NCBI GenBank assembly: GCA_003135555.1
Contig: PLCF01000040.1
Span: 16,101 to 63,595, forward strand
DNA length: 47,495 nucleotides
Reading direction: 5' to 3'
From: Vulcanimicrobiota bacterium
GTDB lineage: Bacteria; Vulcanimicrobiota; Vulcanimicrobiia; Vulcanimicrobiales; Vulcanimicrobiaceae
Positions 1 through 47,495 of this stretch are shown here, piece after piece. The notes under the pieces were generated by a model. That model saw nothing but the letters and a program-made list of their open reading frames with translations. It had not been told where the DNA came from and did no database searches. Positions within the stretch are counted from its first letter, which is position 1. Each line of letters begins with the position of its first letter. A program made the translations under genes and the position numbers.

Positions 1-1046
<1,046 letters not shown>

Positions 1047-1050
<4 letters not shown>

Positions 1051-2375
1051 GCGCTTCGCGGACGAGCTGCCGGGCCGCGATCGTCGCGGCCCTGTTCGTC
1101 TGCGCCGCCTGGAGATCGGCCGGCGCGCAAGATGCGGCGCCGGCCAACGGAACGCTGCCGGGCGGCGTCGTGTACGAGCTCCGTCCCGACGCTGCCCAAT
1201 CCGCGGCGGCGGTCGCTTTGTGGTATCGCGCCCCGGCCGGCGGCTTCGACGGCACGGCGCTGCCCGGGCTCTCGCGGCTGGCCGCCGCGACGGTGGCGGC
1301 CTCAACGCCCGTCACCGGGACCTCGTTGGCGCAGCTCGTGGACCGCTGGGGCGGCCGCCTCAGCGTCGCGGCTTATGCCGACAGCGTGTCGGTGACGGTG
1401 CTCGTCGCTCCGGACCACGTCGCCCGGGCCGTGCGCGCGCTGACCGCCGACTATTTCGCACCGGTGATCACCGCGGAGGGATTGCGTGTCGCGCAACGCG
1501 ATTCGACCGAGGACGCGATCTATCGTTCGCTGGCGCCCGACGCGATCGAGGACGCGCTCGGCGCCGCGCTCTTCGCAAGCGGCCCGCTGCACGACGGCGC
1601 GATCGGTAACCCCGACGGGCTCGCCAACGCGAAGCTCGAGCGCGTCCGCGCGTTTGCCGACCGGGCCTTTCGCCCGGGCAACGCCATTCTGGTACTGACC
1701 GGCAACGTCGATGCGACCGCGCTGTCCAACGTCGCCGCGCGCGCGGGTGCTACGCCCGCGTCGGCGTTGCCCGAGCCGGCCGCGGCGCAGGCGCCGCGAC
1801 CGGACGGCGCGCCGCTGAACCGCGAGGGGGACTTCGCCGGAACCGGCTTGGGGTGGCTCGGACCGCCGATCGCCGACGAGGCCGCCGCGACCGCGCTCGA
1901 TTTCGTCGCCGACGCCTTGTTCGTACCGAAGCGCGGCATCGTCGCCAAGGCGCTGGGCAGTCGCAAAGCCGTGGTCACCGGGAAATTCGTGACCTATCGA
2001 AATCCCGGCGTCTTCTTGGTGACGATCAGCGGCGACGAAGCCGATGCGGCGCGCCCGTTGGTGGACAAGGCGCTCGCGGATGCCGCCAAGCCGATGTCGC
2101 CGGCGCTCTTCGCCGTCGCGCGCGCGGCCTTCGTGTATCGGCTGCTCGGTGACATGGAAACGCCGACGGAGATCTCCGACACCTACGGTTGGTACGCCGT
2201 CGAAGGCGCTCCGGCGTACGCGCCGGCGGAGGGCGGAATGCGCGGCCGCTACTTCACGCTGGCGGCGCAGTTGACGCCGGCGAGCGTCGCTCAGGCGGTC
2301 GCCACGTTCCTGGGCCGCCCGCCGGCCGTCGTGACGGTCGTCAAGCGCGCGCTGCGCCCGCGGACGCAGACGTGA
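1047..2375 (+). CDS. M16 peptidase-like (insulinase-fold) protein, catalytically degenerate, with signal peptide
   Basis: GTG overlaps the ftsH stop (GTGA). N-terminus resembles a signal peptide (AIVAALFVCAAWRSAGA). M16 landmarks include VALWYRAP, YF/FRPGNAILVLTG and PGVFLV; the HxxEH position reads RLAAA. Confidence 0.7.
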
Positions 2376-3676
2376 TTCGCGCGCTCGCGGCGGCCGGTCT
2401 GTGCGTCGCATTGGCAGCGCCCGCCGCCGCGGCTCCGACCCGGACGACGATGGTCGACCTGGGTGGACTGCGGGCCTACGTCAGCAGCGATCAGGGCCTC
2501 CCGCTGGCTGCCGTCGAGCTCGTCGTGCGGGCCGGACTCGAGCGCCAAACGCCGGCGCAGAGCGGGCTGGCGGCGCTGGTCGCGGAGGCGGTCCTGCAGA
2601 CGCCGGTCGAGCCGGCGCCGGGCTCCGGACGAACGGTCGCCCTCACCGACGCGGTCGACGCGCGCGGTGCATCGATCGGGTACGCCGTCGCCGCGCAGCA
2701 CGTGCGCTTCTTCCTCGAAGGGACTCCCGAGGGCGTCGCGGCGACGGCGCCGCTGGTCGCCCGGGCACTCGCCGAACCGTCGTTCGATCCGCCCGTGCTC
2801 GAGGCCGCGCGCGCCGTGTTGGGCGAGCGCATCGCCGACGAGGATTTCGATCCCACGGTCGTGGGCGTGGGGATGCTGCGCGCATCGTACTATCGCGGCG
2901 GCGCCGGGCTCCCCGCGCTGGGGACCACCAGCACGTTGGCGGCGTTCACGCCGGCGGATGCGCGGGCGTTTTACGATCGCTGGTACCTGCGCGGCGGCGC
3001 GTTCGTCGCGGCCGTCGGCCACACCGGCGAGGCGACCGATGCGGCGGCGCGTTCCTTGGCGGGTGCGCTGCGCGAAGGCACCGCCGCCGCCGAGCGGCTC
3101 GTCACCCGGCCCTACGGCGCGCAGCCCAAGCGGATCGTGACGCATCGCGACGTGGGGTCCCTGTACGTCGCGCTCGGGTTTGCGGCGCCCTCGCTGGGCG
3201 ACGCCGATTTTGCGACGGCGTGGGTGATTCGCGCGTTGCTGACCAGCGTCTTCGGCCGCGTGAGCGCGACGACGCAGCCGCCGCAACTGCGCTCGGTCGG
3301 TGCGGTGTACGGCTACGACACGTCGCCGGCGCAGTTCGTGCTCTGGCTCAACGGCAGCCGAATCGATGCCGCGGCCGGGCTCGGCGCGCTCGACACCGTG
3401 GTGAAGGCCGCGGCTGCGAAGCCGCTCACCGCCGCGGTGCTCAGCCGCTACAAGGAGACCGCGCGGGGCGACTGGGCGCTGCGCACGCTGACCCTCGACG
3501 AGCGTGCCTTCGCGATCGGAAACGCCGTCTCGCACGGCCTGGACGCCGACGCCGGCGATGCCGTCGGCGCCGCGATCGGGCGCGTGACCGCCGCCGACGT
3601 GCAGCGCGTGGCCAAGAAGTATTTCCAGAGATTCGATGTCGCGCTGGTGATGCCGCGCGCAAGCTCCGGCGGCTGA
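2372..3676 (+). CDS. Second M16 peptidase-like protein, inactive beta-type subunit, with signal peptide
   Basis: GTGA overlap with the upstream gene. Motifs VELVVRAG...SGLAALVAE, FTPADARAFYDRWY and VTAADVQRVAKKYF are typical of M16 inactive domains; no HxxEH. Confidence 0.75.
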   Translation: MIRALAAAGLCVALAAPAAAAPTRTTMVDLGGLRAYVSSDQGLPLAAVELVVRAGLERQTPAQSGLAALVAEAVLQTPVEPAPGSGRTVALTDAVDARGASIGYAVAAQHVRFFLEGTPEGVAATAPLVARALAEPSFDPPVLEAARAVLGERIADEDFDPTVVGVGMLRASYYRGGAGLPALGTTSTLAAFTPADARAFYDRWYLRGGAFVAAVGHTGEATDAAARSLAGALREGTAAAERLVTRPYGAQPKRIVTHRDVGSLYVALGFAAPSLGDADFATAWVIRALLTSVFGRVSATTQPPQLRSVGAVYGYDTSPAQFVLWLNGSRIDAAAGLGALDTVVKAAAAKPLTAAVLSRYKETARGDWALRTLTLDERAFAIGNAVSHGLDADAGDAVGAAIGRVTAADVQRVAKKYFQRFDVALVMPRASSGG

Positions 3677-3711
3677 ACATCGGCGCCGCGCAGCGAAGCG
3701 CGCGTGAAACC

Positions 3712-4806
3712 ATGTCCACCGCCCTCGTGCACGACTACCTCAACCAGCGCGGCGGGGCCGAGCGCGTCTTCGCGCACTTCGTGCGCGAGTGGCCCGATGC
3801 TCCCGTCTACACGGCGCTCTACGACGAACGGGCGGTTGGCGATCTCGTCCCGCGCGAGCGCGTGCGCACCTCGTTCGTGCAGCGCTTCCCGCTGCGCGGC
3901 CGGCTCTTCCGAGCGTATGCGCCGTTCTACCCGCGCGCCTTCGAAGCGTTCGATCTGTCGGCGTACGACGTCGTCGTCTCGTCCACCACGGCCTGGGCGA
4001 AGGGCGTGTTCGTGCGCCCCGATGCGGTCCACGTGTGCTACATCAACACCGTCTCGCGTTTCGTCTTCGACGCCGCGCAATACGTCGGCGGTTTCGGTGC
4101 GGGGACGTTCGCGCGCCCGCTGCTGCGGCAGCTGGCGGCCTGGGACGTTCGCGCGGCGCAGCGGCCGACGCGGTTGGTGGCCAACTCGCGCAACGTCGCC
4201 GCGCGCGTGCGGCGGTGGTACGGCCGCGAAGCCGACGTGTTGCCGTGCCCGGTCGACGTCGAGCGCTTCACGCCGGGCGCGGGGCGCGGTGACTACTTCA
4301 TCGTCGTCTCGCGGCTGCTGCCCTACAAGCGCATCGACCTGGCGATCCGCGGCTGCGCGCTCGCCGGGGTGCCGCTGCACGTCGTCGGCGACGGACCGGA
4401 TCAGCGCCGCCTCGCGGGGCTCGCGCGCGGCACGGCGACCACCTTTCACGGCCGCGTCGACGACGCGACCCGCAACGCGCTGCTCGGCGACGCGCGCGCC
4501 GCGATCGTGCCGGGCGAGGAAGATTTCGGGCTGGTTCCGCTCGAGGCCGCCGCCGCGGGGCGGCCGACGATCGCCTACGCCGCCGGCGGCGCGCTCGAGA
4601 CGATCGACGCCGGCGCGACCGGCGCGTTTTTCGGCGAGCCCGACGCGCGCTCGTTGGCCGCGGCCATTCGGGGCTTCGATCCGGCGCGGTATCAGTCCGC
4701 GCGCCTGCGCGCGCACGCCGAGCAGTATCGGCCCGAGCAGTTTCGCGCGCGGCTGCGGGCGATCGTGGACGAGACCGTCGCCGCGCGGCGGGGTGCAACG
4801 GGGTGA
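3712..4806 (+). CDS. Glycosyltransferase family 4 (GT-B)
   Basis: Motifs ALVHDYLNQRGGAERV, VSRLLPYKRIDL and EDFGLVPLEAAAAGRP. True start is ATG 3712, inside the long ORF 2401-4806. Confidence 0.92.
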   Translation: MSTALVHDYLNQRGGAERVFAHFVREWPDAPVYTALYDERAVGDLVPRERVRTSFVQRFPLRGRLFRAYAPFYPRAFEAFDLSAYDVVVSSTTAWAKGVFVRPDAVHVCYINTVSRFVFDAAQYVGGFGAGTFARPLLRQLAAWDVRAAQRPTRLVANSRNVAARVRRWYGREADVLPCPVDVERFTPGAGRGDYFIVVSRLLPYKRIDLAIRGCALAGVPLHVVGDGPDQRRLAGLARGTATTFHGRVDDATRNALLGDARAAIVPGEEDFGLVPLEAAAAGRPTIAYAAGGALETIDAGATGAFFGEPDARSLAAAIRGFDPARYQSARLRAHAEQYRPEQFRARLRAIVDETVAARRGATG

Positions 4807-6101
4807 GCGAGCGCGCGTCGCTGCGGCCGCCGCGTGCGGTCGTCGTCGCGGCGGTGGTCTTTGCGCTGGTCTACATCGCGCTGGATCTCAACAAGCTCTA
4901 CGCGCTGCGCTACGGCGCCGATACCGGCACGTTCGTCCAGTGGCTCACCGGCGAAGCGCACGGGCGCGGCTCGTGGAACGGCGCCGAGTACCGCCCGCAT
5001 CTGCAGGTGCACGACTCGTGGGTGCTGCTCGCGCTCGTGCCGCTCATGGCCGCATTCCCCTATGCCCAGACGCTGTTGGTCGTGCAGGTCGTGGCGATCG
5101 CCGGCGCGGCGCTTGCGCTCGCCGCGTTCGCACGCAGCTGCGGCGCGAACGCTTGGGGCGCCACGGCGGTCGGGATCGCGTATCTGCTCTCGCCCTCCGC
5201 GCAGGGGATCGCGTACGGTAATTTCCTCGAGAACGTCTTCGTGCCGTTGCTCGCCGCGCTGGGCGCGCTCGCGGTACGGCGCCGCGCGCCCATCGCGGCG
5301 CTCATCATCGCGCAACTGCTGCTGGGGCTCAAAGAGGACGAGGCGCTGTTCCTGGCCTGGTTCGGCGCGGCTTGCGCGTTGTGGTGGGATCGGCGGATCG
5401 GCGTCGCCGTCGCCGCGCTGGCGCTGGTGAACGGCGTGGCCTTCGTGGTGTTCGAACGGCTCGCCGGCGCGCAGCCCTCGCTGCCGGGCTACGCCCTGCA
5501 CGTCGACGAACCGCTGCAAAAGCTGGCGTTCTTCGCCGCGCTGCTCGCGCCGTTCGCCTTCGCTCCGCTGCTGCTGCGATGGCGGCTGCTGCTGGCGGCT
5601 CCGCTGGTCGCCGAGCTGGTCTTCAACCGCCCCTGGGCGTATCCGATCGCGCGCATCGGCACCCATTGGACGGCACCGCTCGTCGCGGCGACCGCGCTCG
5701 CGGCCGCCTATGCCGTCGCGAAATACCCGCGCCTGGCGACACCGATGCTCGGCTGCGCGGTGTTGTGCGCGCTGTTCTTCAACGACACCGCGCTCAAGAT
5801 CGGCCGCTACCCCTACGTCGTCGACCGCGGCGCATACGCCGCCGCGACGGCGTTGCGCGACGCACCGCGGCGCGTCGTGGTCCGCCGGCCCGTCGAGGGC
5901 GTCTACGTCGTCGCGGCGGCGAACCCGAACGTCGTGCTGGCCAAGTACGATCCGCGCGAGACCGGCTACTGCCCGGCCTACAACAAGGACCCGCGCGCGT
6001 TTCTGGCCTCGCTCGGCGTCGGTCCCTGGCCGGCGAATATCGCGCTATGCGGCGGCGTCCCGCTTAGAGCTGATGCAACGCCAGGACCGCCGCGACGGTG
6101 A
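4803..6101 (+). CDS. DUF2079-like multi-pass membrane protein (possible GT-C-type transferase)
   Basis: Many TM segments, DTGTFVQ and HLQVHDS in the first loop, and a KED motif. GTGA-coupled to the GT4 gene. Confidence 0.65.
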   Translation: MSERASLRPPRAVVVAAVVFALVYIALDLNKLYALRYGADTGTFVQWLTGEAHGRGSWNGAEYRPHLQVHDSWVLLALVPLMAAFPYAQTLLVVQVVAIAGAALALAAFARSCGANAWGATAVGIAYLLSPSAQGIAYGNFLENVFVPLLAALGALAVRRRAPIAALIIAQLLLGLKEDEALFLAWFGAACALWWDRRIGVAVAALALVNGVAFVVFERLAGAQPSLPGYALHVDEPLQKLAFFAALLAPFAFAPLLLRWRLLLAAPLVAELVFNRPWAYPIARIGTHWTAPLVAATALAAAYAVAKYPRLATPMLGCAVLCALFFNDTALKIGRYPYVVDRGAYAAATALRDAPRRVVVRRPVEGVYVVAAANPNVVLAKYDPRETGYCPAYNKDPRAFLASLGVGPWPANIALCGGVPLRADATPGPPRR

Positions 6102-6825
6102 GCAAGTTGAAGAATGCGTGGGCCAGCATCACGGCGACGAGCGAAGCGGTGCGATAGTATATCGCTGCCAGCACCATCCCCACCGCGGCGAGCGGCACGA
6201 TGGCGCCGAGATTTCCGGGCAGCCAATGCGCCAAGCCGAACACCGCGCCCGCGAGTATCACCGCCAGCCAAACCGGCAGGTAGCGCAGCAGCGCGTTGAA
6301 GACGAAGCCGCGAAAGGTGAGCTCCTCGAAAAACGGCGCTGCGACGCAGGCCAGAAAAACGAATCCGCCCACGAGCGATCCGCGCGCCGCTCGCAGCATC
6401 TGGACTTGTACCTCGTCGGCCTTGAGGTGAAAGACGCGCTCTTGCAGCGATCCGACCAGCGCGGCGACCGCGACCATGGCGAGCGCACCGCCGATCCCCC
6501 AGCCTAGGTCGTCGAGGCGCGGCATCCGCAGCCCGAGCTCGCGCAGCGAGCGGTGCGCGAGCAGGGGCAAGGCCGCGAACAGGATGGCGAGCGCGACGAC
6601 GTACGAGGCGAACGTGGCCGCGAGGAGCGGCCAGGAGAAGATTCGGAGATCACTCTCCCGAGCGACGCCGAATACCAGCAGCGCGGCGCCGAACAGCGCG
6701 CCGGGGATCAGCTGCGCCGCGATGATGAGAAAGGCGAAACCGAGCGACCAATACCACCGAAACGACTCAGCCGGCCAGCGCTTCGGCGAGAGCGGCGAAG
6801 GAGAAAAGGTCGAGGTCTTCACCAC
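6064..6825 (-). CDS. CPBP/Abi family intramembrane metalloprotease (CAAX protease)
   Basis: Motifs APFFEELTFRG, FGLAH and HAFFN in a hydrophobic protein. Confidence 0.9.
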   Translation of the reverse strand: MVKTSTFSPSPLSPKRWPAESFRWYWSLGFAFLIIAAQLIPGALFGAALLVFGVARESDLRIFSWPLLAATFASYVVALAILFAALPLLAHRSLRELGLRMPRLDDLGWGIGGALAMVAVAALVGSLQERVFHLKADEVQVQMLRAARGSLVGGFVFLACVAAPFFEELTFRGFVFNALLRYLPVWLAVILAGAVFGLAHWLPGNLGAIVPLAAVGMVLAAIYYRTASLVAVMLAHAFFNLLTVAAVLALHQL

Positions 6826-7618
6826 GCACGTCCGGTTTCAGAGCGATTGAAGCGATCGCCGCGGCCACGCGTTCGCGCGGAAGATCGAGCGCGAGCGACA
6901 ACGAATTCGCCAGCGTCTTGCGGCGGTACGCGAACGCTCCGCGCACGACCTGTTCGAAACGCACGCGATCGCGTACCACGACCGCGGGCTGCTCGAGGCG
7001 GTGCAGCACGACGACCGTCGAGACGACGCCGGGTCGCGGGTAGAACGCCGACGGCGGAACGTTGAACGCGCGCTCGACCCGCATGGTCAGCGCGAGCGCG
7101 ATCGTGAGGCTGCCGTATTGTGCCGTCCCCGGCTTGGCGATCAGCCGCTCCGCGACGTCGTGTTGGATCATCGCGACGATGCGTTCGGGCGGCCGCGGCA
7201 GCGTGGCCAGCTTCACCAGCAGCGGCGTCCCGACGTTGTACGGCAGGTTGCCGGCGGCCCGCCACTCGCGCGTCCCGGCCCACGCCGCGTAGTCGAACGC
7301 AAGCGCGTCGGCTTGCTGCAGCTCGATCCCGCCCAGATCGTCCCGAGCGCGCAGGATCGCGACCATCTCGGGATCGATGTCGAAGGCCGTTACCGCGGCG
7401 CCGAGCCGCAGCAGCGCCGCGGTGAGCGCGCCGGTGCCGGCGCCGATCTCGAGCACGCGCTCGCCGGGCGTGTCGACCGCACGGCGTGCGATGCGCGCCG
7501 CGATGGCGCCGTCCATGAGGAAATGTTGGCCGAGGCGCTTTTTCGGCCGGATTCCGCGCGCACCGAGCAGCGCACGCGGATGCTGAGCGCCGCCCCGCTC
7601 GTCCCCTTCGTGCGCTAT
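6767..7618 (-). CDS. rsmA: 16S rRNA m6,2A dimethyltransferase RsmA/KsgA; start uncertain (ATA 7618 proposed)
   Basis: Motifs PKKRLGQHFL, VLEIGAGTGALT, AGNLPYN, FYPRP and RRKTLAN. Confidence 0.93.
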   Translation of the reverse strand: MAHEGDERGGAQHPRALLGARGIRPKKRLGQHFLMDGAIAARIARRAVDTPGERVLEIGAGTGALTAALLRLGAAVTAFDIDPEMVAILRARDDLGGIELQQADALAFDYAAWAGTREWRAAGNLPYNVGTPLLVKLATLPRPPERIVAMIQHDVAERLIAKPGTAQYGSLTIALALTMRVERAFNVPPSAFYPRPGVVSTVVVLHRLEQPAVVVRDRVRFEQVVRGAFAYRRKTLANSLSLALDLPRERVAAAIASIALKPDVRGEDLDLFSFAALAEALAG

Positions 7619-8661
7619 TTTATCAAGTACACGGTGATCGACCGGCGGCCGAACTGAAACGCCTGTGCGTTCGAGTTGAACCCGAGGTCGATGCGGTTGC
7701 CGCGGATCGCACCGCCGGTGTCGCCCGCCACCGCGTGACCGTAGCCTGGAATGTACATGCGGGTCCCCAACGGTATCACCCGCGGGTCGACCGCGACGAT
7801 GCCGTGGCCGGCCGGCCGTCCGCTGGCGGTCGTGCCGCTGCAGCCCGCGCACTCGGCCGTGTACGCCGTCGCGACCATCGACAGCGCCGAGCTGGCGAAC
7901 TTGAGCGTCCCGGCGACGTTGCGCTCGGCCAGCTCCGACAAGGCGGTGTACTCACCGATCCCCTCGGCGACGATGCGCGCGCGCGGCGCGCGCAGGACGC
8001 GTGAGACCAACGCGCTGCGCCGGACCGCCCGGCGATTGGCGCTACGGCTGACCGCATACGCGACTTCGGCCAGCCCCGGCTTTCCCGGGTCGATGACTTT
8101 GGAGGTACCCTCAGGCAGCGTAAACGCCCAGCGCTTGACCACCTTGGGCGCGATCTTCTTGCGGACGGTCTCCGTCCAAGCGTCGACGTGGGCAACGACA
8201 ACGACGGTATCGTTCTCGAGCGCGCTGGCGGGGCCGGGCGCGATCGTATCGTGACGGTCGAAGGGTACTCGCTGCGCTCGCAGCAGGTCGGCCACGGACA
8301 GTGCGGCCGAGCGCAGAGCGCGGGGCTGGCCGTCGATCACGACGGTGACCGGGACGGCCGGCCGGTAGACGATCGTTTCGCCGTCCGTCAGCGAGCTGGC
8401 GGGGTCGACGGACAGGGCGTCTTCGGGGCTGCGGATCAGGTTGCGTTCGTAGAGCAGTTCGTCGGCGGTTTCGGCGCGGGTCTCGATGGTTTCGGGGAGG
8501 CCGTCGTGGACGAGCGTGACGTGCTTGACGGGGGCAGTGGACGCCAGCGCGGCGACCGTTTTGGCGACCCTATCGGGCACCGTGCCGGCGCCGAAGGGGA
8601 TCAACAAACCCAAGGAAAGCATGCCCGTCGCCGCAAGCGGCGTTGGAAGATCGTTGCGGAT
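7615..8661 (-). CDS. YabE/RpfB-like cell-wall protein (DUF348 x2, G5, 3D domain); start ATC 8661 or ATG 8622
   Basis: 3D motifs ATAYT...TTASG...VAVDPRVIPLGT...AGDTGGAIRGNRIDL, a G5-like GKPG segment, and conserved position next to rsmA. SD AGAAAGGAG lies 7 nt before ATC 8661. Confidence 0.88.
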   Translation of the reverse strand: MRNDLPTPLAATGMLSLGLLIPFGAGTVPDRVAKTVAALASTAPVKHVTLVHDGLPETIETRAETADELLYERNLIRSPEDALSVDPASSLTDGETIVYRPAVPVTVVIDGQPRALRSAALSVADLLRAQRVPFDRHDTIAPGPASALENDTVVVVAHVDAWTETVRKKIAPKVVKRWAFTLPEGTSKVIDPGKPGLAEVAYAVSRSANRRAVRRSALVSRVLRAPRARIVAEGIGEYTALSELAERNVAGTLKFASSALSMVATAYTAECAGCSGTTASGRPAGHGIVAVDPRVIPLGTRMYIPGYGHAVAGDTGGAIRGNRIDLGFNSNAQAFQFGRRSITVYLIK

Positions 8662-8781
8662 CGTCCGACTCCTTTCTCGTGCGGAGGGTGCGTTCCATCA
8701 AGCCCGGATAGTAATCCGTGCCATTCTGGTTCGCACTCGACGTCGTAGCGGTGGTCGGCGAGCCTATCCCAAGCGGCAACG

Positions 8782-8852
8782 CTCGGTACTGGGGCAACCC
8801 AGGGGGCTCGGTCGAGTGCCCCCAGGACCCGACGGGTCCCGGTGAACCCGAG
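8782..8852. ncRNA. Candidate structured cis-regulatory RNA (three hairpins closed by a fourth stem)
   Basis: Closing stem CTCGG/CCGAG; hairpins CTGGG-GCAA-CCCAG, GGGGGC/GCCCCC and GGACCC-GAC-GGGTCC, in a divergent intergenic region. Confidence 0.4.
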
Positions 8853-8853
8853 T

Positions 8854-8883
8854 ACGGTACCACGGGCGTCCGGATCCCGTCAA
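8854..8883 (-). promoter_or_regulatory. Putative sigma70 promoter for the 3D/G5-rsmA operon
   Basis: Minus strand reads TTGACG-18 nt-TACCGT, with a TGn extended -10. Confidence 0.5.
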
Positions 8884-8974
8884 ATACAAGGGTCGTAGAT
8901 CCGCGGGGGCCCCGTCTGGTACGCGCACGTGGCCCCAGGCGTCCCGCAATAGCCACGGCGAAGCTCCGCTTGCC

Positions 8975-10102
8975 ATGCAACCGCGCCGCGTAGGATTCTT
9001 CACCGAGTGCTACAAACCGATCGTGAACGGCGTCGTTGCCAGCATCGACGCACTGCACGACGGCTTGCGCGCGCACGGCGTCGACGTCACCACGATCGCA
9101 CCGCATTTTCCACATTTCGTCGACGCCGAACGCGACGTCGTGCGCGTGCCCTCGCTGCCGCTTCCGACGCAGACCGCGTATCGTTTGTGCGTGCCCTACT
9201 TGAATGCGGACGACCGCGCACGGATGCGCGGCATCGACCTCGTGCACGCGCACTCGCCGTTCGTCACCGGCTGGATGGGCGCATCGTATGCGCGGCGACA
9301 CCGCATTCCATTGGTGTTCACCTATCACACGCGGTTGGATGCCTACGCGCACTACGCGCCGTTCGACCGCGGTGCGACCGAGCGCGCGATGGTCGAGCTG
9401 ACGCGCCGCTACGCCAATGCGGCCGACGCCGTCGTCGTGCCGACCGGCGCGATGGAGATCCGTTTGCGCGAGCTGGGCGTCCACGCTCCGATCGCCGTCG
9501 TTCCCAGCGCGATCGACGTCGAGCGTTTCGCCGCGGGCCGGCGCAGCGCGATGGTGCGCGCGCGGTTGGGTGCCGACGACGACGCGCCCTTGGCGCTGGT
9601 CGTCTCGCGGCTGGGGATGGAGAAGAACGTCGAGCTCGTCCTCGACACGCTGCCGCTGCTGCCGCAGCTGCGCTTGGCCGTGGTGGGCGAAGGGCCCCAC
9701 CGCGCCGCGCTCGAGGAGCGCGCGCGGCGGCTGGGTGTGGCGGGCCGCGTCAGGTTCACCGGCGCGCTCGACCGCGCCAGGCTCCCCGACGTGTACGCCT
9801 CGGTGGACGCCTTCGTATTTGCGTCGACCACGGACACGCAGGGCCTGGTGCTGGCCGAGGCGCTGGCCGCCGGCCTGCCCGTGGTGGCTGCGGACAGCGC
9901 GGCGTCCCGCGACGTGCTGGTCGGTGCGGGCCGGATCGTTCCGCCCGATCCGGCGGCCCTGGCGGCCGCCTTACGCGAAGCGTTGGCCGCCGGCCACGAT
10001 CAGAGTGCCGTACATTTGGCATTCTCGCGGTTTACGGTGGAGATGCAGACGCGGCGAATCCTCGAGCTCTACCGGGAGGTGCTGGCCGCGCGCGCAGCCT
10101 GA
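8975..10102 (+). CDS. Glycosyltransferase family 4 (1,2-diacylglycerol 3-glucosyltransferase-like)
   Basis: Motifs FTECYKPIVNGVVAS, HAHSPF, VFTYHT, SRLGMEKN and FASTTDTQGLVLAEALAAGLP. Confidence 0.9.
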   Translation: MQPRRVGFFTECYKPIVNGVVASIDALHDGLRAHGVDVTTIAPHFPHFVDAERDVVRVPSLPLPTQTAYRLCVPYLNADDRARMRGIDLVHAHSPFVTGWMGASYARRHRIPLVFTYHTRLDAYAHYAPFDRGATERAMVELTRRYANAADAVVVPTGAMEIRLRELGVHAPIAVVPSAIDVERFAAGRRSAMVRARLGADDDAPLALVVSRLGMEKNVELVLDTLPLLPQLRLAVVGEGPHRAALEERARRLGVAGRVRFTGALDRARLPDVYASVDAFVFASTTDTQGLVLAEALAAGLPVVAADSAASRDVLVGAGRIVPPDPAALAAALREALAAGHDQSAVHLAFSRFTVEMQTRRILELYREVLAARAA

Positions 10103-10123
10103 CGAATGTCAGCTCCGGCTGAC

Positions 10124-10152
10124 TTGACTCGAACATATGTTCGATATAGGAT
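10124..10152 (+). promoter_or_regulatory. Sigma70 promoter with a Gram-positive-type LexA (SOS/Cheo) box in its spacer
   Basis: TTGACT (10124)-17 nt-TAGGAT (10147). A perfect 16-bp palindrome TCGAACATATGTTCGA at 10129-10144 matches CGAAC-N4-GTTCG. Confidence 0.88.
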
Positions 10153-10165
10153 GATCGCACGAGCC

Positions 10166-10606
10166 ATGCAACAGACCGCCACTCGCCACCGCTCCGCCGA
10201 CGTCGCCCTGGGCTACGCGGCCGACCGCTCCGGAACCGGGATCGCCTATGCGGCGATCGCGACGGGGACGGGCCGCGCCACCGTCAAGGTGCCCTTCAGC
10301 GCGGTACCCCTGGCCGCTCTCGAGGGCCGGGAGTTCGGCTACGCCGCGGTCGCGGCCGTCGGCGGGTACCTGCGCGGTCGCGGCTTCACCCGGATCCGCA
10401 TGCGGCTCGCCGACGGCTCGCTCGTCGACGACCTCAACGCTCGAGGTTGCGTCCCGCCGGCGTTGGCGCTGGCCTACGTCAAGGCGCGCTGCACCCTGCA
10501 CGGCTTCGCCGTCGCGCGCGTCGAACGCGGCGAACCGATTGAAACCAACGACCTCGAGACCCGCGCCCGAGCCGATATCTCGCTCCAAACGACCGCTGCC
10601 GCCTGA
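10166..10606 (+). CDS. Hypothetical protein, degenerate RNase H-like fold, under the SOS promoter
   Basis: ATG 10166 lies downstream of the promoter. GREFGYAAV...RIRMRLADGSLVDDLN resembles the RNase HI NNxAEYxA...vxvxxDSxLVVxQxN pattern. Confidence 0.6.
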   Translation: MQQTATRHRSADVALGYAADRSGTGIAYAAIATGTGRATVKVPFSAVPLAALEGREFGYAAVAAVGGYLRGRGFTRIRMRLADGSLVDDLNARGCVPPALALAYVKARCTLHGFAVARVERGEPIETNDLETRARADISLQTTAAA

Positions 10607-10631
10607 CCCGTCGGGGCCGGCCGGCCGGCGC

Positions 10632-11216
10632 TTGAATCACGCCGACCTGCCGCACGAGACCAGCGCGCTCGCGCGCGCCCTCATCGGCAAGCTGCTGGTC
10701 CGCCGGCTCGAGGGCGAGCTCCTGGTCGGGCGCATCGTCGAGACCGAGGCGTACTTCGCCGACGACCCGGCCTCGCACGCCTTCCGCGGGATGACGCGGC
10801 GCAACCGCGCGATGTTCGGCCCGCCGTTGCATGCCTACGTCTACTTCATCTACGGCACCAATTGGTGTCTCAACGTCACCAGCGAGAGTGAAGGTACCGG
10901 CGCGGCGGCGCTGGTGCGCGCCTGCGAGCCCATCGGCGGCACGGCGACGATGCGCGCGCTGCGCGGACGGCCCGCACTGCGCGACCGCGACCTGGCGCGC
11001 GGGCCGGGGAACCTCTGCCGAGCCTTCGCGATCGGCCCCGAGTTCGACGGGGCCGACCTGTCGGCGAATCCGACGCTCTGGCTCGCCGACGACGGCACCA
11101 TCCTGCCGACCGGGGTGAGCGCCCGGATCGGGATCAGCAAGGCCGCGGCGGAGCCGTGGCGCTTCTACGCCCAGGGCAACCGCAGCGTCAGCGGACCTCG
11201 CGCCTTGTCGCCCTGA
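10632..11216 (+). CDS. mpg: 3-methyladenine DNA glycosylase (MPG/AAG family)
   Basis: Motifs GRIVETEAY, DPASHA, MFGPPLHAYVYFIYG, RGPGNLC and RIGISKA. TTG start at 10632. Confidence 0.93.
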   Translation: MNHADLPHETSALARALIGKLLVRRLEGELLVGRIVETEAYFADDPASHAFRGMTRRNRAMFGPPLHAYVYFIYGTNWCLNVTSESEGTGAAALVRACEPIGGTATMRALRGRPALRDRDLARGPGNLCRAFAIGPEFDGADLSANPTLWLADDGTILPTGVSARIGISKAAAEPWRFYAQGNRSVSGPRALSP

Positions 11217-11233
11217 CGCGGCTGTGATAGACT
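11205..11233 (+). promoter_or_regulatory. Putative sigma70 promoter for the rho-like-rluB operon
   Basis: TTGTCG-17 nt-TAGACT with a TGn extended -10. Confidence 0.55.
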
Positions 11234-11364
11234 GCGTTGCGTCGCGCGGTCTCGCACCGGCGACGTTCTCGTTCCTCGGCGCTTCGCGCCGACGAGCGGC
11301 CCCGGCAGCCTCGCCGGCCTGGCCGCGTCGTGTGAAACGCCCGTCTCCCCGAGGGAGCATTTCG

Positions 11365-12765
11365 CTGCAGTTCGACAATCGACCCCAGCACAACGGTAAG
11401 CCGGAAGGTGGCCGTCGCCGCCGTTCGCGGCGTAACCGCCAGCGTTTCAACGAAGCCGGCGCGCCGCAGCAGCCGCACGACGTCTTCACCCAACCGGAGT
11501 TCCCGCAGGCCGTCGGGCCGCCGCTGCTCTCCGCCGACCAGCTCGCCGAGATGAGCAAAGCCGAGCTCAACGAGCTGGCCAAGACCTTCGAGATCGAAAA
11601 CCCGACCAAGATCAAGAAGGACGAGCTCGTCGCGCAGATCCTCGAGCTGCAAGCGCAGCGCAGCGGCCTCGAAAAGGCCAACGGCGTCCTCGACGTCTTG
11701 CCCGAGGGCTACGGCTTCCTACGTCGCGACGGCTACCTCGTCGGTGCGGACGACATCTACATCTCGCAGTCGCAGATCCGGCGCTTCGAGCTGCGCCGCG
11801 GCGACCTCGTCGCGGGCCAAGTCCGCAAGCCCAAAGAGAACGAGAAGTATTACGGTATCGTCAAGGTCGAGACGGTCAACGGCTACGCGCCCGAGGCGCT
11901 CGCCAACCGGCGGGTCTTCGAAGAGCTCGGCGCCGAACCGCCGACCCAGCGTTTCGTGCTCGAGACACGCGGCGATTTGGCGATGCGGGCGATGGACCTC
12001 TTCGCGCCGCTCGGCCGTGGCCAGCGAGCGCTCCTGCTCACGCCGCAGCGCGCCGACGAAGCCGCGCTGCTGGTGCGCATCGCAAGGGCGCTCGAAAAGA
12101 ATCATCCCGACGCGCAGGTCATCGTCCTGCTCGTCGACGAGCGTCCCGAAGCGGTCACGCACTTCGGGCGCATGCTCGACGTCGAGGTCGTCGCGACCAC
12201 GTTCGAAGAACACCCCGACAACCACGTGACGACCGCCGAGCTCGTCTTCGAGCGCGCCAAGCGACTCGCCGAGATCGGCCTCGACGCGGTCGTGCTCGTT
12301 TCGTCGTTCACGCGCCTGGTCCGTGCCTACGCCGCGATCTCGCACCACAAGGGCAATCCCGCACTGATGGACGCCGCGCTCTTGGGGCGCCCCAAGCGCC
12401 TGTTCGGAGCGGCGCGTGCCGTCGCCGGCGGGGGTTCGCTCACCGTGATCGCGGCGGCCGGCGCAGGCAGCTCCGCGCTCGATGCGCTCGTCGTCGAAGA
12501 GTTCTCGCCGGCGTCCAACGCCGAGATCGTGCTCTCGCGCGAGCTGGCCGAAGCGCGCGCGTATCCTCCCGTCGATCTCGTGCGCAGCGGCAACTCGTAC
12601 GAGGAGCAGTTGCTCAGCGAGATCGCGCTGCACAAGGTGACCGATCTCCGCCGCGCCCTGGCGCGAACGCCGACGGTCGAAGCTTCGGAGCGGATCTATG
12701 CCGCGCTTGCGCGGACGGAGACGAACGACGAGTTCGTCACCAAGTTCGATCTGAAGAAGGTCTGA
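11365..12765 (+). CDS. Rho transcription-termination-factor homologue with intact RNA-binding domain and degenerate ATPase domain (CTG start proposed)
   Basis: Rho N-terminal helix bundle, EGYGFLR, DDIYISQSQIRRFELRRGD, GRGQR, DERPE and PKRLFGAAR are present. P-loop, Walker B and arginine finger are altered. Confidence 0.9.
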   Translation: MQFDNRPQHNGKPEGGRRRRSRRNRQRFNEAGAPQQPHDVFTQPEFPQAVGPPLLSADQLAEMSKAELNELAKTFEIENPTKIKKDELVAQILELQAQRSGLEKANGVLDVLPEGYGFLRRDGYLVGADDIYISQSQIRRFELRRGDLVAGQVRKPKENEKYYGIVKVETVNGYAPEALANRRVFEELGAEPPTQRFVLETRGDLAMRAMDLFAPLGRGQRALLLTPQRADEAALLVRIARALEKNHPDAQVIVLLVDERPEAVTHFGRMLDVEVVATTFEEHPDNHVTTAELVFERAKRLAEIGLDAVVLVSSFTRLVRAYAAISHHKGNPALMDAALLGRPKRLFGAARAVAGGGSLTVIAAAGAGSSALDALVVEEFSPASNAEIVLSRELAEARAYPPVDLVRSGNSYEEQLLSEIALHKVTDLRRALARTPTVEASERIYAALARTETNDEFVTKFDLKKV

Positions 12766-13520
12766 GACTCCAGAAATACCTCGCGGCGGCCGGCGTAGCG
12801 TCGCGCCGCCGCGCCGAGGAACTCATTGTCGCCGGACGGGTGCGCGTTGGCGGTCGCGTCGTGCGCGAGCTCGGCACGGGAGTCGAGGCGGATGCGCGGG
12901 TCGAGGTCGACGGACGTATCGTGCGGCCCGCCGCGACCCGCACCTACGTCGTGCTGCACAAGCCTCCCGGCGTGATGACGACGCTGCGCGATCCCGAGGG
13001 CCGGCGCACCGTCGCCGACGTCGTGCGCCGTGCCGGCGTCACGGCCCGCGTGCTGCCGGTCGGGCGGCTCGACTACGACACGAGCGGCGTGCTGCTGCTC
13101 ACCGACGACGGCGAGATCACCAACATCCTCACGCATCCCCGCTTCGGTGTCGAGAAGACGTACCGCGCGACGCTGCGCGGCCGGCTCGAGCCGGCTGCCG
13201 TCGAGAAGATCTTGCGCGGCGTGCGCCTCGACGAAGGCCGCGCCGCGCCGGCGCTGGTGCGCGTCGTCGCGGTGCGGCGTGACGTCTCGCTCGTCGACAT
13301 CACCATCCACGAGGGCCGCAACCGCCAGGTGCGCCGCATGTTCGAGGTCGTCGAGCATCCGGTGCTCGCGCTCGTGCGGCTGCGCTTCGGCCCGATCTCG
13401 CTGGGCGAGCTCGCCCCCGGCGCGGTCCGCCCCGTCACCGAGCGCGAGCTAGCCGCCCTCCACCGCATCGCCGCCGAAGCCAAAGACGACGCCGACTCGC
13501 GTAGCGAGTCCCCCGGGTGA
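12762..13520 (+). CDS. rluB: rRNA pseudouridine synthase (RluB/RsuA family)
   Basis: S4 motif RLQKYLAAAGVASRRRAEELI begins at CTG 12762. Also HKPPG, PVGRLDYDTSG and EGRNRQVRRM. Confidence 0.9.
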   Translation: MRLQKYLAAAGVASRRRAEELIVAGRVRVGGRVVRELGTGVEADARVEVDGRIVRPAATRTYVVLHKPPGVMTTLRDPEGRRTVADVVRRAGVTARVLPVGRLDYDTSGVLLLTDDGEITNILTHPRFGVEKTYRATLRGRLEPAAVEKILRGVRLDEGRAAPALVRVVAVRRDVSLVDITIHEGRNRQVRRMFEVVEHPVLALVRLRFGPISLGELAPGAVRPVTERELAALHRIAAEAKDDADSRSESPG

Positions 13521-13598
13521 AAGAAAGCAGCATGGTCTTTCGCGCGCCCTGGGGGAACGTTGCCTTATGGTAGTCGCGAGCGCGCGCACGGTCGGGGG

Positions 13599-13619
13599 CC
13601 CCATCGCGGAGCGATGGGG
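13599..13619. repeat. Intergenic inverted repeat (hairpin; REP-like or terminator-like)
   Basis: Perfect 9-bp stem CCCCATCGC-GGA-GCGATGGGG, followed by GCGGAGC motifs. Confidence 0.45.
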
Positions 13620-13667
13620 GGCGCGGAGCCAGGGGCGGAGCGCCGTTAAACATGCGAGCCGCCAACC

Positions 13668-14033
13668 GTGATTCTTCGCGGCATTCGCGGCGCGACTACC
13701 GTATTGCGGGACGAGCCGGCGCTGATTTTGGCGGCGACCGAACGGCTGTTGCGCGAGATCGTCGCGCGCAACGGCTTTGTCCCCGAAGACGTGGCGTCGG
13801 CGTTGTTCACGGTCACGCCGGACTTGATCTCGGAGTTCCCGGCCGCGGCCGCGCGGGGGATCGGCTGGACGCTGGTTCCGCTGTTGAATTTCACCGAAAT
13901 CGGGGTACCCGGAAGGTTGGAACGCTGCATCCGGGTCTTGATTCATATCAACACCGACCTGACCCAGGACCGGATTGCGCACGTCTACCTCGAGGGAGCA
14001 ACCGTCCTGCGGCCGGACCTCGCCGGGCGCTAG
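13668..14033 (+). CDS. aroH: Chorismate mutase, AroH type
   Basis: Motifs LRGIRGATTV, FTVTPDL..FPA, CIRVL and HVYLEGATVLRPDL. Confidence 0.95.
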   Translation: MILRGIRGATTVLRDEPALILAATERLLREIVARNGFVPEDVASALFTVTPDLISEFPAAAARGIGWTLVPLLNFTEIGVPGRLERCIRVLIHINTDLTQDRIAHVYLEGATVLRPDLAGR

Positions 14034-14202
14034 CTGCAACCGCAGTTGCGGGCGCTAGGCGCCCGGCAGGTGAAGGGCCAACGGTGAGGCAATCGCGCTC
14101 GGTCGCAGCGTGCGTCGTGAGTCGCCGGAGACCCGCGCACCAGGAACTGACCGCGTCCCTCGCGCGTTAGTCCCCGTACCCCACCGCATGTCACGAGGTA
14201 TC

Positions 14203-15540
14203 ATGGCTCATCCGACCTCTCGTCTGTTCGCCGCGCTCGCGCTCGGAACGCTCGCGCTCGCCGTGAGCCCGCCCGGCGCCTGGGCGCAGACCTCGACCTA
14301 CTACACGCCGCCGAAGATGATCAAGCAGGCGCAGACCAGCGTCACGATCGCCGGCACCGGCGCGGTCACGGTCCAAGTCTTCGTGCACAAGGACGGTACG
14401 ATCGGCACGATGACGCTGAAGAAGTCGACCAATCACGGCGACGACGCAGCGGCACTCGACATCGCGAAGAACTCGAGCTACAAGGCCGGCGTGCGGGACG
14501 GGAAACCGATCGATGCCTACTACACGATGGCGCTCAAGTTCAACGGCTCGTCGGTCGTCAACGATACCGGAACGAGCTCGAACCAGCTGCTTGCCGCGAA
14601 CGGCCTGATTCGCGCCGGCAAGTACGCCGAAGCGAAGGCCGAGGTCGATAGCTACTTGAGCTCCCACGCCGGCGACAAGAACGCCGAGCTGCTGCTCGGC
14701 ATCGCCGACACCTACCTCAACGATGCGCCAGGAGCGGTGGCCGCGTTCGACCAGGCCGGAACGATCCCCGAGCGCTTCCAGGTCGCGGCGGCAAAAGCAT
14801 ATGCCGACGCCGCCGTCGCCGCGCTCAAAGCGAAGAACAACGACCTGGCCATCGCCTTGGCGGACAAAGCCCTCGCGCAGCAGGTCAACGTCAACACGTT
14901 GTTCATCCGCGGGACCGCCTACGCGAACGCGCAGAAGTACCCGCAGGCGATCGCCGACCTCGAGCGGGCCAAGACCAATGCGGTCTCCGGCAAGGCCGAC
15001 ACCGCGACGATGAACGCGATCGACGCCTCGCTGGCGACGTCGTACATCTTCGGGGGCCAGACCGACAAGGGCGTCGCGCTGGCGAAAGCGCTCAAGGCCC
15101 GCGATCCCTCGAACACCCGCGTCGACGACACCTTGGCGGCGTACTACAACCAGCAGGCCATCGCCGCGATGAACGCGGGCAAGAAGGCCGAGGCTGTGGC
15201 CGACCTCGAGGCCGCGGCGAAGGCTGTCCCATCGCGAGCCGTCATCCTCTACGTTCAGGCGGCCAACATCCTCTCGCAAGGCGACAAGCCCGACTGGAGC
15301 GTCGTAAAGGCGGAAGCCGACAAGGCGCTCGCCATCAACGCCAACGACGCGCGCGCCAACTACGTCGCTGGGATCGCGCTCGCCAACGCGCTCGACCCCA
15401 AGGGCGCCAAGCCCGACACGAAGCCTGCGCTGGCATACCTCCAGAAGGCCAAGGCCAACGTCGGCGCGGACGCATCCCTCAGCGCCGATATCGACAAGGC
15501 CATCGCGGCGCTCGCCAAGATGGGTACGCCCAAGCAGTAG
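14203..15540 (+). CDS. Secreted protein with an N-terminal TonB-C domain and TPR-like repeats
   Basis: SD GAGGT, signal peptide ending AWA-Q, TonB C-terminal pattern GAVTVQVFVHKDG...DAAAL...YKAGVRDGKPI, then repeated TPR helices. Confidence 0.75.
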   Translation: MAHPTSRLFAALALGTLALAVSPPGAWAQTSTYYTPPKMIKQAQTSVTIAGTGAVTVQVFVHKDGTIGTMTLKKSTNHGDDAAALDIAKNSSYKAGVRDGKPIDAYYTMALKFNGSSVVNDTGTSSNQLLAANGLIRAGKYAEAKAEVDSYLSSHAGDKNAELLLGIADTYLNDAPGAVAAFDQAGTIPERFQVAAAKAYADAAVAALKAKNNDLAIALADKALAQQVNVNTLFIRGTAYANAQKYPQAIADLERAKTNAVSGKADTATMNAIDASLATSYIFGGQTDKGVALAKALKARDPSNTRVDDTLAAYYNQQAIAAMNAGKKAEAVADLEAAAKAVPSRAVILYVQAANILSQGDKPDWSVVKAEADKALAINANDARANYVAGIALANALDPKGAKPDTKPALAYLQKAKANVGADASLSADIDKAIAALAKMGTPKQ

Positions 15541-15665
15541 GAATGGACGGCGGTGCCGCCAACACCTAGGCCCGCGTCGGGGGCACCGCGCCGTCGCCGT
15601 CGGCCTAGCCCGGCCCGGTAGCCGGACTCCCCAGCTCGCTCGAAGACTCGGAGGCTACACCAGAG

Positions 15666-16343
15666 TTGTTGGATTTCAAAGGCTTTTTCTCCATGATCAA
15701 CGCGGGCGGCCCGGCGATGTATATGCTGCTCGTCATGTCGATCGCCGCCGTAGCCATCGTCATCGAGCGACTGCTCTTCTTCGCGAGCCAGCACTCGGAC
15801 TCGAAGGGCCTGCTGCGGTCGATCGGCCAGCGCATCGCTGCCGACGACCTCGACGGCGCGATCAAGATCTGCCAGCAGAACAAGGGCATGCTCCCGAAGA
15901 TTCTGGAATTCGGCCTGCAGCGCGGCGAGAAGAACCGCGCCGACATCACCGACGCCCTCTCGATCGCCCTCATGGAGAACCTCAACTCCCTGGAGCGCAA
16001 TCTCGGCGTCATCGGCACGATCGCCGTCATCGCTCCCTTCGTCGGGTTGTTCGGGACCGTGCTCGGCATCATCCGCGCCTTCCAGGACATCGCCCTCAAG
16101 GGCAACTCGACCCCGGCCGTCGTCGCGGCGGGCGTCTCGGAAGCGCTGATCACGACCGCCGCGGGGCTGTTCGTGGCCGTGATCGCGGTCATTTTCTTCA
16201 ACTACTTCAAGACCCGGATCAAGGCGTACAACCAGGAGATGATCGTGGCGGCCAACCAGCTCGCCGAGATGCTCCACTTCCACAACACCGGTACGCCGAT
16301 CCCGACCGACCTGTACAAGCCGTCGCCCGCCGGGTCACCCTAA
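15666..16343 (+). CDS. exbB: MotA/TolQ/ExbB proton channel protein
   Basis: Motifs LGVIGTIAVIAPFVGLFGTVLGIIRAF and GVSEALITTAAGLFVA. TTG start after GGAGG. Confidence 0.92.
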   Translation: MLDFKGFFSMINAGGPAMYMLLVMSIAAVAIVIERLLFFASQHSDSKGLLRSIGQRIAADDLDGAIKICQQNKGMLPKILEFGLQRGEKNRADITDALSIALMENLNSLERNLGVIGTIAVIAPFVGLFGTVLGIIRAFQDIALKGNSTPAVVAAGVSEALITTAAGLFVAVIAVIFFNYFKTRIKAYNQEMIVAANQLAEMLHFHNTGTPIPTDLYKPSPAGSP

Positions 16344-16373
16344 CCTGAACCTCACGGCCGGAGAGCTCGACTC

Positions 16374-16787
16374 ATGAGCATGGTGTCCGCCCAGCAGGAC
16401 GATGCGGTGATGGCCGAGATCAACATCACGCCGTTCACCGACGTGCTGCTGGTCCTGCTCATCATTTTCATGATCCTGGCAGCGCTCGTGGCGCCGCCTG
16501 GTTTCGAAAAGCAACTTCCCGACAAAAACGACAACACGCCGGTGCAGCAACAGAAGAAGACCGACAGCATCGAGGTGCTCGTCAACGAAACCGGGGTAAT
16601 CTATGTCGACGGCAAGCGCACCGACGAGGCGCACATCTATGCCGACATGTCCGACGTCCGGCGCCGCCGTGGCGACAAGCACGTATCGCTGACGGCGGAC
16701 GTCAAGGCGCCCTACGGCACGATCATCAGGATCCTCGACGCTGCCAAGATCGCGGGCCTCGAGGACGTCGGTTTCGTCACCTCGTGA
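16374..16787 (+). CDS. exbD: ExbD/TolR protein
   Basis: EINITPFTDVLLVLLIIFM, with the conserved TM aspartate. Confidence 0.92.
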   Translation: MSMVSAQQDDAVMAEINITPFTDVLLVLLIIFMILAALVAPPGFEKQLPDKNDNTPVQQQKKTDSIEVLVNETGVIYVDGKRTDEAHIYADMSDVRRRRGDKHVSLTADVKAPYGTIIRILDAAKIAGLEDVGFVTS

Positions 16788-16843
16788 GCACGCCCAACAT
16801 TTCCGGCAAAGCCGGAAGCCGCTAGGAAAAGGAAGCCCGCTTC

Positions 16844-17272
16844 GTGGCCGTCACCACCGGACAAGGCGAAGAAGAAGTGATGTCGACGATCAATATCACG
16901 CCCTTCACGGACGTGCTGTTGGTCCTGCTGATCATCTTCATCATCCTCGCCTCGGTCGTCAAAGAGCCTCGGCTCCCTGACGCCAAGAACAAGATCAAGG
17001 TCCATCCCTCGCAGATCGTGGTGCTCGTCGACGAGAAGAACCAGGTGCAGATCGGTTCGAACATCGTCAACGAGATGCAGGCGAAGGAGCAGTTCGCGCA
17101 ACTCGTCAAGTCGACGGGCAGCGGCCTCAAGACGGTCATCATCAAGGCGAACCCCAAGGCGAGCTTCGGCACGATCTTGCGCGTGATGGACGCGGCCAAG
17201 TCGGCGAACCTCACCACCTTCGGGCTGGCCAACCACATCGAAGGCTTGCCGGAAGGCGCAACGGGCACCTAG
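16844..17272 (+). CDS. exbD: Second ExbD/TolR protein
   Basis: INITPFTDVLLVLLIIFII; paralogue of the upstream gene. Confidence 0.9.
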   Translation: MAVTTGQGEEEVMSTINITPFTDVLLVLLIIFIILASVVKEPRLPDAKNKIKVHPSQIVVLVDEKNQVQIGSNIVNEMQAKEQFAQLVKSTGSGLKTVIIKANPKASFGTILRVMDAAKSANLTTFGLANHIEGLPEGATGT

Positions 17273-18031
17273 ATGGCGAACACGCCCGACTCGGCGCCCC
17301 CGGTCTACACGTCCGAGCGGGCCAAGAGCTTCCTTGTCTACGGCTTCGCGATCTCGATCGTGTTGCACCTGACCCTCGGACCACTCTTGCCGAAAGAGCG
17401 CACGCAAGTCGAAGAAGACCAGCCGCAAAAAGTGACGGTCGTGCGCGTCCCGACACCGCCGCCGACGCCGCCGCCGACTCCGACCCCGCACCCGACGCCG
17501 CCGCCGACGCCGCCGCCCAAGACGACGCCGCCCCCCAACACGCCCGCGCCGCAGCAGCCCAAGATCAAGATCAACACGCAGAAGACCGAGTCGAAAACGA
17601 ACACCGGTCCCAGCGAAGCGACCAACAAGTACACGACGGGCAACACGCAGGGCATCCCGCAGGGCTTGGGCACCTCCGCGCCGTCGACCGCCCCGCCGGC
17701 GACGCCGGCTCCCGCGCCGCCGACGCCGCAGCCGACGCGTACCCCGCAGTCGTGCGCGCGACCCAATGTCCCCGCGTCCACCATTCACGCGATCGAGCCC
17801 GATACGCCGGCGCTGGCGCAGCAACAGGGGATCCAAGGCACGGTTCAAGTCGTCGTTTCGCTCAACGAGGGCAGTCGCGTCACCGGCACCCGCGTGCAGA
17901 GCTCGCCCAGCGCGGTGCTCAACCAGGCCGCACTCTCGGCGGCGCGGCAATCGTCGTTCCAAACCGAGATCCGCGATTGCAAGCCGATCGCCGCAGACTA
18001 CATCTTCAGCGTCGAGTTCACTTCGCAATAA
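17273..18031 (+). CDS. tonB: Energy transducer TonB
   Basis: TM helix with SxxxH (SIVLH), Pro/Thr-rich spacer, and C-terminal TonB domain GIQGTVQVVV...LNQAAL. Confidence 0.9.
   Translation: MANTPDSAPPVYTSERAKSFLVYGFAISIVLHLTLGPLLPKERTQVEEDQPQKVTVVRVPTPPPTPPPTPTPHPTPPPTPPPKTTPPPNTPAPQQPKIKINTQKTESKTNTGPSEATNKYTTGNTQGIPQGLGTSAPSTAPPATPAPAPPTPQPTRTPQSCARPNVPASTIHAIEPDTPALAQQQGIQGTVQVVVSLNEGSRVTGTRVQSSPSAVLNQAALSAARQSSFQTEIRDCKPIAADYIFSVEFTSQ
17450..17560 (+). repeat. Low-complexity Pro-Thr coding repeat within tonB
   Basis: Repeated ccgacgccgccg units encode PTPPPTPPPTPTPHPTPPPTPPP. Confidence 0.7.
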
Positions 18032-18065
18032 CCCTGGCGCGAAGGGGCGGGGCTCCGGTTTGGGG

Positions 18066-18428
18066 CTAGATTACGCCCAGGTCGCGGAGTTTGTACATCA
18101 TGTCGATGTAGCCTAGGAGCTGCGACTCTTGTTCCGGCGTGCGGCCGGTGAACTCGATCCCGGTGCGAAACTTGCCGAGCGCGTCGTCGAAGCGGCACCA
18201 ACGGACCTCGCCGGTGAGCTGGAGCGCCGGCCGCGGATCGCCGCGCAACTCCAGCTCGAGCCGCAGCGACTGTCCCGACGGAAGCTCGCTATCGCACAGC
18301 ATCGCCAAGCCGCCCAGGCCGATGTCGTACGTTTCGGTACGTGCCGCGGCAAAGTCGCCGCCGATCGTGTATGCAACCAGCAGCGGCGCGTCGGCCAGGC
18401 GGCGGTGCGAGCGCGCGTCACTCACCAC
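18066..18428 (-). CDS. Single-domain PilZ protein (c-di-GMP effector)
   Basis: RxxxR (RSHRR), DIGLGG (DxSxxG variant), GEVRW and GIEF. Confidence 0.8.
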   Translation of the reverse strand: MVSDARSHRRLADAPLLVAYTIGGDFAAARTETYDIGLGGLAMLCDSELPSGQSLRLELELRGDPRPALQLTGEVRWCRFDDALGKFRTGIEFTGRTPEQESQLLGYIDMMYKLRDLGVI

Positions 18429-18481
18429 TACGCCTTCCTCGCGAGCGGGAAAGCCTCCCCCGCGTGCGAACCGACCCGCTC

Positions 18482-19345
18482 GTGACGTTCGCGCAGGCGA
18501 TGATACTCGCGGTGCTGCAAGGCGTCAGCGAGCTGTTCCCGGTCAGCAGCCTCGGGCACACGGTACTCGTCCCCGCGCTGCTGCGGTGGGGCGTCGACGA
18601 AGGCTCCGACTCGTTCCTGGCGTTCGTCGTCGTGCTGCACCTCGGAACGGCGCTGGCGCTGATCGCGTTCTATCGGTCCGATTGGGTCCGAATCGTGCGC
18701 GCGTTCGTCGCCAGCATCGTGCGGGGCCGTTTCAGCGACGACGTCGACGAGCGCACCGCGTGGCTGCTCGTCGCCGCCACGATACCGGTCGGCATCCTGG
18801 GCGTGCTGCTCGAGTCGAGCGTCAAGAAGCTCTTCGCTTCGCCGATCCCGGTGTCGGCGTTCCTGCTCGTCAACGGCTTCATCATGCTGCTGGGCGAGCG
18901 GCTGCGGCGCCGCCAGCACCCTGCTACCGGCTCCGGCAAACAGTATCGGCGGCTCGAAGAGCTCACGCCGCAAGATGGCGTGATGGTGGGTTTCGCGCAA
19001 TCGCTCGCCCTGCTGCCGGGGATCTCGCGCTCCGGCTCCGCAATCGTGGCGGGGCTCCTGCGCGACCTGCACCACGAGGACGCAGCGCGCTATTCGTTCC
19101 TGTTGGCAACGCCTGTCATCCTCGCCGCGAGCGTGCTCGAATTCCCCAAGCTCTTCGTCCCCGGCGCGCACGTCGTGCTCCAGCAAGCCGTCATCGGCGG
19201 CATACTAGCCGGCGTCACCGCCTACGCATCGGTCGCATTCTTGACCCGCTATTTCCGCCACAACGACCTCTCGCCGTTCGCCTGGTACTGCATCGCCGCC
19301 GGAGCGCTTTCGCTCACCCTCTTCGCCACGAAAGTAATCGCATGA
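18482..19345 (+). CDS. uppP: Undecaprenyl-diphosphate phosphatase (BacA)
   Basis: Motifs LQGVSELFPVSSLGH, HLGT and AQSLALLPGISRSG. Confidence 0.95.
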   Translation: MTFAQAMILAVLQGVSELFPVSSLGHTVLVPALLRWGVDEGSDSFLAFVVVLHLGTALALIAFYRSDWVRIVRAFVASIVRGRFSDDVDERTAWLLVAATIPVGILGVLLESSVKKLFASPIPVSAFLLVNGFIMLLGERLRRRQHPATGSGKQYRRLEELTPQDGVMVGFAQSLALLPGISRSGSAIVAGLLRDLHHEDAARYSFLLATPVILAASVLEFPKLFVPGAHVVLQQAVIGGILAGVTAYASVAFLTRYFRHNDLSPFAWYCIAAGALSLTLFATKVIA

Positions 19346-19515
19346 AAACGCTAGCGCTGGTACTCGCCGCCGTCTTCCTCGTCATCGCCGTCCTCTACTG
19401 GACCGGCCACGCCATCCCCACCGGAGTCCACACCAAACACGGCATCGTAGCAATAGTCCTAGCCCTACTCTGCCTAGTCTGGTACCGCTTCCAATCGGCA
19501 ACCCCAGCCCGCTGA
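19342..19515 (+). CDS. Small two-TM membrane protein (57 aa)
   Basis: ATGA-coupled to uppP. Two hydrophobic helices flank a His-containing loop (GHAIPTGVHTKHG). Confidence 0.65.
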   Translation: MKTLALVLAAVFLVIAVLYWTGHAIPTGVHTKHGIVAIVLALLCLVWYRFQSATPAR

Positions 19516-19538
19516 CCCCCTCCCGCCGAGCGACAGCG

Positions 19539-20453
19539 CTACTTCTTCCCGATCACGTAGATCTCGTCAGGATCCTTCTCGACGACTTCAACACTCGCGC
19601 GATGCTCGCGCATGAGCCGCTCGAACCGCGCAGCATCACGCAGCGTCGTCTGCAAGATCACATACGGGGAAGCCGCCGCGGCCAAGAGGACGTCGCCGAC
19701 CGCCCGGTCGTAGCTCGCATCGTCGTTGGTCGTCGCGCCGAACACCGTATCGCGATACAACCGCTCCACGTTGAGATACGGATCTCCCTGCCACCACGCT
19801 TCCCACATCCAGACGCGCGCGTCGATCCGCTTCGCGCCGCTGCGCCCCGGCGGCGCAAGGTACACGGCGTCCGCACGCACCGCACCCAGCGTGGCCGCGA
19901 AGTCCCCGCGGCGCACGGTATTGCGCTTACCGTTCTCGACCACCCAGCGCTCGATCTCGCGGATGTGATGCCAGGCCAGCTCGCTGGGCGGGATGTCGAC
20001 CATCTCGTCGGGGTTGCGGGCTTTGAGCAGCCAGTGACACAGCACGTGCCAGAGCCCGGCGACGGCGAGTCCGGTCTGCCCGTCACTGCGCAGCGCGTGG
20101 ACGTTGGCGTGCCACACGCCCAGATAGCGACACTGGTCCTCGCTGAAGAAGACGCCTTCCCAGGCGCGAAACTGATCGGTCGGATAGATGCGCCCGGGGA
20201 GCATCTCGACGACCTCGGCGACCTCGCTGTCGCGCAGCAGCGTGAAGTCGTTGACGACCAGGCCTTCGCCGGCGCGCACGAACCACTCCAAAAGATCGCC
20301 CCCGTGCACCGCCAGGCCGTGCCGCTTGAGGACGTTGAGGTGCATCGGTAGGCCCATGAAGGGGTCGACGACGCTGCCGATCCCACGCGCCAGCGCGAGG
20401 TCGAGCAGCCGCGTCCCCGAGACGCGCCGGGTGCGGGCCGGGAGATCGATCAT
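19539..20453 (-). CDS. Adenine DNA methyltransferase-like protein (D12/FokI-type fold) with degenerate catalytic motif
   Basis: Motif I-like VVDPFMG, ENGKRN...D, and DAVYLAPPG in place of DLVYLDPPY. Confidence 0.7.
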   Translation of the reverse strand: MIDLPARTRRVSGTRLLDLALARGIGSVVDPFMGLPMHLNVLKRHGLAVHGGDLLEWFVRAGEGLVVNDFTLLRDSEVAEVVEMLPGRIYPTDQFRAWEGVFFSEDQCRYLGVWHANVHALRSDGQTGLAVAGLWHVLCHWLLKARNPDEMVDIPPSELAWHHIREIERWVVENGKRNTVRRGDFAATLGAVRADAVYLAPPGRSGAKRIDARVWMWEAWWQGDPYLNVERLYRDTVFGATTNDDASYDRAVGDVLLAAAASPYVILQTTLRDAARFERLMREHRASVEVVEKDPDEIYVIGKK

Positions 20454-21529
20454 ATCTCGGTCTCCAACATGCGCAGGTACGTGCTCGTGACACGCGGGTC
20501 GAACTGCGTCCCGGCCGCAGCGCGCAGCCGCCGTGAGGCCTCCAACCGGGGGAGCGCGTCGACCGCCAGGACCAGCGCGAGCAACGCGGCGAGCGGTTCC
20601 ATCGCGCCGTCCTCGTGCCAGGCGGCGGAGGCGGCGAGAAAGGGTGCGTCGGCCGCGTAGCGCTCGACCGATGCCGCGATCCCGGCGGCGCGCTGGGCGG
20701 CCGCGGTGCGGCGCTCGCGCGCGAACCGCGAGAGCGGGTCGAAGTCGTCGTGCGGTACGTCGGCGGCGGCTCGACCAAGGGCGAGCAGCCGGCTCAGGCG
20801 GCCGGCATGGGCGGGATCGAGGTCGAGCCGCCCCGCCAGCGTCCCGGCGAGCTCCGCCAGCCGTTCGCTGCGCCCGGCGGTTCGGGAATCCCGCGCGTCG
20901 ATCCGCGCGGCCAACTCGGCGCAGGCGCGGTCGGCGTCGAGGGCCGACACGGCGACGTCGAGGGGTCCGTCCCAGTCCTCCGGCGCGGTGCTCACGAACT
21001 CGCGGAACGCGCGCACCAGCTCGATGCGAAAGCGGCGGCCGCTCTCGGCGACGATCGCGAAGACTGCCTCGGTGGCCTCGCGCGGCTCGTCCGGATCCTC
21101 CACCGCCTCGAGGAAGGCCTGGGCGATTCCCAGCGCCGCAGCGTCGTTGGGAATGCCGTCCCAGCGCAGGCGGTCGGGGACCCCGGTCCCGTCGTCGTGC
21201 TCGCGATGCCAGCGCACGGTGTCGGCGGCACCGGGCGGCAAGCCGGGCAGCGCGCCGACGATACGTGCAGCGTGCAGCGGTGCGTCGGCCAGCGCCAGGA
21301 CCTGTTGTTGCGCCGTCGCGTCGGGGCCGATGACGACCTCGACGAGCCCGATCTCGGCGAGCGCGCCCGCGACCCAGTTGGCGGCTACATTGCGGTCGTC
21401 GCCCCCGCGGTGACGCGCGAAGCGCGCCGCGAGCGCGGCGCGACGGCGCCCGAAACCGAGCCTCCGCCCCGCGAACGCATCGCCGACCGCGCTGTACAAC
21501 CCCAGCGCACCACCTGCCGCATCATTCAT
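20450..21529 (-). CDS. Degenerate tandem HD-GYP-like domain protein
   Basis: WHREHDDGTGVPDRL..DGIP (variant of HHERxDGxGYP..L), SERLAELA..LA..L and AGTQFDP; no HD dyad. Confidence 0.65.
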   Translation of the reverse strand: MNDAAGGALGLYSAVGDAFAGRRLGFGRRRAALAARFARHRGGDDRNVAANWVAGALAEIGLVEVVIGPDATAQQQVLALADAPLHAARIVGALPGLPPGAADTVRWHREHDDGTGVPDRLRWDGIPNDAAALGIAQAFLEAVEDPDEPREATEAVFAIVAESGRRFRIELVRAFREFVSTAPEDWDGPLDVAVSALDADRACAELAARIDARDSRTAGRSERLAELAGTLAGRLDLDPAHAGRLSRLLALGRAAADVPHDDFDPLSRFARERRTAAAQRAAGIAASVERYAADAPFLAASAAWHEDGAMEPLAALLALVLAVDALPRLEASRRLRAAAGTQFDPRVTSTYLRMLETEI

Positions 21530-21581
21530 GAGCGCCGCGAAACAGGAACCGTCATCCTTGCCGGACGACGTTCACCGCACC

Positions 21582-22604
21582 GTGCCGAAACCCTCACTCA
21601 CGATCGACGGCGAAATGCGCGACGGATTCGTCGGCGCCATCGGCAACACGCCGCTCATCGCGCTGCCCAAGCTCTCCGCAGCGATCGGTCGCACGATACT
21701 GGGCAAGGCGGAGTTCCTCAATCCGGGTGGTTCGGTCAAGGATCGAGCCGCGCGCGGCATCATCGAGGATTTCGAGGCGCGCGGGATGCTCGTCGCGGGT
21801 GGGACGATCGTCGAAGGCACCGCCGGGAACACCGGGATCGGCTTGGCGCTCGTTGGCAACGCGCGCGGTTACCGCACCATCATCGTGATGCCCGACGATC
21901 AAGCTCCCGAGAAGTACGGCCTGTTGCGTGCCTACGGAGCCGACCTGCGGGTGGTCGCGGCCGCGCCCTTTACCAACGACGCAAACTACTATCATGAGGC
22001 GCGCCGGATCGCGCAGGCTACACCCGGCGCGGTGTGGGCGAACCAGTTCGAAAATACCGCCAATCGCGACGCGCACGAGCGCACCACCGGGCCCGAGATC
22101 CTCGCGCAGACGGGCGGCTCGCTGGCGGCGTTCGTCGCCGCCGCCGGAACCGGCGGGACGATCGCGGGCGTCGGCCGTGCACTCAAAGCGCACGACCCCG
22201 GCATTCGCATCGTGCTGGCCGATCCGTACGGCTCGGCGCTCTACAGTTACGTCAAGACGGGGACGCTCGCCGTCGAGGGCGACTCCAACGCCGAAGGGAT
22301 CGGAATCAAACGCATCGTCGCGAACTTCGACGGTGCCCCGGTCGACGACGCGTTGCGCGTCGACGACGCGGCGATGGTGGAGATGGCGCATTGGCTGGTG
22401 CGCGAGGAAGGACTGTTCGTCGGCGGCTCGGCCGCTCTCAACGTCGTCGCGGCCGCGCGCTACGCGCGCACGCTTCCCGCCGGCAGCCGGGTAGTGACGA
22501 TCTTGTGCGACGGCGGCGACCGCTACCGATCGCGCCTCTACGACGCCGAGTGGCTGCGCGCGAACGAGGTGGTGCCGAAAGCCCGGGACCTGTCGTTCTT
22601 ATGA
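21582..22604 (+). CDS. cysK: Cysteine synthase family protein (start GTG 21582 or ATG 21615)
   Basis: Motifs IGNTPL, KAEFLNPGGSVKDR, EGTAGNTGIGLA, GTGGT and EGIG. Confidence 0.9.
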   Translation: MPKPSLTIDGEMRDGFVGAIGNTPLIALPKLSAAIGRTILGKAEFLNPGGSVKDRAARGIIEDFEARGMLVAGGTIVEGTAGNTGIGLALVGNARGYRTIIVMPDDQAPEKYGLLRAYGADLRVVAAAPFTNDANYYHEARRIAQATPGAVWANQFENTANRDAHERTTGPEILAQTGGSLAAFVAAAGTGGTIAGVGRALKAHDPGIRIVLADPYGSALYSYVKTGTLAVEGDSNAEGIGIKRIVANFDGAPVDDALRVDDAAMVEMAHWLVREEGLFVGGSAALNVVAAARYARTLPAGSRVVTILCDGGDRYRSRLYDAEWLRANEVVPKARDLSFL

Positions 22605-22620
22605 CGATGGGCGGAGCGCC

Positions 22621-23103
22621 GTGAAACCAAAGCCCAAGCTCTCGCACGTGCGCGACGACGGTTCGCTCGCGATGGTCGATGTCGGCGCGAAGCCGGCGAC
22701 CGCGCGCACCGCGCGGGCGGAGGCGCGCGTTCGGCTCAGCCCCGCCGCCGCCGCCGCGCTGCGCGCCGCGACGCTGCCTAAGGGAGATGCCTTTGCTGCG
22801 GCTCAGCTCGCCGGAATCATGGCGGCGAAGCGCACCGACGAGTTGATCCCGCTGGCCCACCCGATCGCGCTGGGCGCGGTCGACGTGTCGTTCGCGTGGG
22901 ACGGCGACACCACGCTGTGCATTGCCAGCCGCGCGACGACGTTCGGGCAGACCGGCGTCGAGATGGAGGCGATGGTCGCGGCGAGCGTCGCCGCGCTGAC
23001 GATCTACGACATGTGCAAGGCGGTCGACAAGGGGATCGTGGTCGAGCACGTGCGCCTCGTTGAGAAGACCGGCGGAAAATCCGGCGACTGGCGCCTCGCG
23101 TGA
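22621..23103 (+). CDS. moaC: Cyclic pyranopterin monophosphate synthase
   Basis: Motifs MVDVGAK, KGD...AGIMAAKRT.ELIPLAH, TGVEMEA, TIYDMCKAVD and KTGGKSG. Confidence 0.96.
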   Translation: MKPKPKLSHVRDDGSLAMVDVGAKPATARTARAEARVRLSPAAAAALRAATLPKGDAFAAAQLAGIMAAKRTDELIPLAHPIALGAVDVSFAWDGDTTLCIASRATTFGQTGVEMEAMVAASVAALTIYDMCKAVDKGIVVEHVRLVEKTGGKSGDWRLA

Positions 23104-23609
23104 CGATCTACCCGGTGTCGATCATCATCTTGTCCGACCGCGCCCACTCCGGCGAGCGTCCCGACGCCTGCATCCCCGTGGTCAAGGATGCGCTGCTCGG
23201 CACCGCGCTCGGCGTCGACGACGAGCGCATCCTTCCCGACGATCCCGCCGTGCTGCAAGCCGCGCTCATCGAACTGTGCGAAGGCCCGACGCGGCTCGTC
23301 CTGACCTCGGGCGGCACGGGCCTGGGCGAGCGCGACCGCACGCCGCAAGCGACCGCGGCGGTGCTCGACTACGAGGTTCCGGGGATCGCCGAAGCGATGC
23401 GCGCCGCGGGGTTGCGCGCGACGCGCGCCGCGATGCTCTCGCGCGCGGTCGCCGGCGTGCGCAACCGCTCGCTCATCGTCAACCTGCCGGGCAGTCCGAA
23501 GGCGGTTCGGGAAACCCTCGACGCGGTCGTCGCCGCGTTGCCGCATGCGCTCGACCTGCTGGCGGGGACCGCAACAGATGCACACCCTACCGGGTATCAC
23601 GCCTCGTGA
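23100..23609 (+). CDS. mog: Molybdopterin adenylyltransferase (MogA/MoaB family)
   Basis: Motifs SDRA, TSGGTGLGERDRTP, SRAVAG and NLPGSPKA. Confidence 0.9.
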   Translation: MTIYPVSIIILSDRAHSGERPDACIPVVKDALLGTALGVDDERILPDDPAVLQAALIELCEGPTRLVLTSGGTGLGERDRTPQATAAVLDYEVPGIAEAMRAAGLRATRAAMLSRAVAGVRNRSLIVNLPGSPKAVRETLDAVVAALPHALDLLAGTATDAHPTGYHAS

Positions 23610-24928
23610 CGTTCATGTCCGCGCAGTCCTACTTGCTGGGACTGATCAACGAGAACGCATCGCGGCGGATGCCCAACCGTCTCGATCGCATCGTTGCCTT
23701 CCTCGAAGCGCTGGGCAACCCGCAGGACCGCTATCCGACCTTGCACGTCGCCGGCACGAGCGGTAAGGGCTCCACGGCGACGATGATGGCGGCGGTCTTG
23801 CAGGCAACCGGCCGCCGGACCGGACTCCACACCAAACCGCACCTGACCAGCGTGACCGAGCGGGCGCGCATCGACGGCCTGGCGATCTCCGAAGACGTCT
23901 TTGGCGAGTTGCTCGGAGAGATGCAGTCCGCGGTCGATCGCATCGCCTTCGAGCACGGCCGGCCGACCTACTACGAGACGCTCCTCGCGCTGGCGTTCCT
24001 GTGGTTCGCGCGTTCCGAGGTCGACGTCGCGGTGATCGAAGCCGGCGTCGGTGGGACGCTCGACGGTACGAACGTGCTGCGTCCGCGGGTCGCGGTCATC
24101 ACCAACGTCGCCCTCGACCACACCGACATTTTGGGCGACACGGTCGAGGACATCGCACGCGACAAGGCCGGCATCGCGAAGCCGGGTGTGCCGCTGGTGA
24201 GCTTCGTCCGCGATCCCGGCGCGCGCCGCGTCATCGAAGCTGCCTGCGCCGGCGCGTGCGCACCGTTCGTATCGGTCGCCGACACCGTCACGATCGAAGC
24301 GCGCACCGGCGAACGCTACGGCCAATCTTTTGCCGTCGTCACCCCCGAAGACCGCTACGAGATCGCGCTGCCGGTGCTCGGCGACTTCCAGCAAGAGAAC
24401 GCCGCTACCGCGATCCGCACGCTCGAACAGCTCGAGGCCGACCTGCGCCCGTCCCGTGAGGCGATCGAAACGGGGCTCGCCCGTACCGTGATCCCGGGGC
24501 GGATGGAGTTCTTCCCGTCGCATCCCGGCGTCATCTTCGACATCGCGCACAACCCGGACAAAGCCGCGCACTTGGCGCGCGCGTTGGCGGAGACGTTCCC
24601 CAACCGCCGCTTCACGTTCGTGATGGCGATCGGGACGTCCAAGGACGCCGCACAAGTCATCGCGCCGTTTCTGGCCCTGCGCGGCTCCTTCACGTTCACC
24701 AGCTTCTCGACTGCCGGCCGCGTCGCGTCGCGCCCGCAGCGTTTGGCGTCGATCGCCGACGAGCTCGGCGGCTGGGGACGCGCCGTGACCGATCCGGTCG
24801 AGGCGTTCGCCATCGCCCGGCGTAACGCCGATGCCGACGACATCATCGTGGTCACCGGTTCGACCTTCGTCGTCGCCGAATTGCGCGAATGGTGGATGGC
24901 GAACGTCGTGCCCTCCTCGAATGTCTGA
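23606..24928 (+). CDS. folC: Folylpolyglutamate synthase / dihydrofolate synthase
   Basis: Motifs HVAGTSGKGST, EAGVGGTLDGTNV, LDHTDILG, PGRME, DIAHNP and VTGS. GTGA-coupled start. Confidence 0.95.
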   Translation: MTFMSAQSYLLGLINENASRRMPNRLDRIVAFLEALGNPQDRYPTLHVAGTSGKGSTATMMAAVLQATGRRTGLHTKPHLTSVTERARIDGLAISEDVFGELLGEMQSAVDRIAFEHGRPTYYETLLALAFLWFARSEVDVAVIEAGVGGTLDGTNVLRPRVAVITNVALDHTDILGDTVEDIARDKAGIAKPGVPLVSFVRDPGARRVIEAACAGACAPFVSVADTVTIEARTGERYGQSFAVVTPEDRYEIALPVLGDFQQENAATAIRTLEQLEADLRPSREAIETGLARTVIPGRMEFFPSHPGVIFDIAHNPDKAAHLARALAETFPNRRFTFVMAIGTSKDAAQVIAPFLALRGSFTFTSFSTAGRVASRPQRLASIADELGGWGRAVTDPVEAFAIARRNADADDIIVVTGSTFVVAELREWWMANVVPSSNV

Positions 24929-25805
24929 GAGCGGAGGCGGCACGGCGCTTGCGGGCCCACGCGGTGCGATGCGCATCCGCGGACGGGTGTTCCCCTGGGG
25001 CCGGCGCACCTACCTGATGGGAATCGTTAACGTCTCGCCCGACTCGTTCTCGGGAGATGGTGTCGCCGACACCGGCGCCGCCGTTGCGCGCGCCCTCGAG
25101 CAGCTCGCCGATGGCGCCGACATCGTCGACGTCGGCGCGGAATCGACGCGTCCCGGCTACCATCCGATCGATGCCCGCACCGAGAGCGCTCGGCTGCTGC
25201 CGGCCCTGAGGGCGTTGCGCGCAGCGGCCCCGGACGCGCCGATCTCGGTCGACACCTTCAAACCCGATGTCTTTCGCGCCGCGCGCTCCGCCGGGGCCGA
25301 CTTGCTCAACTCGATCTGGGGTGCGCCCGAAGCGCTCGTCGCGGCGTGCGCCGAGACCATGACCCCGCTCGTGGTCATGCACAACAAAGCGGTCGCGGTG
25401 TACGAGCGCGACGTGATGGACGAAGTGCTCGGCTTTCTGGACGAGGCCGCGGCGCGCTGCGTGCGCGCGGGGATCCCGGCGGACCACGTGCTGCTCGATC
25501 CCGGCATCGGCTTCGGCAAGCTCCCCGAACACAACATCGCCGTGCTGCGCCGGCTCGACCGGCTCGTCGCGCTCGGTTTTCCGACGCTGATCGGCACGTC
25601 GCGCAAGTCCACGATCGGCAAGCTGACCGGCCGCGGCGTCGGCGCGCGCGCGTTCGGCACCGCGGCTACGGTCGCGCTTGCGGTCGCCGCCGGGATAGAC
25701 GTCGTGCGCGTGCACGACGTGGCCGAGCAACGCGACGTGGTGCGCGTCAGCGACGCGATCGTGCGCGGCTGGCGGCCCGACGGCTGGAGCGAGGGCCTCC
25801 CATGA
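24921..25805 (+). CDS. folP: Dihydropteroate synthase
   Basis: Motifs MGIVNVSPDSFSGDG, DVGAESTRPG, DPGIGFGK, GTSRKS and VRVHDV. Confidence 0.96.
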   Translation: MSESGGGTALAGPRGAMRIRGRVFPWGRRTYLMGIVNVSPDSFSGDGVADTGAAVARALEQLADGADIVDVGAESTRPGYHPIDARTESARLLPALRALRAAAPDAPISVDTFKPDVFRAARSAGADLLNSIWGAPEALVAACAETMTPLVVMHNKAVAVYERDVMDEVLGFLDEAAARCVRAGIPADHVLLDPGIGFGKLPEHNIAVLRRLDRLVALGFPTLIGTSRKSTIGKLTGRGVGARAFGTAATVALAVAAGIDVVRVHDVAEQRDVVRVSDAIVRGWRPDGWSEGLP

Positions 25806-26158
25806 GCGCGCTCGACACGATCGAGCTGCGCGGGATCCGAGCGTGGGGACACCACGGGGCCGACCCCGGCGAACAAACCGTCGCGCAACCGCTCGACATC
25901 GATCTCGCTTTCGAGCTCGATCTTGCGGCGGCGCGCGGTAGCGACGACCTCGCCGACACGGTGAACTACGCGCAGGTGCACGCCGACGTCGTGCGCATCG
26001 TCGCGGGGGGGCGCTTCGCGTTGCTCGAACGGCTCGGCGACGCCATCCTCGAGGCGCTCATGGCCGACCCGCGCATCGTGCGCGCGCGCATCGCGATCGC
26101 CAAGCCGGGCCTGCTTGCCGGTGCGACCCCGGCCGTCGCGCTGCAGCGCGAACGCTGA
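25802..26158 (+). CDS. folB: Dihydroneopterin aldolase
   Basis: Motifs GHHG..PGE, SDDLADTVNY, LLE.L and AKP; lies between folP and folK. Confidence 0.93.
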   Translation: MSALDTIELRGIRAWGHHGADPGEQTVAQPLDIDLAFELDLAAARGSDDLADTVNYAQVHADVVRIVAGGRFALLERLGDAILEALMADPRIVRARIAIAKPGLLAGATPAVALQRER

Positions 26159-26163
26159 CCGCG

Positions 26164-26628
26164 ATGCCGGTGGCGGCGATCGGCATCGGCTCCAACGTCG
26201 GCGACGCCGCCGCCAACGTGCGCGGGGCGTTCGAATCGCTGGCCGCGCTCGGCGAAGTCGTGGCGCGGTCGCGGCTGTACCGCAGCGAACCGTGGGGCCT
26301 GACCGACCAGCCCCCGTTCGTCAACGCGGCGGCACTGCTGGAGACGGCGCTCGCGCCGCGCGAGTTGCTCGCCGCGCTCCAGCGCATAGAAACCGAGCGC
26401 GGCCGCGTAGCGACCGTACGCTGGGGGCCGCGCGTCCTCGACCTCGACATTCTGGCCTACTCCGGGGTGAAGCTCGACGGGCCCGATCTCACCATCCCGC
26501 ACGCGCACCTGCACGAGCGGGCCTTCGCGCTGGTGCCGCTGGCCGAGATCGACCCCCGGTTCGCGGCGCTGCGTGACGCCCTTCCGCCCGGAGAGCGAGC
26601 CGGGGTCGTCGAACACAGCGCAAAATGA
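26164..26628 (+). CDS. folK: HPPK (6-hydroxymethyl-7,8-dihydropterin pyrophosphokinase)
   Basis: Motifs IGIGSNVG, FVNAA, RWGPRVLDLDIL and PH..LHERAFALVPL. Confidence 0.95.
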   Translation: MPVAAIGIGSNVGDAAANVRGAFESLAALGEVVARSRLYRSEPWGLTDQPPFVNAAALLETALAPRELLAALQRIETERGRVATVRWGPRVLDLDILAYSGVKLDGPDLTIPHAHLHERAFALVPLAEIDPRFAALRDALPPGERAGVVEHSAK

Positions 26629-27278
26629 TCCGCCGCTTCGCCGCCGCATCGTATGCCGCGGCGCTCGCTACCCTCCCCATAGCGGCGCGCGCCGACTTGT
26701 TCTCGTCGGTCTCGTACGGCGTCCATGCGAGCACGATCGGCCACGGCATCACCCTCGAAAAACCGCTGCTGTACGACTTCAGCCTCCGCATCTCGACCGG
26801 AGCATTGAGCGTCTCGGACGAATCGACGTACGACAACAACCGCTACACCACCACGACCCACTACAACAACGTCGCGGTAATCGCCGACTTCCGGCCTTCG
26901 GCCGGGCGGTACCGCATCAGCGGCGGCCTCGTGTTCGGGAACGACCGCATCGACAACGTGGCGCGCGACGAGGCTGCGCAAGTACGCATCGGCCAAGGCC
27001 TCTATCCGATCGGCGGAACCGGAACGGTGACCGCGCGCGTGCGTTTCGACCGGCCCTCGCTCTACGCCGGCGTCGGCACCGGGACGGGTCTGATCCGCGG
27101 CCTCGCGCTGCAGTTCGATGCCGGCGCGCTGGTGCGCAACGGCACCGCCAGCGCCAGCGCCACCGGGCCGCTCGCCGCAAACCCCGCCTTCCAAACCGAC
27201 CTCGAGCGCTTGCGCAACGAACAACGCACCCACATCGTCGTCCCCGTCATCAGCGTCGGCCTCGTCTACCGCCCGTAG
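26625..27278 (+). CDS. Putative outer-membrane beta-barrel protein
   Basis: Signal peptide (ARA-D), amphipathic beta-strands (ST.G.G, ADFRP...YRISGG, PSLYAGVG) and a terminal strand VISVGLVYRP. Confidence 0.6.
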   Translation: MIRRFAAASYAAALATLPIAARADLFSSVSYGVHASTIGHGITLEKPLLYDFSLRISTGALSVSDESTYDNNRYTTTTHYNNVAVIADFRPSAGRYRISGGLVFGNDRIDNVARDEAAQVRIGQGLYPIGGTGTVTARVRFDRPSLYAGVGTGTGLIRGLALQFDAGALVRNGTASASATGPLAANPAFQTDLERLRNEQRTHIVVPVISVGLVYRP

Positions 27279-28210
27279 GCCCTGCACAGGTCGCGGGCGG
27301 CGAGGTCCCAGGCGGGGAAATCGAAGGTGAAGCCGCTTTCGATCAGGCGGGTGGGAATGACGCGACGGCTTTTCAGAACGAGCTCCGTTTCGGTTCCGAT
27401 GAGCCGCGCGCCGATCTCCAAGAGCGGCGCCGGAGAGGGGAGGCCGATCGGGGTTCCCCACGCGGCGCGCAGCTCGCGCATGAACGCGGCGTTCGGCAGC
27501 GGGTTCGGTGCGGCGATGTTGACGGGGCCGGCGAGCGACTGGTCCGCGATGATGAAGTCGAGCGCGCGCACGAAGTCGGCGCCGTGGACCCACGAAACGT
27601 ACTGCCGGCCGTTCCCCGAACTGCCGCCGAGCCCGAGGCGGACGAGCCGCAGCAGGATCTCGAACGGACCGCCGGCGCCCGGTGCCATGACGATCGCCGC
27701 GCGCAGCTTCACGGTGCGAACGTTCCCAACGGCGGCGGCGTCGAGTGCCGCTTCCCATTGCGTTGCGACGTCGATGCTGAAACGCCACGTCTCGGGAACG
27801 CCGGGCTCGGTGCCACCTAGGATCCCGGTGCGCTCGTCGTTCGCGGCGTCGTACCGGTGCGCGTAGATCGTGGCGGTGCTCATCTGCAGCCAGAGCTTGG
27901 GCGGCGCCGCGGCGTGCGCGAGCGCCGCACCGAGCACGCACGTCGAGTCGACGCGGGAGCGCACGATCGCCGCACGGTTGGCCGGCGTGTAGCGGCAGTT
28001 CACGCTGCGGCCGGCGAAGTTCACGACGGCTCCCGCACCTTCGAGCTCGGCGGCCCACGGGCCGAGCGTCGCGGCGTCCCAGGCGACGACGCGCCAAGGC
28101 GCAGCGTGCGGCGTCCGGCTCAGGACGACGACCTCGTCGCCCGCGGCGTGATGCGAGCTTGCGAACAGCGTTCCGAGGTGGCCGCTTCCGCCGGCGAGGA
28201 CGAGCTTCAC
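27266..28210 (-). CDS. TIGR01777-family NAD-dependent epimerase/oxidoreductase
   Basis: Motifs LAGGSGHLG, VVNFAG, SRVDST, GxGRQYVSWVH, GPVNIAAPNP and S.RVIP.RL..SGF.F. Confidence 0.9.
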   Translation of the reverse strand: MKLVLAGGSGHLGTLFASSHHAAGDEVVVLSRTPHAAPWRVVAWDAATLGPWAAELEGAGAVVNFAGRSVNCRYTPANRAAIVRSRVDSTCVLGAALAHAAAPPKLWLQMSTATIYAHRYDAANDERTGILGGTEPGVPETWRFSIDVATQWEAALDAAAVGNVRTVKLRAAIVMAPGAGGPFEILLRLVRLGLGGSSGNGRQYVSWVHGADFVRALDFIIADQSLAGPVNIAAPNPLPNAAFMRELRAAWGTPIGLPSPAPLLEIGARLIGTETELVLKSRRVIPTRLIESGFTFDFPAWDLAARDLCRAYGR

Positions 28211-28232
28211 CAGCCGGCGATGCGGCGCGAGC

Positions 28233-30146
28233 CTACGCCAGTCCCGCCAGAACCGGTTCGTAGACGCGCTGGGCGATGAAGACGTCGAGCAAGTCGCGGT
28301 CGATCTTGCCCCGATCGGCGAACTCGCGCTCCATGATCCCCAGCGCGCGCGCGACCGACATCGCCGGCTTGTAGGGACGGTCGTTGGCGGTGAGCGCGTC
28401 GAACACGTCGGCGATCGTCAGCATGCGCACCTGCGGAACGATCTGGGCGCCTTTGAGGCCGCGCGGGTACCCCGTTCCGTCGAGGTGCTCGTGGTGTCCG
28501 TAGGCCATTTCGGGGACGCGCTGCCAGGGCGTCTTGGACCACGGTATCTCGCGCAGGAAGTAAAACGACTGCGTGACGTGTTGCTCCATGGTGCGGCGCT
28601 CGTCGCTCGACAGCGAGCCGCGCGGGATGCGCAGGAACTCCAGCTCGGCGCCGTCGAGCAATGGCCGCTCGCCCCCGAGGTCGCGGTAGCTCGTCTGCGC
28701 GAGCGCGTCGAGCCCTTCGCCGTGGCCCGTAGCGACCATGTGCGGCTCGTTGGCGGCCTCGACGCGCGCGAGCAGCGCGTGCAACTCGGCCCGCCGCAGT
28801 TCGTCGGGACACTGTTCGATCGCCAGCAGGAAGCGCAGGCGAATCGTGTCGATGCGGCCGTCGGGGAGCTTCTTGGCCTTGCCGAAGATGTATTCGGGAA
28901 CCGCGACCTTGCCGAAGTCGTGGAGCAGCGCGGCGTAGCGCATCTCGCGAATCTGGTCGGGATCGAAGTGCAGCCCGGCGAGATTGCCGGCTTGTACGGC
29001 GTTGACGGCTTCGGCTTGGCGGACGGTCAGGTCGGCGACCCGTGACGAGTGACCTTGGGTGGACTTGTCGCGTACTTCGATCGCTTTGACCGAGGCGCGC
29101 ACGAACTGTTCGAACAGGTCCTGAATCGACTCGAGCAGCGCTCTGTTCTCGAGCGCCACGCCCGCTTGTGAGGCCAGCGAGCGCAACACGTGCTCGTCGC
29201 GGGCGCTGAACGGGAGCACGACCTCTTCGGTATGCGCGGGCGAGGTCAGCGCCAGCCCGAAATCCGGCTTGCGATTGATGAGCATGATGACGCCCACGAT
29301 CGCATCCTCGTGGTCGCGCATCGGCATCGCGAGCACCGACATCGTGCGGTACCCGTTGGCGAGATCGAAGCTGCGGTTCACGCGGTATTCGGCCGACCCG
29401 GGGACGCGATAGGCGTCCGCGATGCGGACCGTCTCACCGGTCAGGGCGACGTAGCCCGAGATGGAGGTGCGCGAGAGCGGCAGCACCGCGCCCAGGTACG
29501 TCCCGGCGTCGCGCGGCCCGGTCTGCGCGACCGCGAACCGCAACACGCGCTCGCCGCCGGGCCCGTTCTCGAGCAGGTACAGCGAGCCCGAGTCCGCCCG
29601 GGTCAACTCGCGGGCGTTGCGCACGACCGTCTGCTGCAGTTTGGTCACGTCCCGCTCCGACGACAGGGCCAACCCGATCCCGAGCAGACGTTCGCTCTCG
29701 CCGCGGGCATCGCGTACGCGCTCCCCGGCCGCCAGCGTCGCGGCTGCGGCGCGGACCGTCGCGGTGAGGGCGGCTCCATCGATCGGCGCGACGATCCAGC
29801 CCCCGACGTGGCGATGGGAGGCCAGCCAGCCGTTCTCCGAACCGCGCTCCGCCACGATGACGGTGGTTGCGCCCTGCGCCTCGCCGATGAGCTCGAGCGC
29901 GTGCTCGATCGTCGTTCGCGGGCCCAGCGAGAGCAGCCGCGCCTCGTCGACGAGGTACACCACCGGTACGCCGGCGTCGTCGGGGAGGTACGGAAAATGG
30001 CCCTCCCGGTGCCCGATCCCGGCGGTATCGAGCGCGCGGGCCGCCGCCCCAAGCGAAAGCCCGCACGGGTAAACGACTACAAACGCCGAGTCCATGGCGA
30101 TAGTGCGGGCGATCACACGTGCACCTCCTGAGGCCATCCTACCCAT
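28233..30146 (-). CDS. GAF + HD-GYP cyclic dinucleotide phosphodiesterase (start uncertain)
   Basis: GAF motif FD..NGYRTMSVLAMPM...GV..LIN; intact LLHDFGK, HHEHLDGTGYP and ADVFDALTA.DRPYK. Confidence 0.9.
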   Translation of the reverse strand: MGRMASGGARVIARTIAMDSAFVVVYPCGLSLGAAARALDTAGIGHREGHFPYLPDDAGVPVVYLVDEARLLSLGPRTTIEHALELIGEAQGATTVIVAERGSENGWLASHRHVGGWIVAPIDGAALTATVRAAAATLAAGERVRDARGESERLLGIGLALSSERDVTKLQQTVVRNARELTRADSGSLYLLENGPGGERVLRFAVAQTGPRDAGTYLGAVLPLSRTSISGYVALTGETVRIADAYRVPGSAEYRVNRSFDLANGYRTMSVLAMPMRDHEDAIVGVIMLINRKPDFGLALTSPAHTEEVVLPFSARDEHVLRSLASQAGVALENRALLESIQDLFEQFVRASVKAIEVRDKSTQGHSSRVADLTVRQAEAVNAVQAGNLAGLHFDPDQIREMRYAALLHDFGKVAVPEYIFGKAKKLPDGRIDTIRLRFLLAIEQCPDELRRAELHALLARVEAANEPHMVATGHGEGLDALAQTSYRDLGGERPLLDGAELEFLRIPRGSLSSDERRTMEQHVTQSFYFLREIPWSKTPWQRVPEMAYGHHEHLDGTGYPRGLKGAQIVPQVRMLTIADVFDALTANDRPYKPAMSVARALGIMEREFADRGKIDRDLLDVFIAQRVYEPVLAGLA

Positions 30147-30251
30147 CTATCGGCAGGACCTATGCACTAACGTGAAGCGGGGGTTCGCTCGCTGGGGGCG
30201 GCGGCGCGGCACCCGGGGGCGGGTGGCCCGGGACGTCGAACCCGACGCCGG

Positions 30252-30680
30252 ATGACCGAAGACGTGATCGCGGCGCGCGCCCGCGCGCTCGCCGGGGCGC
30301 TCACGGAGGCCGGCTTTGCCCGCCTGCGTGTCCGCGACGGGGACACGGAGATCGAGCTGCGGCGGGCGCCGGGGGCGGTCTCCGGGGCCGCGCCTTCGCC
30401 TTCGTCCGCTCCCGCGGCCGCAGCGGCGGAGGTAGCGGATCGGCCGCCGGAGCGCCGCGTAGAGGTCGTCGCCAGCGACGTCGTCGGGATCGTGCGGTTG
30501 CTGCGCCCGGCCATCGGGGAGGGGCAGGAGCTCGACGGCGACCGCGAGCTGGCCTACGTCGAGACCCTCGGGATCCGCAACCCCGTGCGCTCGCGCGGAG
30601 GCGGCCGCGTCAGCACCGTTTTCGTGAGTGAGGGCCAGCCCGTCGAATACGGCCAGCCCCTGTTCGCCATAGATAGATAA
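30252..30680 (+). CDS. BCCP (AccB)-like protein lacking the biotinyl-lysine
   Basis: AccB architecture (N-terminal domain, Ala/Pro linker, ...GQPVEYGQPLF) directly upstream of accC. EAMKM is replaced by ETLGI and the protein contains no Lys. Confidence 0.88.
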   Translation: MTEDVIAARARALAGALTEAGFARLRVRDGDTEIELRRAPGAVSGAAPSPSSAPAAAAAEVADRPPERRVEVVASDVVGIVRLLRPAIGEGQELDGDRELAYVETLGIRNPVRSRGGGRVSTVFVSEGQPVEYGQPLFAIDR

Positions 30681-30683
30681 CCC

Positions 30684-32039
<1,356 letters not shown>

Positions 32040-32042
32040 CCC

Positions 32043-32468
32043 GTGCCTTCGATATCGCGGCGCCACGGGCGCGAGATCGCCTTGCAGGCGCTCTACGGAG
32101 CGGAGGTCGGCAAACGCGGACCCGAAGAGATGCTGACCGAGCTGCTGGTCCGCGACGAAACGTCGGAGGGTAGCGACTTCGTGCGTGACCTCGTGTTCGG
32201 AACGGTCGAGCACCGCGACGAGTGCGACGCGGTCATCGCTCCGCTGCTCGAAGGCTGGACCCTGGACCGCTTACCGACGATCGATCGCATCATCTTGCGG
32301 ATGAGCGCCTTTGAACTCAAGCACCGCCGCGAGATCGATCCGGCGGTGGTGATCAACGAAGCGGTCGAGCTGGCGAAGAAGTTCTCGACCGAGGATTCCG
32401 GCCGGTACGTCAACGGCGTGCTCGCGAACGTCATCCTCGCGACGCCGGCGCCCGGAGTGCAGCGGTGA
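32043..32468 (+). CDS. nusB: Transcription antitermination factor NusB
   Basis: Motifs RRHGREIALQALY, W..DRL..IDR.ILR, INEAVELAKKF and YVNGVL. Confidence 0.96.
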   Translation: MPSISRRHGREIALQALYGAEVGKRGPEEMLTELLVRDETSEGSDFVRDLVFGTVEHRDECDAVIAPLLEGWTLDRLPTIDRIILRMSAFELKHRREIDPAVVINEAVELAKKFSTEDSGRYVNGVLANVILATPAPGVQR

Positions 32469-34663
32469 GCCGCGCGCTCGCGGGTTCGCGTACGGGCGTT
32501 CGCCGGCGCTCGACCAAACGCGGCGGCGGCGGCATCAGCCGCATCATCGGCCGCATCATCAAGGTGTTCGCCATCCTCGTGCTGTTCGCGATCCTGCTCT
32601 TCGTGGGGATCGTCGCCGGGATCGTCGCGTCGTACTCGCGCAATCTGCCCGACATCAACCGCATGGCGGACTACCAGCCGTCGCGCTCGACGCGCGTCTT
32701 CGCGCGCAACGGGATCCAGCTGGCGAATCTATTCCGCGAGAACCGCACCTGGGTCACGATCGACCGGATCCCAGTGCCGGTACGCAACGCGTTCATCGCC
32801 ACCGAGGACCGTCACTTCTACCAGCACCACGGCGTGGACTTCGCCGGAATCGCACGCGCTGCGATCGCCGATTCCCGGCACCAGCGGTTGCAGGGCGCCT
32901 CGACGATCACCCAGCAGCTCGCGCGCCGATTGTTCCTCAGCAATGAGGTGAGCGCGGCGCGCAAGATTCAAGAAGCGCTGCTGGCGATGGAGATCGAGCG
33001 CTCCTACACCAAGGACGAGATCCTCGAGCGCTATCTGAACATCATGTACTTCGGTGCGGGGGCGTACGGCATCGAAGCGGCCGCGCACACCTACTTCGGC
33101 ACCGACGTAGGCCACCTGCGGCTCGGTCAAGCCGCGATGTTGGCCGGTCTGCTGGCCGCACCGTCGGATTACTCGCCGTATGCGAGCATCGGCCACGCCA
33201 AGCAGCGCCAGGAGCACGTGCTCGAGCGCATGGTCGAAGCCGGCGTCATCACCCGCGCGCAGGCGAACAACGCCCAGCGCGCGCCGCTGGGTCTGCTGCG
33301 AGAGCGCGCCGCCGGGCTGCAATCGTATCGCTACCCCTACTTCACGACCTACGTCACGCATCTGCTCGAAGAGCAATTCGGGGTGCAGGCGACCTACGAA
33401 GGCGGACTGCAGGTCTACACGACGCTCGATCCCGAGAAACAGCAGATCGCGCAAGACGCCGTCGCGTGGGGGATCGAGCGTGCGCAGGCCGAGGGAATCG
33501 GCGCGCACCAAGGCGCGCTCGTCGCGATCCGCCCGTCGACCGGAGAGATCGTCGCGATGGTCGGCGGCGCCACACCGTTCTCGCTCTCCAACCAGTTCAA
33601 CCGCGCGTGGCAATCGCATCGCCAGCCGGGCTCGTCGTTCAAGGCCTACGTCTACACCGCCGAGGTCGACGCCGGGAATCCGCCGACGACGATCGTCGAA
33701 GACACCCCGGTCAGCTATCCGATGGGCGACGGAACGCGCTGGGCACCGATGGACGACGACATGCGCTTCCTGGGCTCGATGACGCTGCGGTCGGCGCTCA
33801 CCAACTCACGCAACGTCGTGGCGGTGAAGCTGGCCCAGAACTTGGGGATCGACCGCGTGGTGGAGTACGCGCACCGCATGGGCGTGACCGCACCGCTCGA
33901 TCCGACGCTCTCGCTGGCGCTGGGTTCGTCGGGCGTCTCGCCGTTGGATCAAGCCGCGGGGTATGCGACGCTGGCGAACCAAGGCGTGCACATCGCGCCG
34001 TCGCCGTTCAAGATCGTGCGCGACTCGCTGGGGATGCCGGTCCTCGACAACACCTTCCCGCAACGGACCGAAGTCGTCAGCGCCGGCGTCGCCTACGTGA
34101 TGACCTCGATGCTGGAGTCGGTGATCGCGGAGGGGACGGGCTATCCCAACGCCGTCATCGGCCGCCCGGCCGCGGGCAAGACCGGGACCACGACGGCCTT
34201 TCGCGACGCCTGGTTCGTGGGGTACACGCCCGACCTCGTCGCCGCGGTGTGGATCGGCAACGACGACTACTCGCGCATGAACGAATCGTTCGGCGGCAAC
34301 ATCCCGGCTCGAATCTGGGCGCGCTTCATGAAACAGGCGCTCGAAAAGGTGAAGCCGCACGACTTCGTGCTGCCGGTCGGCGAGGTGCGCAAAGTCCGGT
34401 TGTGCGGCACCGGGCGTGACGAAGTCTTCGTGGCGGGCACCGAACCGCAACACACCTGCGGTTCGTCCGGCGACGATACGACGCCGCTGCGGCCGAGAAC
34501 GCACGTCGCCGTGCCGGCGGCTCCCGTCCCGGTCGCGCGCGCCGCCGTGCCGCGTACGCCGCCGACGCTCGTGCCGCTCACGCCGGCGCCCAACACGGTC
34601 GGCGACGGGCAACGCTCCGTGCGGTTGGACGAAACACCCGCGCCCGTCCCGATGCCGCCGTGA
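32465..34663 (+). CDS. Class A penicillin-binding protein (PBP1A family)
   Basis: TM anchor; transglycosylase motifs EDRHFYQHHG, GASTITQQL and RKIQE; transpeptidase motifs SSFK, SRN and KTG. Confidence 0.95.
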   Translation: MSRALAGSRTGVRRRSTKRGGGGISRIIGRIIKVFAILVLFAILLFVGIVAGIVASYSRNLPDINRMADYQPSRSTRVFARNGIQLANLFRENRTWVTIDRIPVPVRNAFIATEDRHFYQHHGVDFAGIARAAIADSRHQRLQGASTITQQLARRLFLSNEVSAARKIQEALLAMEIERSYTKDEILERYLNIMYFGAGAYGIEAAAHTYFGTDVGHLRLGQAAMLAGLLAAPSDYSPYASIGHAKQRQEHVLERMVEAGVITRAQANNAQRAPLGLLRERAAGLQSYRYPYFTTYVTHLLEEQFGVQATYEGGLQVYTTLDPEKQQIAQDAVAWGIERAQAEGIGAHQGALVAIRPSTGEIVAMVGGATPFSLSNQFNRAWQSHRQPGSSFKAYVYTAEVDAGNPPTTIVEDTPVSYPMGDGTRWAPMDDDMRFLGSMTLRSALTNSRNVVAVKLAQNLGIDRVVEYAHRMGVTAPLDPTLSLALGSSGVSPLDQAAGYATLANQGVHIAPSPFKIVRDSLGMPVLDNTFPQRTEVVSAGVAYVMTSMLESVIAEGTGYPNAVIGRPAAGKTGTTTAFRDAWFVGYTPDLVAAVWIGNDDYSRMNESFGGNIPARIWARFMKQALEKVKPHDFVLPVGEVRKVRLCGTGRDEVFVAGTEPQHTCGSSGDDTTPLRPRTHVAVPAAPVPVARAAVPRTPPTLVPLTPAPNTVGDGQRSVRLDETPAPVPMPP

Positions 34664-36093
34664 TCGCCGGACGCGACTGGACGGGCGTCCCGGTCGTCGG
34701 CGTCTCGCGGTTAGCCAACTACGTCCGGCGAAAGCTCGAAACCGACCCGAAGCTCGCGGTGCTCGGCGTCGAGGGCGAAGTCTCGAACGTGCGCGTGCAA
34801 TCCAGCGGGAGTTGGAACTTCGTCCTCAAGGATCGTGATGCCGTCCTGGCGTGCTTCGCGTTTCCCAGCGACGCCGCAACGTTCCCCGAGGTGCGCAACG
34901 GCGATGCCGTCATCGTATACGGCAAGGTCACGACCTACGCTCCCGACTCCAAGTATCAGCTGCAGGTGCGCCACCTGCAGCTCGCCGGGGTCGGCGCGCT
35001 GTACGCGCGCTACGAGGCGCTGCGGCTAAAGCTCGAGGCCGAAGGCCTGTTCCGTCCCGACCGCAAGAAGGCCGTCCCCACGCATCCGTTCCGCGTCGCG
35101 CTGGTGGGCTCGCCCAGCGGTGACGGTACGCGCGATTTTCGCACCCAGGCGCGGCTGCGGGCGCCGCACGTGCGCGTCGAGCTGGTCCCGACGCCGGTGC
35201 AGGGCGACGTCGCGCCGCAGATCGTCGCGGCGCTGCAACGAGCCTGTGCGACCTCGCCCGACGTCGTCGTGCTCGCGCGCGGCGGCGGTTCGTTCGAGGA
35301 CCTCTTCGTGTTCAACGACGAGCGCGTCGTACGCGCCGTCGCCGGCTGCCCGCTGCCGATCGTCACCGCGATCGGTCACGAATCCAACGTGTCGCTGGCC
35401 GACTACGCGGCGAGCCGATACGCTGCGACGCCGTCCACGGCCGCGCAAACGCTGCTGCCGAATCGGGCCGATCTGCTGCGCGAGCTGGGGCGCGACCGGG
35501 AGCGCATGACGCGTGCGTTCGCGGCGCGGACGCAACGCCTGCGTTCGCAACTTGACTCGATCGAGCGCCGCTCGCCGTTGGCCGAGCCGGCGCTGCTGCT
35601 CGCAAACCCCCGCCAGCGCCTCGATGCGGCGGCAGCGGGCCTCGAGCGCGGCGCGGTCGCAGGGCTCGCGCGCCTGCGCAGCCGGCTCGTCGCCGCCAAC
35701 ATCGCGCTGCTGCGGGTCCCGCCGCAAGCGCTGCTGATGTCGCGCCGGCAAAAGCTCGACGCGGCTACCGCCCGCCTCACTACCGGGTTCCTCGATAAGA
35801 AGACCCTGCGTCTCGGCGGGCTCGCGCAGCGCCTCGATCCCGCGCTCGAACGCGTGCTCGCGGGCTGCCGCGGGCAGCTCGCAGTGTCCGACGCCCGGCT
35901 GACCGGCGCCGATCCGCACGCGCCGCTGCGGCGGGGGTATGCGATCGTCGAGCGCTTCGGCGGCGGCATCCTCGTCGACCCGGCCGATGCTCCTCCCGGC
36001 ACGCGGGTCCGCGTGCGCCTGGCTCGCGGAGAGCTGGCGGCGCGCGTCGAACGCAGCGAGCCTGATGGCGGAGAACAAATCGGCCTCTTTTGA
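34660..36093 (+). CDS. xseA: Exodeoxyribonuclease VII large subunit
   Basis: Motifs VEGEVSN, VQG, ARGGGSFEDL..FNDE, AIGHE and TPSTAA. Confidence 0.95.
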   Translation: MIAGRDWTGVPVVGVSRLANYVRRKLETDPKLAVLGVEGEVSNVRVQSSGSWNFVLKDRDAVLACFAFPSDAATFPEVRNGDAVIVYGKVTTYAPDSKYQLQVRHLQLAGVGALYARYEALRLKLEAEGLFRPDRKKAVPTHPFRVALVGSPSGDGTRDFRTQARLRAPHVRVELVPTPVQGDVAPQIVAALQRACATSPDVVVLARGGGSFEDLFVFNDERVVRAVAGCPLPIVTAIGHESNVSLADYAASRYAATPSTAAQTLLPNRADLLRELGRDRERMTRAFAARTQRLRSQLDSIERRSPLAEPALLLANPRQRLDAAAAGLERGAVAGLARLRSRLVAANIALLRVPPQALLMSRRQKLDAATARLTTGFLDKKTLRLGGLAQRLDPALERVLAGCRGQLAVSDARLTGADPHAPLRRGYAIVERFGGGILVDPADAPPGTRVRVRLARGELAARVERSEPDGGEQIGLF

Positions 36094-36313
36094 GGCGTCG
36101 CTCGCCCGTTTGCAAGAGATCGTCGCCGAGCTGGAACGCGAGAACGTCGAGCTCGAGCGGTCCGTCGCGCTCTACCGCGAGGGCCGCGAACTCGTCACGC
36201 GCTGCGAAGGCCAGCTCAAGAGCGCCGAGGAGACCCTGCGCCAAGCGGCCGGAACCACCACGACCACTGCTGCGGCAGAGCCCGGAGCCCCCAACGAAGA
36301 GATCCCGTTTTAG
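36065..36313 (+). CDS. xseB: Exodeoxyribonuclease VII small subunit
   Basis: SFEASLARLQEIVAELE...LERSVALYREG..L..RC...L..AE. Confidence 0.93.
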   Translation: MAENKSASFEASLARLQEIVAELERENVELERSVALYREGRELVTRCEGQLKSAEETLRQAAGTTTTTAAAEPGAPNEEIPF

Positions 36314-36334
36314 CGTCTTAGCCGTTTTAACGTT

Positions 36335-37651
36335 TTAGCGGCGCCTCGTGGGTGGCTCGAATACAGCGGCATCTTGCCGGCGCTGCGGCCGGTCAGGCAC
36401 GGAGCGCACAGGCGTCGACGTGCGCGTGTCACCTTCCGGGCTTGCGATCTGCCGTTCGAGCGCGGTGAACGCGTCGATCAACTCGCGCGCCTCGAACACC
36501 CGATTGCGCCGGCCAGCCTTCACCGGCGTCAGGATCTGCGCTTTCAGCAGCATCTCGATCGCTCGATTGACGGCGCTGAACGTTCGGCCGAGCACCCTTG
36601 TCGCCTCGCTCACCGTCAGTACTGGCATCCCGGGCAGGTGACGCAGCAGCGCGAGCGCTGACGAATCGGCGCGAACCTCGCCGAGCCGAGTCTGCCAGTC
36701 CGTCTGGAGCTGCTGGACCTGCCGCTCGAAGGACTCGGCGTCGGCTACGGCTCGCACGCACGCCGCGGCGAAAAATGCTATCCAATGGTTCATCGCTTCG
36801 GTTGCCGCGCGCGTAGAAGGTGACCCGACGTAGCGCGTCGCGTCGAGTCCGCGTACATAGTCCCGCGCGCGCGTGGCCAGCGCGAGCGAAACAGGCGGTG
36901 TGACGCGCGTTGCCAGTCCCCGGCGTCCCAGCACGATGTAGATGAGCGCGCGCCCCGTGCGCCCGTTCCCATCGGCGAAAGGGTGGATCGTCTCAAATTG
37001 CGCATGCGCAATCGCCGCTTGCGCGACCGCCGGCAACTGATCACCATTGCAGAATGTGGCGAGATCCTCGAGCAAGTCCGGCACCGCTTCGGGCGGTGGG
37101 GGGACAAACGCCGCTTGCAGAGGATTGAATGCGCTACCGCCGATCCAGTTTTGCTCGGTTCGGATGACCCCGGCGTACCGCGCTTTGTCCGTGTGCATGA
37201 GGAGTCGCCGATGGACCTCGACGATCCGATCGACGGTAACCGGGGCAGCGGCGCCGTGGACCGCGTACGCCATCGCATCGACGTTGGCGAGCACCTCGCT
37301 GGCCGTCTCGTCGTTCACAGCGGCGCCTTCGGCCCGCGCCACGTCAGCCCGGAGGAGTCGCTGTGCCGACACCCGGAGGCCCTCGATGTGGGACGAGGCG
37401 ACCGACTCGGCGCGCAGCAAGAGCCGGGCGAGCGACTCGGTATTCGTGAGCGCCGTTGCTGCCAGGTCGAGGCGCGTGATCGCGCTGGTCGCATCCGCGA
37501 CATCGGCGGCAACGTCGCCGTCAAGCGCAAACGGCCGTGCGACCAGTGGGTCAGGCACGTATGCCGCGTACCTACCTCCGGCCCGATCCCGGCGCGGGAT
37601 GCCCAGCCCGGCAATGTCGGCGGCCCAGTAGCGCCGCTCCAGCCTGCCCAT
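36335..37651 (-). CDS. Fic family protein (class II, N-terminal inhibitory helix, C-terminal HTH-like region)
   Basis: Canonical HPFADGNGRTGR motif and inhibitory motif SSHIEG. SD GAGGAG. Confidence 0.92.
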   Translation of the reverse strand: MGRLERRYWAADIAGLGIPRRDRAGGRYAAYVPDPLVARPFALDGDVAADVADATSAITRLDLAATALTNTESLARLLLRAESVASSHIEGLRVSAQRLLRADVARAEGAAVNDETASEVLANVDAMAYAVHGAAAPVTVDRIVEVHRRLLMHTDKARYAGVIRTEQNWIGGSAFNPLQAAFVPPPPEAVPDLLEDLATFCNGDQLPAVAQAAIAHAQFETIHPFADGNGRTGRALIYIVLGRRGLATRVTPPVSLALATRARDYVRGLDATRYVGSPSTRAATEAMNHWIAFFAAACVRAVADAESFERQVQQLQTDWQTRLGEVRADSSALALLRHLPGMPVLTVSEATRVLGRTFSAVNRAIEMLLKAQILTPVKAGRRNRVFEARELIDAFTALERQIASPEGDTRTSTPVRSVPDRPQRRQDAAVFEPPTRRR

Positions 37652-37672
37652 CGTATCGTCTCCTCGGTCCTT

Positions 37673-37701
37673 ATTATATCTTATATCACAGGGTATAACA
37701 A
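37673..37701 (-). promoter_or_regulatory. Sigma70 promoter of the fic gene with an overlapping inverted repeat
   Basis: Minus strand reads TTGTTA-17 nt-TATAAT. Imperfect palindrome TTATATC-ACAG-GGTATAA at 37681-37698 in an AT-rich patch. Confidence 0.7.
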
Positions 37702-37824
37702 GTAACGTCGGCCGCGGGCCGGCCCGCAGGTGCGGCGCGGAGGGCTCCGCCCAGAAAGTGTCGACGTGACCGAGGTGGTGAGGAGAACCGTTCTGACGGC
37801 GCCTAGTAGCCGGACCGGTGATGC

Positions 37825-38634
37825 GTGATCGAGGTGCGTGATCGAGCAGCCAACGCGCACCGGCTCGACGCGGCGGTCGCGACGATGACCGGGCTGACGC
37901 GCTCGCAGGCGCGCGCGCTGATCCTGGCCGGGAAGGTCCGCGTCGACGATGTCCCGGCCAGCAAGCCCGGCGCGAGCGTGCGCGACGGCGCGCAGGTCAC
38001 CGTCGCGCAGAGCCCGCGCTACGTGAGCCGGGGCGGCGAGAAGCTCGAAGGCGCCCTGGGTGCGTTCGGCCTCGCCGTGACCGGGCTCGACGCGCTCGAC
38101 GTCGGCGCCTCGACCGGCGGATTCACCGACGCGTTGCTCCAGCACGGCGCGCGCCACGTCACCGCGCTCGACGTGGGATACGGTCAGCTGGCCTGGAAGC
38201 TGCGCGGCGATCCGCGGGTCACGGTGGTCGAGCGCACCAACCTGCGGACGCTGCCCGACGACGCCTTTCCGCAACGCTTCGATCTCATCGTGATCGACGC
38301 GTCGTTCATCTCGCTGCGCACGCTCGTCGCGCGCGCGGTGGCGTACTTGCGCGACGGCGGCACAATCGTCGCACTGGTGAAGCCGCAGTTCGAAGCCGGG
38401 CGCGAACGCATCGGCGGCGGTGGGGTCGTGCGCGATCCGGCGGTCCACGCTTCGGTGTTGCGCGAGGTGCGCGACTCCGTGCGGGCAGCCGGCGTGCGCG
38501 TCGTGAACGCCGCGATGTCGGCCTTGCGGGGGCCGGCCGGCAACGTCGAGTTCTTCTACGAGCTGCGGCGCGCCGGTGACGAGGTCGCCGACGCGCGGCT
38601 CGACGCGCTCGTAGCGGCGGCGCACGCCACGTGA
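37825..38634 (+). CDS. tlyA: TlyA family rRNA 2'-O-methyltransferase
   Basis: S4 domain plus YVSRGGEKL, LDVGASTGGFTD, DVGYGQL, DASFISL, LVKPQFE and GNVEF. Confidence 0.95.
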   Translation: MIEVRDRAANAHRLDAAVATMTGLTRSQARALILAGKVRVDDVPASKPGASVRDGAQVTVAQSPRYVSRGGEKLEGALGAFGLAVTGLDALDVGASTGGFTDALLQHGARHVTALDVGYGQLAWKLRGDPRVTVVERTNLRTLPDDAFPQRFDLIVIDASFISLRTLVARAVAYLRDGGTIVALVKPQFEAGRERIGGGGVVRDPAVHASVLREVRDSVRAAGVRVVNAAMSALRGPAGNVEFFYELRRAGDEVADARLDALVAAAHAT

Positions 38635-39491
38635 AGATCACCGCGATCGCACTTTACGTCAACCTCGACCGGCCGCGTGCAAAAGAGACGGCCGAACGCG
38701 TCGGCGCGCTGGCGGTCGAACACGGCATACGCGTCGGGCTGTGTGAGAACGAGGGTGGCGCCACGGCGTTCGGCTTCCCAACGTCGTGCACGCTCGAAGA
38801 AGCCGATCTGCTGGTCACCGTGGGGGGCGACGGCACGTTACTGCGCGCGGCGCGGCTCGCCCATCCGCTCGGCATTCCGATCCTGGGCGTAAACACCGGA
38901 CGCTTGGGGTTCCTCACCGAGGTGGAGGCCAACGACGACGGCTTCGCCGCGCTCGCCAACGTGTTCCATGGCGAAGTCCAAGTCGACGAGCGCGTCGCGC
39001 TCCACGCGAAGGTCGACGGTTCCGACGAGGTCCACTTCGCGCTCAACGAGGTCGTGGTGCGCCGGGTGACGCAGGCGCGCCTGGCGCCCTTCGGCCTCTC
39101 GCTCGACGGCGAGATGATCGCCCACTTGCCGTCCGACGGCGTCATCGTCGCGACGCCGACCGGCTCGACGGCCTACTTCCTGAGCGCCGGCGGCCCGATC
39201 ATCCATCCGTCGGTGAACGCGCTGGGGGTGGCCGGAATCATGCCGCACACCCTGTTCGCGCGTCCGCTGCTCGTGCCGACCGATGCTCGCATCGAGATCA
39301 CGTGCGACAACGAGCTGTCGCGAGCCAACCTCGAGACCGATGGTTTCGTTGCGGCCGATCTGCGGGCCCGAGACCGCGTGGCGATCTATCGTGCGGAGAC
39401 GCCGGTGCGTTTCGCACGCGTTCGTCCGGGTGCATTCTTCGCCCGGCTCGAAGAGAAGTTGCAATGGGGCGTTCCGATCAAGTCGATGTGA
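38631..39491 (+). CDS. nadK: NAD kinase
   Basis: Motifs VGGDGTLL, G.LGFL, ALNE and DGVIVATPTGSTAYFLSAGGP. Confidence 0.95.
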   Translation: MKITAIALYVNLDRPRAKETAERVGALAVEHGIRVGLCENEGGATAFGFPTSCTLEEADLLVTVGGDGTLLRAARLAHPLGIPILGVNTGRLGFLTEVEANDDGFAALANVFHGEVQVDERVALHAKVDGSDEVHFALNEVVVRRVTQARLAPFGLSLDGEMIAHLPSDGVIVATPTGSTAYFLSAGGPIIHPSVNALGVAGIMPHTLFARPLLVPTDARIEITCDNELSRANLETDGFVAADLRARDRVAIYRAETPVRFARVRPGAFFARLEEKLQWGVPIKSM

Positions 39492-39799
39492 CCCGGCGCC
39501 ACAGGATCGCGGTCGTCGCTGCGATGGTGGCCGCGAGCGCCGCCGGCGTGCTCGTCCTGATCGTGCTCGTGGGTGCGTGGCGCGGTGCGGTGGAGGCGCG
39601 GCAGCGCAACGGACGCATTCACTTCTTCGCGGTGATGGCGTGCCGCCCGCCCGATTCGCCGGACCGGCGTCGCGGTGAGTCCGAGGAGGATCGCCTGCGG
39701 CGCATGGCGCGAAGGTTCGCGGTTCCCACGGCGACGTCGATGACGCTCGAGATGCGCGACTGCGTTGCAAAGACCGAGCAAGCGATGCGGCCCCGGTGA
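39488..39799 (+). CDS. Small hypothetical membrane-anchored protein (103 aa)
   Basis: GTGA overlaps at both ends (nadK stop and recN start); N-terminal TM helix; two Cys. Confidence 0.55.
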   Translation: MTRRHRIAVVAAMVAASAAGVLVLIVLVGAWRGAVEARQRNGRIHFFAVMACRPPDSPDRRRGESEEDRLRRMARRFAVPTATSMTLEMRDCVAKTEQAMRPR

Positions 39800-41496
39800 C
39801 GCTGCTGCGCTTGACGATCGAGGACGTCGGGCTGATCGCGCGCGCCGAGGTCGACTTCGCCGCGGGACTGACCGTCGTCACCGGTGAGACGGGCTCGGGG
39901 AAAACGATGCTGCTCGGCGGTCTCGCGCTCGCGCTCGGCGGGCGAGCGGAGAGCGACACCGTGCGGACCGGCGCCGAGCGCGCGCGAGCGATCCTCGAGA
40001 TTTCGCCCGACGATGCGCTGCGCGAGCGTCTCGCCGGCGCCGGCTTCACCATTGCCATCGACGACGACGTGATCGTGCAGCGCGAGGTGCTCGCGACGGG
40101 ACGCTCGCACGGACGGATCAACGGGATCCCCGCGAGCGCCGGTCAGCTGCGCGAGCTGATCGGGAGCCTGGTCGACGTCGTCTCTCAGCACGAGGCGCAG
40201 CGGCTGCTTGCGCCCGCGTTCGCGCTCGATCTCGTCGACCGGTTCGCCCTTCCCCTGAGCTCGTCGAAGGGTCAGGATGACACGGAGACGGTCGCGCTGC
40301 GTGACGAGGTGCGTCGGCTCTACGACGACGTGCGGGCGGAGCGCGAACGGGCTGCGGCTTTGCGCGACGCCGATGGCCGGAAGCTCGCGCGCGCGGAGTT
40401 CGCGCGCTTTGCGCTCGGCGAGATCGACGCCGCGGCGGTCGAGGACGACGGCGAAGACGAGCGCCTGCGCGAACGGCGCGACGTGCTAGCCAACGCGGAA
40501 CGCGTCCTGGCCTCGCTGGCAACGGCGCGTGCGGCGCTGGAAGACGACGGCGCGGCGGTCGACGCGCTCGGGGCCGCCGAAACCGCGCTGCTCGGGCTGG
40601 CGCGCTACAGCGAACGGTACGCCGAGCTGGCCGGTTCGGCAGCGGCGCTGCAGTCGGAGGCCAATGAGCTCGCCGCGCAGATCGCGCGCGAGCGCGATGC
40701 CCTCGAGCTCGACCCCGCCGAGCTCGAGGCGCTCGGCGCGCGCCTCGATGCGCTCGACGCGCTGAAGAAGAAGTACGGCGGTTCGCTGACGGCGGTGCGC
40801 GCGCAGCGCGACGCGTTCGCCGCCGAGATCGCCGACGTCGACGACCGCGACGCGCTGATCGCAGCTGCGGAGCGCGAGATCGCGGCGCTGACGGCCGCGC
40901 TGGCCGATCGCGCCGCCGCACTGAGCGCACGCCGCGCCGCGGCCGCGGCGGCGATCGAGGCCGCCGTCGCCGAGGAGCTCTCGGCGCTGGCGATGCCGGC
41001 GGCCGCGCTGCGCATCGCGCTCGAAGCACAGGCCGAGATCGGACCGGCGGGGGCCGAACGCGCGGAGCTGCGGTTCGCTGCGAACCCGGGCGACGATGAG
41101 CGGCCGCTCGCGCGGGTCGCATCGGGCGGCGAGCTGTCGCGCGTGCTCCTGGCGCTGGTGGTCGTCCTGGCGGACCGCCGCGAACGCACGGCGCTCGTGT
41201 TCGACGAAATCGACGCCGGGATCGGCGGCGCCACCGCCGTCGCCGTCGGCGCGCGGCTGGCCCGGCTCGCCGCGGCCGCGCAGATCGTGTGCGTGACGCA
41301 TTTGGCGCAAATCGCCTCGTGCGGCGACGCGCACGTGGCCTTGCGCAAAGAGTCGCTCGGCGCCGCGACCACGATCGGCGCCGTTACCCTCGACGCCGCT
41401 ACGCGCCGGGCCGAGATCGCGCGGATGCTCTCGGGTCAGGAAGAGGGCGTCGCGCTCGAGCACGCCGACGAATTGCTGGCTGCCCGCGGCCGGTAG
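39796..41496 (+). CDS. recN: DNA repair protein RecN
   Basis: Walker A TGETGSGKT, signature ASGGELSR, FDEIDAGIGG, VTHLAQIA and EIARMLSG. Confidence 0.96.
   Translation: MTLLRLTIEDVGLIARAEVDFAAGLTVVTGETGSGKTMLLGGLALALGGRAESDTVRTGAERARAILEISPDDALRERLAGAGFTIAIDDDVIVQREVLATGRSHGRINGIPASAGQLRELIGSLVDVVSQHEAQRLLAPAFALDLVDRFALPLSSSKGQDDTETVALRDEVRRLYDDVRAERERAAALRDADGRKLARAEFARFALGEIDAAAVEDDGEDERLRERRDVLANAERVLASLATARAALEDDGAAVDALGAAETALLGLARYSERYAELAGSAAALQSEANELAAQIARERDALELDPAELEALGARLDALDALKKKYGGSLTAVRAQRDAFAAEIADVDDRDALIAAAEREIAALTAALADRAAALSARRAAAAAAIEAAVAEELSALAMPAAALRIALEAQAEIGPAGAERAELRFAANPGDDERPLARVASGGELSRVLLALVVVLADRRERTALVFDEIDAGIGGATAVAVGARLARLAAAAQIVCVTHLAQIASCGDAHVALRKESLGAATTIGAVTLDAATRRAEIARMLSGQEEGVALEHADELLAARGR
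40253..40282 (+). repeat. REP-like palindromic element remnant inserted in frame in recN
   Basis: CCCTGAGCTCGTCGAAGGG + TCAGGATGACA resembles both ends of the CCCTGAGCTTGTCGAAGGG...CTTCGACAAGCTCAGGATGAC repeat family (recalled from memory). Confidence 0.6.
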
Positions 41497-41642
41497 CCAT
41501 TCCTCAGGCGGCCCGTTTCGGCCCCGGCCGAGCGTGACGGGGCGCACTTTGGACACCGGCGCCGCTCCGGCACGTTACCGGCCGATTAGAGACTCAGATG
41601 TCCCCCAGGTTAGGGGGGCGGACTAAGGAGTACAATCGCCTC

Positions 41643-42272
41643 ATGCGGACGGTGCTGCTGGCAGCCCTTCTCGCCCTCGCTCCTTGCGCGGCTGCAGCCG
41701 ACGAGGCGCCCAGCCTTGCCACGGTCCCGGCCGTGCTCGCGGCGTTGTCGGCGTCGCCCGAACAGAGTGAAGAGTACAAGGCGTCGGTGGCGCTGCGCGT
41801 GCGCCTGCGCGTGTTCCCGTTCATCCGGGTCACGCTGCACGGCGATTCATGGTACAAGCGGCCCGGACTCTACCGGTTCGTCTTCCGCGGCGTGCCTTTG
41901 ATCGCCCGGGCCTTCTCCGACATGAAGTACGATCTGGGCGATCCGGCGCGCTGGCCGGAGCGTTACGACATCGCGCTCGCCCCGCAGTCGACCCCGGCCG
42001 CACCGATTTTGCGGCTCGTTCCGAAGTCGCCCGTGATGGTGCGGACGCTCGACGTCGCGATCGACCCGGCCCACGGGCGGATCGTCAAGGCGATCTGGTC
42101 GCGCAACGACGGGGGCGTGATCACGCTGGTGCAGACCTACGCGCCGATCTCCGGGCACGCGTACGTCGCCAAACAGACGGCCAAGATCGATCTGCCGCGA
42201 ATGAAGGCGGATCTCGAGGCGGAGTACTCCGACTTCTCCGCCACGGAAGCATCGGTAGGCGTCGCGCCGTAA
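41643..42272 (+). CDS. Secreted hypothetical protein (possible LolA/MucB-like beta fold)
   Basis: Signal peptide MRTVLLAALLALAPCAAAA; beta-rich pattern WYKRPG..RF, LRLVPK and ID....I.K. Confidence 0.6.
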   Translation: MRTVLLAALLALAPCAAAADEAPSLATVPAVLAALSASPEQSEEYKASVALRVRLRVFPFIRVTLHGDSWYKRPGLYRFVFRGVPLIARAFSDMKYDLGDPARWPERYDIALAPQSTPAAPILRLVPKSPVMVRTLDVAIDPAHGRIVKAIWSRNDGGVITLVQTYAPISGHAYVAKQTAKIDLPRMKADLEAEYSDFSATEASVGVAP

Positions 42273-42282
42273 TAGTCGGGCG

Positions 42283-43350
42283 ATGCCCGACGTCCACTTC
42301 GCCAGCGACAACAACGCCGGCGTCCATCCCGACATCCTCGCCGCGCTCACCAGCGCCAACCAGGGCCACGTCCCCGGCTACGGTGACGACGAGTACACGC
42401 AGCGTGCCGAACGCGCTTTCCGGGCGCTGCTCGGCGACGATGCGCGGGTCTTCTTCGCGTTCAACGGCACCGGGGCCAACGTGGTCGCGCTCGCGGCCGG
42501 GCTGCGGCCGTACCAATCCGTGATCTGCCCCGAGGCCGCCCACCTCGCGGTCGACGAGTGCGGCGCGTACGAACGCTTCGCCGGAGCGAAGCTGATCGAC
42601 GTCCCGGTCGAGAACGGCAAGCTGACGCCGGACGACGTCGAGCGCCGGATGCGCGGCATCGGCGACCAGCACCACGTGCAGCCCGGCGCAATCTCGATCT
42701 CCCAGTCGACCGAGGTCGGGACGGTGTATACCGTGGCCGAGTTGCGCGCGTTGGGCGAGGTGGCGCGCAAGAGCGATCTGCTGTTCCACGTCGACGGCGC
42801 GCGCCTGGCGAACGCAGCGGTCGCCCTCGGCGTCGACCTGCGCACGTTGCTGCTCGAGACCGGCGTCGACGTGTGCACCTTCGGCGGAACCAAGAACGGC
42901 CTGATGTTCGGAGAGGCGATCGTCTTCCCCAAGTACCATCCGGCGGTCGACGCGCTGCTCTACACCCGCAAGCAGGGGATGCAGCTGGCCTCGAAGATGC
43001 GTTTCGTCGCGGTACAGTTCGAGGCGCTGCTGCACGATGATTTGTGGCGCCGCAACGCGGCCCAGGCGAACGCCATGGCGCGCCTGCTGGCGGCGCGCCT
43101 GCGCGATCTCGACGACGTCGTCCAACTGGCCTATCCGGTCGAAGCCAACGGCGTCTTCGCGGTGCTGCCGCTCGATGCGGTCGAACCGCTGCAGCGCGAA
43201 CGGCGTTTCTACATGTGGGATGCCCAGCGCGGCGTCGCACGCTGGATGACCGCTTGGGACACGACCGAGCAGGACGTGCACACGTTCGCCGACGCCGTCT
43301 GGCGCATCGCTCCGCCCCAAAAACGCGTGCCGACCAAGGTCGACGCGTAG
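42283..43350 (+). CDS. ltaE: Low-specificity L-threonine aldolase
   Basis: Motifs FASDN, YGDD, FNGTGAN, HVDGARLANA, FGGTKNG and SKMRF. Confidence 0.93.
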   Translation: MPDVHFASDNNAGVHPDILAALTSANQGHVPGYGDDEYTQRAERAFRALLGDDARVFFAFNGTGANVVALAAGLRPYQSVICPEAAHLAVDECGAYERFAGAKLIDVPVENGKLTPDDVERRMRGIGDQHHVQPGAISISQSTEVGTVYTVAELRALGEVARKSDLLFHVDGARLANAAVALGVDLRTLLLETGVDVCTFGGTKNGLMFGEAIVFPKYHPAVDALLYTRKQGMQLASKMRFVAVQFEALLHDDLWRRNAAQANAMARLLAARLRDLDDVVQLAYPVEANGVFAVLPLDAVEPLQRERRFYMWDAQRGVARWMTAWDTTEQDVHTFADAVWRIAPPQKRVPTKVDA

Positions 43351-43775
43351 TGGCGCTCGAGGAGTTTCGCTTCCGCCTCGACATCCGCGTCGTGTTCGGC
43401 GAGATCGACTACTACCGCCACGTCAACAACGTCGCGTACGTGCGGTGGATGGAGACGGCCCGGATCGACTACTGCGGCGTGGCGTTGGGCAAGCCGCTCG
43501 GCGCGCCGCAAAACGTGATCATGGCCTCGCAGGATTTTCACTACGAACGCCAAGCCGCGTTCGGCGAGCGGATGGTCATGGGTTGCCGGTGCTCGCGCGT
43601 CGGCACCAAGTCGCTCGACCTGACCTACGAACTGTGGCGCGGGCCGGAACGCATCGGACACGGGGTGTCGGCGCTGGTCGCGTTCGACTATGCCGCGAAC
43701 GGCTCGATCCGCGTCCCCGACGAATGGCGCCGCCGCGTCGCGGAGTACGAGATCGTCGCGCCGGCCGGGCTGTAG
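43350..43775 (+). CDS. Acyl-CoA thioesterase (4HBT/YbgC hotdog fold)
   Basis: FGEIDYYRHVNNVAYVRWMETAR and VGTKS. GTG start overlaps the ltaE stop. Confidence 0.88.
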   Translation: MALEEFRFRLDIRVVFGEIDYYRHVNNVAYVRWMETARIDYCGVALGKPLGAPQNVIMASQDFHYERQAAFGERMVMGCRCSRVGTKSLDLTYELWRGPERIGHGVSALVAFDYAANGSIRVPDEWRRRVAEYEIVAPAGL

Positions 43776-43907
43776 CTCGTCGTGGGGACGCGACTGATGA
43801 AGACGTCACGCCGCGTCGGCGAGATCTGCCCCGGTATGTGTGAGGACCCCCGCTAGGTCTGTCCTAACGTCCAGCCGAAGGTGTCGTCGTCAAAGGAGGG
43901 GTGTCTA

Positions 43908-45431
43908 ATGTCGATCAGCCGCCGTCAATTCGTGCGTACCGGTAGCTCCGCCGCGTTGGCGGGGGCGGTAGTGCCGCTACTGAGTCCTCCGTCGCCGGCG
44001 GAAGCGGCGGTAATGCCGCGGATGAAACTCGAGACCTTCTCGGCCACTGCGTCAAACGTCACCAGATTGCGGACCGCAGTCGCGGCGATGATGGCGCTTC
44101 CGGCGAAGAACCATCGCAGCTGGTTCTGGCAATCGGCCGTCCACGCGGTGCTGTCCTCGTGGGTCTCCGGGCTGCCTTCCGGGACCGCGCCTCCGGTCGC
44201 ACAGCAAACGCAGTTCTGGAACCAGTGCCCGCACGATCCGTCGCACGGATCGGCCGAGTTCCTGATCTGGCACCGCGCGTACCTGTACTATTTCGAGCGG
44301 ACGTTGCGTGCCGTGGCGAGCGACCCGACCCTGAGCTTGCCGTATTGGAACTACGAAGATCCAACGCAGACGAAGCTGCCGGCGATCTACCGAACGCCGA
44401 CCACGGGAAACCCGCTGTTCATCACGCAGCGCACGCCCTCGCTCAACGCCGGGACGGGGATGTTGAGCCCGGGAGCCGTCGACGCGACAGCGGCGCTGGC
44501 CAGCACGATCTTCTTCGGAACGACGAGCGGCAACTTCGGTGGATACATCGCGATCGGCACGGAGCCCTCGAACAAGGGGCTGATCGAGAGGCGTCCGCAC
44601 GACACCGTTCACGGCGCGATCGGCAGCCCGGGATGGATGGGTTCCGTGCCGACCGCGGCGTTCGATCCGATCTTCTGGCCGCATCACGCTGAGATCGACC
44701 ATCTGTTCACGCTCTGGGACTGCGTCGACAAGCGGACGTGGGGTCCGCCGTCGTCCTACGATGCGTGGTGGGACAAGCCGGTAGGATGGTTTATGGACGC
44801 CAGCGGTACGGCCGTGAATCCCCCGCGCCGGTTCTTCGCGAAGAACGCGACTCTGGACGTGCACTACGACGTCGAGACGCCGGGCTGCGTACCGCTGACC
44901 CCGCCGCCTGCGTCGGTGTCAAAGTTCAGCATCCTCAATGAGTTCGCTGCGCAGCGGTCGCTTCGGCTCGGCGCGGTGAGCGGTGTGAGCCTGTCGGCGG
45001 ACGGGCCGGTATCGAGCGCCGTGCCGATCGACGCGCAGAAACTCCGCGCGCGCGGCGTGAAGGCGTTCGCCGCGAATTCGCCCGACCGGCTGATCCTGGG
45101 CGTCGGCGGAATCGAATACACGACCCCACCCTCGGTTGCATACGACGTCTATGTCACCTCACCCGGACCGACGCAGGCCCCAGGGCGCTATCGGGCCGGG
45201 GTCCTGACGTTCTTCAGCCATCCCCACGGGATGGGGAAAGGCCCCGCGGGGGAACAGCTCTTCGACATCACCGCGGTCGCGCGCGAGCAAGGCGTCCTCG
45301 CGGACAAGCTCGAGGTGACGTTCGTCCCGTTCGACCTTGTCGTGGACGCCGACGGCAAGCCGGCCGCGAAACGCGCGTCCGACGTTCGAATCGCGACCAT
45401 CGAGTTGCGGGAGGTCACCGCACGGCTCTGA
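43908..45431 (+). CDS. Tat-exported tyrosinase/polyphenol oxidase with C-terminal shielding domain
   Basis: SD AAAGGAGG and Tat motif SRRQFV. CuA: H, CPH, FLIWHR; LPYWNY; CuB: PHDTVH...MG....AAFDPIFWPHH. Confidence 0.92.
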   Translation: MSISRRQFVRTGSSAALAGAVVPLLSPPSPAEAAVMPRMKLETFSATASNVTRLRTAVAAMMALPAKNHRSWFWQSAVHAVLSSWVSGLPSGTAPPVAQQTQFWNQCPHDPSHGSAEFLIWHRAYLYYFERTLRAVASDPTLSLPYWNYEDPTQTKLPAIYRTPTTGNPLFITQRTPSLNAGTGMLSPGAVDATAALASTIFFGTTSGNFGGYIAIGTEPSNKGLIERRPHDTVHGAIGSPGWMGSVPTAAFDPIFWPHHAEIDHLFTLWDCVDKRTWGPPSSYDAWWDKPVGWFMDASGTAVNPPRRFFAKNATLDVHYDVETPGCVPLTPPPASVSKFSILNEFAAQRSLRLGAVSGVSLSADGPVSSAVPIDAQKLRARGVKAFAANSPDRLILGVGGIEYTTPPSVAYDVYVTSPGPTQAPGRYRAGVLTFFSHPHGMGKGPAGEQLFDITAVAREQGVLADKLEVTFVPFDLVVDADGKPAAKRASDVRIATIELREVTARL

Positions 45432-45480
45432 CGAGACCGATCCGGGCGAACATTCGGCGCCGCATGCGCGTTCGTAGAGC

Positions 45481-46053
45481 ATGGATCGCGGAATGTTCGC
45501 GCTGGTGCTGTTGGCCGCCGTGCTGCAGGCCGGAGGGACGTCGCGGCCCGCGAGCGCGCATGCCTCGGACGTCGTGAGCGAGTTCGGATCGGTCCGCGCG
45601 ATCCGGCTCGGTGGGACGACGAACGTGAAACTGTCCGCGACCGCTCCGGTTTCCCGCATGGTCTCGCTGGCGACGCAGAAGCCGTTCGATGGGAAATGCC
45701 GCCTCATGCTCGAGCTGGCTGATATCACGTTTTCAGCGCCGCCGTCCGTCGCTTTCGAAGTGTATGTCGACCTGCCCGCGGGCGCGGCGCCGAAACCGGG
45801 CGATGCGCATCACGTGGGATCGCTCACGTTCTACGGTCTGGACGGTAAGCGTTCGCCGCCCGGCGCGCACGCGGTTGGACAGCTGTTCGACATCACGTCG
45901 CCGGCGCGTGCCAAAGCGTTCGGCGGAGGAAAGCTCGAGGTGACGTTCGTCCCGTTCCCGTTGGTCGTCGCGACGAGCGGTAGTTCGGCCCCGACACCGG
46001 TGTCCGGCGTCGAGATCGGGCGGATCGAAGTCCGCCTGGTGAAGGCGCCGTAG
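45481..46053 (+). CDS. Secreted stand-alone homologue of the tyrosinase C-terminal domain
   Basis: Signal peptide. PPSVAFEVYV, G.LTF, QLFDIT and KLEVTFVPF are shared with the upstream tyrosinase C-terminus. Confidence 0.8.
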   Translation: MDRGMFALVLLAAVLQAGGTSRPASAHASDVVSEFGSVRAIRLGGTTNVKLSATAPVSRMVSLATQKPFDGKCRLMLELADITFSAPPSVAFEVYVDLPAGAAPKPGDAHHVGSLTFYGLDGKRSPPGAHAVGQLFDITSPARAKAFGGGKLEVTFVPFPLVVATSGSSAPTPVSGVEIGRIEVRLVKAP

Positions 46054-46085
46054 GCCGAATCCGCGATCGTCCCGCCGGCCCGCCT

Positions 46086-47495
46086 TTAGTTCGCGGGTAG
46101 GCGGTGGATCTTGAGGACGTTCGTGCCGCCGGCGCCGACCGGCATCCCGCTGGTGATCGCGATCGTCTCGCCGGGCGAGGCGTGGCCCTCGGCGACCACG
46201 CGGGCTTCGGCGATCTCGATGAGCGTCTCGATGTAGCGGTAGCTCTGCACGACCGACGACTCGACGCCCCAGACTACGCCCATGCGGCGGGCGACCGAAT
46301 CCAGCGGGGTGAGCGCGACGATCCGCGCGCGCGGGCGAAACGAGCTGATGTGGCGGGCGGTGTTGCCGGTGGTCGTCCCGGTCACCACCAGGCGCAGTCC
46401 CAGCGAGTCGGCGGCGCCGACGGCCGCCTCGGCGATCGCCATGCCGATGTCCTCGTCGGTCTCGATCCCGCCGTAGTCGGTCGAGCGGCGCTTGCGGATC
46501 TCCTTGTACGGATACTTCGACTCGACTTGCAGCGCGATCGTCGCCATGACGCGCACCGCTTCGAGCGGGTAGGCGCCGCGCGCGGTCTCGCCGGACAGCA
46601 TCACGGCGTCGGTGCCGTCGAGGATGGCATTGGCGACGTCGGTCGCCTCGGCACGCGTCGGTCGCGGCGACGAGACCATCGACTCGAGCATTTGCGTTGC
46701 CGTGACGACGGGCTTGGACGCGCGGTTGGCGCGCTGGATCAAATCCTTTTGGGTCATCGGAACTTCTTCGAGCGGGATCTCGATCCCAAGATCGCCGCGC
46801 GCCACCATGATCCCGTCCGCGACGAGCAGGATGTCGTCGATATGCTCGAGCGCCTCGTGCTTCTCGATCTTCGCCATGACCGGGATGTCGTGACCGGCGT
46901 CGCTGAGGTGTGATTTCACGCGCCAGACATCTTGCGCCGTGCGAACGAACGACACCGCGACCCAATCGACGCCCTGCGCCATCCCGAAATCGAGGTGCTC
47001 GAGATCCTTGTCCGTGACCGCCTCGATATCGAGCGTGCCGTCGGGATAGTTTATCCCCTGGCGCTCGCGCAGCTCGCCGCCCGTTTCGACCACGGTGCGA
47101 ATCCGCGGGCCATCGATCCCCTGCACGCGCAACGCGATCGAGCCGTCGGCGAGGTAGATGCGCTTGCCGACCTCGACGTCGGCAGCGAGGCGCGGGTAGG
47201 ACACGCTCACGAGCCGCTCGTCACCGGGGATGTCCTCGGTGGTCAGCGTGAAGGCTGCGCCCGATTGGAGCCGCACCGAGGCGGTGCCGTCGGCGAACGT
47301 GCCGGTGCGCACCTTGGGGCCGGGCAGATCTTGAAGGATCGCGACGTGCACGCCGAGCTCCCGCGCGATGCGCCGAACGTCGGCGATGATCGCTGCGTGA
47401 TCCTCGTGCGTGCCGTGCGAAAAGTTCAGGCGCACGACGTTGACGCCACCCAAGAAAAACGAGCGCAGCATCGCCGGATCGCGCGACGCGGGCCC
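46086..47495 (-). CDS. pyk: Pyruvate kinase (5' end outside window)
   Basis: Motifs RLNFSHG, DLPGPK.R, AKIE, MVARGDLG, ATQMLESM...PTRAE and DAVMLSGETA. Confidence 0.97.
   Translation of the reverse strand, partial: GPASRDPAMLRSFFLGGVNVVRLNFSHGTHEDHAAIIADVRRIARELGVHVAILQDLPGPKVRTGTFADGTASVRLQSGAAFTLTTEDIPGDERLVSVSYPRLAADVEVGKRIYLADGSIALRVQGIDGPRIRTVVETGGELRERQGINYPDGTLDIEAVTDKDLEHLDFGMAQGVDWVAVSFVRTAQDVWRVKSHLSDAGHDIPVMAKIEKHEALEHIDDILLVADGIMVARGDLGIEIPLEEVPMTQKDLIQRANRASKPVVTATQMLESMVSSPRPTRAEATDVANAILDGTDAVMLSGETARGAYPLEAVRVMATIALQVESKYPYKEIRKRRSTDYGGIETDEDIGMAIAEAAVGAADSLGLRLVVTGTTTGNTARHISSFRPRARIVALTPLDSVARRMGVVWGVESSVVQSYRYIETLIEIAEARVVAEGHASPGETIAITSGMPVGAGGTNVLKIHRLPAN

Follow-up and report, generated by a model that had tools for sequence, protein, structure and literature searches.

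A Rho homologue with a degenerate ATPase motor and a conserved RNA-binding half in one genus of the Vulcanimicrobiaceae

Across functional Rho factors, the ATPase domain has been called highly conserved (PMC11347177). Departures from the canonical form are on record. In the Rho-like proteins of Thermoleophilia and Rubrobacteria (Conexibacter woesei, Baekduia soli), the N-terminal domains are kept, the catalytic glutamate is replaced by valine or alanine, the whole Q and R loops are absent, and the ATPase region no longer scores as a Rho ATPase domain (PMC11347177, supplement). The short-form Rho paralogue (NF041509, group B Rho) is likewise an atypical Rho family, whose members are devoid of the N-terminal domain, retain the catalytic residues and are found alongside another rho (PMC11347177). 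Natural inactive, open-ring states of Rho also arise through Rof, Psu or ADP/(p)ppGpp; these states are reversible and involve an intact enzyme (PMC11018626, PMC11829017).

The window analyzed here, a stretch of 47,495 nucleotides, encodes a Rho homologue, referred to as pseudo-Rho, that has the three-domain architecture, the fold, the primary RNA site and the ancestral locus in common with canonical Rho of the Type 2 form, which has an initial region, but is without the Walker A motif, the Walker B aspartate, the arginine finger, the Q-loop, the R-loop lysine and W381 (E. coli numbering throughout). Unlike the Thermoleophilia and Rubrobacteria proteins, pseudo-Rho keeps E211 and a recognizable ATPase domain, its loops are altered rather than deleted, and it derives from the Rho of its own family, with living intermediates. 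Its nesting among the Rho proteins of its own family, in a tree built without named members of the Thermoleophilia and Rubrobacteria group, points to a separate origin. It also differs from group B Rho, scoring 311 against the NF041509 cut-off of 628, possessing the N-terminal domain and having no second copy beside it, and from the Rof-, Psu- and nucleotide-inhibited states, as its inactivity appears to be fixed in the sequence. Motor-dead Rho-like proteins were therefore already on record (Thermoleophilia); pseudo-Rho is a real, conserved, lineage-wide pseudo-enzyme with living intermediates. The main text of PMC11347177 does not mention Eremiobacter, nor does its supplement mention Vulcanimicrobium, Eremiobacter or WPS-2, and the mostly open-access literature that we searched for Rho together with Eremiobacter or V. 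alpinum yielded no report of a motor-dead Rho in this phylum.

The case is of general interest since, in one soil-bacterial genus, strong selection maintains a lone Rho whose motor is dead, and relatives of that genus show each step from the intact to the deleted gene. Nature here separates the RNA- or polymerase-binding role of Rho from its motor role, which makes a standing dispute, whether Rho can act without translocation, open to test.

The pseudo-Rho gene and its motor lesions

The pseudo-Rho gene (11365..12765; this and all other features lie on the + strand) is a single uninterrupted frame of 466 amino acids and the sole rho detected in the genome. Its start codon, CTG, lies 7 nt 3' of a Shine-Dalgarno sequence, GAGGGAG, and is the aligned start codon in members of the genus and canonical members of the family alike; a preliminary description of the locus, made from the DNA sequence alone, had correctly reported both the open frame and the Shine-Dalgarno sequence. 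The first 54 residues (11365..11526) form an Arg-rich extension that is predicted to be disordered (pLDDT below 50 across residues 1–52 of the AlphaFold model) and is also found in canonical family members; codons 1–54 behave as coding, with an omega of 0.105 and the greatest variation at third positions. Upstream lies a syntenic 3-methyladenine DNA glycosylase gene (MPG, Pfam PF02245, 10632..11216), and downstream a syntenic pseudouridine synthase gene (PF00849, 12762..13520) that we take to be rluB, the name it bore in the preliminary description. The probable CTG start of rluB overlaps the rho stop by 4 nt (CTGA), so that the previously noted overlap exists here, but it is no trait of the genus, being present at only three of 30 loci. 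Three RNA runs from peat yielded only 10 short pieces, 33–54 nt in length and less than 95% alike, which are uninformative as to expression of the gene.

Pfam recognized Rho_N (aa 59–101), Rho_RNA_bind (aa 106–177) and ATP-synt_ab (aa 207–408) in canonical Rho order; the helical Rho_N domain and the OB-fold RNA-binding domain together occupy 11539..11895, and the conserved positions of the primary binding site are intact. The top matches in a sequence search of the PDB were Rho, and an AlphaFold model built from 54 homologues (pLDDT 78.6) kept the Rho fold, aligning with E. coli Rho in Foldseek at a TM of 0.74. Pseudo-Rho exceeds the cut-off of NCBIfam PRK09376 (419.8 bits versus 315), and because of this its orthologues are annotated as ordinary Rho; it falls below the cut-off of TIGR00767 (414.6 versus 509.45 bits), which a canonical relative passes with 639.9. 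It occupies the ancestral MPG-rho-rluB locus and is placed within its own family's Rho in the Rho tree; pseudo-Rho is the vertically inherited Rho of its genus. Close homologues carry the names Ca. Elarobacter, which NCBI places in the Vulcanimicrobiaceae, Ca. Eremiobacteraeota and Vulcanimicrobium alpinum. The orthologue named from the last of these, which is presumably a cultured species, shares the same lesions.

Residues were mapped on E. coli Rho (b3783, from NC_000913.3). As aligned, and as seen in the PDB search, the P-loop APPKAGKT has become TPQRADEA (12040..12063, E. coli 178–185), with the substitutions K181R, G183D, K184E and T185A. The Walker B aspartate D265 is replaced by serine (S313 of pseudo-Rho, 12301..12303), and the arginine finger R366 likewise (S411, 12595..12597; tryptophan, phenylalanine, alanine or valine in relatives), so that the losses first reported for P-loop, Walker B and arginine finger are borne out. 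As to the Q-loop (12346..12372), said to be gone, it is indeed two residues shorter and has lost K283 (now asparagine), but its aspartate, D290, is kept. Similarly, the change reported in FKGTGN is real (KGTG at 336–339 reads SPAS), but this segment (335–340) adjoins the R-loop rather than lying inside it; the true R-loop lysine, K326, is lost as well (A371, 12475..12477). The catalytic glutamate and the following arginine (E211 and R212, in DERPE, 12139..12144) are kept, as had been stated, along with R269, K298 and the arginine valve R353.

These lesions are shared across the genus. Among 30 genus loci, counting that of the window, K184, R366, K326, K283 and W381 are found in none, compared with 30 of 30 canonical family loci; D265 and G183, again present in all 30 canonical loci, persist in three and five genus loci, respectively. 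The 82 database homologues (P0002–P0084, excluding the chimeric-looking P0082) agree with these genus-wide lesions. Unpublished genomes (G261, G229, G260 and G259) supplied four of these 30 canonical loci (L033, L037, L053 and L058), which serve as controls, and the unpublished G032, G048, G059, G086 and G254 also enter the tallies; unpublished genomes are thus included in the canonical counts and in the omega estimates reported below, but not in the IF2 tree or the IF2-normalized rates. Recent decay or an assembly error is ruled out, K184, R366, K326 and K283 being absent from 30 of 30 same-genus loci.

Conversely, the genus shows no variation at E211, R212, R269, R353 and K298 (E211 and R353 in 30 of 30 loci) and position 181 is always arginine, and for this reason we regard the nucleotide pocket as kept in part. 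Position 355 is aromatic in 29 of the 30 loci; positions 182–186 are free to vary, and are mostly acidic or small.

In E. coli Rho, G183, K184, T185, K181 and R366 contact the nucleotide phosphates, and R353 and W381 form a switch that controls ring opening (PMC11829017). D265N and R366A sharply reduce ATP hydrolysis while leaving RNA binding unharmed, and their M. tuberculosis equivalents fail to complement Rho depletion (PMC5379054); K326A, which removes the R-loop lysine, lowers ATPase activity by about 75% (PMC4499133). Given the joint loss of residues for hydrolysis, nucleotide contact, the ring switch and the R-loop, an active motor in pseudo-Rho is very unlikely.

The preliminary description had proposed that the protein might be a dominant-negative or regulatory subunit of mixed Rho hexamers or a competitor of canonical Rho at rut sites, and had called for a search for a second, canonical rho. 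No such gene was found by tblastn or Pfam in this genome (84% complete), which gave a single match, the next tblastn matches being FliI- or ATP synthase-like (E 5e-8 or worse). Nor was one found in any of 44 genomes of the genus, including 15 that are at least 90% complete and a single-contig one. The Rho RNA-binding domain was detected in 41 of the 44, and in one copy in all 15 of the most complete; the second copies in the two genomes with two matches are partial and 91–92% identical to the query. When a canonical Rho of the family served as query, the best E value was 1e-172 in 31 genus genomes, compared with about 1e-226 or better in full-length canonical genera. All 36 same-genus genomes drawn contain an orthologue, 63–93% identical over the matched pieces (78–88% for full-length ones), with intact frames in the 30 full-length or near-full-length matches; frameshift-like pieces occurred in one 65%-complete genome.

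Since no canonical rho was found in 44 genus genomes, the mixed-hexamer or dominant-negative proposal fails, and a competitor of canonical Rho is likewise not supported. Where a species carries two rho genes, hetero-hexamers have been proposed (PMC11347177), and the 84% completeness of this genome leaves some room for such a partner, but pseudo-Rho occupies the ancestral rho locus itself; we therefore strongly disfavor this explanation and give it hardly any weight.

Constraint on the two halves and erosion of rho in the clade

To locate the changes within the protein, we used test positions at which all canonical family members agree with E. coli and conservation across 42 distant Rho proteins reaches 90% or more, with a list of motor sites drawn partly from general knowledge of Rho. 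In pseudo-Rho of the window, the test positions kept number 25 of 25 in the N-terminal half, 11 of 28 at motor sites and, in the rest of the C-terminal half, 68 of 98 (motor versus other C-terminal, p=0.007). For the genus as a whole, the corresponding figures are 25 of 25 (13 of 13 deeply conserved binding-site positions and 12 of 12 other N-terminal ones), nine of 28 and 51 of 98. The preliminary description was therefore right that the primary RNA-binding domain is well conserved. Its further claim, that loss is concentrated at catalytic residues, holds for the query and, at genus level, for radical changes (15 of 28 motor sites versus 19 of 98 other C-terminal positions, p=0.0007), but not for simple loss, which shows no significant concentration in the genus (p=0.086). 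The entire C-terminal half is relaxed, yet its changes are conservative outside the motor sites. In the N-terminal half, the surface residues that contact RNA are invariant along with those of the core; the equivalents of R87, R88, F89, Q85, R102, K105 and K115 do not vary in the genus.

Codon-model estimates (IQ-TREE, GY+F3X4; 29 sequences in each large group, after one truncated locus was dropped from each) put omega in the genus at 0.033 for the N-terminal half and at 0.098 for the ATPase half, compared with 0.044 and 0.017 in canonical relatives; the four sequences of the sister genus gave 0.013 and 0.112. Pairwise pN/pS showed the same inversion between the halves. When amino acid divergence was scaled to that of IF2 between the same two genomes, the ATPase half gave 3.34 in the genus (11 genomes) versus 0.41 in canonical relatives (15 genomes), i.e., roughly eightfold faster evolution, and the RNA-binding domain gave 1.34 versus 1.22. 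Thus, the N-terminal half is constrained as strictly as in a working Rho, and the C-terminal half is under weaker purifying selection that is far from neutral. With purifying selection in both halves and lesions common to orthologues, the earlier view of a maintained protein, rather than one in recent decay or wrongly assembled, stands.

Rho is present in 318 of the 357 genomes of the phylum that are at least 80% complete, and 36 of the 39 genomes without it belong to the Vulcanimicrobiaceae. The Rho RNA-binding domain was absent by Pfam from all 39 of these, including single-contig genomes at 94–97% completeness. We built an IF2 tree of 90 genomes with FastTree; from the 36 rho-less family genomes, 29 were entered, and IF2 was recovered in 28. 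A single clade, with a FastTree support of 1.0, comprises all 11 genomes of the genus in the tree, its sister genus g68, the eroded genera g39, g65 and g77, the genera g19 and g74, and 27 of the 28 rho-less genomes, which come from 21 genera; it takes in all 21 eroded or pseudo-Rho genomes sampled. The sole sampled rho-less family genome outside it is 83% complete. Of the 34 family genomes in the tree that count as canonical (17 by motif reading, the others by score), one, G211, which is 6% contaminated, is placed within the clade; its Rho clusters with that of outside genera, and its canonical rho is probably a binning error. The preliminary description, confined to a single sequence, had missed this setting, in which the gene sits in a clade where rho erodes or was deleted.

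Across the family, rho lies between MPG and rluB. The block was present in six of 10 rho-less genomes fetched, and in these six MPG is followed by rluB with no rho between them, another gene occupying the gap in one of the six; the rho leader is gone together with the gene.

Within the clade, erosion is graded. GKT, E211, D265 and R366 are kept in g65 and g77, which have changes in the Q-loop and the 336–339 segment; in g39, GKT is present and the Q-loop carries a deletion. Both the pseudo-Rho genus and g68 have lost GKT, g68 having also lost E211 and F355 and a part of its C-terminus. We tentatively place the loss of D265 and R366 in the pseudo-Rho genus after that of GKT. The Rho of g19 is separately and more deeply degenerate, with most of the primary site kept. 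Because the sister lineages differ in their lesions yet share a conserved N-terminal half, this comparison suggests that the motor may have become dispensable before the pseudo-Rho genus and its sisters split. The order of events remains tentative, as read from single-gene FastTree trees (for the species tree, IF2).

Transcript ends and possible roles of pseudo-Rho

The fraction of gene ends with a U-tract terminator was similarly small in every group: 13 of 157 in canonical genomes, four of 65 in the genus, nine of 300 (sampled from 767) in the genome of the window, two of 32 in the sister genus and 12 of 141 in rho-less genomes. These are small samples, taken from 40–80 kb per genome in groups that differ in GC content, with a home-made gene caller that was checked on the window only; U-tract terminators are rare in all groups. 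An A5..T5 pattern sought in 63 genomes showed, as judged by eye, no enrichment in rho-less or pseudo-Rho genomes, and we rejected compensation by intrinsic terminators on the same lack of enrichment. Neither C/G skew after stop codons nor the purine content of coding regions separated the groups. A beta-CASP nuclease appeared promising as a Rho replacement in five genomes and failed in 239, where many canonical genera proved to have it and, of 22 other members of the genus, only 10 did. RNase J and Mfd were present in five of five genomes tested, and NusG was almost unchanged, with no clade-specific change among 30 sequences. Thus, beta-CASP nuclease, RNase J, Mfd and NusG do not track the loss of rho, U-tract terminators are rare throughout, and no replacement for Rho was found among them; a GC-rich clade with no working Rho and few U-tract terminators is exposed.

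The reading that we favor, and to which we give about an even chance, is that pseudo-Rho acts as an ATP-independent binder of C-rich RNA, and perhaps of elongation complexes, with its RecA scaffold kept in place but inactive; the RNA chaperone offered among the options of the preliminary description comes close to it. Classical motor-driven termination would have become dispensable in the ancestor of one clade of the Vulcanimicrobiaceae; most descendants would then have deleted rho, while this lineage would have retained it for a second job of the N-terminal half. C-rich single-stranded RNA would be bound by the primary site and the Arg-rich tail, probably by an open ring in which the inactive RecA domains keep the subunits together. 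Such a ring would be unable to close on RNA, to translocate or to pull RNA from RNA polymerase, and would therefore passively hold or regulate RNA that is nascent or untranslated, affecting its shielding, its folding or the access of ribosomes. The partly kept nucleotide pocket and the failure to find a replacement terminator weigh against this reading.

The surface that forms the primary site is, in E. coli, also a contact surface for NusA/NusG elongation complexes (PMC11018626), and conservation therefore cannot separate binding of RNA from binding of polymerase. For this reason the main rival is a terminator or pause factor without a motor, whose N-terminal domains dock, ATP-free, on NusA/NusG-bound polymerase and nascent RNA and either inactivate or stall polymerase allosterically or help weak hairpin terminators. 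We consider it unlikely that the clade gave up motor-driven termination and that its remaining Rho docks on polymerase or NusA and on C-rich nascent RNA, stalling or releasing the complex allosterically without ATP; if true, nature would offer here, in GC-rich genomes where U-tract terminators are very scarce, the disputed polymerase-first pathway in pure form. The E. coli N-terminal domains touch NusA, NusG and polymerase through an extended primary site (PMC11018626), and the invariance of R87, R88, F89, Q85, R102, K105 and K115, the nearly unchanged NusG, and U-tract terminators no more frequent here or in congeners than in canonical genomes all fit such docking. However, reconstituted E. 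coli complexes require ATP for termination (10.1101/2022.08.29.505764), as does termination in M. tuberculosis (PMC4499133, PMC5379054), and the rho-less sister genera get by with U-tract terminators that are just as scarce, so termination in the clade seems not to depend on Rho. Furthermore, the C-terminal helices that would meet the NusG KOW domain, as we assign their numbering and contact residues, are altered in the genus (W381 lost, I382 changed to aspartate or alanine) and truncated in the sister genus.

Somewhat less probable still, in our estimate, is a vestige on its way out, kept mainly as a promoter and translational coupling for rluB, with selection only against misfolding. The absence of detectable rho from 21 genera of the same clade, the faster evolution of the ATPase half and a series of intact, eroded, dead and deleted genes that resembles a route to loss would all suit a vestige, as would the position of rluB: at 28 of 30 genus loci it starts no more than 25 nt from the rho stop, whereas the distance is at least 20 nt at 21 of the 22 canonical loci that allowed its start to be located. 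Yet the N-terminal omega is as low as in a working Rho, invariance extends from the core to the RNA-contact surface, and the frames are intact in all 30 full-length or near-full-length genus matches; moreover, MPG is joined directly to rluB in rho-less genomes, so rho is not needed for rluB. An improbable further alternative is a rewired pocket that still binds nucleotide as a sensor, or slowly hydrolyzes it, by means of Arg181, E211, R212, R269 and R353. The invariance of these five residues in 30 of 30 loci and the aromatic residue at 355 are what one would expect of it, and in E. coli this site of Rho is the one through which ADP and (p)ppGpp exert regulation (PMC11829017), but the freely variable, mostly acidic or small residues at 182–186 are unlike a binding site, the sister genus has lost E211 and F355 instead, and the kept arginines may be structural.

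The conserved leader

If pseudo-Rho is, as we favor, a binder of C-rich RNA, its likeliest target would be its own conserved leader. An extended -10-like motif is followed by a leader of about 130 nt that contains a C-rich tract and two hairpins, one whose AGCCUC loop is invariant and one at the Shine-Dalgarno sequence; no Rfam family matches it. The promoter attributed to the gene in the preliminary description is supported in part: a sigma70 promoter scan found none upstream of pseudo-Rho, but a putative extended -10 promoter, TGn-TAGACT (11225..11233), is conserved in 28 aligned genus leaders, and a similar motif occurs in canonical relatives. The pyrimidine- and C-rich tract (11266..11277), conserved in the genus and C-rich in canonical leaders as well, is a candidate ligand of the primary site. 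The motif of the following hairpin, CCGGC-AGCCUC-GCCGG (11302..11317), is present in all 30 genus leaders and in 28 of the 29 canonical ones. The Shine-Dalgarno sequence is covered in the consensus structure by a hairpin, CTCCC-CGA-GGGAG (11345..11357), of which canonical leaders have a shorter CTCT/AGAG version. Covariation of the leader within the genus is weak (-0.31 kcal/mol, with two-sided change in six of 39 pairs).

A C-rich site, a hairpin and a U-run together resemble the autoregulatory attenuators of rho in E. coli and B. subtilis. A U-run (TTT within 16 nt) follows the hairpin in 26 canonical leaders versus only one genus leader, and is missing from the leader in the window. Retention of the C-rich site and hairpin with loss of the U-run would fit a protein that has given up termination and kept its binding, although we regard this as suggestive only. 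In g68, which has a GC content close to that of the canonical genera, the U-run is likewise missing, and the stem carries a compensatory GGT/ACC change in five of five leaders.

Start codons and leader RNA of rho

Throughout the family, canonical members with intact motor residues included, rho starts with CTG (window 11365-11367), a start that gene callers often miss in favor of either a later ATG, giving 404-aa entries, or an earlier codon. At the usual start position of rluB (window 12762), CTG is found in 19 of 29 loci from the window's genus (L002-L031) and GTG in one, while the other nine have a non-start codon (CAG, CCG, TCG, GCG or CAA). In related genera, by contrast, rluB starts with ATG or GTG.

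The rho leader RNA (window 11225-11365) is likewise family-wide (loci L002-L075), and combines an invariant GGC-AGCCUC-GCC hairpin with a C-rich tract and a hairpin covering the SD. Rfam contains no family for this leader, which may be an undescribed cis-regulatory element.

Genomes with divergent Rho or without rho

In genus g19, which belongs to the rho-loss clade of the IF2 tree, Rho has degenerated separately and more deeply at its native locus (L079 and L080, in G111 and G110, respectively), and both the Arg-rich extension and the leader hairpin motif are missing. We did not find rho in 21 genera of the Vulcanimicrobiaceae (e.g., genomes G103, G104, G238 and G241); these genomes are GC-rich and contain few U-tract terminators.

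The Rho-like gene at L081 (G299:C39) has diverged strongly and is located outside the ancestral MPG-rluB context. It encodes Val at the catalytic Glu position and lacks the Q and R loops; by description, it matches the Thermoleophilia-type Rho-like proteins (Moreira 2024, supplement, PMC11347177), and it may represent contamination or transfer. The contig L277 (G211:C252) carries a canonical rho, while the IF2 of G211 falls inside the rho-loss clade; this contig is probably misbinned.

Other genes of the window and genome

A tblastn search of the genome carrying the window (G000) detected neither rpoB nor rpoC, a sign that the assembly is incomplete. The genome encodes a beta-CASP metallo-beta-lactamase nuclease (G000:C33:5000-6291). 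Of 239 genomes of the order, 131 carry this nuclease, a patchy distribution that is unrelated to Rho state.

Downstream of rluB-aroH, a gene for a TonB C-terminal/TPR protein, the only one of the block that was scanned, is followed by apparent exbB, two exbD and tonB genes (window 14110-18031), and this predicted block is syntenic.
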